DNA from: an uncultured Bacteroidaceae bacterium
Lineage (GTDB): Bacteria; CAIWAD01
DNA: 64,000 bases
Direction: 5' to 3'
Assembly (NCBI GenBank): GCA_964568855.1
Contig: CAZMSD010000011.1
Location: 13,512 to 77,511 of the forward strand
This document shows, in pieces, positions 1 to 64,000 of the stretch. Position 1 is the first letter of the stretch, and each line of letters starts with the position of its first letter. The translations under genes and the position numbers were made by a program. The notes under the pieces were generated by a model. That model ran no database searches and was not told the origin of the DNA. It saw only the letters and a program-made list of their open reading frames with translations.

Positions 1-368
1 TCCCGCGCATTTCCTGTTGCAGCTTCGTCGAGTTTCCGTCTGCGCCGTCTCTTGCCTGCCGGCTGAGCGGGCGTTTCTTCTGTTCGCTTTTCCTCTTCGG
101 GCTCTGGTTCCTCCCACAGGGGATGGCGCGTGTCACCGGTCAGGTCCTCGGGCTCGACCTTTTCCATCTGCAGGGACAGGCCCTGCAGCTCGAACTCCCG
201 CCGAAGCCCGACCACCTCGGACAGGTTGCGCTCCTTTAGCACGATGAAGGGAGGCCGGCGCAGGGCGCGCCGCAGAACCCCCTCCTTCACGCCGGTGACG
301 GCCCCCAGGCGGCGGATGATCCGCTGGTCCCGCGTCACGTCCATCAGATAGAGGTTGTAGCGCGCCAT
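1..368 (-). CDS. hypothetical protein, truncated by window edge
   Basis: ATG at 368 just after the M28 gene stop; reads MARYNLYLMDVTRDQRIIRRLGAVTGVKEG... and stays open to position 1. Confidence 0.6.
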   Translation of the reverse strand, partial: MARYNLYLMDVTRDQRIIRRLGAVTGVKEGVLRRALRRPPFIVLKERNLSEVVGLRREFELQGLSLQMEKVEPEDLTGDTRHPLWEEPEPEEEKRTEETPAQPAGKRRRRRKLDEAATGNAR

Positions 369-383
369 CCTGAAGTGCCGATC

Positions 384-2252
384 TTAGTCGGTGTTCCGCT
401 CGCCGAGTATCACCTCCACGCGCAGCGGGCGCTCGTCCCGCAGCACGCCGACGGTCAGTGTGTCACCCGGCCGGTAGTGCCGGATGGCAAAGGCGTAATC
501 GTGAATGTTGTCCACGCCGAAACGGCCGAAGGAGGTGATCAGGTCCCCCTGGCGCAGTCCCGCCGCTGCGGCCGGCGAGTTCTCCCGCACGCCGTTCACA
601 GGCAGGCCCTCTCCCCCGGCGCTCATGTAGCCGGGAATGATGCCGATGGCCGCACGGATTTTCCCCGTTCCACGCGCGCGACTCGCCGTCTTGCCTCCCG
701 CCGCGCCGGAAACCGATGTTCTCCCGCCCAGCGGATCGAAGCCCGCGTCCGCAACCGCGGACAGGTAGCGTTTCAGGAAGGCTCGTATGCGCGGCAGCTC
801 CGCCAGGTTCAACTTATCGAACGTGTCACCGGGTCGGTGGTAATCCTCGTGCGTTCCGGTGAAGAGCATCACGGACGGAATGCCCTGCTTGGCGAATGGA
901 CTGTGATCCCCGGCGTCCAGCACGCCCTCTCCCGAGTGCAGTTCGATCCCGTGTTCCGCCGCCAGGGATCCGGCCAGACTGTCCAGGCCCGGGGCTTCGC
1001 GCCCGCCCAGCAGCAGCAGCCGGGAATCGCGCAGGCGGCCCACCATGTCCATGTTGACCATGCAGACCGGCGCCGCCAATCCCCCGGGCAGGCGGTCGGC
1101 CAGCCGGCGTGCCCCCAGCATCCCCAGTTCTTCGGCACCGAAACAGGCAAACAGGATCCTCCTGGAGCCTGTTCGTCCTAGGTCGGCATTGGCCAGGTCC
1201 TCCGCCAGAGCCAGCAGCATGGCCGTTCCGGAGGCGTTGTCGTCGGCCCCGGGATGGATCTCGCCCCGGCCGTCCGCCCCGCGCCCCAGGTGGTCGTAGT
1301 GGGCGCCAGCCAGGAACCACTCGCGTTCCTCTTCCGCCGGGCCGTCCTCGCCGGGCAGGAGGCCCAGCACGTTCCAGGCCCGCCGCCAATCGCACCTGGA
1401 ATCCATCCGCAGGGACAGGGCGACAGGCTGCCCTCGGTTCTCCGCGGACTCAAGAGCCAGGGGCAACGGTGTCCGAAGGCGGTTCATTCGTGATACATAG
1501 CCGCGGAGGGTCAAGCCGGAACCCTCGAGCAGTCGATCGGTCAGGGCCTCGGAAACGGCTACCAGCGGGATTCCGCGGGGTCCGAAGCGCCAGTCCGGAC
1601 CGCTGTCGTCAATCGCCGTCGAGGCCTCCCGGAAGGGGCTGGCGGCCAGCAGCAGGGCCAGGGCGCCGCGCTTCTCGGCCTCCGCGATCTTGCGGTTCAG
1701 ATCGTAGTACACCGCCCACCTCTCGTCCGGTCGCTCGCCCCGCGGCCCGCCGCGCAGGACCAGCAGGATCCTGCCGCCCGGGTCCAGGTCGCCGTAATCG
1801 TCCCAGCCCAGGTCCGGCGCATGAATCCCGTAGCCGCAGACGACCACCTCGCCGCGGGCTTCCCCCGGTGCGGACGCGTCGAGCGCCATCCAATCCGACG
1901 GGGGCGCGGCTTGGGCATCGACCGCGGGGCGGTCCGTTCCGCTCACGAATTCGAAGCGGCTTCCCGGTCCATGTGTCACGGAGGCCACGAATTCGAACTC
2001 CTGCAGGTGCCCGTCCATCCCGGGAGGAGTCTCCAGGCCGATCGCCCGGAAGAGGCTGTCCAGCAGCAGGGCCGTTCGCTCGGCGCCGGGTTGGCCCGAG
2101 CGCCTGCCCTCGAAAGCCGGGGAGGAAAGGGTGCGGATCAACTTAACGGGATCTATCGCGCCCTCGGCTGGCGCTCCGCCGACGATTCCCCCGCACGCGA
2201 ATGCCAGCAGCAAGGACGCCGCCGCCCAGCGGCCGAGAGCGCAGCGGATCAT
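384..2252 (-). CDS. M28 family aminopeptidase with PA and C-terminal PDZ domains, secreted
   Basis: Signal peptide; GAHYDHLG, PGADDNASG, FGAEELG, NMDMVGR, DHSPF and YHRPGD M28 motifs; C-terminal PDZ (SPAAAAGLRQGDLI). Confidence 0.93.
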   Translation of the reverse strand: MIRCALGRWAAASLLLAFACGGIVGGAPAEGAIDPVKLIRTLSSPAFEGRRSGQPGAERTALLLDSLFRAIGLETPPGMDGHLQEFEFVASVTHGPGSRFEFVSGTDRPAVDAQAAPPSDWMALDASAPGEARGEVVVCGYGIHAPDLGWDDYGDLDPGGRILLVLRGGPRGERPDERWAVYYDLNRKIAEAEKRGALALLLAASPFREASTAIDDSGPDWRFGPRGIPLVAVSEALTDRLLEGSGLTLRGYVSRMNRLRTPLPLALESAENRGQPVALSLRMDSRCDWRRAWNVLGLLPGEDGPAEEEREWFLAGAHYDHLGRGADGRGEIHPGADDNASGTAMLLALAEDLANADLGRTGSRRILFACFGAEELGMLGARRLADRLPGGLAAPVCMVNMDMVGRLRDSRLLLLGGREAPGLDSLAGSLAAEHGIELHSGEGVLDAGDHSPFAKQGIPSVMLFTGTHEDYHRPGDTFDKLNLAELPRIRAFLKRYLSAVADAGFDPLGGRTSVSGAAGGKTASRARGTGKIRAAIGIIPGYMSAGGEGLPVNGVRENSPAAAAGLRQGDLITSFGRFGVDNIHDYAFAIRHYRPGDTLTVGVLRDERPLRVEVILGERNTD

Positions 2253-3679
2253 TGCGTCGTCCTTTCCGAACCAAAGACCATTCTTGCCGTTTCATGATTG
2301 GCCACGTACCAGGCATCGATCACTCGTCGCTCCTTCAATCCGGCGGCCACCGAATCGGCTTCGGACCTGCCGTCGAAGCGGCCCAGCCGGACCCTGAACC
2401 AGGCGGAGTTCTCACGCGGCCCCAGCAGGTAGACCCAGTACCCGGCTTGGCGCAGACGCAACGCCTCGGCCCTGGCCTGGGCGGAATCCTTGCTCGCCAT
2501 GACCTGGATCGTATAGCCCCTGCCCAGCGTGTCCGCCGGATCCGAGTAGTACTTGAGCGAGGGTCGACTGGCTGAACTCCCGCCGCCGGATCCGCGCTCA
2601 CCGATCCAGCGGACGCCAAGTGTCGCGACGATCACGACCGCGGCCAAAGCCAGCGCCGATGCACCCAGGCGGCGAACGGCCCTCCGGCGTTGGCCCTCTC
2701 CGGCGAACTCGACAAGATACGTCGCCACGCCGCCCAGGAGGTCGCGGGTTGCGGTCAGGAGCGAACCGGCGGTTCGCGCGGTTCTTTCCAGGGATGGAGG
2801 GGCGCCGGCCGGCGCGGCTTCGAGGGAAACCGCCGCCCCGCGCGCTGTCGCCGCCTCCAGGATTCCGAGTCTCCGCTCCAGGCTTCGCCGCGGCTTATGC
2901 GCCAGAGTGCTTCCCTTCAGTAGCGCATCCAGAAGATCCTTCGGCACCTGCGCGACCGCAAGAGCCCCCTCGTTGAGCGCGTTCGCCAGGAGATCCAGGC
3001 CAGCGTGCTCTCCGCGCCTGGCGGATTCGTAGAGCAAGGGCGCCACGCCGCTCAAACCGCGCAGACTCGGTCGGCGGGCTAGTTCACGGAAGAGTCCGGC
3101 CACTCGACCGGCGGGAATCACTCCACCGCGGGCATCCACCTTGTTCCACAGCTGCAGCACCTGCAGGGGCGGCACGGCGCCTTCCGGAACGAGTCCCGCC
3201 CCATGGGCCAGCGTATCCGTCGTGATTCCGCTCTCGTTTTCCTGCAACAGCGCCGCCAGGACCGCTCCGGTCTCCCGGCTGCAGGCATCCGGTTCCAGCT
3301 CGAGCAGGGCCCGCAGGACCTCGTTCCTGGTCCGGCGACGGATCCGCGCGCCCAGCAGGGGTGCTCGTGCATGAATCCTGGACAGGTGAGCCGTCAGTTC
3401 TTCCGGATCCCGCCGGTCGAGCGCCTCCCACTGCGCGTTCACCTGCCTGCAGGCGCGTCCTCTTCGCAGCCGCGCCAGCAGCAAGGCCGCCAGGAAGGCC
3501 AGGATGAGGGAGGCGGCAAGCAGGGCCCCGGCCGGAAGCGATACGGCGGGCGCACGCAGCACGATCCACCCGGTCGCGAGAAACAGCAGCCAGGCGGCGC
3601 CGGTCAAGACCAGCAGGCCGCCGGCGAGTTGCTGCAGGCGCACGGCCAGCAGTTGCAGTGTTACAGCCGCGCCGTTCAT
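2249..3679 (-). CDS. membrane protein with C-terminal SPOR peptidoglycan-binding domain
   Basis: Likely start MNGAAVT at 3679 overlapping the PBP stop (TGATG); TM helices; GYTIQVMAS...WFRVRLGRF SPOR motif. Confidence 0.8.
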   Translation of the reverse strand: MNGAAVTLQLLAVRLQQLAGGLLVLTGAAWLLFLATGWIVLRAPAVSLPAGALLAASLILAFLAALLLARLRRGRACRQVNAQWEALDRRDPEELTAHLSRIHARAPLLGARIRRRTRNEVLRALLELEPDACSRETGAVLAALLQENESGITTDTLAHGAGLVPEGAVPPLQVLQLWNKVDARGGVIPAGRVAGLFRELARRPSLRGLSGVAPLLYESARRGEHAGLDLLANALNEGALAVAQVPKDLLDALLKGSTLAHKPRRSLERRLGILEAATARGAAVSLEAAPAGAPPSLERTARTAGSLLTATRDLLGGVATYLVEFAGEGQRRRAVRRLGASALALAAVVIVATLGVRWIGERGSGGGSSASRPSLKYYSDPADTLGRGYTIQVMASKDSAQARAEALRLRQAGYWVYLLGPRENSAWFRVRLGRFDGRSEADSVAAGLKERRVIDAWYVANHETARMVFGSERTTQ

Positions 3680-5628
3680 CAATAGTCTATCATCCTCAGT
3701 GCGAGGCGGACTCCCGATTCGTCCTCCCCGCCCGTGACCAGGTCCACCTTGCGGAATTCGATCTCTTCGGGGATGCGGAAGACCTGGCTGTCGTAATACA
3801 AACGCTCGATTTCCGGCAGCAGGCCCTTGAAGATCTTCAGCGCTCCCCCCGCGCCCGTGATCCCGGCGACCCGGTTGATGCGCATCGGCCTGTTGTCCAG
3901 GTGCCCGATCCAGGACACCGTGCAGAGGTTGGGCATCACGGAACAGAACCAGCTGTCGCGGTAATCGTTGGTCGTGCCGGTCTTGCCGCCCAGTTCGCCG
4001 GGGTATCCCGCCTCCCGCAGCGAAATCCCCGTGCCCCTGCGCACGGCCTGCTGCAGGACGTCGACCACCAGGTAGCACTCCACCGGATCCAGCGCCTGGC
4101 GCTGTTCCGGCCGGAAGGCGAGCACGCGTTGTCCGTGTTGATCCTCGACCCAGCGGACGATCTGCGGCGCCGACCGGATTCCCCGGTTGGCGAATGTGGA
4201 ATAGACCGTCGCCAGTTCGATCGGGCTGCAGGCCAGCGCCCCCAGGGCCAGGGAGGGCACCGGCTTCAGCGGCGAGTCGATGCCGGCCGTGCGCGCGTTT
4301 TCCACCAGCTCGTCCGGGTCCATCTGCATCACGGTTTTCGCCATCACCACGTTCAGGCTGTGGATCACGCCGTAGGCCAGGGTGACCGGGCCGTGCTGGT
4401 TGTCGTCCCAGTTGCCGGGCTCCCAGGTCTGCCCGTAGCCGACGTCGAAGACCTCAACGCTGTCTACGACGACGTCCAGCGGCGACCGGCCGGCGCGGAG
4501 AGCCGTGTAGTACGTGAGGGGCTTGAAGGAGCTGCCCGGCTGACGGTTGGGGCCGGTGGCGCAGTTGAAGGCGGATTCCCCGTAATCCCGGCCTCCGACG
4601 ATCGCCAGGACTTCGCCGTTGAGCGGGTCCATCGCCACGAAAGCGCCCTGGAGCGGGTCGGCGCCCGCCAGTCGCTTCTCGATTTCGGCGCAGCGCCGCG
4701 TCACCTCGCGCTGGGCCAGGTCCTGCAGCCTGGAATCCACGCTGGTGTGGATCACGAGGCCGGCGTACGGTATCACACCGGGATCGTAGCCGCGCTCCTC
4801 GTAGCTTTCCCTGAGAATGGAGAGCACGTAATCGCGCAGGTGCCCGTTCTCGAAGCGCCGCCCGGGCAGCACGCTCACGGGACTCTCCGCCGCGCGGAGG
4901 GCGGTGGCCTGGTCCACCATGCCCAGCGTTTCCATGCGGGACAGAACCCAGTTGCGCCGGTTCCTGCAGTTGTCGGGCCGGATCCGCGGATGGAACCGTC
5001 CGGGGGCGTTGAGTACCGCCACCAGCGTGGCCGCCTCCTCCAGCGCCAGCGCAGCGGCGGTCTTGCCGAAGTATTCGCGGGCGGCGCTCTCCACGCCCAG
5101 GCAGCCGGAGCCGAAGTTGATCGTGTTGCAGTAGGCCTGCAGGATCTCACGCTTGCCGTAGCGCGACTCGAACTGGGCCGCCAGCAGCATTTCCCGCAGC
5201 TTGCGGTCCACTTCCTTCTTGAAGCTGAAGAAGTGGTTCTTGACGAGCTGCTGCGTGATCGTCGACCCGCCGATTCTGCGTCCCCGTACCAGGTTGTCCA
5301 GCAGGAGGCGCACCAGGGAGCGCTTGTCGATTCCGTGGTGCCGGTGGAAATCCGAGTCCTCGGCCGCCAGCAGGGCGTCGATGAAAAGGGGCGAAATACG
5401 GTCGAGGTCCACGGGCTCGCTGGTTCCGATCCGGGCCAGGACCCGGCCCGCGCGATCGAGTATCACGGTCTGCCGCGGGGGATCCAGTTCCTCGAGCCGC
5501 TCGGGCAGGCGCGGCAGGTCCCGGTAGACCAGCCCGGTGTAGACCAGTACCAGCAGTGCGCCCAGCGACAGCAGGGCGAGCATCAGGGCCGCGAGAATCC
5601 GGGCCAGCTGGATCACAGACCGAACCAA
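3679..5628 (-). CDS. class A penicillin-binding protein (transglycosylase-transpeptidase, PBP1A family)
   Basis: GT51 motifs AAEDSDF, GGSTITQQLVKN, RKLRE; transpeptidase motifs SxxK (GSSFKP), SxN (SLN), KTG (GKTGTT). Confidence 0.95.
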   Translation of the reverse strand: MVRSVIQLARILAALMLALLSLGALLVLVYTGLVYRDLPRLPERLEELDPPRQTVILDRAGRVLARIGTSEPVDLDRISPLFIDALLAAEDSDFHRHHGIDKRSLVRLLLDNLVRGRRIGGSTITQQLVKNHFFSFKKEVDRKLREMLLAAQFESRYGKREILQAYCNTINFGSGCLGVESAAREYFGKTAAALALEEAATLVAVLNAPGRFHPRIRPDNCRNRRNWVLSRMETLGMVDQATALRAAESPVSVLPGRRFENGHLRDYVLSILRESYEERGYDPGVIPYAGLVIHTSVDSRLQDLAQREVTRRCAEIEKRLAGADPLQGAFVAMDPLNGEVLAIVGGRDYGESAFNCATGPNRQPGSSFKPLTYYTALRAGRSPLDVVVDSVEVFDVGYGQTWEPGNWDDNQHGPVTLAYGVIHSLNVVMAKTVMQMDPDELVENARTAGIDSPLKPVPSLALGALACSPIELATVYSTFANRGIRSAPQIVRWVEDQHGQRVLAFRPEQRQALDPVECYLVVDVLQQAVRRGTGISLREAGYPGELGGKTGTTNDYRDSWFCSVMPNLCTVSWIGHLDNRPMRINRVAGITGAGGALKIFKGLLPEIERLYYDSQVFRIPEEIEFRKVDLVTGGEDESGVRLALRMIDY

Positions 5629-6524
5629 TCGCGCTCCTCTTCGTCGTCCGAATTCGCCTCGCCCGCGGGCTGGCCGGGGGCGCTTTCACCGCGCCCGGGG
5701 AGATCGTTCCATTCGTCGTCGCCCTCCCGCGTTTCCGGAAGAACCCGGTAGAGCACGTATTCCTCCCCGAGCACCGTCTCGCAGTAGATCTCCCCGTCGG
5801 CGGCGACGAAAATGCGCTTGAGGTCGAGGTCCTGGTCCAGCAGCAGCCGCGTGATGACGCGCTGCGCCGCCGGGGCCAGCAGGCCCGGGTATTCGAGCCA
5901 TTCCTCGGGATATATCTGCAGTACGCCCCTGTCCATCATGAACGGGTCCTCGCTCCGGGCGGTCTCCTCGATGGAATAGAAGGCCAGCAGCAGCGGATCC
6001 AGGGCGACCCTGCGCTCGGCCAGGGACGCGCCGGCCCGGTCGATGAACCTCATCGTGACCTGTCCCGCGACGCGGTCCGTCACCGAGAAGTCCACCGCGT
6101 ACAGGTCGCCCCGGTAGACGTAGTCGAGCAGGATTTCCGGGCTCAGCACCTCCGCGTGCAGGCGCTCGGGCAGGCCGTTGTACCAGCCGAGGAACTCGCG
6201 GCGCAGCATGCGCGCCTCCCCGTAGCGCAGCAGGAAGCGCCGCAGCGAGGGCAGCGAGCTCAACTCGCCCTCCTCCCGCCGCCGCTGCTCCTCGCTCCGG
6301 CCCAGGGTGTCCGCGAACTGGCTGCCCAGCTCGTGCAGGCTGCGGCGCTCGTGGGCCCTTCCGCTGGCGGGACGCCGATCGTTGCTCTGCTCGAGCCAGC
6401 CGCCGAGCAGGATTTCCGGCAGCGGGCTCCACAGCAGCAGGCCGAGGGCCAGCGCCAGCCCGGCCTGGCGGGCCAGCGCCTTCCAGGCGTCGTGTGTCAC
6501 GGAAGCATGTGGTTTTCCGGCCAT
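5613..6524 (-). CDS. hypothetical membrane-anchored protein
   Basis: 303-aa ORF between DUF58 and the PBP gene, N-terminal hydrophobic segment, in operon orientation. Confidence 0.7.
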   Translation of the reverse strand: MAGKPHASVTHDAWKALARQAGLALALGLLLWSPLPEILLGGWLEQSNDRRPASGRAHERRSLHELGSQFADTLGRSEEQRRREEGELSSLPSLRRFLLRYGEARMLRREFLGWYNGLPERLHAEVLSPEILLDYVYRGDLYAVDFSVTDRVAGQVTMRFIDRAGASLAERRVALDPLLLAFYSIEETARSEDPFMMDRGVLQIYPEEWLEYPGLLAPAAQRVITRLLLDQDLDLKRIFVAADGEIYCETVLGEEYVLYRVLPETREGDDEWNDLPGRGESAPGQPAGEANSDDEEERDWFGL

Positions 6525-6561
6525 GTCAGCCGATCAGCGGCGCGCCCGCGATTGGACGGCC

Positions 6562-7446
6562 TCAGGCGAGCCGCTTGCGTTTGATGAGGTACTCGAGCAG
6601 CACGCGGTCGAAATCGCGCGAGATGTCCACTTCCATGTAGTCGATCGCCTCCGCGCGGCAGCCCGCCTTGAGGCGCCGGCGGAACTCCCGGGCCTCGCGG
6701 TTGACCGCCTCCCGGACCAGCCGCGGATCCGCACTCAGGGTCTCGCCCGTCTCCAGGTCCCGGAAGCGTCCTCCATCCATCAGGCCGAAGTCGATCTCGG
6801 AGGGGTCCAGGATGTGAAACACGATCACCTCGTGCCCCTGGTGACGGAAGTGCTTGAGCCCCTGGAGCAGCTCGTTCTCGTCGTCCAGCAGGTCGCTGAC
6901 CAGGATCACCAGCCCGCGGCGCTTGAGGGATTCCGCCATCCGGTGCAGCGTGTTCGCGGTCTTGGTGCCGTGCGAGGGCCGGCTGTTCTCCAGGGCCGTG
7001 AGCAGCACGTTGAGGTAGCTGCGCACGCTGCGCGGCGGAATCTTGACCCGCAGCTCCTCGTCGAACAGCACCAGCCCCACTGCGTCCTGCTGCCTGATCA
7101 TCAGGTACATCAGCGAGGCGGCCAGCAGCGAAGCCCAGCGGTACTTGCTCAGGCCAGTGGTGCCGAAACCCATCGAGGCGCTGGCGTCCAGCAGCACGTA
7201 GCTGCGCAGGTTGGTCTCTTCCTCGTACTGCTTGACGTGATACCTGCCCGTTCGGGCGTAGAGCCTCCAGTCCACGTGGCGGATGTCGTCGCCCGGCATG
7301 TAGGGCCTGTGCTCCGAGAACTCGACGCTGAATCCGTGATACGGAGACCGATGAAGCCCGGTGATGAAGCCCTCCACCAGGTAGCGGGCGATCAGGTCCA
7401 GGGTCTTGAACCTCGCCAGGACGTCCGGGCTGAGCAGGGCGGCCAT
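6562..7446 (-). CDS. DUF58 domain protein (MoxR partner, vWA-like)
   Basis: GLHRSPYHGFSVEFSEHRPY, DIRHVDW, EEETN, LLDASASM, LVSDLL motifs. Confidence 0.93.
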   Translation of the reverse strand: MAALLSPDVLARFKTLDLIARYLVEGFITGLHRSPYHGFSVEFSEHRPYMPGDDIRHVDWRLYARTGRYHVKQYEEETNLRSYVLLDASASMGFGTTGLSKYRWASLLAASLMYLMIRQQDAVGLVLFDEELRVKIPPRSVRSYLNVLLTALENSRPSHGTKTANTLHRMAESLKRRGLVILVSDLLDDENELLQGLKHFRHQGHEVIVFHILDPSEIDFGLMDGGRFRDLETGETLSADPRLVREAVNREAREFRRRLKAGCRAEAIDYMEVDISRDFDRVLLEYLIKRKRLA

Positions 7447-7458
7447 CGCGGACTCCGC

Positions 7459-8445
7459 TCAGCTCTCGAGTAACCGGGCGATCACATCGTCGCTCTTGAT
7501 GCCCTCGGCTTCGGCGGCGAAGCTGGTCAGCACGCGGTGGCGCAGCACCGGCAGCGAGACCGCGCGCAGGTCGTCCTCGTCCGGCGTGGCGCGGCCGTGC
7601 AGGATCGCGCGGCACTTGGCGCCCAGCACAAGGTACTGGCTGGCCCGGGGACCGGCGCCCCAGCTCACCTGGTCGCGGACGAAATCGGGCGCGGCGCCGT
7701 CGGCGGGACGCGTCCGTGATACAAGTTCCACCGCCCGCCGGACCACGTTGTCCGCGACGGGGGTCTTGCGGACCAGCCCCTGCAATTCCAGGATGTGCTT
7801 CGCGCCGAGTACGGTCTCCGGCTGTGCTTCCACCGAACTGGTGGTGGACTTGACGATGGCAACCTCCTCGTCGAAGGCGGGGTAGTCCACGAGCAGCATG
7901 AACATGAAGCGGTCAAGTTGGGCTTCCGGCAGCGGGTAGGTGCCTTCCTGCTCGATGGGATTCTGGGTGGCCAGCACGAAGAACGGTTCGTCCAGGGGAT
8001 AGGTCTCGCCGGCCACGGTGACCTCGTGCTCCTGCATGGCCTGCAGCAGGGCGGACTGCGTCTTGGGCGGAGTGCGGTTGATCTCGTCGGCCAGCACGAT
8101 GTTGGCGAATACCGGCCCGCGGAAGAACTTGAAGGCCTTGCCCCCCGTGGTGTGATCCTCCTCGATGAGCTCGGTTCCCGTGATGTCGCTGGGCATCAGG
8201 TCCGGAGTGAACTGGATGCGGTTGAACTCGAGTTCCAGGACCCGCGAGAGGGTGCTGATCATCAGCGTCTTGGCCAGGCCGGGCACGCCCACCAGGAGAC
8301 AGTGCCCGCTGCAGAGCATGGCGATCAGCATCTGCTCCAGCACTTTCTCCTGCCCGATGATCACCCGGCCCATCTCCGTTCGGATCCGCGCGTAGGCCTC
8401 CTGCAGCCTGCCGACGGCCTCCATCCCGCTTTCGAATTCGCTCAA
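7459..8445 (-). CDS. MoxR family AAA+ ATPase
   Basis: GVPGLAKT, RIQFTPDLMPSDITG, LADEINR, ATQNPIEQEGTYPLPEAQLDRF. Confidence 0.96.
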   Translation of the reverse strand: MSEFESGMEAVGRLQEAYARIRTEMGRVIIGQEKVLEQMLIAMLCSGHCLLVGVPGLAKTLMISTLSRVLELEFNRIQFTPDLMPSDITGTELIEEDHTTGGKAFKFFRGPVFANIVLADEINRTPPKTQSALLQAMQEHEVTVAGETYPLDEPFFVLATQNPIEQEGTYPLPEAQLDRFMFMLLVDYPAFDEEVAIVKSTTSSVEAQPETVLGAKHILELQGLVRKTPVADNVVRRAVELVSRTRPADGAAPDFVRDQVSWGAGPRASQYLVLGAKCRAILHGRATPDEDDLRAVSLPVLRHRVLTSFAAEAEGIKSDDVIARLLES

Positions 8446-8499
8446 GTCTTCAGTCCTCGTGTTACATCCCGGAGGCGTGCTCCATGGCCCGCGGGCTCG

Positions 8500-9093
8500 T
8501 TACTTGTCTCGCAGCCAGGCTCCCAGGAAGCCCAGCAGGTCGTCGCGCCCGCGCCGGGTTTTCGTCGAGCAGCCCAGCACCTGCTTGACCGGGTAGGGCT
8601 TGAGCTGCCGCCTGGCCGAGAGCAGGACCTTCTCCTGCTCCGCCTTGCTCAGCTTGTCCATCTTGGTCAGTGCCACCACCGTGGGAATCATGTGGTAACA
8701 CAGCCACTCGACGCTCTGCCGGTCCAGCCTGGTCAGCAGGTGGCGCGCGTCGGTAAGCTGCACCACCAGCCGTCGTCGCGGACTGGTCAGGTAGCCCCCG
8801 ATCATCCCGGCCCACTCGGCGCGCAGTTCCCGGCTCGTGCGCGCCCACCCGTATCCCGGCAGGTCGACGAAGTACAGTTCGCGGTTCACGGTAAAATAGT
8901 TGACCAGCCGCGTCTTGCCCGGTTTGCCGGAGACCTTTGCCAGGGCCTTGCGCCCCAGCAGCAGGTTGATCAGGCTCGACTTGCCCACGTTCGAGCGGCC
9001 CACGAAGGCCACTTCGGGCAGTTCCGGCAGCGGCAGGCGGCGCGGATCGGCCAGGCTCGTCAAGAACTCGGAATGCTTGATGATCAGTGCCAC
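8500..9093 (-). CDS. engB: ribosome biogenesis GTP-binding protein YihA/YsxC
   Basis: GRSNVGKSSLIN, KPGKT, DLPGYG, TKMDKL. Confidence 0.96.
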   Translation of the reverse strand: MALIIKHSEFLTSLADPRRLPLPELPEVAFVGRSNVGKSSLINLLLGRKALAKVSGKPGKTRLVNYFTVNRELYFVDLPGYGWARTSRELRAEWAGMIGGYLTSPRRRLVVQLTDARHLLTRLDRQSVEWLCYHMIPTVVALTKMDKLSKAEQEKVLLSARRQLKPYPVKQVLGCSTKTRRGRDDLLGFLGAWLRDK

Positions 9094-9132
9094 TGGCCGG
9101 CCGGCGCCTTTCGAAATCGCGAGCTGGTATTC

Positions 9133-9876
9133 TTATCCGGTTTGCCGCGCCACGGCCTCCGCGGCCTTCCTGGCCGCCTCGGGGTCGCCCAGGTAGTAGT
9201 GCTTCAGCGGCTTGAGGTCCCCGTCGAGCTCGTAGACCAGGGGAATCCCCGTGGGGATATTCAGCCCGACGATCTCTTCGTCGCCGACCCGGTCCAGGTG
9301 CTTGACCAAAGCCCGCAGACTGTTGCCGTGGGCGGCGATCAGCACGCGGCGGCCGGCGCGGACCTGAGGCGCGATTTCCTCGTTCCAGTAGGGCAGGAAC
9401 CGCGCGATGGTGTCCTTGAGGGACTCGGTGTCGGGCAGAATGTCCGGATCCTCGAAGGCGTAGCGCGGATCGAAGCGGGGATGCCGCTGGTCGTCCCTGC
9501 TCAGCGGGGGAGGCGGCATATCGAAGCTGCGCCGCCAGATCTGGACCTGGTCCTTGCCGTGCTTCTCCACGGTCTCGATCTTGTCCAGGCCCTGCAGCGC
9601 GCCGTAATGCCGCTCGTTCAGACGCCAGCATCGATGAACCGGAATCCACATCTGGTCGAGTACGTCCAGCGCGACCCACAGCGTGCGGATGGCGCGTTTG
9701 AGTACGGAAGTGTAGGCCACGTCGAACACGTAGCCGTCTTCCTTCAGCAGGCGCCCGGCCTCCCTGGCCTCTTCCAGGCCTTTGTCCGAGAGGTCCTTGT
9801 CGGTCCAGCCGGTGAATCGGTTGGCCAGATTCCAGCTGCTCTGGCCGTGACGCAGCAACACGAGCTTGAACATCAT
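9133..9876 (-). CDS. gpmA: 2,3-bisphosphoglycerate-dependent phosphoglycerate mutase
   Basis: [33 protein letters not shown]. Confidence 0.98.
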
Positions 9877-9926
9877 TCCTCCAGCCTGACTGCTTCCAGT
9901 ACGGTCAAGATAGAAACCAACGAGAA

Positions 9927-9957
9927 AACCCCGACCCGCGGCGGCGGTATCGGGGTT
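9927..9957 (-). terminator. probable intrinsic terminator after tRNA-Asp
   Basis: 8-bp stem AACCCCGA/TCGGGGTT followed by TTCT on the minus strand. Confidence 0.6.
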
Positions 9958-9964
9958 CTGCTAA

Positions 9965-10038
9965 CGGTCCGGACGAGACTCGAACTCGCAACTTCCAGCG
10001 TGACAGGCTGGCGCTCTAACCAATTGAACTACCGGACC
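9965..10038 (-). tRNA. tRNA-Asp(GTC)
   Basis: Acceptor GGTCCGG/CCGGACC, anticodon arm CCAGC-CTGTCAC-GCTGG, T-loop TTCGAGT; CCA not encoded. Confidence 0.96.
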
Positions 10039-10057
10039 GGTTTTCGCGGATCGCGAG

Positions 10058-10132
10058 TGGGCGATACCGGATTCGAACCAGTGACCCCCTGCTTGTAAGG
10101 CAGGTGCTCTGAACCAGCTGAGCTAATCGCCC
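10058..10132 (-). tRNA. tRNA-Val(TAC)
   Basis: Acceptor GGGCGAT/ATCGCCC, anticodon arm CCTGC-CTTACAA-GCAGG, GGTTCGAATCC T-arm; full CCA not encoded. Confidence 0.96.
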
Positions 10133-10311
10133 TCGCTTTTCAACAGAATCGCCGCCGGGAAGACCAGAAGGTAGGCGATCCCGAGCACGATGGGCGACAG
10201 GGTCAAGGACAGGAAACCGTCGTAAGGCCCGATCGCGGAAAGAACAAAGCCGCACAGCATCAGCAGGCAACCCAGTCCGAACAGAAGGTAATTGCGCTTC
10301 GTGAAGGACAT
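10123..10311 (-). CDS. small two-TM membrane protein, DUF3098-like
   Basis: MSFTKRNYLLFGLG...LSLTLSPIVLGIAY pattern recalled from DUF3098; stop codon lies inside tRNA-Val. Confidence 0.72.
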   Translation of the reverse strand: MSFTKRNYLLFGLGCLLMLCGFVLSAIGPYDGFLSLTLSPIVLGIAYLLVFPAAILLKSEGD

Positions 10312-10392
10312 TCCGCTCACCACCGGTTGCACTGCAAAAACTGACGAACAAGAAGAGTAGCTTCTCGCCCGGAAAGAGTCAAGGAACCACCC

Positions 10393-12273
10393 TCAGCGCA
10401 GCGCCGTCACGCGGTACATCCGGTTCCCATCGGGCAGCGGAGCCGTCCAGCTCGAGCCGTCGAATTCGCCGCTGAGATCCAGAATGAACTGGCCCTGTGG
10501 CATTCCAGTGGAATAGACCCGGTAGCTGCTCGCTCCCGCAGCGGCTTCCCAGTTCAGGACGACCTCGTCCGCGCTTACAGCGATGACGAGTCCCTGCGGC
10601 GCCAGGGGCGGACTGTCTGGATCCTCGCGAACGAACACCGGCCGCGCACTCAGGGCGACCCGGTCGGCGGATACCTGTTCGTCGGACGGGAGCACCGCCT
10701 GTCCCATGTCGTCCACCTCGGTCACGATGTGAGACACGATCACGCCTTCGGCGGGAATCCAGGCTCGTAAGTCCAGGGTGTCCGCTCCGCCGTCCGCCCA
10801 GGCGACAAAGGTCTGCTCCTCCCCGAAATCGAAGCTCAGCAGCCATGTTTCGTCCCACAACACGCCCAGCGTATCGATCAGCTCCGGAGCGCCCGGCAGG
10901 AGCGCCCGGGCCGAGTCGAAACCTCCGAGTATTCCGTCGAAGCGCGCCAGGGTATGTATCACCGGGCGAAGCGTTCCTTCATCCGCTTCCTCGTCCGGAA
11001 CGCCGTCGTCGAGCAGACCGCAGGCCCCCCAGCCCGAGTAGGGGATGCAGGGTTCTTCCAGTTCCAGGATCCACTGGCTGTAGAGCCCTTCCACGTCGAA
11101 AGCCGCGGTGAGAACCGTCTTCTTGAAGGCGTAACAGGCCTTGTCGGCCTCCCACCAGTCCTTGAGCAGGTGGTAGTCTTCTGACGTTACACCGCTGAGT
11201 TCGCCGCGCTGCAGGATGTCCACCATGATGCCCTGCGCCCACGTTGGACCCTGGTAGTCGGGGTGGCTCTCGATGATGGCGGCGATTTCCGCCGGCAGAC
11301 CGTCGATCTGGTAATGTGGATTGGTCGGAACCTCGGGCACCGACTGCTGATTGAGTGGAAAACTGGTCATCGCGTCCACGAGCAGGATCGGGCGGTCGTA
11401 GCCCAGTGAGTCCTGCATCAGCCAGCGCAGCCAGCGCACCCGCGAGGGGATGCCCGTGTAATCGTGGTTGAGCTGGGTGGGGGCGATCTCGAAATTCTGC
11501 GGATCGGTCAGCATGGAGTAGATGAATTCCATCTTTTCCTGGCCCGGAGCGGCAAGGAACGCCCGCATCTGCTCCAGGCTGAGATTGGCGTCGAACAGGT
11601 TGCCGAGATTGAACGAGGAGTAGAGCACCTGGACCTCGTCGCAGGCGGAATGCATACTGTCGTGGGCAATGTGCAGCAGGTCCACGTACTCCGAGTCCTC
11701 CCCCAGCCAGCGCCACTCCGATTCGCCCTGGATCTGAAACAGCAGGTGCGCGTGATCCAGGTCGTCGGTGGTGTCCTGCGGCGTCTCCCAGCCCATGTCG
11801 CCGATGCCGTCGTGATCGTAGCGCTCCACCAGCTCCCGGCAGAAGACGCCCCAGTAATCCCAGTAGCGGGACGAATCGCCGTCGGGGCCGGTCTTAGGCG
11901 GCCAGAGGTGGCCGGTGGTGGTGTCGTGGCCTGTGGCCCAGGGGGCGCGGCACCAGATCTTGAACAGCGCACTTCCTCCTACCGCCTCGATCTCCCGCAC
12001 GTGCGCGTCGGGGTATCTCCAGTCGTAGAAAGCCGGCCCCAGCGCCGCGGTGTCCTCACTCAACACCACCGTACCCCAGTTGAGGAACTCGATGCCGTAT
12101 TCGGTGACGCCCGCCTCTTCGCACTTGTCCAGGTGCGCAAAATCCACCATTGGATTGGACATGTGCCCGTCCACCCCCCAGAAGGAATTCTCGCCGCGGC
12201 TTAACGGGACGGCGCACAGCAGAAGGAAGGCAAGACCGGTAAGGAGTCTCGAATCGGGGGGAATGGAGCGCAT
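10393..12273 (-). CDS. secreted clan GH-A-like TIM-barrel glycoside hydrolase (GH5/GH39-like) with C-terminal Fn3-like domain
   Basis: Signal peptide; W...YDWRYPDAHV, FCRELVERYD.DG, FQIQGE pattern; C-terminal VVLNWEAAAGASSYRVYS domain. Confidence 0.62.
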   Translation of the reverse strand: MRSIPPDSRLLTGLAFLLLCAVPLSRGENSFWGVDGHMSNPMVDFAHLDKCEEAGVTEYGIEFLNWGTVVLSEDTAALGPAFYDWRYPDAHVREIEAVGGSALFKIWCRAPWATGHDTTTGHLWPPKTGPDGDSSRYWDYWGVFCRELVERYDHDGIGDMGWETPQDTTDDLDHAHLLFQIQGESEWRWLGEDSEYVDLLHIAHDSMHSACDEVQVLYSSFNLGNLFDANLSLEQMRAFLAAPGQEKMEFIYSMLTDPQNFEIAPTQLNHDYTGIPSRVRWLRWLMQDSLGYDRPILLVDAMTSFPLNQQSVPEVPTNPHYQIDGLPAEIAAIIESHPDYQGPTWAQGIMVDILQRGELSGVTSEDYHLLKDWWEADKACYAFKKTVLTAAFDVEGLYSQWILELEEPCIPYSGWGACGLLDDGVPDEEADEGTLRPVIHTLARFDGILGGFDSARALLPGAPELIDTLGVLWDETWLLSFDFGEEQTFVAWADGGADTLDLRAWIPAEGVIVSHIVTEVDDMGQAVLPSDEQVSADRVALSARPVFVREDPDSPPLAPQGLVIAVSADEVVLNWEAAAGASSYRVYSTGMPQGQFILDLSGEFDGSSWTAPLPDGNRMYRVTALR

Positions 12274-12321
12274 GATGCCTCCGCGTGAGCTGCATGCTTG
12301 GTGATTTGCGGGAAAGTAAAG

Positions 12322-12373
12322 CTCTCGGCGCTTTGAATGTAGAGGAAACGGGCGGGCGGGGAGATTAGTGCGG
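12322..12373 (+). repeat. 52-bp direct repeat, copy 1
   Basis: CTCTCGGCGCTTTGAATGTAGAGGAAACGGGCGGGCGGGGAGATTAGTGCGG; one mismatch to 13956-14007. Confidence 0.95.
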
Positions 12374-12549
12374 AAAGCGATTCCCCCTCTCCTCGACTCT
12401 CAGTGCGATAAGCGCTCTCATCGATTCTCAAGACATTATAGGAACTACGGATTTCACCGCCTCATACTCCACCCTCGTTTGGGAGGCGATCCGATGCTAC
12501 TTTTCCGCCCCGTAATCCTCATTGGCTATACTCCCGCGAGGCTGGTATT

Positions 12550-13920
12550 ATGTATCACAGCCGAGTCTTTCAAACACTGGCGCTTTCTCTTTTTCCCGTT
12601 GCTTGCGCTGCCGGCCTTCTTCAGGTCCCCGAACACTACGAATTGATCCAACAGGCCATTGATGCGGCTGTTCAAAGTGATACCGTGCTGGTCGCTCCCG
12701 GCACCTACGATGAGCAGCTCCAGATAAGCGGAGACGCGATAACGCTGGCTTCACACTTCTTGCTCACACAGGACTCGATCTATCAGTCCGGCACGATCAT
12801 CGATGCAGGAGGGGCGCCGGCCGCAATCTACCTGGCGCCTTCCGCTTCTGCCGGAACCCTGATAACGGGCTTCACGGTCCGTAACGGAGACGACGGAATA
12901 CAACCGCATGCAAGTCTGGATATCAGCCACAATCGCATCCTGGACTGTACGGATGGGATAGACTATGAATCAGGCAGCGGCGGGAACTGCAGCTACAACC
13001 TCATTCAAGGCAACCTGGATGACGCGATAGATCTTGACGGTGCAGTCGACGTCGTGATTGAGAATAACCTGCTGATCGGCAACCAGGACGATGGAATTGA
13101 AATCCGTCTGCACGACTACTCGGGACCGCTGCTGAACGTTGTCATCCAGAGCAACATCATCGAGGGCAATGGTGAGGACGGAATTCAGCTCATCAACTAT
13201 TCAACCCTGACCGATCGAACATTCATAATACTGAATAATCTGATCCACAACAACGCAATGGCGGGTATTGGTTGCATGGGAGATGGAGAAACTATCGAGA
13301 ATTACGAGGGCGAGGCTGTTCCTGAACCCGTTCTTCTGGCCAACAACACCATTTCCGGTCACAATCACGGTATCTCAGGCGGCGGGAATTTCAGGTTCAT
13401 CAACAACATTGTGATTGACTGTGATTCGATTGCGGCGAAAAACTGCACCGGAGATTCGGAGATCTCCTTCTGTGACTTCTTCAACAATGGTCTTGATTTC
13501 GCGAACTGCAATGTGGATTCACAGACAGTGATCCTGTTGGATCCGCTGTTAGCTTCCGAGGGCGATTTCCACCTCCAGGCGACAAGCCCGTGCATCGAAG
13601 CGGGAACCAGCCAAGGAAGTCCGGAAAATGACATCGAAGGTAATCCCAGGGGCGACCCCCCTGATATCGGGGCTTACGAGTACGTTGAAGCAGGCGCCTT
13701 GCCCCCTCCCCAGGTAAGTATCGGCATGGCGGCCGAGGGAGTTCTCTTGAGCTGGTTGGAAGTCCAGGGGGCTGAATCCTACATAGTCTATCGTTCCACC
13801 AGTCCCTACCAATTCGATTGGGGAACTCCTTTCGCGATCATCGCGGAAAGCGAATATCTTGACACTGATTCGTGGAGCGGAGAGCGGTATTTCTATGTGG
13901 TGACAGCGGCGGAAGAATAG
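12550..13920 (+). CDS. secreted right-handed parallel beta-helix (pectin lyase-fold) protein with C-terminal Fn3-like domain
   Basis: Signal peptide; IQQAIDAA..DTVLVAPGTY, repeated NLIxGNxxDGI beta-helix units, DFHLQATSPCIEAG...DIGAYE motif; visibly more AT-rich than flanks. Confidence 0.85.
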   Translation: MYHSRVFQTLALSLFPVACAAGLLQVPEHYELIQQAIDAAVQSDTVLVAPGTYDEQLQISGDAITLASHFLLTQDSIYQSGTIIDAGGAPAAIYLAPSASAGTLITGFTVRNGDDGIQPHASLDISHNRILDCTDGIDYESGSGGNCSYNLIQGNLDDAIDLDGAVDVVIENNLLIGNQDDGIEIRLHDYSGPLLNVVIQSNIIEGNGEDGIQLINYSTLTDRTFIILNNLIHNNAMAGIGCMGDGETIENYEGEAVPEPVLLANNTISGHNHGISGGGNFRFINNIVIDCDSIAAKNCTGDSEISFCDFFNNGLDFANCNVDSQTVILLDPLLASEGDFHLQATSPCIEAGTSQGSPENDIEGNPRGDPPDIGAYEYVEAGALPPPQVSIGMAAEGVLLSWLEVQGAESYIVYRSTSPYQFDWGTPFAIIAESEYLDTDSWSGERYFYVVTAAEE

Positions 13921-13955
13921 GGAGCTGCCGGCTTTCTTCCCGGAGAGCATTTGAA

Positions 13956-14007
13956 CTCTCGGCGCTTTGAATGTAGAGGAAACGGGCGAGCGGGGAGATT
14001 AGTGCGG
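13956..14007 (+). repeat. 52-bp direct repeat, copy 2
   Basis: CTCTCGGCGCTTTGAATGTAGAGGAAACGGGCGAGCGGGGAGATTAGTGCGG. Confidence 0.95.
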
Positions 14008-14025
14008 GGCAGAGTCGGCTATGGT

Positions 14026-14802
14026 CTACTCCTCAAAATCGAACAAACCCCAAGCCCTGCCCAAGTCCTTCGCCGAGGGCGTCAGCACCATGCCCTTGCT
14101 CACCTTGATGCGCAGGTTCTGGGCCCTGGCCCTGCGCACGGCATCCTCGGAAACCAGGCGGCCCACGGGCAGGTAGCGCTCCTCGGGAGGTCGGCCGTCA
14201 CCGGCGGTCAGCACCCGCGCGCGGCCCCCCGGCAGCGCCCGCAGCGCGTCGGCCTCGTCCTCGTCGAGATGCAATTCCAGGTCGTATTCGTCGCTGACGC
14301 AGACGTCCACCTCGGCCAGGATGCCGTCCCGCACGGCCTCGCGCAGCTCCAGGCGGCGATCGCTGCGTACAAGGCAGGCCACGCGGTCCTGGTGCAGCAG
14401 GCCCAGGCGGCGCGCGTTTTCAGGGCTCAGGTGCAGGGTGCGCAGGGGGCAGATGACGCCGGCTTCGAGCTCAAGGTGTCCCCGGGGGCCGATCAGGGTC
14501 AGGCCCGGCGATCCCTCAAAATCGCCGATGGCCCGCACCGGAGGATCCAAACCCAGCGCCCGGGCCTTACTGCGCGGGCAGACCAGTCCGCTGAAGCCCC
14601 CCAGCGGTCCCACCACGGGGACATCGTCCAGGCGCTCCAGGGCGGTGGCCGCGCTGAGGCTCTGACGGGCCAGGAAGCCGCCCTGCAGGCCCAGTGCCTC
14701 CTCGAATTCCAGGTGGCGGCCTTCCCCGAACAGCAGCACGAAGTGCGGCCGGGTCAGGTAGACCCGGGGCCCGATCACGCGTATGCGGGGCTCGATCGCC
14801 AT
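14026..14802 (-). CDS. PduL-like phosphotransacylase homolog with degenerate metal site and extra C-terminal domain
   Basis: LFGEG, LGLDPPVRAIGDFEGSPGLTLIGPRGHLELEAGVI, LHLSPENA, LELHLDEDEADA align to PduL; HxH motifs altered. Confidence 0.8.
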   Translation of the reverse strand: MAIEPRIRVIGPRVYLTRPHFVLLFGEGRHLEFEEALGLQGGFLARQSLSAATALERLDDVPVVGPLGGFSGLVCPRSKARALGLDPPVRAIGDFEGSPGLTLIGPRGHLELEAGVICPLRTLHLSPENARRLGLLHQDRVACLVRSDRRLELREAVRDGILAEVDVCVSDEYDLELHLDEDEADALRALPGGRARVLTAGDGRPPEERYLPVGRLVSEDAVRRARAQNLRIKVSKGMVLTPSAKDLGRAWGLFDFEE

Positions 14803-14810
14803 TGCAGAGC

Positions 14811-16340
14811 TCAGGTCCTGAACTCTTTGACGATGCGCTCGATGTCGTCTTCGCTGAGACCGCTCTTGCCGTAGCTGCGTGCGCGTCCTTCCTGTGGCGC
14901 TTCATCCCCCGCGCCCGCCGGTTGATCCTCCGCCCGGTAGCGGTACTGCTCGTCGTATCGCCAGCGCTCCTTGGCGGAATCGTCGCCGGCGTGCAGCGGG
15001 TTCACTTCGTAGGCCACCCTGCGGATGTTGACCAGGTGCATCGGTCCCACGTTGTCGGTGGTGATACTGCCGCCCCAGGTACCGGGTCCCAAGGTCAGCG
15101 AGGGCGCCAGGCCGGTGGTGTAGCCGATGGCGCCGTGGGTGGCGGAGCTGTTGACGATGATGCGGAAGGCCGGCTTGTCTAGGCCGAACTCGAGCACCAT
15201 CTCCGGATCCTGGGAATGGATGGCGAAGGTGTGGCCGATGCCGCCGTAGTTGAGAATCTCGATCGACAGCAGGCAGCCCTGCTTCCAGCCGTCCACCACG
15301 TAGAAGCCGAGCACGGGGCTGAGCTTTTCGCAGGAAAGGGGATCATCACGGCCCACCTTGTCCAGCATGACCATGATGACCCTTACGCCGGGCTTGACCT
15401 TGAATCCCGCCAGGTCGGCGATGTGCTGGGGCGAGCGCCCTACGATCTCCGGGTTGATCTGGCCCCGCTTGTCCACCATCACCGCCTGCAACTGGGCTTT
15501 CTCTTCCGCGGAAGCGAAATAGCATCCGTTGCGGCGCAGTTCCTCCATCAGTTTGCCGGCGATGGGACGGTCCGCCACCACGCTCTGCTCGGAAGCGCAG
15601 ACCGTGCCCCAGTCGAAGCTCTTGCCGGCCGTTATGTCGCTGGCCGCCTTGGGCACGTCCGCCGAACGGTCCACGTAGGCGGGCACGTTGCCGGGGCCCA
15701 CGCCGTAGGCGGGCTTGCCGGCGGAGTAGGCCGCCCGCACCATGGCGCTGCCGCCGGTGGCGAGGATCACCGAGGTTTCCTTGTGCCGCATCAGCTCCTG
15801 CGTACCCTCGAGACTGGGCAGGCTCATGCACTGCACCAGATGCCGCGGGGCGCCCACCGAGCATGCCGCGTCGTGCAGCAGCCGCGTGGTTTCGATGATG
15901 CAGGTCTTCGCGCTGGGATGGGGACTCATGATCACCGCGTTACGCGACTTGAGCGAGATGATGGCCTTGAAAATGGCCGTCGATGTGGGATTGGTGCAGG
16001 GAATCAGCGCCGCCACGATGCCCATGGGCACGGCGATTTCCAGCACGCGGCGCTCCTCGTCGTGGTGAATCACGCCGCAGGTCTTCTGCCCCTTGATGTG
16101 GTCCACCAGGTTCTTCGAGGCGAAGACGTTCTTCGTCGTCTTGTCCTCGACGCGGCCGAAGCCGGTCTCCTCGTGAGCCATGCGGGCCAGCCGCTTGGCG
16201 TTGTTCAGGGCCGCCGAAGCCATGGCCTGGACGACGCGGTCCGTCTGGTCCTGTGTGAATTCCTTGAACTGGTCCGCGGCGCCGCGAGCCCGGTCGAGCA
16301 TGTCGCGGACTTCCTGGATCGAAGCCAGATCCCTGTCCAT
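14811..16340 (-). CDS. CoA-acylating aldehyde dehydrogenase (EutE/PduP-like) with C-terminal encapsulation-peptide-like helix
   Basis: PCTNPTST, LATGGSAMV, GVGPGNVP, catalytic CASEQ, EKLSPVL; terminal LSEDDIERIVKEFRT. Confidence 0.92.
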   Translation of the reverse strand: MDRDLASIQEVRDMLDRARGAADQFKEFTQDQTDRVVQAMASAALNNAKRLARMAHEETGFGRVEDKTTKNVFASKNLVDHIKGQKTCGVIHHDEERRVLEIAVPMGIVAALIPCTNPTSTAIFKAIISLKSRNAVIMSPHPSAKTCIIETTRLLHDAACSVGAPRHLVQCMSLPSLEGTQELMRHKETSVILATGGSAMVRAAYSAGKPAYGVGPGNVPAYVDRSADVPKAASDITAGKSFDWGTVCASEQSVVADRPIAGKLMEELRRNGCYFASAEEKAQLQAVMVDKRGQINPEIVGRSPQHIADLAGFKVKPGVRVIMVMLDKVGRDDPLSCEKLSPVLGFYVVDGWKQGCLLSIEILNYGGIGHTFAIHSQDPEMVLEFGLDKPAFRIIVNSSATHGAIGYTTGLAPSLTLGPGTWGGSITTDNVGPMHLVNIRRVAYEVNPLHAGDDSAKERWRYDEQYRYRAEDQPAGAGDEAPQEGRARSYGKSGLSEDDIERIVKEFRT

Positions 16341-16501
16341 GGAGGCCTCACGCGTTGGTGCAGGATGGTATCTTTTGAAAGTAAGAGTTGCGGGAGTGAG
16401 TCGCGAGGAAGCTCAAGCGGCGTGAGACACGGCCGGCCGCTGGCCCGGTCCCGCTCGATGGATTGGGATTGGCGGAAGGCCGCACTACCAGGGAACCAGC
16501 C

Positions 16502-17248
16502 ATGGAGCCAGAACGACCCATCGCCCTGATCACGGGCGGCGCCCGGCGGGTGGGCGCGGCCGTCATGGAGCACCTCGCCGCCAAGGGCTGGGACCTGGTG
16601 CTGCACTACAATCGCTCGATCCGGGAGGCGGAAGAGCTGGCCTTCGAGTTCGAGGAAACCAACGATTGTCACGTGTACCTGGAACGCGCGGACCTCGTCG
16701 ACCCGCTTCAGCGGCGGGAGCTCTGCGCCCGGATCAGTGACCAGCTCGAAAGCGCCGGCCGGCCGCTGGACCTGCTGGTGAACAATGCCTCCATCTTTCC
16801 TCGCTGCCGCCTGGAGGAAATGGACGATCCACTGGTGGACCAGCTCTTCGCCGTGCATCTGAAGGCGCCGCTCTTCATCGCCCGCGACCTCGCACCCTGC
16901 CTGCGCGCGGCCCCGGATGGAGTGGTGATCAACATGCTCGACGCGGGCGCCGGCCGGTACTGGCCCGCATACCTGCCCTACTGCCTCTCCAAGCAGGCCC
17001 TTCGCGAGGCCACCCTGGGGCTGGCCAAGGTGCTGGCCCCCGGAATCCGTGTCTGCGGCATCGCTCCCGGCTTCGTGCTGCCCCCGGAGGAGGCTCCGGA
17101 AGTGTACATGCGAGCGCAAGGCCGTAAACTGCTCAAGCGCGACGGTAGCCCGGAGGACGTGCTGCGCGCCCTGGACTACATCGTGGAAGCCAGGTTCGTC
17201 ACCGGCGTGATCCTCGAAGCGGATGGTGGAAAAGGGCTGGCACGGTAA
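16502..17248 (+). CDS. SDR oxidoreductase, pteridine reductase/FolM-like
   Basis: TGGARRVG, LHYNRS, LVNNAS, YCLSK (YxxxK), GIAPG; start taken at MEPERP. Confidence 0.88.
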   Translation: MEPERPIALITGGARRVGAAVMEHLAAKGWDLVLHYNRSIREAEELAFEFEETNDCHVYLERADLVDPLQRRELCARISDQLESAGRPLDLLVNNASIFPRCRLEEMDDPLVDQLFAVHLKAPLFIARDLAPCLRAAPDGVVINMLDAGAGRYWPAYLPYCLSKQALREATLGLAKVLAPGIRVCGIAPGFVLPPEEAPEVYMRAQGRKLLKRDGSPEDVLRALDYIVEARFVTGVILEADGGKGLAR

Positions 17249-17321
17249 AATGCAGATCCGCCTGCCGCGCAGGGCGGGATTCCATCGCCGTCGAAAAAGA
17301 GCCGGCGATATTACTTGCTGC

Positions 17322-17350
17322 TTGCAATTATTGCCGGCGTGTGATATAAT
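17322..17350 (+). promoter_or_regulatory. sigma70-type promoter upstream of the FmdB-family gene
   Basis: TTGCAA-17 nt-TATAAT. Confidence 0.7.
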
Positions 17351-17443
17351 TGATCCGCCGCTGCGGAGGCCGATCTAGGCGGGTGGTCTTACAATGAGCC
17401 CCACGCAGCGCTTCCGGGTGATCATGAAGCGAGAGGTCTGAGC

Positions 17444-17650
17444 ATGCCGATCTATGCATACAAATGCCCCCAGTGCGGGAAGGAATTCGAGAAGCTCCTG
17501 CCCCTGAGCCGGCGGGATGAGCCGGTTCACTGCGAATTCTGCATGGAGAAGGAAGTCCGGCGCAGTGCGGCCAGCTTCGCCTCGGCCATCGGATCCTCGG
17601 GCGCTGTGTCGCAGGGCTCCTGCAATGGCGGAGGAGGCGGATTCACCTGA
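17444..17650 (+). CDS. FmdB family zinc-ribbon protein
   Basis: MPIYAYKCPQCGKEFE...CEFC; Ser/Gly-rich tail. Confidence 0.9.
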   Translation: MPIYAYKCPQCGKEFEKLLPLSRRDEPVHCEFCMEKEVRRSAASFASAIGSSGAVSQGSCNGGGGGFT

Positions 17651-17691
17651 GCCTGACCCGGCCGCGGTCGGCAGCCGTTTACTCGTTTCCA

Positions 17692-17865
17692 ACCACGAAG
17701 AACACGAAGGTCACGAAGAATAGAATTCGATGGACAGTTGAATAGCCTGGTGATTACATCACCGTAGTGGTCGATTGCAGATCAGCTTCAATGCCCCGCG
17801 ATTAGTGGGTGACGTCGAGAGTCTTATTCTCTGAAGTCCTTCGTGCTCTTCGTGTCCTTCGTGGT
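17692..17865. repeat. inverted triple-CACGAAG repeats flanking a GxxExxY-like relic
   Basis: ACCACGAAGAACACGAAGGTCACGAAGA (17692-17719) and CCTTCGTGCTCTTCGTGTCCTTCGTGGT (17838-17865). Confidence 0.85.
17720..17834 (+). pseudogene. internally deleted GxxExxY-family gene remnant
   Basis: IEFDGQLNSLVI resembles the family N-terminus; GRLQISFNAPRLVGDVESLIL* resembles the C-terminus GLLINFNVPRLKDGIKRLIL*; stop and frameshift between them. Confidence 0.6.
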
Positions 17866-17892
17866 GCGGTGCCGGTACGGGCGCCGGGGAAT

Positions 17893-20490
17893 CTACATGC
17901 CGGTCTTCTCGGCAGGTCCCTCAGTCGTCTTCAGGTACGTATCACACCAGCGCACCACCTCCCAGAGCACGTGTCCGGCCGACTCGCGCGAGCGGTAGCC
18001 GTGGCCTTCCCAGGGCAACTTGACCAACCTTACATTCGCGCCCAGTCCTTTCAGGGCGTCGTAGAATCGCTCACTCTGCATGGGATAGGTGCCCGCATTG
18101 CTGTCCTCCATGCCGTGGATCATCAGCAGGGGCTCGTCGATTCTGTCCGCCTGCATGAAGGGCGACATTGCCAGGTACGTATCGCCCGCTTCCCAGAAAT
18201 TGCGCTCCTCCCCCTGGAAACCGAAGGGCGTGAGGGTGCGGTTGTAGGCTCCCGACCGACAGATTCCCGTGCGGAAGAGGTCCGTGTGCGCCAGCAGGTT
18301 CGCCGCGGTGAAGGCCCCGTAGGAATGTCCGCCGATGGCCAGCCGCCCCGGGTCGACGACTCCTCGTGACACGAAGTACTCCACTGCCGCCTCCGCCCCG
18401 GCCACGAGTTGTTCGATGTAAGTATCGTTGGGTTCCTCCTCCCCCTCGCCGACGATGGGCAGAGCGGGATTCGAGATCACGGCGTAGCCCTGGGTCAACA
18501 GGAACAGGGTCGAGATTCCCCGGGGACGGGAAAATCGGTTTTCGGCCGCGCGGACCTGTCCCGCGGAGCTGCGCGAGCGGAACTCCTGCGGGTAGACCCA
18601 GAACAGTGCCGGCAGCGGCTCGCCTTGCGCAGCGTCATGCCCGGGCGGAAGGTAGAGCGTGGCCGAGAGCTCCAGCCCGTCCGCGCGCAGGTAGCTCACA
18701 ACCTCCTTGTGCATGCCCGCCAGCTCCGGCGCTGGGTCGCGGTAGTCGTTGAGCCTGCGTAATTCGTAGTCTCCGGTGTTACGCGGGCCGGACTCCTCGA
18801 AAACTTCCTCGCTTCTCTTGCCCGCCTCTCCCGGCGCATCGGATTCTCGCGAATCGGAAGTCGGCACGCTCTTCCGCTCCAACAGAAAGTAGTTCCGCGG
18901 CTCCCGCTGCGATTCCCTGGCCAGGATCAGGCGGGAAGCGTCCGCGGCGAGGACATGCGCCACCCGCTCGTAATACGGATCGCTGCTCCGCCAGAGACGC
19001 TTGCTTTCCCAGGTGCGCAACTCGTAGCGATCGAGGAAGGGATAGACGCCCTCGGGCGTTGCCCCTCGTCCGGTCAAGTAGATTTCCCCGCCGTCGGGCG
19101 TGAAGAGCAGCACGCTGCGTCCCCAGGGCCCGACGGTCTGGACCGGATGGCCGGGGTCGCCGTAGCTGTCATCCATGTCCAGTTCCATCAACCGGCGCGG
19201 GCTGCGTGTTACATCGCCGGGGGACACGCGCCAGACCCGCAGTTCGCGACTCTTGCGCCAGGATTCGTAGAGCAGGGCCGTGTCGTCCCTGCCCCAGGCG
19301 ATCCCTGCGTAGCGGAGTTCCAGACGGATCAGCTGTTGCACTTCGCCGGTGAAGGGCTCTTCCAGCATGTAGTACGCGTCGCGGAACTCGGATTCGCGAT
19401 CCGGGTCGCCGCCGTCCAGGGCCTCCACCCAGCATAGCGTCGCCGGGGCGTCGTTCCGCCAGCGGACGCTGCGCGGGCCTTCGCGCACGGAGCCGAATCC
19501 CATAGGTACTTCCTCGGCCAGCGGCAGGTCCGCCAGCAGAAAGACCGGATCTCCGCCGGCGTCCAGCACTTCGATCCGCTTGGGGAAGCGCCAGGCCGGC
19601 ACTGCGCGGGAGTAGGGCCGGTGGATCGTCTCCACCAGGATCCAGCGGCCGTCCGGGGAAGGCGAAACATTGTCGATGACGGAAGGACGGGCGAGCGGCT
19701 CCTGCTTGCCGTCCAGCATGATCCTCACGAGCTCCGACGTACAGTAGTACTCGAAGAGCCGCTCGTCGCGCTCCGTGCGAATCAGGTTCTGCCAGGTGTA
19801 GCCGGCCGCCTTGCGACCCAGGCTTTCCTCGATCAACGGGCCGGACAAGGGATCCTCTTCCGGAACGGGGCCGCGATCCTCGGGCACAAGCCGGCAGATC
19901 AGCCCGCGACCTCCGGGCAGCCAGTCGAAGGGCCGTCCGTACGCGGCGTTCAGGCGTGGTCCGACCAGGCGGCGGGTTTCCACGGCTTCCGTGTCACAGA
20001 CCCAGAGCTCGATGCCCTCCCCGGTCGTGTTGCTGAAGACGAAATGCCGTCCATCCGGAGACCAGTGCGGCGATCCGGGGCGAGCGCCCCGTGGAAGCCG
20101 GACGGCCCATCGTTCATCGCTTCCCAGGTCCAACAGTTCGAAGCCGGAATAGGACCACTCGTAGGCGGGCCCGTTGCTGCGTGGGTCGATGCGCAGGCCG
20201 GCCGTTTCCACGGCGTCCACGGCCAGTTCCTCCAGCGCGGGCAAGGATCGCTGTTCCACGAGTACGGCCAGGCGATTTCCCGGCGCGATGGAGATCCAGG
20301 GAGCCGAGGGCGCGCCCTGGATCCTGGCGATGGGATCGGGCGGTCGCATGTAATCCTCTCCGAGCGCTGAAAGGGCAAGGATCAGCAGGGCGCAGGTCAG
20401 ACCGGGCAACCCCGTGGGAACTCCCCCGGGCAGGCTGCTCGGGCGGTCGAGGTTCTTCGAAGTGGGGCCGATAATATCCCTGGTCGTCAT
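17893..20490 (-). CDS. S9 prolyl oligopeptidase family peptidase (glutamyl endopeptidase-like)
   Basis: GGHSYGA nucleophile, SGAYNRTLTPFGFQ, HGMED, EGHGY; N-terminal beta-propeller region. Confidence 0.93.
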   Translation of the reverse strand: MTTRDIIGPTSKNLDRPSSLPGGVPTGLPGLTCALLILALSALGEDYMRPPDPIARIQGAPSAPWISIAPGNRLAVLVEQRSLPALEELAVDAVETAGLRIDPRSNGPAYEWSYSGFELLDLGSDERWAVRLPRGARPGSPHWSPDGRHFVFSNTTGEGIELWVCDTEAVETRRLVGPRLNAAYGRPFDWLPGGRGLICRLVPEDRGPVPEEDPLSGPLIEESLGRKAAGYTWQNLIRTERDERLFEYYCTSELVRIMLDGKQEPLARPSVIDNVSPSPDGRWILVETIHRPYSRAVPAWRFPKRIEVLDAGGDPVFLLADLPLAEEVPMGFGSVREGPRSVRWRNDAPATLCWVEALDGGDPDRESEFRDAYYMLEEPFTGEVQQLIRLELRYAGIAWGRDDTALLYESWRKSRELRVWRVSPGDVTRSPRRLMELDMDDSYGDPGHPVQTVGPWGRSVLLFTPDGGEIYLTGRGATPEGVYPFLDRYELRTWESKRLWRSSDPYYERVAHVLAADASRLILARESQREPRNYFLLERKSVPTSDSRESDAPGEAGKRSEEVFEESGPRNTGDYELRRLNDYRDPAPELAGMHKEVVSYLRADGLELSATLYLPPGHDAAQGEPLPALFWVYPQEFRSRSSAGQVRAAENRFSRPRGISTLFLLTQGYAVISNPALPIVGEGEEEPNDTYIEQLVAGAEAAVEYFVSRGVVDPGRLAIGGHSYGAFTAANLLAHTDLFRTGICRSGAYNRTLTPFGFQGEERNFWEAGDTYLAMSPFMQADRIDEPLLMIHGMEDSNAGTYPMQSERFYDALKGLGANVRLVKLPWEGHGYRSRESAGHVLWEVVRWCDTYLKTTEGPAEKTGM

Positions 20491-20769
20491 TGCGCGTGCT
20501 CCAGTGTTTTCAACCGGCGGCGGCCGGCCGACCAGCGTGTGTCACACGAATTGATCCGGTTGCTGAGGTCCGGGGATGATACTCACGGCAATATACCTGT
20601 GCCGCAGGACAACGCCGGTTTTCGAACTCCGACGGAAATCGCCGCGGCGAGTTGAAACCTGCTATCGCGGGAAATGCGGCTGTGGCCTTGGGGAATATCG
20701 ACCGGCAACGCGCGGCGCGGGACCGTCGAAGACGACCGGCTTGGCCGAGACGGCCGGTGGACCGTCCCG

Positions 20770-21153
20770 CTAATCCTCCCAGTGGCCTACCGTGCCGTGT
20801 GCTTCGACGGAGACGTAGTTCCCGTTGCAAAGACAACTCGAGGCGATCAGCACCTCTTCGCCATCCTCCAGAACCAGGAGCCAGAACGTGTCCTCGAGGT
20901 TCGGCGCGCTGGCGAAGATGTGCAGTTCCTCGCCTTCGTGGGCATCGAAGCCGTAGGTCCAGGGCAACTGGACGTCTTCCTCCCGGTGCAGGAAATCCGG
21001 GCTCTCGTAGACGATGTCCACGTATCCCGCCGTGCCGCCCACCTGCAGCTCCACGTGATAGAGCCGCTCTTCCGGCTTCAGGCAGGAGATCCAGACCAGC
21101 GGGAGCAGCAGGAGGGCGCCTGCGGTGGCGAGAGACCTGGCGACGCACTCCAC
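20770..21153 (-). CDS. hypothetical exported/lipoprotein with small Ig-like domain
   Basis: Hydrophobic leader ending WISC; VDIVY...LPWTY pattern; start uncertain (GTG 21153 chosen). Confidence 0.55.
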   Translation of the reverse strand: MECVARSLATAGALLLLPLVWISCLKPEERLYHVELQVGGTAGYVDIVYESPDFLHREEDVQLPWTYGFDAHEGEELHIFASAPNLEDTFWLLVLEDGEEVLIASSCLCNGNYVSVEAHGTVGHWED

Positions 21154-21386
21154 GGAACGCCGCGCAAACAGCCGTCCGCGCGGCTTACGATGATTGCGGC
21201 GCCAGGGAGCCGGACGAAATCCGTGGTTCATCTTCCATCCGAATGGTACCGGGGGGAGGGTGGTCTTCGGTCCTGGGGGGTGCACTGCTGCTTCAACGGA
21301 ACTCGCAGTAGCAAGGTTCCCGGCTCCCGCATGAAGAAGGCCCCGCAAACGGGGCCAAAATCTTGTTCATCGAATAATCGAGGGCG

Positions 21387-22565
21387 CTAGTTCTGTTCCT
21401 CGGCCAGCTTCTCCCGCAGGCGCTCCAGCTCCTGCTCCGCCTTGCGGCGCTCGGCGCGGATCTTCTCCAGCTCGAGGTCCAGGAACTCCGCGCCCTCTTC
21501 CTCGGCGCCCAGCCAGTCGATGATTTCCCGTTCGCTCATCCCGGTCTTCTCGCGCATCTCCCAGTCCCGTTCGCTCTCGGGACGTACTTCCGCGAAGGAA
21601 TCGAAGCGGCGGAACGTGGTGCTGGGCATGAAGCTTATCTTGCCGGCCAGGCGCCAGGCGGGATAATAGTCGGGGAAGTCCGTGTTCGGCCGGGTCTGCT
21701 CTCTGACAACACCCGCCGGAACACCTTGATCCGCGTAATACAACTCCGGTCCGCTCTCCAACAGGCGCAGGTCCAGCCCCAAGGTTACAGACAGGCCCGC
21801 GAAGGCGCGAAAGGTCATTCCAGGCTGGAGCCAGATCACGTTGGCGCGAGTGTATGCGTACTTGCTTGGACGCTGGAGAAAGATGTTGCCGTATAGTTCC
21901 CCGAAGAAGTCCCATCGACGGGTCGGGTAGCGATATGCAAACGCATATTCCAGGTCATGTGAGACATTGGAGAATATATCGAGGGCTTCCGTGGAACCGC
22001 CGTCGTTATGATTGAGGTAGCCCAGATTGAAATGCATGCTGGGACCTTCCAGCGGGTAGAGTACGTTCGTGTAGTAGCTGAACGTGGTGCTAATCAGGAC
22101 TTCGTTGGCGCCGCCGTTGTATGGTTCAAGGTATACATTGTAAATCTTGGCGGAATGCGCCCTGAAACCAAGGACCACGCCCCAACCGATGGTGCGGTTG
22201 AACATGTTCATCTGGAAGCCGCCGAACTTGAAACGCAGGTAGACATCGTCCGGTGAGTTGTAGGTAACGTCTCCCGTGCCGCTGAGATTGAGATCCTGAA
22301 AGAGCATGGGCGCAACTTCCAGCTCGATGTGGGGACTGAATCCAAAACTCAGCGTCAACGCCTGGCTGACGTTTGAAAGATTCCGACCGCTTGCGGTAGT
22401 GGCCCAACCTCGCGTATGCAGCTGGACCGCCAGGAGCCCCGGTTGCAGGTTCGTGCTGGTGTAGGTATGAAAGAGACTGTTGCCCCCCAGGAACTGGGTG
22501 GCCGCCTGGGCGCCGGTTCCGATGAGGATCAGCGTCCCGCAGATGACTCCAAGAACCTTCTTCAT
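21387..22565 (-). CDS. putative outer-membrane beta-barrel protein with C-terminal coiled coil
   Basis: Signal peptide, alternating aromatic/hydrophobic strands, charged heptad C-terminus. Confidence 0.65.
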   Translation of the reverse strand: MKKVLGVICGTLILIGTGAQAATQFLGGNSLFHTYTSTNLQPGLLAVQLHTRGWATTASGRNLSNVSQALTLSFGFSPHIELEVAPMLFQDLNLSGTGDVTYNSPDDVYLRFKFGGFQMNMFNRTIGWGVVLGFRAHSAKIYNVYLEPYNGGANEVLISTTFSYYTNVLYPLEGPSMHFNLGYLNHNDGGSTEALDIFSNVSHDLEYAFAYRYPTRRWDFFGELYGNIFLQRPSKYAYTRANVIWLQPGMTFRAFAGLSVTLGLDLRLLESGPELYYADQGVPAGVVREQTRPNTDFPDYYPAWRLAGKISFMPSTTFRRFDSFAEVRPESERDWEMREKTGMSEREIIDWLGAEEEGAEFLDLELEKIRAERRKAEQELERLREKLAEEQN

Positions 22566-22600
22566 GGTTCTTCCTCCGTTTCCAGGCAGACTGCCGGGCT

Positions 22601-23164
22601 TTAGTTCAGCCGCTGGGCCAGAACCACGGCATTCAAGAAGATGCCTACCTTGGCCACAACATCGACGACATTCGAAACCACGTTATAGGCGCTGCCGGAA
22701 ACGATCACCGTATCCCCCGGCTGCATCTCAGGAATCAGGCTCTGGTCGCCCGTTTCAAGATAGCGCCTGATATCGACTTCGAGAATTTCTTCACGCTGAT
22801 TGACCAGTCGGACGATTCGGACGTTGTCCAGCCGCGATCGGTCGGTGGGTCCGCCCGCCACCGAAAGCAGGGTAATCAGGTCCGTTCCGCTCGGGATGTT
22901 GTACTGTCCCGGCTTGCTGACCTTGCCCCAGACATTGACCGTTATGTAGATCCCGTCTTCATCGCCGAGGAAATACTGGGCGGCCCTGTTTCGTGTATCG
23001 GCAGCCCCAAGGTATTGATTCAACTCCTCGGCCAGGAGCTGCATCGGCAGTAGAAAGGCACTCAGCAGAACCAGAAAGCGAGCGAATCGGTGTACGGTGC
23101 CCAAGCACCCTCCCTGTTTAACATGACATCTGAATGCAATGGAATCCCGTGCATGCGAACTCAC
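22601..23164 (-). CDS. SLBB (soluble ligand-binding beta-grasp) domain protein
   Basis: VNVWGKVSKPGQY, LITLLSVAGG, MQPGDTVIV; true start probably near 23105. Confidence 0.82.
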   Translation of the reverse strand: MSSHARDSIAFRCHVKQGGCLGTVHRFARFLVLLSAFLLPMQLLAEELNQYLGAADTRNRAAQYFLGDEDGIYITVNVWGKVSKPGQYNIPSGTDLITLLSVAGGPTDRSRLDNVRIVRLVNQREEILEVDIRRYLETGDQSLIPEMQPGDTVIVSGSAYNVVSNVVDVVAKVGIFLNAVVLAQRLN

Positions 23165-23170
23165 GAAGTT

Positions 23171-24013
23171 CTAAAAAGTAAAGGAAATCCAGTTGGATTC
23201 GGAGCCGGAAAGCGAACATTCCTCCGGATTCGAGGGCAGACCCAGCGCCGTGGAATCCGCGCTGATGATCGCATCCACCCTGAGCGTCCACTGCCCCGGC
23301 GGCAGCCCGATTCCCTGCAGGTCCCAGCGGCGGTGCATGGTGGGCTGCAGGTCGGCGCTGACTTCCCGGAACCAGGCCAGCCCGCTCTGCTGTGGGTCGG
23401 CGATCAGCACGTGGAACCCGATGAAGCGTTCGTCGTCGAAAAAACCGACTTGCCAGCTCACGTCCAGCGTATCGTTCAGGACCTGGACCCAGCTGGGGCT
23501 GATGGCCGGCGGAGCCCACAGCAGGTAGGTGGCGGTGTCCGAGGGCTGGCTTCGATTCCCGCTGCTGTCCAGGGCCCGAACGTAATACCAGGCCCGCTCG
23601 CCGCAGATCGATCCCAGGGGCAGCAGCTCGCTGTCGAAATCATCGAATACGTAGTACTCAGGGTCGCCGACGATGAAGCCCTCCGGATCCTCGTCGAGTA
23701 GGATGAACTGAGAATCGGGGTGCTCCGACCTGTAAATCTCGAATCCGGACAAATCGTCGGGTATCGGCTCCAGGTCCCATTCGATGCGGATACCCTGGTT
23801 GTCTTCCGCCGCGTCCATTCCTCTTTCAGGAAAAGGATATTCGGACCCGCCGGGGCAGGTCTTCTCCAGCATCCGCGGCGCCTCTGGAGAAACCAGGTCC
23901 TCGTCGCCCGAGGACAAGGCGCAGGATGCCGCCAGGACCGCCGCGAATAGAAGCGGCAGAGCCGTCTGCGGAATACCGGCCAGTCTCCGGTCGTCTTTCG
24001 TTTTTTGTCTCAT
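23171..24013 (-). CDS. lipoprotein with Fn3-like domains
   Basis: Lipobox LAASC; GFEIYRS and WYYVRALDSSGNRS Fn3 signatures. Confidence 0.72.
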   Translation of the reverse strand: MRQKTKDDRRLAGIPQTALPLLFAAVLAASCALSSGDEDLVSPEAPRMLEKTCPGGSEYPFPERGMDAAEDNQGIRIEWDLEPIPDDLSGFEIYRSEHPDSQFILLDEDPEGFIVGDPEYYVFDDFDSELLPLGSICGERAWYYVRALDSSGNRSQPSDTATYLLWAPPAISPSWVQVLNDTLDVSWQVGFFDDERFIGFHVLIADPQQSGLAWFREVSADLQPTMHRRWDLQGIGLPPGQWTLRVDAIISADSTALGLPSNPEECSLSGSESNWISFTF

Positions 24014-24027
24014 CGCTAGCTGAAGCC

Positions 24028-25065
24028 TCAGAATCGATAGATGAAACTCATCCGGTGCACCCGGCCAAGGTCGTGGTCAAAACCGGCATAGTCCAGGTCC
24101 AGCGGTCCCAGGTTGAATCCCGCCCCGTATGTCCAGCGCTCTTCGGGATTCATCAGACCGGCCCTGATCCTGATCCGCCTTAGATAGCTGATCTCCAGCC
24201 CACTGCCCTGGGTGATGTCGTAGCGATAATCTACATCGTGGCTCAGGGTCCAGGAAAGGGCGCCCGTCGTGTTGCGCCAGCTCGCTCCCAGCACGTAGCT
24301 GTAGCGAATGGCGTCCGTGCCGCCATCCCACTTGAGGCCCGTGTTGGTGAAATTGTCGAAGCGAGCCGCCAGCCCCAGCTCGCCCGAGTTCCTGAAACCC
24401 GTGATGTCCTCGATCCCGGCCAGCACCTGGACCCCCGCGTCCACTCCCAGACCCAGGCCGCTCTGGCCGTAGAGTTCGCTGCCCAGCACCTTGAAATTCA
24501 GCCCGTAGGGGATCTTCAGCGGGACTTCGTGATACAACCAGCCGAAATTGAGCACGGTCTCGTTCATCTTGGCGAAGCTCAGGTACAGCGCCTGCTCCAC
24601 GTTGCTGAAATGGCCCAGGGGCGCCCCTCCGCGGGCCTCGATGGCCGCCCGCCGCTCCTGGAAGGTGTATTCGGATTCGGGATAATCGGCGAAGACGGGG
24701 ATGTCCTGTACCTGGAAACGCAGGTAGTTGAGGGCCAGGTTGGCCAGGCCGATGGGCATCGAACAACCCAGGTGAGCGTAGTGTCCCAGCGCGTCCACTG
24801 GCCCGCCGAAGTCGGCGGCCGCCATCCCGCAGACCGTTACGCCGTTCTCGTGCGCCAGGCCCGCCGGATTCCAGAAAAAGGCGAAGGGACTGTCGGCGAC
24901 CGAGCACATGGCGCGTCCCATGCTCAGTCCGCGTGCGCCGATGCCCAGTTCCAGGAATTCCCCGGCGTACTTGCCCGCCCGGGCCGCTCCCGGCAGCAGC
25001 AGCGCGATGAGGAGACAGGCGCGGGTACGGGCGAGTCCGGTCTTTCGTCTCACGAGGTCCCTCAC
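24028..25065 (-). CDS. PorV family outer-membrane protein
   Basis: EFLELGIGARGLSMG, FWNPAGLA, GLGVDAG, LDYAGFDHDLGRVHRMSF; 4-nt overlap with the C25 gene. Confidence 0.85.
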   Translation of the reverse strand: MRDLVRRKTGLARTRACLLIALLLPGAARAGKYAGEFLELGIGARGLSMGRAMCSVADSPFAFFWNPAGLAHENGVTVCGMAAADFGGPVDALGHYAHLGCSMPIGLANLALNYLRFQVQDIPVFADYPESEYTFQERRAAIEARGGAPLGHFSNVEQALYLSFAKMNETVLNFGWLYHEVPLKIPYGLNFKVLGSELYGQSGLGLGVDAGVQVLAGIEDITGFRNSGELGLAARFDNFTNTGLKWDGGTDAIRYSYVLGASWRNTTGALSWTLSHDVDYRYDITQGSGLEISYLRRIRIRAGLMNPEERWTYGAGFNLGPLDLDYAGFDHDLGRVHRMSFIYRF

Positions 25066-28000
25066 TTGATCTTGGCCATTTTGCCGACGCGCGTCAGCTC
25101 ACGCCCGCCCCGCTCGGCGACGAAGCGGTAGTAGTACACGCCGTTGGCCACCAGGTCGCTCCGGTGATCCCTGCCGTCCCAGAAGATCTCGCCGTAGCCG
25201 ATCACCGTACCCTGGTGATACAAGGTCCGGATGCGCCGGCCGGAAACCGTGTAGATCTCCACCCGCGCCCGCTCGGCCGTGTCCGTCAGGCTGAAGGCGA
25301 AGCGCGTCTGCCGGCGGAAGGGATTGGGATAGTTCCCGATGTGCAGCAGCGCGAAGTGGTCCGCCACCAGGAAGCGATGGGTCGCGGCGGTCGTGTTGCC
25401 CGCGGCGTCGGTGGCCAGGATCTCCAGCGTGTGCAGGGAGTCCGCCGGCAGGCCGTCGAACTCGGGCGAGTACCGGACAGACAGTTGTCCGCTCTCCGGA
25501 TCGGCGTTGAAGGACAGGTCCTCGCGGGGAATCTCGCCGCCGTCCAGCTCCAGCCGGAAGGCGCTGGAATCGGACCTGATGCCGTTGCGGTCCCAGAGCA
25601 GGAAGTTGAAGACCGGGGCGCGCGGCACGTAGCCGCCCTCGGTAAAGACCTGGTCGTTGACGCTCAGCTCCACCCTGGGGGCCTCGGTGTCGTACAATCT
25701 TCCCAGGGCGAAACCCACAAAGGCGGACAGCATGAAATCGACCTGCAGGGTGTCGCCGCTCAATTGCGCCGGGAGAATCTCCAGGGACACCAGGGACTCC
25801 GTCTCCCCGTCCAGGCCCAGCAGCCGGACCTGGTTCACGGACGAGCTGTCATGGCCGGTTTCGCGATAGGCTCCCTCCGGTTGGGGAAGCGCGCCCTCAT
25901 CCAGCGCGGCGATCGAGTAAACAGGTGAAATCAGCTGGAGATCCGGCTGGCGCGACAGGAATCGCTGCTCTTCGAGTCTCCCCACGCGAGCCACCCCCGA
26001 AGCACTCGCCTCGGAGGGCTTCCGCAGGCTAAGCAGTCCGTCGATCTCGCGCCAGCCGCTGTCCGCATCCGTGGCGGGATGCAGGAAGAGCGGATCCTGG
26101 ACGAAGTGGAACTGCGGCTGTTCCGTTTCCTCCAGTACCAGACCGCCGGGATCGACGAGCATCCTCAGCGTGTCACCCAGCAGGCCGCGTTCCACGGGGA
26201 ACTCGAATTCGCGGCTTTCACCGGCCGGTACAGCGGGCGAGGTCCAGGAGTGCAGGCTGTCTCCCGCGGCTCCCGTCAGCCGCAGCTCGACCGGGGCCAG
26301 GTCGAGCTCGCCCGCGTTCTCCAGGCGCAGCGCCAGCTTGCCGCCGTGACGCTCACCATAGCCCCTCAGGCCCAGCAGGGCATCCGGCGCGGGATCCTCG
26401 ATCAACAGGTAAAGGTCGGTGCTGAGCTCCTCGATTCCGCCGTAATACACCCGGAATCGTGTCACCAGAGTGTCTCCCTGCTGGAAGGGCCCGATGCCCT
26501 CCGTCGTCTCGAAGCGCTGCGGGTCCATCGGATCGGGCTGCAGTTCCAGCTCGTAGTCCGTTTCGGGCCAGGCCGGAGATCCGACAGATACGTCCGCCAG
26601 CAGGCTGTCGATGGGCTCGGGAGCCGCCGCCAGAAGCGTTATGTAGATCGAGTCGCCGGCCATCGGCTGCTCGGGAAGGAATCCGGCTCCCCAGAGATAC
26701 GCCTGCTCCAGGCTGTCCGCGTAGTGGAACCAGGTCACGCCGCTGCTTGCTGTCCCCGTTTCCGGCTCGTCCAGCAGCAGGCGGACGCTGGCCGGGCGCC
26801 CGCCCCTGAAGAGCGTCTCGGGCGCGGGGATCTCGAGCGACCAGGTCGAATCAGCGCCGACTTCCAGGGCGTGGGTCTGCACCCCGTCCACGAAGTCGCC
26901 GTCCTGTAACACGGGGTGCGCCGCGGTTGAATGGATTTCCAGCCACCCCTGCGCCGAGGCCGACTCCGCGGAGCCGAAGAGCTGCAGCATTCCGCCCGCC
27001 TCCACGACCGGGGCGGTCAGGCCCAACCGGCGATCCGGCTGGGGCACTTGGGGCTCGAGGGAGGGCAGGCCGAGCACCGTGGCGAGCTCGATGGCCGAAC
27101 GGCCGATGCGCGCCTCGAGTTCCTCCTCCTGCCCGGCAACGTGCACCACATGAATGCGCTGCTCGGCCAGGCGCAGGGCTTGTGATACGCTGATGCCCGG
27201 ATTGCCCAGCAGGTATTCGTAGAAATAGCCGACCAATTCGGTGCCCGTCACCTGGAAACCGAGTCCCGTGGATCCGAGCACCCCCGCCGCCCCCATGGGA
27301 CCGGCGTTTAGCAGTGCCTTGCCCAGCGAATTGGCGGATTCCAGGCTGGCGATGTGACACGTGGCATTGGTGACGAATGACAGGCGCCGGGAATTGCTCA
27401 GCGAGGGCACGTCTTCGCTCCGAAACAGGTTGTCGTCGTGCCACACCGCGCCGCCGCCGTGACCTGAGTAGTTGACCAGCAGCTGGCCCTGGTCGAAGAG
27501 CGCGATCAGCTCTTCCGTGCCGCCACTGTAGAGTGTGGCCGTTTCCCCCACTTCCAGGCGCCGGAGGAAGTGGGTGGCCGGGATCCGCGTGCGGACCAGC
27601 TCCTCGGTCTGCTCCTGGAATATCCCCGCGTCCTGGGAGCGGGCGCCGGCGATCATCAGGATCCGGTTCCTCCAGGCGCCCCCGTCGGCATCTTCGTAGG
27701 CCAGGGCCTTGGCAACCATGTTTTCCAGGTCCGCTTGTGAATCCATGGGCCAGCGCGCCACGAGTGCCGAATAATCCGCGCCGTACTCCGAAGTGACCAG
27801 CCACTCGTCGGTGGACGCACCGCCCCACCCGTAGACCTGCCGGAACCAGACCGGGAGCAATGGCGCACCGTCGGCCAGGGCTTCCCGCTGGCTGCGGCCT
27901 GCGCCGCCCAGCAGCAGGACGTAACTCGGCGCCCCGGTCCAGGTTTCCAGCGCGGTCCTTACGAAGCGCCGCAGCGCCTGCGGTCGGAACTTGCCGTGGC

Positions 28001-29690
28001 TGAACTCGTCGTAGACCCAGCGGTCGGAGACGACCGTCACATCGCCGATCTCTGATTGCCAGAGGTCCGCCAGCGGCTGAACCGTCTCCGCGCCCCCCGA
28101 GCGATGCAGGCTGTCGGCCATGATCACCAGGTAGGCGGCGGAGTTGGCGGGCGAGTCCAGGCCGTGCCAGTTGACCGCCTCGACCCGGAAGGGCTCGCGC
28201 TTGGCGCCCTCGCGCAGGGCCACGTAACGCCGCCCCGCCTCGAAGCCGTCCTGGAAGCGGACGCTGAACCCGCCTGCGGCCGGGCGGATGATGGTATTGG
28301 TGATCAGCGAGCGGCCGATCTTGTAGACCTGGACATCGGATCCGCCGAAGCCGCTTGCCGTGAAATCCAGCAGCCACGAATCCAGCGCGGGTTCCGCGGT
28401 AAAGACCAGCTCGTCGCCGGCGGCGATGTAATACCGCTGGTACTCGATCTCGAACCAGTTCAGCAGGACGGCCGAGAACTCGCCGGCGGGCGGGATCTCC
28501 AGGCCCGCGATGTAGAGCGTGTTCGCGTCCGCGCGGAGGTTCTCGTGGCCTAGGAAGGCCTCCCCCGACAGCTCTACGATCTTCATCTCCTGGTTCTTCC
28601 AGGAACCGTCCGCGCCGATGTCCAGCGCGGGATCGGTGTAGTCGTTCACGTAGATCTGGACCCGCTGGTGGTAGGTCTCCTCTTCCTCGTAGGCCGGGGG
28701 AGCGCTCAAGCCGCGCATGCAGACGGTCAGGTCGAAGGGACTGGTGGCCGCGGCGTTGACTCCGGGAATTTCGAAGGCGAAGGGCTTCAGTTCTCCAGCG
28801 AACACGCCGGCCCCCCAGAATTCGTGCTCGGGGGCCGTTTCATCCTGCACGCTGTAGAGCCGCTTGAAGTCCGTGTTCTCCTCGAAGTGCAGGCGGCAGG
28901 GAAAGGTCAGGGGCGTGTGATACAGCGCCGGATCGGTCTCGACGATCTCGCCGGTCTCCTGCGCCAGGCGCGGACCGAGGCTTCCGTCGGAGGCCAGGAA
29001 GTAGACTTCCAGCGAGGACCAGGGATCGAGAGCCGTATCGGGTCCGAGCTCGGGTTCATCCGGCACGGTGCACTCGGCCCAGAATTCCACGCGGTCGCCC
29101 GGATCGAAACTCCCGTCGTCGCATCCCAGGGCATGCAGCGGTTCGGTGCGCCCGTTGTGGACCAATGTCCAGGTGCGGGGGTCGGGATAGAATCCCGGGG
29201 CGTGCTCGTCCAGGTATTCGCGGGTCAGCTTGTAGAGTCCCTGTTCGCGGACTTCGATGCGCAGAAAACAATGCCTGGCCCAGGGATCGCCCTCCCAGTC
29301 CAGCAGGGCCCCCTGCGGCCGGCCGATCGGCGTTCCCGCGTCGCGGACGATGAATCCACGTTCGAGCTGGTCGCGACTCGGCCTGAGGGCGACGCGCCGG
29401 CTTCCGCTGCCCCTGGTCAACTCCAGCACATCCAGATCGAGCCGGCGACCGTCCAGCGCGGTGCAGCGCAGCTCGATCCGTTGCCGGTCCACGAAAATCG
29501 GCGGGGGCTCGCCATCAGGGGCGCCCCGGGCCAACCGCACCAGACAGGAACCGTCGGGCTGCCGTGATACATCGGTCCACGAGTCGGCGGGTATTTCCAC
29601 CGCGGCGCGGACCGGACAGAGCAGTGCCATGCAGGCCAGAACCAGCGCGGCGTTGCGGATGCCGTTCCAGGATTTGCGCCGTGTCATCAT
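25062..29690 (-). CDS. C25 (gingipain) family cysteine peptidase, PorU-like, with C-terminal T9SS/FlgD-type domain
   Basis: VNYSGHG (His) and ATCHIA (Cys) dyad; WFEIEYQR and YLVI..D motifs; C-terminal NYPNPF...IYTVSGRRIRTL...WDGRD...NGVYYY. Confidence 0.9.
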   Translation of the reverse strand: MMTRRKSWNGIRNAALVLACMALLCPVRAAVEIPADSWTDVSRQPDGSCLVRLARGAPDGEPPPIFVDRQRIELRCTALDGRRLDLDVLELTRGSGSRRVALRPSRDQLERGFIVRDAGTPIGRPQGALLDWEGDPWARHCFLRIEVREQGLYKLTREYLDEHAPGFYPDPRTWTLVHNGRTEPLHALGCDDGSFDPGDRVEFWAECTVPDEPELGPDTALDPWSSLEVYFLASDGSLGPRLAQETGEIVETDPALYHTPLTFPCRLHFEENTDFKRLYSVQDETAPEHEFWGAGVFAGELKPFAFEIPGVNAAATSPFDLTVCMRGLSAPPAYEEEETYHQRVQIYVNDYTDPALDIGADGSWKNQEMKIVELSGEAFLGHENLRADANTLYIAGLEIPPAGEFSAVLLNWFEIEYQRYYIAAGDELVFTAEPALDSWLLDFTASGFGGSDVQVYKIGRSLITNTIIRPAAGGFSVRFQDGFEAGRRYVALREGAKREPFRVEAVNWHGLDSPANSAAYLVIMADSLHRSGGAETVQPLADLWQSEIGDVTVVSDRWVYDEFSHGKFRPQALRRFVRTALETWTGAPSYVLLLGGAGRSQREALADGAPLLPVWFRQVYGWGGASTDEWLVTSEYGADYSALVARWPMDSQADLENMVAKALAYEDADGGAWRNRILMIAGARSQDAGIFQEQTEELVRTRIPATHFLRRLEVGETATLYSGGTEELIALFDQGQLLVNYSGHGGGAVWHDDNLFRSEDVPSLSNSRRLSFVTNATCHIASLESANSLGKALLNAGPMGAAGVLGSTGLGFQVTGTELVGYFYEYLLGNPGISVSQALRLAEQRIHVVHVAGQEEELEARIGRSAIELATVLGLPSLEPQVPQPDRRLGLTAPVVEAGGMLQLFGSAESASAQGWLEIHSTAAHPVLQDGDFVDGVQTHALEVGADSTWSLEIPAPETLFRGGRPASVRLLLDEPETGTASSGVTWFHYADSLEQAYLWGAGFLPEQPMAGDSIYITLLAAAPEPIDSLLADVSVGSPAWPETDYELELQPDPMDPQRFETTEGIGPFQQGDTLVTRFRVYYGGIEELSTDLYLLIEDPAPDALLGLRGYGERHGGKLALRLENAGELDLAPVELRLTGAAGDSLHSWTSPAVPAGESREFEFPVERGLLGDTLRMLVDPGGLVLEETEQPQFHFVQDPLFLHPATDADSGWREIDGLLSLRKPSEASASGVARVGRLEEQRFLSRQPDLQLISPVYSIAALDEGALPQPEGAYRETGHDSSSVNQVRLLGLDGETESLVSLEILPAQLSGDTLQVDFMLSAFVGFALGRLYDTEAPRVELSVNDQVFTEGGYVPRAPVFNFLLWDRNGIRSDSSAFRLELDGGEIPREDLSFNADPESGQLSVRYSPEFDGLPADSLHTLEILATDAAGNTTAATHRFLVADHFALLHIGNYPNPFRRQTRFAFSLTDTAERARVEIYTVSGRRIRTLYHQGTVIGYGEIFWDGRDHRSDLVANGVYYYRFVAERGGRELTRVGKMAKIK

Positions 29691-29741
29691 CCTCGCGTCG
29701 TGGGAGCTTTCGCCTGTTCCCGGAGCCGCACCGCAGGCCGG

Positions 29742-31412
29742 CTATTGGAAATTCCTGATCTCGTAACGGTAGCCCTGCTCGGTCAGGAAGAGCTGGCGGT
29801 TCATCGCGAATTCCTGATCGATTGTATCACGCGTGACCAGGGTATAGAACCAGGCCTGGTTCTCGCCCGCCTTGGGTCGCAGGATCCGGCCCAGGCGCTG
29901 GGCTTCCTCCTGGCGGCTGCCGAATGTGCCTGAGACCTGTATCGCCACGTTGGCCTCGGGGAGATCCACCGCGAAGTTGGCCACCTTCGAGACCACCAGG
30001 ATTTTGACCTCCCCCCGGCGGAACTTGTCGAAAAGCTCCTCGCGTATCACGTTCCTGACGCTGCCGGTGATCAGCGGGGCATCCAGGGTCCGGGCGATGT
30101 TCTTGAGCTGCTCGATGAACTGCCCGATGATCAGGATCCTGTCTCCCCGATGCTGGCCCAGGAGAAAGTCGATCACCTCCATCTTGACGGGATTGGTGGA
30201 GGCCACGGTGTACTTGCGCCGCGTCTCGGCCAGGGCGTATTCCAGCCGGAGTTCGTTGCTCATGGGCAGGCGGTACTCCACGCACGTGGCCTGGGCGATC
30301 CAGCCCTGCTGCTCCAGCTCCTTCCACGGTACATCCATCTTCTTGGGGCCGATCAGCGAGAAGACGTCGTCTTCCTTGCCGTCCTCGCGGACCAAGGTGG
30401 CCGTCAGGCCCAGCCGCCGGCGGCTCTGGATCTCCGCCACCGCCCGAAAGACCGGCGCCGGCAACAGGTGCACCTCGTCGTAGATAATCAGGCCCCAGTC
30501 GTGCTCGTTGAACAGCCCGAAGTGCACGAAGGGACTCTGCTTGGTCCTGCGGTAGGTCAGGATCTGGTAGGTGGCGATGGTCAGGGGACGGATCTCCTTG
30601 CGTTCCCCGCTGTATTCGCCGATCAGGCTCTCGCTGACCTGCGTCTTGTCCAGCAGCTCGTGCTTCCACTGGCGCAGGGCGGTCACGTTGGTGGTCAGCA
30701 CCAGGGTGTGCATGCCCACGTTCTCGATCACCGCGATTCCGATCAGGGTCTTGCCTGCGCCGCAGGGCAGCACGAGCACTCCCGAGCCCCCGCGCATGTC
30801 GCCGCCCGCCCAGAAGACCTGTACCGCATCCTGCTGGTACTTCCGCAGGTGAAATGGAACTCCGCCGCGGGTCGCCTCGCGCATCCTGAGATCCAGCGGC
30901 GCTCCCGGGGTGTAGCCCGCCAGGTCCTCCACCGGGAACCCGATCTTGATCAGGGCCTGCTTGAGGTGTCCCCGGTTGCCCGCCTGAACCTGGAAACAGT
31001 GCGGATCATGCTGTTCGCCCAGCAGGGGAGCCACGGTTTTGTGCCGTGACAATTCCAGCATGAGCAGCTCATCGGCCGATTCCAGCGCCAGGTTGCCGTC
31101 GTCCCGGCGGCGCAGTTGCACGCGCCCATACCGGGATACGTATTCACGGATGTCCTCCACCACGTTGGTGGGCACTTCATACTTGGAGTAGCGGTTCAGC
31201 GTGTTGATGATGTCCGAGCTGCCCATGCCGCTGGATGCCGCGTTCCAGAGCGACAGCGGAGTGATGCGGTAGGTGTGCAGGTGCTCCGGAGACTTGTCCA
31301 GTTCCGCGAAGCGGGAGAGTTCGTCGCGGGCGTCCTCGTAAAGCGGATTGGCCGTCTCGAGGAAGACCGTCTTGTCGGACTGGACGATGACTGGATTATC
31401 CGGGTTGTACAC
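29742..31412 (-). CDS. XPB/Ssl2-like DNA repair helicase (SF2)
   Basis: NPVIVQSDKTVFLE, LPCGAGKT, IYDEVHLLPA, GLTAT, QRLGRILRPK; GTG at 31412 preferred over upstream ATG 31487. Confidence 0.93.
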   Translation of the reverse strand: MYNPDNPVIVQSDKTVFLETANPLYEDARDELSRFAELDKSPEHLHTYRITPLSLWNAASSGMGSSDIINTLNRYSKYEVPTNVVEDIREYVSRYGRVQLRRRDDGNLALESADELLMLELSRHKTVAPLLGEQHDPHCFQVQAGNRGHLKQALIKIGFPVEDLAGYTPGAPLDLRMREATRGGVPFHLRKYQQDAVQVFWAGGDMRGGSGVLVLPCGAGKTLIGIAVIENVGMHTLVLTTNVTALRQWKHELLDKTQVSESLIGEYSGERKEIRPLTIATYQILTYRRTKQSPFVHFGLFNEHDWGLIIYDEVHLLPAPVFRAVAEIQSRRRLGLTATLVREDGKEDDVFSLIGPKKMDVPWKELEQQGWIAQATCVEYRLPMSNELRLEYALAETRRKYTVASTNPVKMEVIDFLLGQHRGDRILIIGQFIEQLKNIARTLDAPLITGSVRNVIREELFDKFRRGEVKILVVSKVANFAVDLPEANVAIQVSGTFGSRQEEAQRLGRILRPKAGENQAWFYTLVTRDTIDQEFAMNRQLFLTEQGYRYEIRNFQ

Positions 31413-31513
31413 GCGTATCCCTGCTAACCGATGAAAAATCAATGTGGTAATATCCTCGGATCGAGTCACGCGGTGCATCAGGTCCATCCTGCTTCTTTCC
31501 TATACTAGAACCG

Positions 31514-31987
31514 ATGTTACAGGTACCGCCGAAGTGCTCATGGACCCACCATCCCCTGAAGGTGAATCCGCAGCGGGGAATGCCGGTGCTGGGCATCGTG
31601 CTGCTGGCCAGCTTGAGTACCCTCTACTGGCTGGGTCTGAGCAGCCACGCCGCTTTGCTCATCGTGGTTTTCGTGTTCTCCCTGCGTGATTTCCTCTTCC
31701 CTTCCTCCTGCAGTCTGGATGTGGAAGGACTGACAGTATCTTCGCCGCTCCTGGGTGCCAAGTTCTATCCCTGGGAGTCGATTCACGACTTGACCCTGGA
31801 GTCCGGGAACCCCCTGCTGCACCTTCGGTCGGGACGACTGCGCCGCCTGCCCCCGCTGCCCTCCGCCTTGAAGCCGCGGGGTGATCTCGAAGCGCGGATC
31901 AGTGAGTGGATGGATGTCGCGCGGACGGCGGCTAAGGGTGAATCAGCGGGCGATGAACCGGTGAAGGAAGATGAAGCGCTCTCGTGA
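31514..31987 (+). CDS. hypothetical membrane protein (two TM helices + PH-like domain)
   Basis: Two hydrophobic helices then LDVEGLTV...YPWESI; overlaps next gene. Confidence 0.65.
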   Translation: MLQVPPKCSWTHHPLKVNPQRGMPVLGIVLLASLSTLYWLGLSSHAALLIVVFVFSLRDFLFPSSCSLDVEGLTVSSPLLGAKFYPWESIHDLTLESGNPLLHLRSGRLRRLPPLPSALKPRGDLEARISEWMDVARTAAKGESAGDEPVKEDEALS

Positions 31988-32282
31988 GCTGGAAACCGGG
32001 CCGGAACAAGCGGGGCTGAGCGATGAAGAGCGGCGTTTGGCCCGGCGTTTCGCCGAGGAAGTGGTGGACAGGCGCCTGACGGCCGCAGCCGTCTTCTTCC
32101 TGGAAGGCATGCGGCCGATGAATTTCATTCTCAGTCAAGGAATGCTGTTCTTTTCCCCGCTTGTAAATATTGTTTTCGATGGGGCAACGTTTGATAAAAT
32201 CCAAGAGATGCTGGATAAGAGAGAAGCCATCCCGTATATTATCGAATTGATCGAACAACTAGACGAGGCCCGTCGTGCCTAG
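31971..32282 (+). CDS. conserved hypothetical protein
   Basis: AVFFLEGMRPMNFILSQ pattern; overlaps both neighbours. Confidence 0.7.
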   Translation: MKRSRELETGPEQAGLSDEERRLARRFAEEVVDRRLTAAAVFFLEGMRPMNFILSQGMLFFSPLVNIVFDGATFDKIQEMLDKREAIPYIIELIEQLDEARRA

Positions 32283-33747
32283 TACAAGCAGAAAATCCGG
32301 GACCGGCCGGAAATCACCTCCGACGAAAACCAGAACCAGCAAGTCCAGCGGCTCTCAGCGCTCGCGCTCCGCCTCCTCAAGCACCTCGACTTCAAGCGGC
32401 GCGGTGAAGGGCCTGCTGATCCGCGGAGCCACTCTCGTCACCATGAACCAGGTACGGGAGGTGCTTCGCGCCGACCTGCGGATCGTGAAGGGCCGGATCG
32501 AATCCATCGCGCAGAGACTGCGGCCGCGTCAGAAAGACACCATTCTGGACGCCGGCGGATTGACCATCTTCCCAGGATTCATTCAACTGCATGTCCGGCT
32601 CTGCCACAGTATCTTCAGGCACATGGCCGACGACCTCGAGGCGGGTCCGGAATTGCGCAGGAGGATTCTGCCCCTTGAGGCGGCACACAACCCGGCCTCC
32701 CTGAATATCGCCACGCGCGTGGGCATTGCTGAGCTGCTGCTCTCGGGAACAACCACCGCGTTTTCCGTGGAAACCACCCTGGGATCGGAACACGTTTTCG
32801 AGGTCATCGCGGACTCGGGATTACGCTGCGTCAGCGGCAAGGCCCTGATGGACGCCGGCCGTGGCCTGCCGAAAAAGCTGAAGGAAAGAACCTCAACCGC
32901 GCTCGCTCACCTGGAACGTCATCTTTCCAACTGGAATGGGAAGGGCCGGCTGGAAGTGGCGGTCTGCCCGCGTTTCGCGCCGTTCTGCAGTCCCGACCTG
33001 TTGCGCGGCGCGGCGAAGCTGGCCGAGGATAGCGGCGCCTGGATCCACACGCAGGTGGCTGAGACCCGCGAGGAAGTCCAGCAGGCCCGCGAGGCCTTCG
33101 GTCGCAACCCGCTGCTGCTCTTCGACGCGCTGGGGATGCTGGACGGACGTTTCATCGCGGCCCACGCCGTGCACTTGAACGAAGCCGAGAAACTGCTCCT
33201 GGCCGGCCGGCGACATGCACTGATCGCCCACTGTCCCACTTCCAATATGAAACTCAGCAGCGGCACGGCGCCGCTGATGGACCTGCTCAGCCGCGGAATC
33301 CACGTGGGCCTGGGCACGGACAGCTGCGCCTTCAGCAACTCCCTGGACCTGATCCGCGAGATGCGCCAGGCCGCCCTGCTGCAGAAGGCGAGCCGGGGAG
33401 CGGGCATCCTCAGCGCGGAGCACATGGTGGAACTCTGCACCATCGCCGCGGCGCGGGCCATCGGTCGCGAAGAGGACCTGGGATCGATCGAACCGGGCAA
33501 GCTGGCCGACCTGGCCTTCTTCGATCTGAACCGCATGGACCTGCGGCCGGCGGGCAGCCCCGCCCAGCAGCTCGTCTGGTCCTCTTCGGCGCGCGACCTG
33601 GTGCACACCATGGTGGAAGGCCGCTTCCTGGTCAGGAATCGCAGCTTGAGACTCTGGAAGGAACAGGAACTGACGGCCACCGCTCGACGGGAAACGAACC
33701 GCCTGCTCCAGCGGGCCGGCCTCGAGGGAAAGGTGCCCATTGCCTAG
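32275..33747 (+). CDS. amidohydrolase family protein (5'-deoxyadenosine/MTA-SAH deaminase-like) with altered metal ligands
   Basis: PGFIQLHVRLCH, SGTTT, PRFAPFCS, HTQVAE, AAHAVH, HCPTSNMKL, GLGTD, GSIEPGKLAD. Confidence 0.85.
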   Translation: MPSTSRKSGTGRKSPPTKTRTSKSSGSQRSRSASSSTSTSSGAVKGLLIRGATLVTMNQVREVLRADLRIVKGRIESIAQRLRPRQKDTILDAGGLTIFPGFIQLHVRLCHSIFRHMADDLEAGPELRRRILPLEAAHNPASLNIATRVGIAELLLSGTTTAFSVETTLGSEHVFEVIADSGLRCVSGKALMDAGRGLPKKLKERTSTALAHLERHLSNWNGKGRLEVAVCPRFAPFCSPDLLRGAAKLAEDSGAWIHTQVAETREEVQQAREAFGRNPLLLFDALGMLDGRFIAAHAVHLNEAEKLLLAGRRHALIAHCPTSNMKLSSGTAPLMDLLSRGIHVGLGTDSCAFSNSLDLIREMRQAALLQKASRGAGILSAEHMVELCTIAAARAIGREEDLGSIEPGKLADLAFFDLNRMDLRPAGSPAQQLVWSSSARDLVHTMVEGRFLVRNRSLRLWKEQELTATARRETNRLLQRAGLEGKVPIA

Positions 33748-33774
33748 GTTTGCCCGCCAGATCCCGGGAGATCG

Positions 33775-35670
33775 ATGAAGGAAATCCGCTCCATTCTCGC
33801 CACCGACTGCGGAAGTACCACCACCAAGTGCATCCTGATCGAAAAGATCGGTGATACGTACCGGCAGACGATCCGCGGCGAAGCGCCCACAACCGTCGAG
33901 GCGCCCTTCGAGGACGTCACCATGGGCGTGGTCAACGCCGTGACAGAGGTGGAGGAGCTCGCGCACCAGGACCAGCACCTCAGCGACGGATCCCTGCGGC
34001 CGGGTACGCCGGAACGGCGCTTCCTCAGGCAGGTGTCCCGCCGGGAAGCGGACGGCGACGAGCGGGAAGGCTGGGAAATCATCGTTCCCCAGGAGGACCA
34101 ACAGGGCGTGGACGCCTACATTTCCACGTCCTCCGCGGGCGGCGGCCTGCAGATGATGGTAGCCGGCGTGGTCCAGTCCATGACCGGAGAATCGGCGCAA
34201 AGGGCGGCCCTGGGCGCCGGCGCCATCGTGATGGACACCATCGCCAGCAACGACGGCCGCCTGCCCCACGAGAAGATCGACCGCATCCGGCGCCTGCGAC
34301 CGGACATGATCCTGCTGGCGGGCGGAACGGACGGCGGATCCGAACTGCCCCTGGACCTGGCCGAACTGATCGCAGCGGCCAAGCCCCGTCCGCGGCTGGG
34401 GCACGGATACAACCTGCCCATCATCTACGCCGGCAACCAGGACCTGCGGGAGCCGATCAACGAGGTCCTGGACGAAGTCAGCGCCCTGACCCTGGTGGAG
34501 AACCTGCGTCCCGTGCTGGAGCGGGAAAACCTCAACCCGGCCCGCGACAAGATCCACGACCTGTTCATGGAACACGTGATGCAGCAGGCGCCCGGCTACG
34601 ACCGCCTGATGAACATGTGCCGCGTTTTCGATGAAGAGGCGGGGACCGTGCGGCCGGTGCCTATCATGCCGACCCCCGGCGCCGTGGGCCGCATTATCGA
34701 GACCATCGCCGAAATCAACGGCATCAACGTGGTCGGCGTGGACATCGGCGGGGCCACCACGGACGTCTTCTCCGTCTTCGGCGGGGTCTTCAACCGCACC
34801 GTCTCGGCCAACCTGGGCATGAGCTACAGCGTCTCCAACGTGCTGGCCGAGGCGGGCCTGGAGAACATCCAGCGCTGGGTGCCCTTCGAGGTGGACCCCT
34901 ACGACCTGCGCAACCGCATCGGCAACAAGATGATCCGGCCCACCACGATCCCCCAGACCCGCGAGGACCTGATCGTCGAGCAGGCCATCGCCCGGGAGGC
35001 CTTGCGGCTGTCCTTCGTGCAGCACAAGGAATTCGCCGTGGAGCTGCGGGGAGTCCAGCAGGAGCGCACGATTTCCGACGCCTTCGAGCAGGACTCAGAG
35101 GCGCGCAGCCTGGTGAAGATGATGGAACTGGACCTGCTGGTGGGCTCGGGCGGAGTTCTCTCGCACGCGCCGCGGCGAGCAGAAACGGCCTGGATGCTGG
35201 TGGACGCCTTCCTGCCCGAGGGGATCACCAGGCTGGCCGTGGATTCCATCTTCATGATGCCCCAGCTGGGCGTACTCTCCCGTTTCCACAAGGAGGCCGC
35301 CACCCAGGTCTTTGACGTGGACTGCATGGTGCACCTGGGCACCTGCATCGCGCCCATGGGCCGGGCGCGGAGTCCCGGCAAGCCCTGCCTGCAGGTCAGC
35401 GGCACCCTGCCGGACGGAACGCGGCTCGACGAACAGATTCCGCAGGACGAGCTGCGTCTCTGGCCCATGGAGGCGGGCGGGGAGTGCGAACTGCTGCTCA
35501 AGCCGGCCCGCAACTTCGACCTGGGCGCCGGGCCCGGCAAGGAGTTGCGCGCCGTGGTCGGCGGCGGGGTGGTGGGACTGATCATCGACACCCGCGGCCG
35601 GCCCTTCAACCTGAGCGTGGACGCTTCCGGACGGCTGGACAAGCTGGCGCGCTGGGATATTACGCGGTAG
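33775..35670 (+). CDS. glutamate mutase L (GlmL/MutL-like) ASKHA-fold ATPase
   Basis: TDCGSTTTK, TSSAGGGL, LAGGTDGG, MPTPGAV, VDIGGATTDVFS, GSGGVLSHAP. Confidence 0.88.
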   Translation: MKEIRSILATDCGSTTTKCILIEKIGDTYRQTIRGEAPTTVEAPFEDVTMGVVNAVTEVEELAHQDQHLSDGSLRPGTPERRFLRQVSRREADGDEREGWEIIVPQEDQQGVDAYISTSSAGGGLQMMVAGVVQSMTGESAQRAALGAGAIVMDTIASNDGRLPHEKIDRIRRLRPDMILLAGGTDGGSELPLDLAELIAAAKPRPRLGHGYNLPIIYAGNQDLREPINEVLDEVSALTLVENLRPVLERENLNPARDKIHDLFMEHVMQQAPGYDRLMNMCRVFDEEAGTVRPVPIMPTPGAVGRIIETIAEINGINVVGVDIGGATTDVFSVFGGVFNRTVSANLGMSYSVSNVLAEAGLENIQRWVPFEVDPYDLRNRIGNKMIRPTTIPQTREDLIVEQAIAREALRLSFVQHKEFAVELRGVQQERTISDAFEQDSEARSLVKMMELDLLVGSGGVLSHAPRRAETAWMLVDAFLPEGITRLAVDSIFMMPQLGVLSRFHKEAATQVFDVDCMVHLGTCIAPMGRARSPGKPCLQVSGTLPDGTRLDEQIPQDELRLWPMEAGGECELLLKPARNFDLGAGPGKELRAVVGGGVVGLIIDTRGRPFNLSVDASGRLDKLARWDITR

Positions 35671-35687
35671 GAGTAATCGGACGGACC

Positions 35688-36806
35688 ATGGCAACTTCCT
35701 TCACTCCCGGGCTGCGCGTGGCCCCGAACACGGTGATCGTCAAGGAACGCAAACTGCCCCTGCTGGGCGAAGTGACCGTGAAGGTGGGCGACCGCGTGAC
35801 CCACGACCGAGTGGTGGCGCGCACCGAACTGCCCGGCGACATCTACCCCGTGCAGGTGGCCCACTCCCTGGGCGTCGAGCCCGCCGAGCTCTCCGAGACC
35901 ATGCTGAAAAAGGAGCACGAGCCCATCGACCAGGGCGAGGCCCTGGCCCGGACGCGCAGCTTCTTCGGCCTCTTCAAGTCGGAATGCCCGAGCCCCATCG
36001 ACGGTACCGTGGAATCCATCTCGCTGCGCACGGGCCAGGTGATCCTCCAGCGGCCGCCAGTCCCCGTGGAGGTCAACGCCTTCATGGAGGGCGAGGTTAT
36101 CGAGCTGCACGAGCGCGAGGGTGTCACGGTGCGCACGCAGGGGGCCTTCATCCAGGGCATCTTCGGTATCGGCGGCGAAGCCTGGGGCGACCTGCGGATG
36201 GTCTGCGGCGGCCCCGCCGAGGCGCTGGAGACGGCCGCCCTGTCGGCCGACATGGCCGGGCAGGTGCTCGTGGGCGGCAGCCGTATCACACTGGACGCGG
36301 TCAACCGGGCGCGCGATATCGGGGTTTCGGCGCTGATCGTGGGAGGCTTCGACAAGGGCGACCTGCGGGCGCTGCTGGGCTACGAGCTGGGCGTGGCCAT
36401 CACCGGCAACGAAGAGATCGGTATCACGCTGATCCTGACCGAGGGCTACGGCGACATTCCGATGACGCAGCGCACCTGGGACCTGCTGAGCTCGCTGCAG
36501 GGCAGGCACGCCTCTGTGAACGGGGCGACCCAGATCCGAGCCGGCGTGATACGCCCGGAGATCGTGGTGCCGCTGGCCGGGGAATCGACGGTGGCGGAAA
36601 GAACGCACACCGGGCGGCTGGAGACCGGCAGCGAGGTGCGAATCATCCGGCAGCCCTGGTTCGGCCGCAAGGGTCGCGTCACGGCCCTGCCGCCCGAGTT
36701 GACCCAGGTGGAGAGCGGAGCCCGCGTCCGCGTGCTGGAAGTCGAAATCGACGGCGGCGAGCGGGTCACGCTGCCCCGGGCGAACATCGAGCTTATCGAA
36801 GGCTGA
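35688..36806 (+). CDS. conserved hypothetical GlmL partner (barrel-sandwich hybrid region + C-terminal KOW-like domain)
   Basis: Start MATSFTPGL; SPIDGTVESIS hybrid motif; GSEVRIIRQPWFGRKGRV KOW-like. Confidence 0.75.
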   Translation: MATSFTPGLRVAPNTVIVKERKLPLLGEVTVKVGDRVTHDRVVARTELPGDIYPVQVAHSLGVEPAELSETMLKKEHEPIDQGEALARTRSFFGLFKSECPSPIDGTVESISLRTGQVILQRPPVPVEVNAFMEGEVIELHEREGVTVRTQGAFIQGIFGIGGEAWGDLRMVCGGPAEALETAALSADMAGQVLVGGSRITLDAVNRARDIGVSALIVGGFDKGDLRALLGYELGVAITGNEEIGITLILTEGYGDIPMTQRTWDLLSSLQGRHASVNGATQIRAGVIRPEIVVPLAGESTVAERTHTGRLETGSEVRIIRQPWFGRKGRVTALPPELTQVESGARVRVLEVEIDGGERVTLPRANIELIEG

Positions 36807-36927
36807 GGGCCCGCCGGACGCTGTACCGCGGCGAACGGCCGGCCGAGTGAAACGCCCCGCGCCCCGCCGGGCCTGATCCGCAAACTCCCGAGGACTCCCG
36901 CGGGAATGAAACGAGGAGAGTTCCCAG

Positions 36928-37743
36928 ATGATGCGAAACCTGTTGCTCGGTCTCCTGATCGCGGGCGCCACCCTCGGCGCAGTGGCGCAGGACCTGAAAA
37001 CCATGCCCCTGAACCGGCTGATCGACAACCCCACGGCGGGGATCCTCCAGCGGGGACACTTCGACTTCGACATGGCGCTCTATTCCCAGGGCGGGGTACT
37101 GCTTTCCTTCAGCGTAGGACTGCTGGAACGGATGAACATGGGCGCCTCCTACGGCGGCACCTACATCATCTCCGATCAGAAGCCCGAGTGGAACCAGCGG
37201 CCGGAGCTGAGCCTCAAGTACCGGCTCTTCGACGAGAGCGTGACCTGGCCCGCGGTGGTTCTGGGCTACAGCGGACAGGGGCGCGGCCTGTGGATCGATG
37301 AGAACAGCATGGATCTCAATGGGGACGGGACCACCGACAAGCACCCCGCCCGCTACGAAGTGAAGGCCAAGGGCTTTTTCGCCGTGGCCGGCAAGAACTT
37401 CATCCTGGGGAACCTGGGCCTGCTGGGCCTGCACATGGGCGCCAACATCAATCCCGTGGAAAACGACGACGACCGGGGGCTGAATCTCTGGCTGGGCATG
37501 GACAAGGAGATCAACAACGAGCTGACTGCGGTGGCGGAGTACGATTTCGCTTTCGACGACGCCAAGACAGGCCTGAGCAAGAACATGGGCTTTCTCAACT
37601 TAGGCTTGCGCTGGACCTTCGCCGAACGCCTGTCCATCGAATTGGATTTCAAGGACGTCTTCCAGAATCGTGAAGATTTGACCGGTCGATCGGTAAACAG
37701 CGTCAGCCGCGAGATCAAGATCACCTACATCGAATTTCTCTAG
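36928..37743 (+). CDS. outer-membrane beta-barrel protein, YjbH-like
   Basis: Signal peptide, LIDNPTAGIL motif, amphipathic strands, aromatic C-terminus. Confidence 0.7.
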   Translation: MMRNLLLGLLIAGATLGAVAQDLKTMPLNRLIDNPTAGILQRGHFDFDMALYSQGGVLLSFSVGLLERMNMGASYGGTYIISDQKPEWNQRPELSLKYRLFDESVTWPAVVLGYSGQGRGLWIDENSMDLNGDGTTDKHPARYEVKAKGFFAVAGKNFILGNLGLLGLHMGANINPVENDDDRGLNLWLGMDKEINNELTAVAEYDFAFDDAKTGLSKNMGFLNLGLRWTFAERLSIELDFKDVFQNREDLTGRSVNSVSREIKITYIEFL

Positions 37744-37858
37744 GAACCCGTCGGACCGGCGGCTATTTCATCTTGCCCACGGTTTCGATTGCGAAACAGC
37801 CCGGATCTGAGTATTAACCACCGCGGGAACCAGGATTCGCAGCGGTGGTTTTTCTGCC

Positions 37859-38791
37859 ATGGGAACGGCATCGATGCGCAGGGGCATACAAAACGCGAAA
37901 CGGGACTCCGAGAGCCGGCGGGCAGCGCCGGATCAGGACCGCTGGAATCGACCGGTCCTGCGCCTCGTCGCTGCCGGCTCCGCCGCGCTGCTCGTGATAC
38001 TCTGCGCCGGGTGCTACACGCTGCTGCGACATCCATCCGTGAACCAGGGTTTCGCGTCCTACGAACCGGTTCCCTACGAGAACTGCCGGGCCTGTCACAC
38101 GGGCACGCTTGTGCACGAAGACGCCTGGCACTCGTGGTGGATGTATTTCGATCCCGAACTCGACCTGGAAGACCCCGCGGACCGCTACTTCGTTTACGAG
38201 CGACTGCCCTGGTGGTGGAACACGGGGGGAACGGGCTTCAGAGGCGGTTATGCAGCTTCGCCGGGCGAATCGGCGAATGTTCCGGAGGACGGACTCCCGA
38301 TCTTCGCGCGGCCGCGCTTCCGACCAGAACCCAGCGGCCCATCGGGCGAAGGTTCTGTGCCCCCGGACAGCAACAGGGTTGGGGATCCGAAACCACACCC
38401 CCCTGGGGATCAGCCCTTCGGGCCCGTTACCCCTCCCGAAAAACCCGATCCGAAGCGGGACCTGGAAGAGAACCCGGTGACGGAAGGCGCATCCGAAGAA
38501 CCTCAGAAGCCCGCTCCGGATAAGAAGCAGAAGGACGAGGCGCAATCCGGCGGGGATTCCGCCCCCAAGAAGAACGCGCCGAAAAAAGCTCCCCGGACCG
38601 AATCGGAACCCGAGAAGAAGGGCAAGCCGGCGAAGGCTGAGCCGGATGCCGAGAAGAAAAGCGACCCTCCGAAAAGCAAGCCGGAAACCAAAAAGGACAA
38701 GCCCGCTCCTAAAAAAGCGGGTGACGGCGCATCCAGGAGCGAGTCCGACGAACAGCCGAAGCGGTCCGCACACCCAAGAAGCAGGCCTTAG
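37859..38791 (+). CDS. lipoprotein with CxxCH motif and Pro/Lys/Glu-rich tail
   Basis: Lipobox CAGC; CRACH at 38084-38098; low-complexity C-terminal half. Confidence 0.68.
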   Translation: MGTASMRRGIQNAKRDSESRRAAPDQDRWNRPVLRLVAAGSAALLVILCAGCYTLLRHPSVNQGFASYEPVPYENCRACHTGTLVHEDAWHSWWMYFDPELDLEDPADRYFVYERLPWWWNTGGTGFRGGYAASPGESANVPEDGLPIFARPRFRPEPSGPSGEGSVPPDSNRVGDPKPHPPGDQPFGPVTPPEKPDPKRDLEENPVTEGASEEPQKPAPDKKQKDEAQSGGDSAPKKNAPKKAPRTESEPEKKGKPAKAEPDAEKKSDPPKSKPETKKDKPAPKKAGDGASRSESDEQPKRSAHPRSRP

Positions 38792-38836
38792 TGGACCGAT
38801 TCATGTGAATCGATCCGCGAGACCAGGAAACAGAGC

Positions 38837-40186
38837 ATGGTTACACGGAACAGTAAGCCGCCTTTTTCGCGGTTGATCTCAGGCGCCCTGCTGCTGTGCC
38901 TGCCAACTTGCCTGCTGCTGCAGGTCGATGAAGCGCGGGCGGCGGCGGAAGCCGACGTGATGAGCCTGACGCCGGTATATCCCGGGGCGCGCGCGGCCGG
39001 GATGGGCGGGGCCTACCTGGCGCTGGCCGACGACTGGACCGCCGCGCTGTGGAATCCCGCCGGACTGGCGCGCATGAAGCGCACCGAACTCTCGGGCAGC
39101 CTCTCCCGGACCAACTATGAAAACAGCGCCTTTCTTTCCGTGGACGGCCAGCCCGAGCCCGCGGTGAACAGCGACGATCGTAGCACCCGGCTGGATCACC
39201 TGGGTTTCGCCTACCCCGTGCCCGTCTTCCGCGGCGGACTCGCCTGGGGCCTGGGTTATGCCTCGCTGCGGCGCTTCAACCAGCCCTACGGCATCCGCGA
39301 CGGTTCACACCGGATCGCGGTGGACGAGCGGGGCGACCTGGGCGCCTTCCTGGTCAGCGGAGCGGCCCAGCTCAGCAGGACCTTCTACGGCGGCCTCTCG
39401 CTGATGTTCCTGCGCGGCGGGGACGAGTATCTGTATCACGAAGAGGACGCCGATTTCAACGTCTACCACCGCCTGGACGACATCGAGCTGGACGGTTTCG
39501 GCCTGCGGCTCGGGGGCTTGTTCCGGCCGATTAAGCCGCTCTGGCTGGGTTTGGCGATCCAGCCGCCGCTGACCCTGAACGTGGATCTCACTGTTTCCGG
39601 GTACGAGGACGTCGACGGCACGACCTATCCCTTCGGCGACGGTTCGCAGTACGAATTCCGGCTGCCGCTGGAGCTGGGACTGGGCGCCGCCTGGAAGGAA
39701 CGCTTCTTGATCCTGGCGGCCAGCATGATCTGGCGCGACTGGTCCGAGGCGGAGTATCACAACATGCCCGGCGGACAGGACCAGCTGCTCAACCTGGAAA
39801 CCAGGCGGGGCTATGATCCCGTGACACAGATCAACCTGGGCGGGGAGATCACGGTCCCTGGTACCGACCTGCGCCTCAGGGCCGGCGCCTGGCACCACGC
39901 CCTGCCGCAGAACTCCACGCGCCTGAGCTACACGGCCGAAACGGCAGGCGGAAACCCGTACCAGGTCGATTACTGGAGCTGGAAACACGATACAGCGCGC
40001 TACGGGTACAGCCTCGGGCTGGGCTACCTGATCGACGAAGTGGTGTCCCTTGACCTGGCCCTGACCCGCGAATTGTATTCTTTCTCCTATCTCGAATACC
40101 AGGAACCCGGATTCGACGCGTATCGCATCAGCGAGGACCGCGATTCCTTCGGAGTGATCCTGACGGTGTATTACCGCATGTACTGA
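38837..40186 (+). CDS. OmpP1/FadL family outer-membrane transporter
   Basis: GARAAGMGGAYLA...ALWNPAGLA N-terminal motif; barrel strands; terminal YYRMY. Confidence 0.82.
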   Translation: MVTRNSKPPFSRLISGALLLCLPTCLLLQVDEARAAAEADVMSLTPVYPGARAAGMGGAYLALADDWTAALWNPAGLARMKRTELSGSLSRTNYENSAFLSVDGQPEPAVNSDDRSTRLDHLGFAYPVPVFRGGLAWGLGYASLRRFNQPYGIRDGSHRIAVDERGDLGAFLVSGAAQLSRTFYGGLSLMFLRGGDEYLYHEEDADFNVYHRLDDIELDGFGLRLGGLFRPIKPLWLGLAIQPPLTLNVDLTVSGYEDVDGTTYPFGDGSQYEFRLPLELGLGAAWKERFLILAASMIWRDWSEAEYHNMPGGQDQLLNLETRRGYDPVTQINLGGEITVPGTDLRLRAGAWHHALPQNSTRLSYTAETAGGNPYQVDYWSWKHDTARYGYSLGLGYLIDEVVSLDLALTRELYSFSYLEYQEPGFDAYRISEDRDSFGVILTVYYRMY

Positions 40187-40267
40187 GAAGATCCGCTCGC
40201 AAGTCCTCGCGTGCTCCATCTGTAGACGATCCACGAGTTCCGACACTCCCGGAAGGAATCACCGCCA

Positions 40268-41656
40268 ATGACCCGCAAGAGCAAGACTCCCTCAGTGCTG
40301 CTGGTCCTCTGCGCCTGCGTCCTTTGCGCTTCCGCGGCCGACTCTTCGGATATTCCCGAGAACGTAATCGTGATGATCAGCGACGGCTGCGGCTACAACC
40401 ACGTGCTGGCGACGAACTACTACCAGCACGGCGCCGCGGAAAAGCAGGTCTACGAGCGCTTTCCCGTACGGGTGGGAATGAGCACCTGGTCGACGGACAC
40501 GGGCGGCTACGAGCCCGAGCGGGCGGCCGCCGACCTGGACTACCTCGACCGGAAGCCCACCGATTCCGCAGCGGCCGCCACCGCCATGTCAACCGGCGTC
40601 AAGACCTGCAACGGCGCCATCGGCGTCGATCCCTCGGGCCGCGCCCTGAGACACCTCGCGGAGCGGGCCGAAGAACTCGGCAAGGCCACCGGCGTCGTGT
40701 CCAGCGTGCCCCTGTCGCACGCCACGCCGGCGGGTTTCGCGGTCCACAATCCCTCCCGCGGCAACTACGCGGAAATCGCCCGCTCGATGATCCTGGACAG
40801 CGCGCTGGACCTGATCATGGGCTGTGGAAATCCCTTCTTCGACGACGACGGCGAGCCGCTCGGAGCGCGCGACACTGACGAGAGAAGTGAGCCGGAGAAG
40901 CCGGATTATCACTACGTGGGCGGTCCGGACACCTGGCGTGCTCTCGTGGAGGGCCGGGCGGGCGGTGACGCCGACGGCGACGGCGCCCCGGACCCTTGGT
41001 TGTTGATCCAGGAACGGGGCGAGTTCGAGTGCCTGGCTTCGGGCGGCATGGCGCGTGTATCACGCCTGATCGGCGTGACGCAGGTCGCTTCCACGCTGCA
41101 GGTGGGGCGGGGCGATTCCCGCGGGGACGAAGCGGAGACCGCGCTGCCTTTCGAGGTTCCGTTGAACGACAATGTGCCCGATCTGCCGCTGATGTCCCGG
41201 GGCGCGCTCAACCTGCTTGCGCGCAATCCCGCCGGCTTCTTTCTGATGATCGAGGGCGGCGCGGTGGATTGGGCCAGCCACGGCAACTCCTCGGAACGGA
41301 TGATCGAAGAGGAACTCGATTTCAGCGAAGCCGTGGAGACGGTAGTCAAGTGGGTGGAGCGGCACGGCGACTGGCGTGAGACGCTGCTGATCGTGACGGG
41401 CGACCACGAGTGCGGCGGGCTCCGGGGACCCGGATCTGATACTGACCGGCGCCCGCTGGTGAATCACGGCGAAGGCCGGCTGCCCGGGATGGAATGGGGC
41501 TCCACGCACCACACCAACGACCTGATCCCGTTCTACGCCAAGGGAGCGGGGAGTTCCGGCTTCGTCGAGCGGGCCGAGGGGCGGGATCCCCGTCACGGCG
41601 CTTACATCGATAACACGGATCTGGCGAGAGTGGTTTTCCAGCTCTGGGACCGATAG
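40268..41656 (+). CDS. alkaline phosphatase (PhoA family)
   Basis: VMISDGCG, DSAAAATA (catalytic Ser), HATPAG, EGGAVDWASH, TGDHECG, HT. Confidence 0.93.
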   Translation: MTRKSKTPSVLLVLCACVLCASAADSSDIPENVIVMISDGCGYNHVLATNYYQHGAAEKQVYERFPVRVGMSTWSTDTGGYEPERAAADLDYLDRKPTDSAAAATAMSTGVKTCNGAIGVDPSGRALRHLAERAEELGKATGVVSSVPLSHATPAGFAVHNPSRGNYAEIARSMILDSALDLIMGCGNPFFDDDGEPLGARDTDERSEPEKPDYHYVGGPDTWRALVEGRAGGDADGDGAPDPWLLIQERGEFECLASGGMARVSRLIGVTQVASTLQVGRGDSRGDEAETALPFEVPLNDNVPDLPLMSRGALNLLARNPAGFFLMIEGGAVDWASHGNSSERMIEEELDFSEAVETVVKWVERHGDWRETLLIVTGDHECGGLRGPGSDTDRRPLVNHGEGRLPGMEWGSTHHTNDLIPFYAKGAGSSGFVERAEGRDPRHGAYIDNTDLARVVFQLWDR

Positions 41657-41703
41657 CGGACCGGGAGATCCCGCAGCATCAGGGAAGAGATCGCGCCTCC
41701 CGG

Positions 41704-42027
41704 CTATTCCTCGATTCCCAGCTCCTCGAGCGGCTGTCGCAGCGCTTCCTTGAGCAGCTTGCCGGGTTTGAAATGGGTCTTGCGGCGCGGCGGCACATAG
41801 ACGATTTCGTTCGTTTTCGGATTGCGTGCTTTCGGCTTGGCCTTCGTCCGCTTCACCTCGAAGACTCCGAAATCCCGGATTTCAATTCGGCATTCCGGAA
41901 TGGCCTCCGCCATGATCTCCCGCAACACGGTGAACAGGGCGTCCACCGTGCGGGCGGTTTCCGGCTGCCTAAAACCGGTGCGTTCCATCACCAGCTCAAC
42001 GATATCCTTCTTGATGAATGTCTTCAT
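41704..42027 (-). CDS. HU/IHF family DNA-binding protein
   Basis: IEIRDFGVFEVK...ARNPKT...FKPGK. Confidence 0.93.
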   Translation of the reverse strand: MKTFIKKDIVELVMERTGFRQPETARTVDALFTVLREIMAEAIPECRIEIRDFGVFEVKRTKAKPKARNPKTNEIVYVPPRRKTHFKPGKLLKEALRQPLEELGIEE

Positions 42028-42261
42028 ACCGGACCTCGTTGCTGAACTCCAACTCCGCGCTCAGAACACGTCGCTCCGTTCAAATCGACCCACCTGCGCG
42101 TCACTGTGACAGGGATGACTATTCCAAGACCACGTTTTTCTAGAACTTAGCTGCAAGCCAAAGTAAAACAAGCAATTGGTCTGGTCAAGGGAAAATCATC
42201 TCCTTCAATAACAACCGCTTATATCGGTAGTCCAGAGCAAGGGATTTAGCTGCTTGCGTGA

Positions 42262-43302
42262 TTATTTTTCGAAGCGACTTTTTTCAGCGGGAGCAAGAAC
42301 GCGGCCGATGACGGCGGCCTCCGCCTGATCCAGCTTATTCAATTCTTCCACCAGTCTTCCCGCACCACTCTCCGGCAGCGCGATCAGCAGGCCTCCCGAG
42401 GTCTGCGGATCCCCCAGCAGAACCTGCCACTTTAGCTCAAGATCGTTCACGGGCAGGACGCCCTCCGCCGCGGCCAGGTTCCGGCGCATCGGTCCCGACA
42501 GGCCGTAGCGCTCCGCCGCTTCTTCTGCGCCCGCGTACACTGGCAGCCTGTTCAGGTGCACTTCCACGGCGAAGCCGCCCGGTCCCAGCATTTCCACAAG
42601 ATGTCCGGCCAGTCCGTAACCGGTCACGTCCGTGGCGGCGTGCACTCCGTGTTCGAGCATCAGGCGGGACGGTTGTTCGTTCAGGCGGATCATCACCTCC
42701 TGGGCCACGCGCAGGTGCTCGGGATCCAGCTCGCCCTTTCCCTCGGCGCTAAGCAACAGGCCCGTTCCCAGCGGCTTGGTCAGCACCAGCAGATCGCCTT
42801 CGCGCAGCGTATGGTTGCGCACGATCCGCCCGGGGTGTATCACGCCGCTGACGGACAATCCGTATTTCAGCTCGGGATCCCGGACGGTGTGTCCACCCAG
42901 GACCAGCGCCCCCGCCGCCAGGATGCGCTCCTGTCCACCCTCGAGAATCCGCGCCAGCGCTTCCTGCGCGGGGCCGACCTCGGGAAAACAGCAGACGTTC
43001 AGCGCGGCGAGCGGAACGCAGCCCATGGCGTAAATGTCCGACATGGAATTGGCCGCGGCGATCCTGCCGAAGACGTAGGGATCATCCGCCACCGGCGTGA
43101 TCAAATCAACCGTGCTTACCAGCGCCTGTTCATCGTTCAGCCGCACCACGCCCGCGTCGTCGCTGGTGTCATAACCCACCAGCAGGCGAGAGTCCTTTCC
43201 CTCCTCGGGCAGCAGTTTCAACAGGTCCAACGGACCCATCTTCGCCGCTCAACCGCCGGAACAGGCGAATCTCGTCATCCGCCAGGCTTCGTCGTTTTTC
43301 AT
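42262..43302 (-). CDS. selD: selenide, water dikinase (selenophosphate synthetase), selenoprotein with Sec at codon 18
   Basis: ATG 43302 gives MKNDEAWRMTRFACSGG-U-AAKMGP with in-frame TGA at 43251-43249; DDAGV, ANSMSDIYAMG, GGHT, DVTGYGL, DPQTSGGLL. Confidence 0.95.
43224..43236 (-). promoter_or_regulatory. candidate bacterial SECIS apical hairpin
   Basis: GGTCC-GTT-GGACC starting 13 nt after the UGA, loop G at +18. Confidence 0.6.
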
Positions 43303-43790
43303 GCTCTCGTTGTCCGCTTGCATACAATCTCTTCTCGCGCCACTCTCCGTCAAGTACTCTTCCGGACTGTCGCTAAAGCTGTTCTGTTAGATTTCCATCC
43401 CTGCCCGTTCAATGTACTTCAGTCCACTATATTCACACAATAAGTCTTCGTGCTTTGTAATATCGATAGCAATGGATGCGTGCAAATTTTTTGTTCACAA
43501 CTCGACGATAATCCATTTTTCTCTTGTCTGGTTTATTTGAGCAGCCTCCGGAAACCTGATTCGTGGTAGCAGTTCAATTGTCGGTACCAATGAATTGCGG
43601 GTTCGCGCCGGCCAAGTTCAAACCTTGTATTATCAATGTGTTAAATCAATGAGTGCTCGTTCACCATGAAAAAAGCGCGTGCTTTTACCTTGAGCTCGGC
43701 GCTCCATCTTGACAGGGCAAAACGCAAGGATTATATTGATGCCCCACTCAAGACCGGCAAATCGATTCTGTGGATAACTCGTGAATAACT
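43303..43790. other. AT-rich region with DnaA boxes, probable oriC part
   Basis: Perfect box TGTGGATAA 43769-43777; near-consensus boxes at 43429, 43491, 43780; AT-rich relative to flanks; upstream of dnaA. Confidence 0.7.
43709..43737 (+). promoter_or_regulatory. sigma70 promoter of dnaA
   Basis: TTGACA-17 nt-TATATT; DnaA box about 30 nt downstream, consistent with autoregulation. Confidence 0.8.
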
Positions 43791-43801
43791 CCCTCGGATC
43801 T

Positions 43802-45178
43802 ATGTCTGTCACTGCTAACACCACCCCCGTTTCTGAACATTGGGAACGTTTCGTTAGAGCAGTTGATGAAATTGCTCCGACTAAAAAGCTGAATGAAATC
43901 TGGTTTAGAAAACTTCGCCCAATCAGCTTCGATGGGGAAACGCTCACCGTAGAGGCTCCGCCCACGGTGTTCACTGAGTACCTTGTGAATACTCATCGTG
44001 AATTGATTCGCCGAGCCATGTCTTCGGCCATGGGTGAAGGGACTGAACTGAACATCGTCAAGCCCGAAGACGAACCGGAGCAGCGGCCGGCCGATCTCGG
44101 CACGCAGGTTCTGCGCTTCCCCGATCTGAGCCGGCAGGCGGAACGCCATCGCAGCAACCTGAATCCGCGGTACCGCTTCGACAACTACATCGAAGGGGAA
44201 TCCAACCGCTTCGCCGTAGCCGCGGCCCGGTCCATCGCCGAGACGCCCACCACCACGCCCTTCAACCCATTCTTCGTTTACGGAGGAAGCGGATTCGGCA
44301 AGACGCACCTGATCCAGTCCGTCGGTAATTTCTGCGTGCGCAGCGGTTCCCTGGGGCGCGTGATCTACGTGACCAGCGAGCAGTTCGTCAACCAGTTCAT
44401 TACCTCGATCAAGACCAAGCGAACCACCGATTTCGCCCACCTCTACCGCAGCGTGGACATGCTGATCCTGGACGACATCCAGTTCTTCAAGGGCAAGGAA
44501 CGGACCCTGACCGAGTTCTTCCACACCTTCAACACACTCTACCAGGCGGGCAAGCAGATCATTCTCTCTTCCGACCGGCCGCCCAAGGACCTGGAGGATC
44601 TCAACGACCGCCTCACCAGCCGCTTCGCCTCGGGACTGGTCACCGAAGTCACGTTGCCCGACTACGAGACGCGCGTGGCCATTCTTGAAAAGCGGGCCGA
44701 AGAGCACCGCGTGACCCTCGACGCCGGCATCATCCAGTTCATGGCCAGCCACATTTCCACCAACGTGCGCGACCTGGAGGGCGCCCTGCTGCAGCTCATC
44801 GGCCAGAGCAGCCTGCTGAGAAAGCCGATCACCCTGGAACTGACCAAGTCCGTGGTCAAGTCGGTGGCCCCCATCCGCCGCGTGCAGGTCTCCATGGAGA
44901 CAATCGCCGAGTCCTGCGCGGATTTCTACGGCATTCCCCTGCGCGACCTGAAGGACCGCGGGCGCAAGAAGGAAATCGCCCTGGCCAGGCAGGTGGCCAT
45001 GTACATCTGCCACAAGCTGACCCGGCACTCCCTCAGGGGCATCGCGCTGCATTTCGGCCGCCGGGACCACAGCACGGTGATACACGCCGTGAAGACCATC
45101 GAGGACAACATGTCCCGCGATCCGGCCTTCCTCGCCGACGTGGACGACCTGATCCGCGATATCGAAGTGAACTCGTAA
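43802..45178 (+). CDS. dnaA: chromosomal replication initiator DnaA
   Basis: NPFFVYGGSGFGKTHL, LILDDIQF, SRFASGL, NVRDLEGAL, RQVAMY...RDHSTVIHA; start could be GTG 43781. Confidence 0.98.
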   Translation: MSVTANTTPVSEHWERFVRAVDEIAPTKKLNEIWFRKLRPISFDGETLTVEAPPTVFTEYLVNTHRELIRRAMSSAMGEGTELNIVKPEDEPEQRPADLGTQVLRFPDLSRQAERHRSNLNPRYRFDNYIEGESNRFAVAAARSIAETPTTTPFNPFFVYGGSGFGKTHLIQSVGNFCVRSGSLGRVIYVTSEQFVNQFITSIKTKRTTDFAHLYRSVDMLILDDIQFFKGKERTLTEFFHTFNTLYQAGKQIILSSDRPPKDLEDLNDRLTSRFASGLVTEVTLPDYETRVAILEKRAEEHRVTLDAGIIQFMASHISTNVRDLEGALLQLIGQSSLLRKPITLELTKSVVKSVAPIRRVQVSMETIAESCADFYGIPLRDLKDRGRKKEIALARQVAMYICHKLTRHSLRGIALHFGRRDHSTVIHAVKTIEDNMSRDPAFLADVDDLIRDIEVNS

Positions 45179-45185
45179 GGGCGGG

Positions 45186-45254
45186 CGGTCACAGCCGGCC
45201 GAAACGGCCGGTCACAGCCGGACGAAACGGCCGGTCATAGCCGGACGAAACGGC
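45186..45254 (+). repeat. 3 x 23-bp tandem repeat immediately after dnaA
   Basis: CGGTCA(C/T)AGCCGG(C/A)CGAAACGGC at 45186, 45209, 45232. Confidence 0.92.
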
Positions 45255-45383
45255 GCGGAAGTCGGAACTCCAACCCACCCTGAACCGTCCCCGTACATCC
45301 GTACCCGACCCGGACTCTGACCGCGCCGCTTCAGGCTTCCGAAACATTCGATTTCGGGGCGACGAGCTGGTGTTTTCGAACGC

Positions 45384-45617
45384 TGATTCACAGACCGCGA
45401 AGTGTGTCCACAACCCGGAGTGAACAAGTGGTGCAAACCAGGTGGAAACCGGTGGGAAATCCACTAGCCAAGCGGTCTCAGAGGCCGTCTCGGTTGATAA
45501 ACTAGGGCTGGTTCCTTAGCTTTTGATGTTGCTGTTCACAGGCTCCCCGCGGCCCCTGTTCAGCGCAGTTTCTTGTCTCACATGGACTTGGCGAAACAGG
45601 CGGAAGAGTTGTCCACC
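45384..45617. other. cluster of degenerate DnaA boxes in the dnaA-dnaN spacer
   Basis: TGATTCACA 45384, GTGTCCACA 45404, AGTGAACAA 45419, GGTTGATAA 45492, CTGTTCACA 45532, TTGTCCACC 45609 (1-2 mismatches each). Confidence 0.55.
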
Positions 45618-45766
45618 GGATCCACCGCTCTACGGTGAGTACGAGTCTCTCTTCTTCTCTATAATCATCTCGGAGTCGGCCGGATCGCGGAAGATCCGCC
45701 GCAGGTGCAAGGGCTCCCGGAGCCCGGCGGACTCCATGCAGAATCAACGGAAGAGGTCCCCAGACC

Positions 45767-46888
45767 ATGCGATTTTCCGTTCCACAAAAAGGCTTCCTGA
45801 CTCAGATTCAGAAGCTCGCCGCGGTGGTGCCCAGCAAGACCACCCATCCGATCCTGAACAACATCCTGTTCCGACTGAGCGAGGAGAGTCTCGAGCTGAC
45901 GGCGACGGACCTGGAGATTTCAGTGACCAGTTCCCTGGACGTCACGGTGGAAGAGCCGGGCGAGGCGGCCATTCCCGCGAAACGCCTGCTGGACATCGTC
46001 CGCGAACTGGACGACCTGCCCCTCACCGTGCACAGCGACAAGAACGGCCAGATCGAAATCATTTCCGGACAGGGCAACTTCCAGATTCCCGGAGAATCGG
46101 CCGAGAGCTTCCCGGTGCTGCCCGAGATCTCCGTGGAGTCGGAACTCAATTTTCCCGCCGGTCGCCTGCGGCAGCACGTGGAACGCCTGACTTTCGCCGT
46201 TTCCACGGACGAGCTGAGGCCGGTGCTCACCGGAGTGCTCTTCGAGTTCACCGACGACTCGCTGAACATGGTGGCCACCGACGGACATCGCCTGGTGCGG
46301 CTGCGCGACCTGAGTCTTTCCGGCCAGAAGGGACTCGGCGCCGTGGTGATTCCCGTCAAGGCGCTCAACCTGGTGACGCGAAGCATGGAGAGCGAGGACG
46401 CCGAATTGCTGCTGGGACTGGCGCAGGGTCATCTCGTCTTCCGCTTCGAAGGAACGAGCATCTTCACCCGGCTGATCGACGGCCGCTACCCGGCCTACGA
46501 GGGAGTGATTCCACAGCAGAACGAGAACATCCTCCAAGCCAACCGGAACACGCTGAGCCGCGCCGTCAAGCAGGCTTCCCACTGCGCCAACAGCATCACC
46601 CGGCAGATCAACCTGAGCATGTCGGAAGACCGGCTGGTGGTCACGGCCGAGGACAACGAGTACGGCAGCCGGGCCCGCACCGAGCTGGACGTGGACTACG
46701 TTGGGGAACCGCTCGAGATCGCCTTCAACGCCAGCTACGTGGACCAGATGCTGCGGCACGTGGCCACCGATACGGTCACCTTGAAGTTCGGGTCTCCGGA
46801 ACGCGCCGCGCTGCTGCTGCCCGAAGTGAACCGGGAAGGCGAGGACTTCCTCATGCTGCTGATGCCCGTACGCCTGATGCGGTCGTGA
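45767..46888 (+). CDS. dnaN: DNA polymerase III beta clamp
   Basis: LTATDLEI, MVATDGHRL, RLIDGRYP, IAFNASY, LLMPVR. Confidence 0.98.
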   Translation: MRFSVPQKGFLTQIQKLAAVVPSKTTHPILNNILFRLSEESLELTATDLEISVTSSLDVTVEEPGEAAIPAKRLLDIVRELDDLPLTVHSDKNGQIEIISGQGNFQIPGESAESFPVLPEISVESELNFPAGRLRQHVERLTFAVSTDELRPVLTGVLFEFTDDSLNMVATDGHRLVRLRDLSLSGQKGLGAVVIPVKALNLVTRSMESEDAELLLGLAQGHLVFRFEGTSIFTRLIDGRYPAYEGVIPQQNENILQANRNTLSRAVKQASHCANSITRQINLSMSEDRLVVTAEDNEYGSRARTELDVDYVGEPLEIAFNASYVDQMLRHVATDTVTLKFGSPERAALLLPEVNREGEDFLMLLMPVRLMRS

Positions 46889-48102
46889 GGATCGACGAGA
46901 TCCGCGTCTTTGATTTCCGCAACATTCACCAGGCGGAACTGCGGTTCCGCGGTTCGCGTACGGTGATTCTGGGATCCAACGGCCAGGGCAAGACGAATCT
47001 CCTTGAAGCCGTCCACCTGCTTTGCGTCACGCGGAGCTTCCGTTCCCATCGACTGCAGCAGATTCTTCGAGCTGGACAGCGCGAGTTCCGCGTGGAGGGG
47101 CGCTTCTCTTCCGAGCTGCGGGGTCCACGCAGGGGACGGGTCAGCAGCGGCAAAGAAGGCCTGATCTTTGAGCTGGACGGAATGCCGGTGCGGCGAATCG
47201 CCGACTACTTCGGCAGCTTTCCGCTGGCCCTCCTGTCGCCGGAACGCCTGGAGGTGTCGCAGGGAGAACCGGGAAACCGGCGCCGTTTTCTCGACCGCCT
47301 GATCTCCTTCTCCAGCCCGGTCTACCTGGAACTCCTGATGCGCTACCGGCGCGCGCTGAGACAACGAGGTGCCCTGCTCGCCGGCCAGGCCGGAAACGCT
47401 TTGCCGCAGAAAGCGCCGGCGATCGCGAACGAAGACGGCGCGCAGCTTGAGGTCTGGGAAAGGGAGCTGACGGTCTGCGGCCTGGGGATCATGCGCCGGC
47501 GGCGCGGATTCCTCGAGGAGTTCCGACCCGTGTTCAGGAAAATCCACGGGGAGGATTTCGCCACCGACCGTTTCGATCGGAAAATACGCGACGCCTCCGA
47601 AGGAACCGCGGAGTCCGCTGCAGGGGAAGATGATTCAGGAAGTCCGGCGGAAAGCCTGGAAGCGGATATCCGCTATCGCAGCAACCTTTCCGAGGAAGAT
47701 ACCGAGGAAAGCCTGCTTAGACGCTACGGGGAACAGCGCGAGGCGGATCGGCAAAGAGGCTATTGCACCCTGGGTCCGCACCGCGACGACCTGGAGTTTC
47801 TGCTGGAAGGACGACTGCTGCGGCGCTTCGGCAGCCAGGGACAGCACAAGCTGTTCATACTCTGCCTGGTCCTGGCGGAAACCCGGGTGCTCAGGGAGCA
47901 CAGCGGCGAACAGCCCATCCTGCTGTTGGACGATCTCTTCGGCATGCTGGACGATCGGCGCATCGAGCGCATCGGTCGCGCGGTGGATCCGGAAATCCAG
48001 GTGCTGATCTCCACTACCAGCCCCCGCCACCTGGAAGTGCTGGGGGAAGGCGATTTCCAGGTCTTCCACTGCGAAGGCGGCACATACCGGGAGTCGGCAT
48101 GA
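46885..48102 (+). CDS. recF: DNA replication/repair protein RecF
   Basis: GTG start overlapping the dnaN stop; GSNGQGKTNLLEA, RRRFLD, GPHRDDL, SQGQ, LLLDD. Confidence 0.95.
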   Translation: MRIDEIRVFDFRNIHQAELRFRGSRTVILGSNGQGKTNLLEAVHLLCVTRSFRSHRLQQILRAGQREFRVEGRFSSELRGPRRGRVSSGKEGLIFELDGMPVRRIADYFGSFPLALLSPERLEVSQGEPGNRRRFLDRLISFSSPVYLELLMRYRRALRQRGALLAGQAGNALPQKAPAIANEDGAQLEVWERELTVCGLGIMRRRRGFLEEFRPVFRKIHGEDFATDRFDRKIRDASEGTAESAAGEDDSGSPAESLEADIRYRSNLSEEDTEESLLRRYGEQREADRQRGYCTLGPHRDDLEFLLEGRLLRRFGSQGQHKLFILCLVLAETRVLREHSGEQPILLLDDLFGMLDDRRIERIGRAVDPEIQVLISTTSPRHLEVLGEGDFQVFHCEGGTYRESA

Positions 48103-48458
48103 AGGGCGTGGACAAGAGAGGCGATTCGGTTGCCGGGGACGCATCCGGGAAGGTGTCGCCCCGGGCGGAACGCCGGCGGGGCAAGGCGCGGCCCATCGCG
48201 TCGGTGTTGAAGAACCTCTTCGATCCAGCCCTGAGTCGTCGAATCAACGACGCGGAGGCGTTGTTGATCTGGGAAGAGGTGGTGGGGGAACAGATCGCAG
48301 GCGTGAGCCGGGCCGTGGCGCTGGAGAACGGTCGGCTGACGGTGGAGGTGACCCATCCGGTCTGGCGCGTGGAACTGGCTCACCTGAGCGAGGAGATCAT
48401 CGGCAGGCTGAACGAGCGCCTGGGCCGCCGGGCGGTGCGCCGGATCCGCTTCGTGTGA
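48099..48458 (+). CDS. DUF721 / DciA-like protein
   Basis: ATGA overlap with recF; WEEVVGEQIA, LTVEV..PVWRVEL; canonical position between recF and gyrB. Confidence 0.88.
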   Translation: MKGVDKRGDSVAGDASGKVSPRAERRRGKARPIASVLKNLFDPALSRRINDAEALLIWEEVVGEQIAGVSRAVALENGRLTVEVTHPVWRVELAHLSEEIIGRLNERLGRRAVRRIRFV

Positions 48459-48502
48459 GCGGCAGGCCTTCAGCGAGCGGAATCCACTGCGCCCGCACGT
48501 GA

Positions 48503-50959
<2,457 letters not shown>

Positions 50960-50960
50960 T

Positions 50961-53603
50961 ATGATCGGTGAGGGACAGCAGATCGTCAACGTGAACATCG
51001 AAGAGGAGATGAAGAACTCCTACATGGATTACTCCATGTCGGTGATCGTTCAGCGCGCCTTGCCCGATGTTCGCGACGGCCTCAAGCCGGTGCACCGCCG
51101 GATCCTGTTCGGCATGAACGAGCTGGGCTTCGCCTCGGGCAAGCCCTTCAAGAAGTGCGCCCGCATCGTGGGCGAGGTGATGGGCAAGTATCACCCCCAC
51201 GGCGACAACGCCATCTACGATACGCTGGTGCGCATGGTGCAGGATTTCAGCCTGCGCTATCCCATGGTGGACGGCCAGGGCAATTTCGGCTCGGTGGACG
51301 GCGACGGCGCGGCGGCCATGCGCTACACCGAGGCGCGCCTGGACCGGGTGGCCGAGGAAGTGCTCGAGGATATCGACAAGAGCACCGTGGACTTCGTCCC
51401 CAACTACGACGGCTCCCTCAACGAGCCCACCGTGCTGCCCTCCAAGCTGCCCAACCTGCTGATTAACGGCTCGGCGGGCATTGCCGTGGGCATGGCCACC
51501 AACTTCCCGCCGCACAACCTGAGCGAGGCCGTAGACGGCATCAAGGCCCTGCTGGACGATCCGAACCTGGGCGTGGACGATCTCTGCCGCCACGTCAAGG
51601 GCCCTGATTTCCCGACAGGAGCCTTCATCTACGGGGTTCAGGGCATCCGGGACGCCTACCGCACGGGCCGGGGCCGGGTGGTGATCCGCGCCAGGGCCAG
51701 CATCGAGACCGGACGCGCGGGCAAGGACAGCATCGTGGTCACCGAGATTCCCTACCAGGTCAACAAGACGCGCCTGATCGAGAAGATCGTCAGCCTGGTG
51801 CGGGACAAGAAGATCACGGGGATCTCGGACATCCGCGACGAGAGCGACCGCGACGGCATGCGCCTGGTGATCGAGCTCAAGCGCGACGCCGTGGGCAAGG
51901 TGGTGCTCAACCAGCTCTTCAAGCACAGCCAGATGCAGGTGACCTTCGGCGTGATCATGCTGGCGCTGGTCAAGGGCCAGCCCCGCGTGCTCAACCTGAA
52001 GCAGGTGATGGAGCAGTACATCCATCACCGGCTGGAAGTGGTGGTGCGCCGCACGCGCTACGAGCTGGACAAGGCCGAGCGCCGGGCGCACATCCTGGAA
52101 GGCCTCAGGATCGCGCTGGACAACATCGACGAGGTGGTGGCGCTGATCAAGGCCAGCCGCACGCCGGACGAGGCCCGCGCGGGCCTGATGGAGCGATTCG
52201 AGCTGACGGAGATCCAGGCCAGGGCCATCCTGGACATGCGCCTGCAGCGGCTGACCGGGCTGGAGCGGGACAAGCTGGAACAGGAGCTGAAGGGCCTGCG
52301 CGAGCTGATCTTCGAGCTGAAGGGCGTGCTGGCCGACGAAGGCAAGCAGCGGGAGATCATCAAGGAGGAACTGGAGGACCTGCGCGGGCGCTACGGCGAT
52401 TCACGCCGCACGGAGATCATTCCCGACGAGGAAGAATTCACCGTCGAGGACATGATCGCCGAGGAAAACGTGGTGGTCACCATTTCCAACGACGGCTTCA
52501 TCAAGCGCTATCCCGTATCGGGCTTCCGCAAGCAGAACCGCGGCGGGCGCGGGATCACCGGGGCTTCCACCCGTGAAGCGGACCACATCGAGCACCTCTA
52601 CATCGCCTCGACGCACAACTACATGCTCTTCTTCACGGAGGACGGGCACTGCTACTGGCTCAAGGTGCACGAGGTGCCGCAGGCCGGGCGGGCCTCCAAG
52701 GGGCGGGCCATCGTCAACCTGCTCGAGAAACCCAGCGACCGCAAGATCGCGGCGGTGATCAACGTCAAGAACTTCGATCCCGAGTATCACATCATCATGG
52801 CCACCGAGAAGGGCGTGGTCAAGAAGACCAGCCTGGAGGCCTTCAGCAGGCCGCGGCGGGCGGGCCTCAACGCCATCGAGATCCGCGAGGGCGACCGCCT
52901 GATGGACTGCAAACTCACCGACGGCAGCCACGAGATCCTGCTGGGCACCGACGAGGGCAAGGCGATCCGATTCCACGAGCGCGAGGCGCGGCCCATGGGA
53001 CGCGTGGCGGCCGGCGTGAAAGGCATCACGCTGCCCGGGGGGGTGCACGTGGTGGGCCTGGTGGCCACGGCCAAGCCGGAGGCCCAGATCCTGGTGGTTA
53101 CCGAGAGCGGCATGGGCAAGCGCAGCCGCCTGCAGGAATACCGCGTGACACGTCGCGGGGGCAAGGGCATCATGACCGTCAAGGTCACGGAGCGCACCGG
53201 CCGCATGCTGACCATGATGGAAGTCACCGACGAGCACGACCTGATGATCATCACCCAGCGCGGTGTGATGATCCGCCAGCCGGTGGGCCAGATCCGCGTG
53301 ATCGGCAGGGCGACCCAGGGCGTGCGCCTGATCCGCCTGGACGAAGGGGACCGCATCGGCAGCGTGGACAAGGTGATCGCCGATTCCAGCAAGGAGAAGC
53401 TGGGGATGGCCGCGGGCGCAGCCGCGGGCGCAGCCAACGGCGGCCCCAACGGCACTCCCGGCGGTGAAAACGCCGGCGCCGATGAGGGCGGCAACGGCGG
53501 CGGTGAGGGCGCGAGCGAACTTGACGCGCTGACGGGCTCTCCCGGCCAGGAATCGGCCGGCGATCTCGAGGAGCCGCCGGATAACGGCTCAGGAACGGAG
53601 TGA
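50961..53603 (+). CDS. gyrA: DNA gyrase subunit A
   Basis: YHPHGD, AAMRYTE, GyrA-box QNRGGRG, acidic/Gly-rich tail. Confidence 0.99.
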
Positions 53604-53766
53604 GGGTTGACGACACCCGGCCTTGGCTTTGAGTCGGGGCGCTGATTATACTCACAGATCATTTTGTATAACAACAACCACAAGAGGGGTAGACAGGTAT
53701 AATAACGGATGCCAGGCCGGAGCGCCGGGGCGGCTGTGCTTCAGGTTGCGGTCAACAGGATTATGT

Positions 53767-53795
53767 TGTCTTGATACCCGGAATTAATTATACTT
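53767..53795 (+). promoter_or_regulatory. candidate sigma70 promoter for the Fic gene
   Basis: TTGTCT-17 nt-TATACT in an AT-rich spacer. Confidence 0.5.
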
Positions 53796-53847
53796 TTCTG
53801 TGGTTATGTATAATAACACGGTCTATTGCAGAAGCCAGGTATAATAA

Positions 53848-55002
53848 GTGAATCCGCTTGATTTTACAGGAATTACGAGAGGACAACTCGTTAAGAGCGC
53901 CCAAGGTTTTTGGGCGTTTGTCCCATTCCCCCTTCCACCAGAACTCGATTTCGAACTGGCTTTGGTGAACTCTCTGTCTGAGGCGGATAGAGCACTAAGT
54001 GAACTTGCGGGCTTAGCGCGAAATCTGCCGAACCCCCACTTACTCATCGGACCTTTTGCACGACGCGAGGCAGTATTGTCCAGTAGAATCGAGGGCACGC
54101 AAGCTTCGCTTTCGGATCTTTTATTCTTTGAAGCGGCCGACTTGCGCGCGCGAGAAGTTCCGGATGTTCGCGAGGTTGCTAACTACGTTCGTGCGCTGGA
54201 ATATGGTCTAGAAAGGTTTAAAGAGCTTCCCTTGAGTCTCCGCCTGATACGGGAGATTCACGAAATCCTGATGCAGGGAGTACGAGGCGAAAGCCAGACA
54301 CCAGGTGAGTTTCGCAAGTCGCAAAACTGGATTGGTCCACCCGGATGTACGCTGATAGACGCCTCCTATGTGCCGCCGCCAGTGGAGCAAATGACAGTGG
54401 CTCTTGATGCATTTGAGAAGTACCTCCATGCTCCGACTCAGATTCCGCCGCTGATCCGAATGGCATTGATCCATTACCAGTTTGAGGCTATCCATCCTTT
54501 CCTTGATGGAAATGGACGCGTGGGACGATTGCTGATTTCACTCCTACTCTGTGCAAATGAACTCCTTCCGCAACCGCTGCTATACTTGAGCGCCTACTTC
54601 GAAAGACACCGCGAATCGTATTACAGGCACTTACTGAATGTCAGTCAAGTCGGCCGCTGGAATCAGTGGATAGTGTTCTTCCTGGAGGCCGTGTCCACAC
54701 AGGCTAAGGACGCCGTTAGCCGTTCGGGCAGGCTGTTGGATCTTTGGAACAACTACCGGAACCGAATGCAGGAAGCGCGATCTTCAGCGTTGCTCTTACA
54801 AGTGATAGACGAGCTCTTCAGGAGTCCTGTTCTTACGAACCAATTGGTATCCGAACGGCTGAGTGTCACACCGCGGTCGACGCAGCTGCACATAGAAAGA
54901 CTCATCGCCGAAGGGATCCTGCACGAAGCCACCGGCAGGAAGAGAAATCGAGTCTACGTCGCGAACGAAGTTCTGTCAGCAATCGAGGATTCCGAACCGT
55001 AG
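53848..55002 (+). CDS. Fic family protein (class II, intramolecular inhibitory motif, C-terminal HTH)
   Basis: HPFLDGNGRVGR catalytic motif; SSRIEG (S/T)xxxE(G/N); more AT-rich codon use than gyrA. Confidence 0.93.
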   Translation: MNPLDFTGITRGQLVKSAQGFWAFVPFPLPPELDFELALVNSLSEADRALSELAGLARNLPNPHLLIGPFARREAVLSSRIEGTQASLSDLLFFEAADLRAREVPDVREVANYVRALEYGLERFKELPLSLRLIREIHEILMQGVRGESQTPGEFRKSQNWIGPPGCTLIDASYVPPPVEQMTVALDAFEKYLHAPTQIPPLIRMALIHYQFEAIHPFLDGNGRVGRLLISLLLCANELLPQPLLYLSAYFERHRESYYRHLLNVSQVGRWNQWIVFFLEAVSTQAKDAVSRSGRLLDLWNNYRNRMQEARSSALLLQVIDELFRSPVLTNQLVSERLSVTPRSTQLHIERLIAEGILHEATGRKRNRVYVANEVLSAIEDSEP

Positions 55003-55026
55003 TATGGATCGCCTACGGTCCGTGTC

Positions 55027-56535
55027 TCACTCCCCCTCCGGTCCCGGTTCGATCTCGAAGCGCAAGATTGCGGGATTCGACTCGAAGAAGGAATACTGCG
55101 AGTAACGCTTCAGCCAGGATCCGATCACCACGTCCGCGCCCGGACCCCAATTGTCGTCATCGTACGCGATTCCCCCGTCGTAGTCGCTCAACATGATGAA
55201 GAGGTACTCGCGGCTCCCGACATCGTTGGAACCCGGGTTCCAGGTCAGATCGGGCGGTTGCTCGTTGTTGTCCTCGGTAAAACAGATGTTAAGACGCCGG
55301 GGATTGTCGGAATCGCTGATGTCATAGGCATGACCTGGAAATAGCCCCGGACCGCTGTATTCATAGCCCAGGTCGCGGCGGTAGACGGCGCAGTCGCTGG
55401 CTAGAGTGGAATCGATGAGGATCTCGACGGAGACGTATTCGTCTTCGCTCAGCGTGGACCCGTAGTAGTTCATACCATAATCCGTACTGTGATAGAAGCA
55501 TTGACCTCCCCAGTCGACGCCCCGCAGCCACCTCGGATCGCCTTCCCATTCCCAGACCAGGCGTGGATAGCCCGCCAGGAAAGCCCCTATCGAAGACCAC
55601 GGCCCCGCATATTCTATTTCGTCGCCGACGCGGACACGCCAGTAGTACCAGCCGTTGCTGGCGTATGAAAAGTCGTTCTGCGCAAGGTCTATCGTCAGCG
55701 TGTCTTCAGCCGTGGACTGGGAAAACCAGGGATCGGAAAAGTCGCCGGTCTTGGATACCGCCACGTCGTATTGCGCGCCGTAGGGTACTGTGGACCAATT
55801 CAGTGTAACCAGGTAGGTGGAGTCGGAAAACTCGGTCAAGTACTCCGGCTCCAGCAGCTCGGGCACCGCGTGACCCAGCCGGCACCGGCGAATCTCGCTC
55901 CAGCTGCCCGGCAAGCCGGCTTCGTTTTTCCCTCGGACCCGCCAGTTGTAGAGATTGTCCGGAAGTATCGGAGTAGTGAAGGTTGTTGAATCCGCCTCGT
56001 CGGTGTAAGACAAAACCAGGAATTCATTGTCTTCGGCCAGCTGCAGCTCGTAGGACGCGGCGCCGGTCACGGACGTCCATTCCAGGGCGATCGTGTGCTG
56101 CTGCGGCATGATCGCACCGTCCTCCGGGGCGACCAGGGAAGGCGCCAACCAGGCGGTGGAATCGACGGTCACCGTGACCGTTGAGGACTGACCCTGGTTG
56201 CCGGCCCTGTCCGTGGCCCGGGCCTGGATCGTGTGCGACGTTTCGGGCGAGTAGAAACTCACATCCCAGTGAGTCTCCCAGGGCTCGCTCAGGTCCCTGT
56301 CCAGGAGCGCTCCGTCCACCAGGACCTCTACCAGCTGGATCGCCGATTCGTCCTCCACCGACACGGTGATTGTGACCGGGCCGTCGAGCACGGCGCCGTT
56401 CGCCGGGGACGTGATCCTCACCTCGGGCGCAGTTTCGTCGACCGTGGGGGAGGTGCTGGTCTTCTCGCAGGCCGTGAACAGGATTCCCTGTATCACCGCC
56501 GCGAGCAGTCCTGGAAACCAAGGTGCGTGTTTCAT
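55027..56535 (-). CDS. lipoprotein with bacterial Ig-like and Fn3-like domains
   Basis: MKHAPW...FTAC lipobox; PEVRITSPANGA...ARATDRAGN Big domain; LEW..V.GA.SYELQ Fn3 repeats. Confidence 0.78.
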   Translation of the reverse strand: MKHAPWFPGLLAAVIQGILFTACEKTSTSPTVDETAPEVRITSPANGAVLDGPVTITVSVEDESAIQLVEVLVDGALLDRDLSEPWETHWDVSFYSPETSHTIQARATDRAGNQGQSSTVTVTVDSTAWLAPSLVAPEDGAIMPQQHTIALEWTSVTGAASYELQLAEDNEFLVLSYTDEADSTTFTTPILPDNLYNWRVRGKNEAGLPGSWSEIRRCRLGHAVPELLEPEYLTEFSDSTYLVTLNWSTVPYGAQYDVAVSKTGDFSDPWFSQSTAEDTLTIDLAQNDFSYASNGWYYWRVRVGDEIEYAGPWSSIGAFLAGYPRLVWEWEGDPRWLRGVDWGGQCFYHSTDYGMNYYGSTLSEDEYVSVEILIDSTLASDCAVYRRDLGYEYSGPGLFPGHAYDISDSDNPRRLNICFTEDNNEQPPDLTWNPGSNDVGSREYLFIMLSDYDGGIAYDDDNWGPGADVVIGSWLKRYSQYSFFESNPAILRFEIEPGPEGE

Positions 56536-56708
56536 GACGGCCTCCCGAGTGGGATACTGGTGCAGCGTACAGGGAGAATATACGGAAGCCGACGGCATGG
56601 TCGGAAAGTGTTCGGTATGCGGAAAACCTTCCGATAAGCGGTGAAGCGGTACGAGTCAGGGAGACAAAGTTGTTAACGGCTGAAATGACTGTTGCGGTGC
56701 GCCGATGG

Positions 56709-57706
56709 CTACACCTTGATCCCCGTCGAATAAGTGCTGATTCTCAATGAGTGTCCATCGATTTCTAGAACCGCGCAACCAACATCCGCGTCGGGCAGAT
56801 TGAGATTGTACATTTCGCTGTACCAGCGCGGCACGGGTTCCCGCCTGCCGCCGGGAATGGATTCCTTCGGCAAGGTTTCAAGCCGCTCCATGAATGTCGT
56901 GACTTCTGGCCGGCGGTCGGTGTCGACTTCCTCCAGCAATCCCCTTACTTCGGCCAGCAGGTTGGAGATCCGGTGCTCAGACGCCTCAGGCTCCATCACG
57001 GAAGAATCATTCCAGGCCATGCAGAAGGGCTGGCCCATGTGCCCGCTCAGGATCAGGTTTGCCCGAGTGTGGATGCCGATCAGGCTGATCAGTGCTTCCT
57101 TCCCTGGACTCACGTGACTGACCAGGATCCTGACCTCATCCTTCCCGCGGCGTTCTGTAACGAGGTCCATCAACTCCATGTACTGGTAGAGAGTGCTCCA
57201 GACCCTTCCACCCCCTCCCGCTACCGGTTGATGAAACAATTTGGATCCCGGCAGTAGATTGCCGCCCAGGCCGAAGACATGCAGGCGGCCGATGTGATAC
57301 TCCGCCTTCTCATGCAGCAGGCGGAGGTTGGGAACCGAAAGACGGCCATCATGCAGCTCCGTGACCACGTGGTGATCCTCGTGGTTGCCCCAGACCGCGT
57401 ACACGGGAACTTCGAAAGTCAAATTTCCGAGATGAACTCCGGAAACTGCCCCAGCAGCCGCTCGCTCGCGATCACCTCGATCACCTCTTCGCGGCTGGTT
57501 TTCAGCAGTCGACGACCCTCTTTCCTGGGCAGGTGCGAATGAAGTACTCGCAGGCCCAGCTCTCGATTGCTGAGACGATCAGGGCTCTCCAGGTCGTAGA
57601 AACCGAAATCGCCAGCGTGGATCACGGCCTCCGCGCCCGTTTCGTTCGCCAGACGGTTGATCTGTTCCAGCTCTCCGTGCGTATCGGAAATACACAGGAC
57701 TCTCAT
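56709..57706 (-). pseudogene. calcineurin-like metallophosphoesterase split by a single frameshift near 57420 (pseudogene or sequence error)
   Basis: 5' ORF has DxH (SDTHG) and GDxG (HAGDFG); 3' ORF has GNHE, SH and SGH motifs; adding one base at TCGGAAATTTGA joins them. Confidence 0.8.
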
Positions 57707-57913
57707 TGTTTCTTCCCTATTTCACGAGCGCCTGCCACTTTAGGCGCTGCGCCGCTTCCGTGGGCCATCGATACTCAAGCATGCAGCTCAGAATTACCGT
57801 TTCGCAACAGCCGTGCCAAACGCCGGTGCTACTGAATGCAACAGGCATGCAGCTTGCTCAAGCGGAATAGTGGCAACCAGCTTTTCATAAACCGTCCAGT
57901 AAGGATTTCCAGC

Positions 57914-59215
57914 ATGGCCGACCATCGATACGTGACCACCACTCACATCGGCGATGTGCCCGTGTCCATCATCGCCTCGCCGGAGCTGTGGATAGAGGGA
58001 ACAGCGGTCGATCAGTTGCACAATGCGGCGCGTATCGAGGGCGTCGTCCGCGTGGTGGGCCTGCCCGATCTTCAGCCGGGTCGAGGGTATCCGGTGGGCT
58101 CGGTAATCCTTGCCTGCGAGCGCCTGATCCCGATCCTGATCGACAAGGACATCGGCTGCGGCATGCTCTTCTGCAGCCTGGGCCGCCTGGCGTTGAATCG
58201 CGGAAAGCTGCGAAAGCGACTGGAAGCGCAGTTCTTCACAAGGCGCAAGGCCTTCCTTGCACCGGACGAACTGCTGGAACTGCTCTCTAGGCCGCGCCGG
58301 GGTCTACCCTGGCTGGGCGAGTTGTTCGAGCAAACCGACGAGTTACTGGAAGACGTGTATCGCGCAGTATATGGGCTGCGAGACGTGGATCCCGAATCCG
58401 CCGGGACCTTGCTGGACGACGAACTCCTGCAGTCGGCGGCCAGGGACTGGGGCAGCCTGGGTTCCGGCAACCACTTCGCGGAATTCCAGCAGGTGGCCGA
58501 GGTGGCGGATTCCGAACTGTCCAATCTCTACCAACTCAAACGCGGTGATACAACTCTCCTGGTCCACACCGGCTCCCGGGGCTTCGGCTATACATTAGCC
58601 TGGCGTTTTCTGGCCAGGGCACCCGAGACGGGGAAGTCGATCCCGCTCGACTCGGAGGCCGCAAGGTGTTACCTGGCAGCGATGCAGCTCGCCCTGAACT
58701 ACGCGGCGCTGAACCGGCTTTTCATCCAGCTGCGGCTGCTCGAGTACTTCAAGTGGAAGGAGCTGCGCATCCTCCTGGACAAGCCCCACAATTTCCTGGA
58801 GATCATCACCAATGACGGAGACGAAGGCCGGCTTGTGTTACATCGCAAGGGCGCGGCACCGGCCCATCCGGCGGTGAACGACGATCCGCTGGTCATTCCC
58901 GGCGCGCTGGGCAGGTCCTCCTGGTTCGCGGTAGCAGGACCGGGCGCGGATCGGTTCCTGAACAGCGTGAATCATGGAGTTGGCCGCAGGTGGAATCGCG
59001 CTCACGCCGCGGCCAAGCTGCATAGGAAAGCGATGGACAAGGGGCGCCGATCACTGACCGGCGGCGTGGAATTCATCTGCCCTGATGGGGATACGCTTTT
59101 CGTCGAAGGCGGGGATGCGTACAAGGACATCGATAGCGTCATGGAAAGCGTCGTCGGTGCCGGTCTTGCGCGGCCGGTGGCCCGCCTGGAACCGCAGATC
59201 ACGATCAAGGAGTGA
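57914..59215 (+). CDS. rtcB: RtcB family RNA 3'-phosphate/5'-OH ligase, RtcB2 (PrfH-coupled-type) clade
   Basis: AAGGA SD then MADHRY; WIEGTAVDQL...GLPDLQPGRGYPVG typical of RtcB2; DIGCG, GSGNH, HTGSRG, HN, HRKGA, NHGVGR all present. Confidence 0.9.
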   Translation: MADHRYVTTTHIGDVPVSIIASPELWIEGTAVDQLHNAARIEGVVRVVGLPDLQPGRGYPVGSVILACERLIPILIDKDIGCGMLFCSLGRLALNRGKLRKRLEAQFFTRRKAFLAPDELLELLSRPRRGLPWLGELFEQTDELLEDVYRAVYGLRDVDPESAGTLLDDELLQSAARDWGSLGSGNHFAEFQQVAEVADSELSNLYQLKRGDTTLLVHTGSRGFGYTLAWRFLARAPETGKSIPLDSEAARCYLAAMQLALNYAALNRLFIQLRLLEYFKWKELRILLDKPHNFLEIITNDGDEGRLVLHRKGAAPAHPAVNDDPLVIPGALGRSSWFAVAGPGADRFLNSVNHGVGRRWNRAHAAAKLHRKAMDKGRRSLTGGVEFICPDGDTLFVEGGDAYKDIDSVMESVVGAGLARPVARLEPQITIKE

Positions 59216-59543
59216 CCCGGAGGAGTCGACCTTTTGTCAAGTCGCTTGAAAGAAAGTCACACAGCACCGAGCGGCTGATGGAGTGCGGACCAGGTAGAGA
59301 CGCGTATGCACCTTCCCTGAGGCCCGCGCGGTTTCCCGCAACCATTCCCAGAGACTCATTCGCGCTGGCACATGAATTGCCTCACAAGATGGGTGAGGGT
59401 CGCCGTCGACAACGAGGCTCGAAGAATGGTAAACTGAGAGCCTGTCCCGGCGTTTCGGCGTCCAGGGACAGATTCCAGCGGCGGCGCCGTTTCCACACCC
59501 CATCAAGTGGGCGTCGCCGATACCAACTCGTGGAACACAGCTC

Positions 59544-62500
59544 ATGGATTCATTGATCTTTGGCATTGTGGTCTTCGCGGCGACCCTCTCATTCGTTCGA
59601 ATCATCGGCAAGATTGGTGAATGGAATCCCGGAGGTGCAGGACAAGGCATACCCGGCGCGAAGAAGACCGACGGCACGTCCAGTATCACGGATATCCTGT
59701 TTCCGCTTCCGGAGCGCCTGGTGGAGCTCTTCAAGGCCAGCGCGCATCCCCAGGATCTGCTGGGCAGCAGGGACTTCACCGCCCTGTCGGACGGACTCAC
59801 CCATCCCGGTATTACGAGCTCCGAATTGTGCAACTACATCAGCGGAGACAATCCCCTGGTGTCATGCATCGTGCTGGAAGCGCTGGGGCGGCGAAAGACC
59901 GAAGACAGCTCGTCCGCTATCATCGATGACCTCGACGAAATCGGCGCCTGGCAGGTCTTCTTCGCCCTGCGGGCCATCCATGCCGTAGCGCTGGAGCCCG
60001 CCATCTGGCGCGTCCTGTTCGCCGCCCGCGAGGAATGGCCCAGTCACACCATCACCAAGCAGAACGTGGCCGAATTCATCGAGGAACGCGTCGCGGCGGG
60101 CGAATCCACCGATCCGGCCCACTGGAAGAACTGGCTCAAACAGCCCCAGGCGGCTATCATCATAGAGCTGCTGAAGGAGCAACAGGGATCCGCCACCCAG
60201 AAGCTGCGCCAGATGCTCACCGGCTGGCTCGAGACGTATACCGACACGAGTTGGTTCCAGGACATCGGCAGACTCTGGGATTCCGATCACCCACCCGAGG
60301 AAGTGATGGTAAACGCCCCTATGCGGATCAGCCTGGAGCTCCTCGAGCAGGCCCTTGACCAGACTCCCCCCAAGTCCCTGGCGGTGGTGGGCGACGCGGG
60401 CACCGGCAAGTCGGCCCTGCTGAGAAGGTTGGCGGAACGGCGGCTGGCCGCGGGGGGCATTGTGTTTCAGGCCGGAGCGACGGACCTGCTGGCCGGCCAG
60501 CGCTACCTGGGCGACCTCGAAAGACGGCTCAAAGAGTTGATCGAACAACTGACCAAGAACAGCAATGTGCTCTGGCTGGTGCCCAACCTGAACGAACTGC
60601 TCAGCGCGGGGCGAGCGAGGAACGATCCGCGCAGCATCCTGGACCGTATTCTACCGCACATCGAGAGCGGGGCCATCCACCTGGTGGGCGAAACCCAGAC
60701 GGAGGCCTGGGAGCATCTGTTGCAGGAAATGCCGCGTCTAAAACGCTTGTTCGAGGTCGTACGCGTCGAGGAGCTGGACAAGGAAGGCACTCTGGAACTG
60801 GCCGGCTGGTGGGCCGACCGTCGTCGCCTGCCGGACGAGTCCACCCTGCTGGAGTCGGACATCCTGGAGGAGGCCTACCAGCTCGCCGAGCAGTATCTCA
60901 ACGATCGCGCCGCGCCGGGCAACCTGATGCATCTGCTCGAGCTCGCCTGCATGCAACAGGGGACGGACCCGCAGCTGCGAAAGCCCATCGAGCGGGAAGA
61001 CCTGCTGCTCACCGTGTCGAAGATGACCGGGCTGCCGGCCAGCATTCTCGACGATCGCCAGGCCCTGGACCTGGAGGACCTGCGTGAGACATTTCACCGG
61101 CGCGTGCTGGGACAGCCCGAGGCAGTGGATTGCCTGGTGGAGCGCGTAGCCCTGATCAAGTCCGGTCTCACGGATCCCACGCGCCCCGCGGGGGTGTTCC
61201 TGTTCGCCGGTCCCACCGGAACCGGCAAGACCGAGATCGCCAAGGTCCTGGCCGAGTTCCTCTTCGGCTCCCCGGACCGCATGATTCGCCTGGACATGAG
61301 CGAGTTCCAGACGCCCGAGGACCTGAATCGTCTGGTCGGGGAGCGTGGTGATACATCGGAGAGCTCCGTCCTGCTGAGCCGTATCCGCAAGCAGCCTTTC
61401 TCGGTGGTGCTGCTCGATGAATTCGAGAAGGCGCACCCGCAGGTCTGGGACCTGTTCCTGCAGGTTTTCGACTACGGCCGCCTGAGCGACCGCCTGGGCA
61501 ACACGGCCGACTTCCGCCACAGCATCATCATCATGACCTCCAACCTCGGCTCGCGTATTCGCCTGGGGTCCAGCATCGGCTTCCGTTCGGATGGGCGGCT
61601 CTTTTCCTCCGCGGTCGTCGAAAAGACCATCGGTGAAACATTCAGCCGGGAGTTCATCAACCGCCTTGACCGGGTAGTGATTTTCCGCCCCCTCAGCCGA
61701 TCCGTCATGCGTTCGATCCTGCGCAAGGAACTGGCGGACGTGCTGCAGCGGCGCGGGCTGCGCCACCGCGAGTGGGCGCTGGAGTGGGAGGAGACGGCGC
61801 TCGAATTCCTTTTGGAACAGGGCTTCACGGGCGACCTGGGGGCTCGACCACTGAAACGCGCAGTGGAGCGATACCTGTTATCCCCTCTGGCCATGACGAT
61901 CGTCGACCACCAGTTTCCGGAGGGCGATCAGTTTCTCTACGTACGAAGGGAAGAAAACGGATTGCGCGTGGAGTTCATCGATCCCGACGCGGATGTATCG
62001 GCGTTTCCAGAGGTGACTGCCGACCTCAGAGCGGAAGCAGCCGACGAACAGGTGCTGAGTCTGCGTTCGCTGGTACTCGAGGCTCGCGGCACACGGCGGG
62101 AAATGGACTTCCTTGTGACGCGCTGGGAGAAACTGATGGAAGAAGTAGAGGGCGCTACCTGGCAGGAACGCAAGGAGGAGGGACTGGCCAGGATGGCCGA
62201 ACCCGAATTCTGGAAGCGGCCCGAGCGCTTTCGCTGGCTGGGAAACGTGGAGTACATGGACCGGATTGAATCGGGCGCGAACTCGGCGGGTGCACTGCTG
62301 GAGCGATTGCGGGGCCAACATCCCGGGCAGCGGGACCAGTTCCCGGCGAACATGTTACAGCGCCTGGCGCAGCGACTCTACCTGCTGGATATGGCGCAAA
62401 CCGGCCTGCTGGATGGACAACCGCACGATGCGATCCTGCAGCTGCGGGCGCAGGGAATCATGCCCCGGACCGGTGAGCCGGAGTGGGAGTTCTACCAGCG

Positions 62501-62921
62501 ACTGATCGGGATGTATGCCGGTTGGGGCAAGAAGAGACGCATGCGCGGCGACATCCTCCTGCGGTCATCAGAAGATGATCACGGAGAATGCATCCTGGTC
62601 TTTTCAGGACTGGGCGCTTACTCCATCCTGGCTCCCGAGACCGGTCTGCACGTGTTCGAGGTACCCAGGCGGGGGGACCGGAGCTTCACGCGTTACAACG
62701 TCCGGGTGCGGGTTGCACCAGTACCCGATGAACATCCGGGCGACCGCCAGGAGGCTCTTGAGGCGGCACGCCGGATCCTGGCAGGGGCCGGAGAAAGCGC
62801 ATCGAGGATTGTGCGCCACTACCGCGAGAATCCTTCACCGCTGGTCCGGGACCACGTGCGGGATTGGCGCAGCGGGCGCCTGGACCGCGTGCTCGAAGGG
62901 GATTTCGACCTGGTCTGCTGA
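59544..62921 (+). CDS. ClpA-type double AAA+ ATPase fused to a GGQ-less RF2-like module; N-terminal hydrophobic segment
   Basis: NBD1 GDAGTGKS with degenerate Walker B; NBD2 [23 protein letters not shown], IGF loop, GARPLKR; C-terminal RF2-like motifs. Confidence 0.9.
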   Translation: [1125 protein letters not shown]

Positions 62922-63014
62922 TATTGGATCTCCGCGAGCTGGAATCACGTTTTCCGTGTATCACGGCCGGTTGGACGCCGTCACCCGATCACGGAGTCAA
63001 CAACAAGGGAAACG

Positions 63015-64000
63015 ATGAAACGGAATCACAATCCTGGCTTGACCATCTGGATTACTGTGTTGCTCTGCACCTCGGCCGTACGAGCCCTCACGCTTGAAGA
63101 GACCGAGCAGATACTCGCCGAAGACCGCTACGCTGAAGCGGCGAAAAAATACGAGGCACTGGTTTCGGAACAGACCCTGGGCGCGGCGGCTCGCGCCCAG
63201 GCCTGGCGCGGCAAGGCCCTGGCGCACCTGGCGCGAATGGAAGACGTGGAAGCCATGCGCTGCCTGGCGCAGGCCGTGCTCGCGCAGCCTGATTACGCGG
63301 GAAACATCGGCCTGCTCAACAGGGTCGAGTGGCTGGTGCTGAACTGCGGACCCTCGCTGGAATGGCCCGCGCTGATGGCGGACCTGCGAGAAGCCGCAAA
63401 GGACTTCCCGGAGCTGATCTGCGAGCTGGATTACCTGCAGATCATCCTCGACAAGTGCAGGGGCGAGTTCGCCCGCGCCGATTCCCTGTCCGCCGTCTTC
63501 TCCCACGTCGACCGCTACCTGGTGGCGGGCCCCTTCCCCAACGTCGCCGGTTCCGGCTTCACGGCGTCGTACGAGCCTGAATGGGAAATCGACACCACGG
63601 CCACCTATCGCGGGAACCGGGGACAGAGCTTCGGCTGGATGAAGGTGAACACCCAGAGCGCCAGCGACGTTGTTCACGACGGACGGGTGGACCTGGACCT
63701 TCTGCTGGACGACGAGGCCTACGCGGCGGTCTATGCCGTGACACACGTACGGAGCGAAGGGGAGAGACCGGCGGTGATCCACGTTTCCGGGGGCGGGTCC
63801 TTCCGGCTGTGGTGCAACGGGGAACTCGCGCTCAGCGAACCCGAGTACCGGGTCGCCGGCGACCCGCTCTACCTGGCGCCGGTGAGGCTCCGCGCGGGCT
63901 GGAACCGCCTGTTGCTGAAGGTCTGCGCGGAAAGGGAGAAGCTCTTCTTCAACCTGCGAATCAGCGACACTACGGGCGCTCCCCTGGCGCTGCAGGTCGA
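63015..64000 (+). CDS. secreted protein with TPR-like helices and beta-sandwich domain, truncated by window edge
   Basis: MKRNHNPGLTIWITVLLC signal; YLVAGPFPN...AVYAVTHV...LWCNG...LRAGWNRLLLKV; open to the end of the window. Confidence 0.75.
   Translation, partial: MKRNHNPGLTIWITVLLCTSAVRALTLEETEQILAEDRYAEAAKKYEALVSEQTLGAAARAQAWRGKALAHLARMEDVEAMRCLAQAVLAQPDYAGNIGLLNRVEWLVLNCGPSLEWPALMADLREAAKDFPELICELDYLQIILDKCRGEFARADSLSAVFSHVDRYLVAGPFPNVAGSGFTASYEPEWEIDTTATYRGNRGQSFGWMKVNTQSASDVVHDGRVDLDLLLDDEAYAAVYAVTHVRSEGERPAVIHVSGGGSFRLWCNGELALSEPEYRVAGDPLYLAPVRLRAGWNRLLLKVCAEREKLFFNLRISDTTGAPLALQV

Follow-up and report, generated by a model that had tools for sequence, protein, structure and literature searches.

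The Clp-RF fusion gene lies at positions 59544..62921 on the + strand of the window, the 64,000-nucleotide stretch of DNA from an uncultured Bacteroidaceae bacterium analyzed here, and appears in the ORF list as a single open reading frame of 1125 amino acids. From the N- to the C-terminus, the protein is composed of a membrane helix, a HEAT-like helical domain, NBD1, NBD2 with a D2-small domain and an IGF loop, a linker, and an RF2-like module, which comprises domain 1 and domains 2/4. Exact copies of the 1125-residue protein were called on contigs of four separate metagenome samples. The original prediction of a ClpA-type unfoldase fused to an RF2 module that lacks the GGQ domain is borne out by Pfam, HMMER, and AF2/Foldseek. 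As judged from the sequence and the predicted structure, the protein is a membrane-anchored two-ring AAA+ ATPase derived from ClpA/ClpC with an RF2-derived tail, and each protomer should bear a catalytically dead, codon-blind copy of RF2, joined to it by a flexible tether about 30 residues long. A literature search found no paper describing a Clp-RF2 fusion.

The family of Clp-RF fusions contains 385 clusters at 50% identity (E < 1e-30), with relatives in 170 species-representative genomes. The 80 of these genomes that were retrieved are all MAGs and span more than ten phyla. Full-length homologues of 1072–1435 residues are encoded at 101 other loci, and together with the window protein they make up the 102 full-length members to which the column counts given below refer. 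All 102 have the same domain order, the same motifs, and the same clean excision of the GGQ domain. Because this deletion and these motifs recur in 102 full-length homologues, the resemblance to RF2 is not a matter of chance. The sequences indicate a real family, kept across hundreds of uncultured bacteria and evidently under purifying selection throughout. No neighboring gene is conserved across the family loci.

The N-terminal hydrophobic helix is formed by residues 2–23 in the AF2 model (59547..59612, + strand) and has a mean Kyte-Doolittle hydropathy of 2.35 in a 17-residue window. A comparable segment, usually followed by arginine or lysine, is present in 82 of the 102 full-length relatives, in agreement with the hydrophobic N-terminus noted originally. 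The helix is probably a signal-anchor, so that most of the protein would lie in the cytoplasm. It precedes an all-alpha HEAT/ARM-like N-domain (residues about 44–262; 59673..60329, + strand), delineated from the AF2 model, Foldseek, and Pfam. The model of the N-domain is wholly helical, with pLDDT values of 80–90 for residues 50–230; Foldseek returned only alpha-solenoids for it, none of them significant, and Pfam HEAT_2 was weakly matched in two of nine family members. Pfam found no Clp_N in the fusion protein, and the HEAT-like domain stands in its usual place.

In the Clp part, Pfam identified AAA_16 (residues 264–353), AAA_2 (547–710, 3e-40), and ClpB_D2-small (717–796, 3.6e-15). Residues 271–808 align with residues 202–743 of ClpA in one continuous stretch, whereas the alignment to ClpB is broken into two pieces that skip the M-domain (ClpB residues ~403–513). 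The Clp part therefore has no coiled coil, as the original prediction held for that of ClpB, and the M-domain that ClpB/Hsp104 disaggregases carry as an insertion in D1 is absent. The protein has two AAA+ modules and a D2-small domain without an M-domain, as is characteristic of the ClpA/ClpC type, and its score with the NCBIfam ClpA model (TIGR02639) is 319, below the cutoff of 993.

NBD1, or D1 (60351..60983, + strand), was delimited by alignment to ClpB and ClpA, as were its motifs. The Walker A sequence GDAGTGKS (60390–60413, + strand) is retained, and its lysine is conserved in 96 of the 102 members and replaced by arginine in six. The pore loop AGQRYLG (60492–60512, + strand) keeps its aromatic residue, which is tyrosine in 67 members, phenylalanine in 27, and tryptophan in three. 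The Walker B position, LWLVPNLNE (60570–60596, + strand), is degenerate, as had been predicted: proline replaces the aspartate, also in 96/102 members across the family, and asparagine replaces the glutamate, a position occupied by D, N, or G in the family. Judging by these motifs, NBD1 cannot hydrolyse ATP, although its Walker A is kept.

NBD2, or D2 (61182..61673, + strand; Pfam AAA_2, 3e-40), is intact in its nucleotide-binding motifs, as claimed at the outset, with Walker A GPTGTGKT (61209–61232, + strand) and Walker B VVLLDEFEK (61404–61436, + strand) invariant in 102/102 members. In ClpA and ClpC, the aromatic GYVG pore-1 loop in D2 is the main translocation motor. At the position of GYVG in the aligned ClpB sequence, GAPPGYVGYEEGG, the fusion has a variable loop (61329–61373, + strand). 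The pattern G[YFW][VIL]G occurs in NBD2 of none of the 102 full-length members, and an aromatic residue of any kind is found in the variable loop of only 12. This family-wide loss of GYVG is a new finding, and it conflicts with canonical ClpP-fed threading. Since the only hydrolysing ring lacks GYVG and the ring that keeps an aromatic pore loop is hydrolysis-dead, processive extraction or degradation of the canonical ClpAP type is doubtful, and the ClpP-coupled removal of nascent chains originally envisaged loses ground.

The IGF tripeptide (residues 678–680; 61575..61583, + strand) falls in register with the IGL loop of ClpA in the alignment to the ClpB-ClpA chimera 5ofo. The first position of this [LIV]-G-F loop is leucine in 49 members, isoleucine in 42, and valine in seven, the glycine is present in all 102, and the third position is phenylalanine in 96 and leucine in six. 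At the level of the motif, D2 thus has a ClpP-docking [LIV]-G-[FL] loop following its sensor-1, as the original prediction had pointed out. The D2-small domain (61692..61991, + strand; Pfam ClpB_D2-small, 3.6e-15) ends in an invariant hairpin, PEGDQFLxV...VEFIDPDA, with invariant columns from P792 to A816.

The ATPase is joined to the RF module by a flexible tether rich in Ala, Pro, Glu, and Asp (61992..62087, + strand), which has pLDDT values below 50 in the AF2 model. Across the family, the tether is 20–48 residues long (median 29) and contains 20% A, 12% P, 12% E, and 7% D. RF domain 1 (62088..62414, + strand) is a helical bundle aligned by HMMER to RF2 residues 8–110; it has a conserved W873 and an FW..P.RF..LG motif, and its AF2 helices lie at model residues 45–150, which correspond to protein residues 851–956. 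RF domain 2, the PCRF part (62415..62726, + strand), carries DAILQLRA, MYxxW, and the invariant R1050. In place of the GGQ domain there is a linker of about 26 residues (62727..62804, + strand), close to the roughly 25 originally estimated, at which the HMMER match jumps from RF2 residue 214 to 321. The linker stands for a stretch of roughly 92 residues of RF2 containing domain 3, and has one helix in the AF2 model (model residues 262–275). The distance from P1061 to R1091 is 20–58 residues in the family (median 30), and a GGQ tripeptide occurs in only one of the 102 members, which we attribute to chance. The last segment, RF domain 4 with the switch-loop block (62805..62918, + strand), aligns to RF2 residues 321–355 and RF1 residues 282–342. 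Apart from the nucleotide-binding motifs of NBD2, no other stretch of the protein is as strongly conserved: R1091, Y1093, D1103, V1116, G1119, and D1122 are each present in 102/102 members, and P1099, L1100, and R1102 in 101/102.

The relationship of the module to release factors is supported by both sequence and structure comparisons. The last 288 residues match RF2 (9fy1_8) with an E-value of 6e-6 in two HMMER stretches, in which query residues 20–215 correspond to RF2 13–214 (domains 1 and 2) and query residues 252–286 to RF2 321–355 (domain 4), with the GGQ domain skipped. All of the motif pairs quoted in the original prediction are seen in the HMMER alignments. A profile of nine family sequences finds RF2 in the PDB with E = 7e-15. 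The AF2 model of the RF module has a pLDDT of 84 and a pTM of 0.81, and all 50 Foldseek matches listed for it are RF1, RF2, or mtRF1 (best E = 5e-11, probability 1.00), the top ones being RF2 on the 70S ribosome. The Pfam outcome proposed as a check, PCRF without RF-1, was obtained: PCRF was matched in 9/9 family members (best E = 1.8e-10) and RF-1 in 0/9. The window RF module alone scores 23 bits with PCRF, and the full-length window protein 19.5 bits, against a gathering threshold of 24. The scores with the curated class-I release factor models are too low for membership (NCBIfam prfB 25.8 bits, cutoff 370; prfA 17 bits, cutoff 423).

The elements that read stop codons, namely the SPF/PxT loop, the GxxE tip of alpha-5, and the stacking histidine, are all variable among the 102 members. 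E1032, G1034, H1036, and E1039 of RF domain 2 are each present in 102/102 members and P1041 in 75/102; loop 1042–1047 varies and contains indels, consistent with the predicted absence of the SPF tripeptide. The alpha-5-tip region 970–982 and the position equivalent to the stacking histidine are likewise variable. Around the stop-codon loop, only E1039, P1041, and R1050 are kept, and the two arginines flanking the codon-reading strand of RF2 are replaced by valine and glutamate (GLHVxExP versus GVHRLVRxSPF). The alignments and the model thus show that the C-terminus is truly an RF2-type shell devoid of the GGQ domain and predicted to be codon-blind. To our knowledge, no role besides A-site binding is known for the fold made of RF domains 1, 2, and 4.

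Upstream of the fusion gene lies a gene for an RtcB2-like RNA ligase (57836..59215, + strand; Pfam RtcB, 5e-64), the JGI call of which begins at 57914. The ligase scores 246 bits with NCBIfam release_rtcB (cutoff 272; E. coli controls: RtcB1 144, RtcB2 617), and is 34% identical to E. coli RtcB2 (204 bits) and 26% to RtcB1 (74 bits). A relative with 51% identity has a PrfH-like, GGQ-bearing gene 7 nt downstream. The fusion gene sits in the slot where the closest relatives of the ligase carry PrfH, which is a new finding, and the neighbor, unseen in the original prediction, independently points to damaged ribosomes. The two genes are separated by an intergenic spacer of 328 nt (59216..59543), in which neither a terminator-like site nor a prfH remnant is present and for which Rfam gave no + strand match; its one promoter-like site (59406–59435) is not above chance expectation. 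None of the other 160 family loci has RtcB beside the fusion gene, and at 88 of them the upstream sequence extends for at least 1.5 kb. This absence, also a new finding, limits the link to the window organism. Other relatives of the ligase adjoin RBFA-like, SpoU, ADP-ribosylglycohydrolase, and metallophosphoesterase genes, and on the window contig metallophosphoesterase, ADP-ribosylglycohydrolase, and SpoU methylase genes surround the rtcB-fusion pair. A SoFic defence gene is located 4.5 kb upstream of the fusion gene.

We consider it plausible, if somewhat short of probable, that the fusion protein acts as an A-site probe blind to codons, by which an AAA+ remodeller reaches ribosomes that are stalled or damaged, with both ribosome binding and ClpP coupling presumed. 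The RF module would dock in the manner of RF2 in the A site and decoding center of stalled or damaged ribosomes with a vacant A site, where it would read no codon and hydrolyse no peptidyl-tRNA. Docking would bring the membrane-held hexameric ATPase onto the ribosome, and ATP hydrolysis by D2 could then remodel or dismantle the complex by splitting the subunits or by evicting tRNA, mRNA, or factors; ClpP, perhaps recruited through the conserved IGF loops, could clear the released protein. A damaged 70S ribosome must be dismantled before repair by RtcB2, and PrfH supplies this step in E. coli (PMC9304027). Because the fusion gene occupies the PrfH slot behind the RtcB2-like ligase, its product plausibly takes over the dismantling step in the window organism, so that RtcB could reach the 16S rRNA. 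The A-site probe is favored by the family-wide loss of the GGQ domain together with the codon-reading elements while the domain-4 block stays nearly invariant, and also by the RF homology and fold, the purifying selection across the family, the ATPase motifs with the IGF loop and membrane helix, and the RtcB2-like neighbor with its genomic context. Against it stand the replacement of the two decoding-strand arginines by valine and glutamate, the lack of a conserved neighbor, with RtcB adjacent in the window organism only, the 328 nt between rtcB and the fusion gene, and the position of the RF module at the ClpP-proximal face of the ring, opposite the substrate entry. Furthermore, no member has a gripping pore loop in D2 and D1 is hydrolysis-dead, which leaves the motor without an evident hold on a substrate and does not account for feeding of ClpP.

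A different function for the RF shell is conceivable, and we regard as unlikely the view that the protein serves membrane protein quality control as an FtsH-like, ClpP-partnered machine, whose HEAT-like N-domain engages membrane proteins and whose RF shell was exapted and does not dock on ribosomes. On this unlikely view, the shell might act in regulation, autoinhibition, or oligomerisation, or might bind an RF partner such as PrmC or RF3. The conserved membrane helix and IGF loop, the location of the HEAT-like domain at the substrate-entry side, the loss of the codon-reading elements with two decoding-strand arginines replaced, and the lack of a ribosome-related gene kept beside the family loci would all suit quality control. 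However, an exapted scaffold would not need the strong constraint on domain 1 and the switch-loop/domain-4 block, the missing D2 pore loop is contrary to a classical degradation machine, and an RtcB2-like ligase precedes the fusion gene in the window. PrmC recognises the GGQ domain of release factors, which is absent from the fusion.

The aeRF1-like protein Balon blocks the A site in idle ribosomes, and the dead RF module might do the same, tethering idle ribosomes to the membrane until the ATPase frees them on regrowth. Such a codon-blind, non-catalytic A-site ligand with a membrane anchor, and with a motor whose lack of a threading loop suits release or remodelling better than degradation, would have a precedent in the inactive RF-like proteins tied to bacterial hibernation factors (PMC6514570). 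We nevertheless judge hibernation to be quite improbable: neither HPF nor RMF nor any further hibernation gene is kept near the family loci, the invariant ClpP-type loop is left unexplained, and the RtcB context in the window indicates repair of damage, not dormancy. The patchy spread over more than ten phyla, suggestive of horizontal transfer, the nearby SoFic gene, and the fact that RtcB2-PrfH itself serves to counter toxins (PMC9304027) could speak for a decoy sensor, in which the RF2-mimicking shell baits effectors of phages or competitors directed against release factors or the A site, an event that would activate the ATPase, either alone or with ClpP. The PADLOC matches to NBD2 are generic AAA only, the other family loci are not inside defence islands, and the gene stands alone without an effector domain, so that this role is very unlikely. 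An artefact, be it an assembly chimera, run-through of clp into a prfB pseudogene, or a spurious motif match, could draw on the PCRF score of the full-length window protein below the gathering threshold, but it is refuted by the conservation data and has practically no probability, given the identical protein in four separate metagenome samples, the 101 other full-length members with the same order and GGQ excision, the profile match to RF2, and the Foldseek probability of 1.00 across the 50 matches listed.

The fusion might define an unrecognised bacterial ribosome-rescue or quality-control pathway without peptidyl-tRNA hydrolysis. In this rather unlikely scheme, a membrane-tethered hexamer with a dead-RF2 probe would seek out ribosomes that are stalled or damaged in the decoding center and dismantle them mechanically, passing the 30S subunits on for RtcB-type repair in certain lineages and the released protein possibly to ClpP. 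If true, Dom34-ABCE1 or Vms1-Cdc48 would have a fused counterpart in bacteria.

Domain 1, the PCRF sandwich, and the domain-4/switch-loop block are homologous to those of RF2 (prfB), which also acts codon-independently with ArfA, but the fusion lacks domain 3 with GGQ, does not conserve the SPF motif, the alpha-5 tip, or the stacking histidine, and has its RF module covalently joined to an ATPase. With the PrfH-RtcB2 pair, it has in common, in the window organism, a non-codon-reading, RF-derived protein encoded directly 3' of an RtcB2-type ligase and, presumably, a ribosome damaged in the decoding center as the target (PMC9304027, PMC9223846, PMC12829566). PrfH has no domain 1 and keeps GGQ, whereas the RF module of the fusion keeps domain 1 and has no GGQ; PrfH pairs with RtcB2, whereas the linkage of the fusion to RtcB is confined to the window organism, across the 328-nt gap. 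By sequence, the RF module does not belong with PrfH: it has no match to TIGR03072 (E. coli PrfH, 329 bits), and hhalign of the family profile with E. coli PrfH gives a probability of 0.3. ClpA/ClpC-ClpP shares with the fusion the two AAA+ rings, the D2-small domain, the [LIV]-G-F loop, and the lack of an M-domain; the fusion differs in having no Clp_N, a dead D1 Walker B, and no D2 GYVG, and in the added N-terminal membrane helix and C-terminal RF module. FtsH is likewise a membrane-anchored AAA+ machine with its ring under the membrane, but the fusion has no fused metalloprotease, one membrane helix, and two Clp-type AAA rings. The logic of an RF-like A-site probe that reads no codon and acts with a dismantling ATPase is common to Dom34/Pelota-ABCE1 and Vms1-Cdc48, which act in ribosome rescue in eukaryotes and archaea (PMC6514570), and Dom34 lacks the catalytic glutamine just as the RF module is release-dead. 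Dom34/Pelota and Vms1 have an aeRF1-type fold unrelated to the bacterial RF fold of the fusion, and the ATPases differ too; their partners are separate proteins, whereas the fusion is one membrane-anchored chain.

The fusion gene (59544–62921, forward strand) is a real open reading frame encoding 1125 residues, and the identical protein was called in four separate metagenome samples (JGI 3300009128, 3300009314, and 3300013118; ENA ERZ23498668). Its presence on contigs of four samples excludes an assembly error as the source of the fusion. Residues ~270–800 belong to the Clp/Hsp100 family according to Pfam and NCBIfam, with Pfam matches to AAA_16 (residues 264–353), AAA_2 (residues 547–710, 3e-40), and ClpB_D2-small (residues 717–796). 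The scores against the curated NCBIfam models of ClpA, ClpB, and ClpV are all far under the cutoffs (for ClpA, 319 versus 993). ClpA aligns in a single stretch, in which residues 271–808 of the fusion protein correspond to ClpA residues 202–743, whereas ClpB aligns in two stretches that skip the M-domain. By this comparison of sequences, the ATPase is ClpA/ClpC-like and not ClpB-like.

The last 288 residues align with RF2 from the PDB with E = 6e-6 in two pieces. Query residues 20–215 correspond to RF2 residues 13–214, which form domains 1 and 2, and query residues 252–286 correspond to residues 321–355 of domain 4, so that the alignment skips the GGQ domain. All the RF2 motif pairs quoted in the original prediction recur in the HMMER alignments. 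A profile of nine family members matched RF2 at 7e-15, together with RF1, mtRF1, and mtRF1a; PrfH was not among its matches, and the descent of the module from PrfH was rejected on sequence comparison. The Pfam domain PCRF was detected in all nine members tested, and the domain RF-1 in none of the nine. The AlphaFold2 (AF2) model of the RF module is confident (pLDDT 84, pTM 0.81), and the top 50 matches of a Foldseek search of the PDB with this model are exclusively class-I release factors (best E = 5e-11, probability 1.00). The TM-scores are only 0.3–0.43, as expected for a structure that lacks one domain and in which the remaining domains are hinged.

The conservation of the RF module was analyzed in an alignment of 102 members. 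The motifs of domain 1 (W and FW..P.RF..LG) and of the core of domain 2 (DAF, MY..W, SG.GAY, and E.G.H) are kept. The region of the alpha-5 tip (GGTEA in RF2) is variable, as are the position of the SPF/PxT loop, which also contains insertions and deletions, and that of the stacking histidine. Among the flanking residues, E1039 and R1050 show essentially no variation, and 75 of the 102 sequences have P1041. P1061 and R1091 are separated by 20–58 residues (median 30); the equivalent stretch of Escherichia coli RF2 has ~92. The single helix that AF2 predicts between P1061 and R1091 is possibly a vestige of alpha-7. Apart from the nucleotide motifs of NBD2, the best-conserved stretch is the domain-4/switch-loop block IVRRYRExPSPLVRDxVRGWRTGRLDRVLxGDFDL, which in structures of canonical release factors bound to the 70S ribosome is located at the decoding centre. 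The comparisons show that the RF shell is an RF2 homologue that is unable to hydrolyse peptidyl-tRNA and lacks the residues that read stop codons. It retains domain 1, and retention is strongest in the domain-4/switch-loop block.

The predicted fusion of a Clp-type ATPase to a GGQ-less RF2 module is thus confirmed, and it extends to a large uncharacterised family. An exhaustive profile search identified 385 clusters (50% identity) at E < 1e-30 and 812 at E < 1e-10; the listed full-length members mostly have ~1050–1290 residues, and the module is always C-terminal. Relatives occur in 170 genomes of GTDB species representatives, of which the best 80 were retrieved, and 80 additional loci were obtained from metagenomes. 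All 80 retrieved genomes are metagenome-assembled and represent more than ten phyla, including Acidobacteriota (many of them Pyrinomonadaceae), Calditrichaceae, Desulfobacterota/Thermodesulfobacteriota, Gemmatimonadota, Planctomycetota, Actinomycetota, Bacteroidota, Eisenbacteria, Methylomirabilota, Verrucomicrobiia, and a few Proteobacteria. The identity of the relatives to the window protein tops out at about 46–48%. Database entries carry generic names such as "AAA family ATPase", "PCRF domain-containing protein", or "ClpC", and full-text searches of the literature accessible without subscription, together with the main papers on PrfH and on release factor evolution, yielded no description of the architecture. 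That the retrieved members come solely from uncultured metagenome-assembled genomes and metagenome assemblies may explain why no paper was found. Two members from other assemblies, P0168 and P0170, continue beyond the Walker A region of NBD2 as low-complexity sequence rich in serine and arginine, suggesting that the source assemblies contain frameshifts or that the gene copies have decayed.

The N-terminal part and the motor were compared between the window protein and 101 further full-length members (1072–1435 residues, median 1152). A hydrophobic helix follows the initiator methionine in 82 of the 102 proteins, usually with arginine or lysine next to it, and is missing from some members from Actinomycetota. 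In the window protein, AF2 places this helix at residues 2–23; this fits an N-out/C-in anchor that would leave most of the protein on the cytoplasmic side. A separate AF2 model of the N-domain is an all-alpha solenoid, for which Foldseek found nothing significant among the generic HEAT/ARM solenoids that it returned, and HEAT_2 was a weak match in two of nine members. The N-domain is not a Clp_N domain.

In NBD1, Walker A is kept (lysine in 96 sequences and arginine in six), the aspartate of Walker B is replaced by proline in 96 of the 102, and the position of the glutamate is occupied by aspartate, asparagine, or glycine. The aromatic residue of the NBD1 pore loop is retained as tyrosine in 67, phenylalanine in 27, and tryptophan in three proteins. 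Walker A and Walker B of NBD2 are invariant, and the sensor-1 motif TSN and the motif GARPLKR are present. None of the 102 members has the GYVG pore-1 loop in NBD2; a variable, mostly non-aromatic loop takes its place. A ClpP-type [LIV]-G-F loop lies in register with the IGL loop of ClpA, with glycine in all 102 members and phenylalanine in 96. The motor combines a ring that hydrolyses ATP without a pore loop, a ring that has a pore loop without the ability to hydrolyse, and an invariant ClpP loop, which poses a mechanistic puzzle for AAA+ biology. The D2-small domain terminates in an invariant hairpin (PEGDQFLFV...VEFIDPDA), followed by a tether of 20–48 residues that is rich in alanine, proline, glutamate, and aspartate and has low pLDDT.

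The gene upstream of the fusion gene (57836–59215, forward strand) encodes an RtcB that is 34% identical to E. coli RtcB2 end to end (204 bits) and 26% identical to RtcB1 (74 bits). It scores 246 bits against the NCBIfam model of PrfH-coupled RtcB (cutoff 272), compared with 144 for RtcB1 and 617 for RtcB2. Relative to E. coli RtcB2, it contains an insertion of ~75 residues (residues ~112–190). Its closest relatives are five proteins of 431–451 residues with ~50% identity, after which the next 100-plus matches are PrfH-coupled RtcB2 proteins. This small subclade occupies varied RNA-repair cassettes. At locus L173, the RtcB gene is followed after 7 nt by a gene for a 213-residue GGQ-bearing protein, 31% identical to E. 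coli PrfH. Loci L171 and L172 each combine RtcB with CTP_transf_like and RBFA-like genes and a second RtcB, L171 additionally carries SpoU, ADP-ribosylglycohydrolase, and metallophosphoesterase genes, and at L168 RtcB is accompanied by pP_pnuc_1, DUF6933, and RlaP. No second RF-like module was found near the relatives of the window RtcB. Judged from these gene arrangements, the fusion gene fills, in this organism, the slot that a ribosome-directed partner holds beside the RtcB relatives, and its surroundings look like an RNA-repair island.

We infer that the RF module docks codon-independently in the A site of ribosomes in which this site is vacant or damaged, and docking would bring the membrane-held AAA+ hexamer to them. 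A damaged 70S ribosome must be dismantled before RtcB2 religates 16S rRNA, which PrfH achieves by peptide release (PMC9304027). With the fusion protein, the dismantling that elsewhere depends on PrfH would need to be mechanical. The anatomy of the motor favours remodelling or splitting over threading, because the only hydrolysing ring lacks a gripping loop, the ring with a gripping aromatic residue is unable to hydrolyse ATP, and the RF modules are on the ClpP-proximal face. The same anatomy weakens the proposal that a ClpP-coupled motor extracts or degrades nascent chains. The original interpretation is partly supported. The invariance of the IGF loop still points to ClpP and is left unexplained.

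As a general model, we tentatively regard the protein as an AAA+ remodeller that is directed to ribosomes and uses the RF module as its A-site probe, a reading with slightly less than an even chance of being correct. The protein could also be an ATPase for membrane protein quality control that has exapted the RF module as a scaffold, which we consider unlikely. A factor for hibernation or tethering could use the same A-site docking and is less likely still, and a defence decoy is improbable. That the protein is an artefact has a negligible probability.

By homology, the tail of the fusion protein is a paralogue of RF2 and its body a paralogue of ClpA/ClpC; tests of membership place it in neither group. 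It differs from RF1 and RF2 in the GGQ motif, the tripeptide, and the curated scores, from PrfH in sequence, domains, and GGQ, and from ClpA and ClpC in Clp_N, the Walker B of D1, the pore loop of D2, and the scores. The fusion is a new combination of two known kinds of machine. To our knowledge, the known bacterial rescue routes (tmRNA, ArfA-RF2, ArfB, PrfH, and BrfA) all finish with GGQ-catalysed peptide release, and RqcH works once the subunits have split. In its presumed working, the fusion protein would be closest to Dom34/Pelota-ABCE1 and Vms1-Cdc48, which handle stalled or damaged ribosomes in eukaryotes at the expense of energy, and at the window locus it may be likened to PrfH-RtcB2. 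With its ATPase joined to a codon-blind release factor that lacks GGQ, the protein would be the first candidate in bacteria for handling such ribosomes by an energy-driven, hydrolysis-independent route and, if the mechanism holds, would represent a new principle of bacterial ribosome rescue. The RF module is small and well defined, which makes the central claim directly testable.

Adjacency to RtcB was rejected as a family trait, since tblastn with the window RtcB found it at none of 160 other loci in flanks of up to 10 kb (at least 1.5 kb was available upstream in 88 and downstream in 119). All-against-all clustering of the flanking ORFs revealed no conserved neighbours; the largest cluster covers 13 of 81 loci, and the shared-neighbour clusters are all explained by synteny within Pyrinomonadaceae. 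The 328-nt spacer between rtcB and the fusion gene has no Rfam match on the forward strand and no terminator-like site, its single promoter-like match is at chance level, and no prfH remnant was found there or elsewhere in the window. An arginine-rich ORF of 114 residues with a GTG start (59212–59556, forward strand) takes up the spacer and overlaps the stop codon of rtcB; it is absent from the JGI gene calls and is probably a frame artefact of GC-rich DNA. The gene 94 nt downstream of the fusion gene (63015–64000, forward strand, continuing past the window end at 13472–17275 of L081, a call of the same contig) encodes a protein of 1267 residues whose N-terminus resembles a signal sequence and that has weak matches to TPR, DUF3857, and the transglutaminase core; it is not conserved beside other family members. 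Further downstream, past the window end, L081 encodes an ADP-ribosylglycohydrolase and a SpoU-type methylase (17372–19358, minus strand), which are 27% and 31% identical to their counterparts in the RtcB island of L171; together they give a hint of a gene set that repairs modified or cleaved RNA.

Upstream of rtcB and divergent from it, a single calcineurin-like metallophosphoesterase domain is split between two ORFs that overlap in different frames (56709–57422 and 57419–57706, minus strand). Motifs I–II are in the ORF of 95 residues, and that of 237 residues begins just ahead of GNHE. The split recurs in contigs of different samples and is therefore not a read error; the gene could have become a pseudogene, carry a frameshift, or specify an enzyme truly made of two parts. 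A Fic_N/Fic/HTH protein (53848–55002, forward strand) matches the PADLOC anti-phage model SoFic with E = 5e-124; membership of the fusion protein in a defence system was rejected, as PADLOC yields only generic AAA matches for it. The window is ordinary chromosome with a GC content of 55–68%, and includes large ORFs called as gyrB and gyrA on L081 (48518–50959 and 50961–53603, forward strand) and genes for tRNA-Asp(GTC) and tRNA-Val(TAC) (9964–10132, minus strand).
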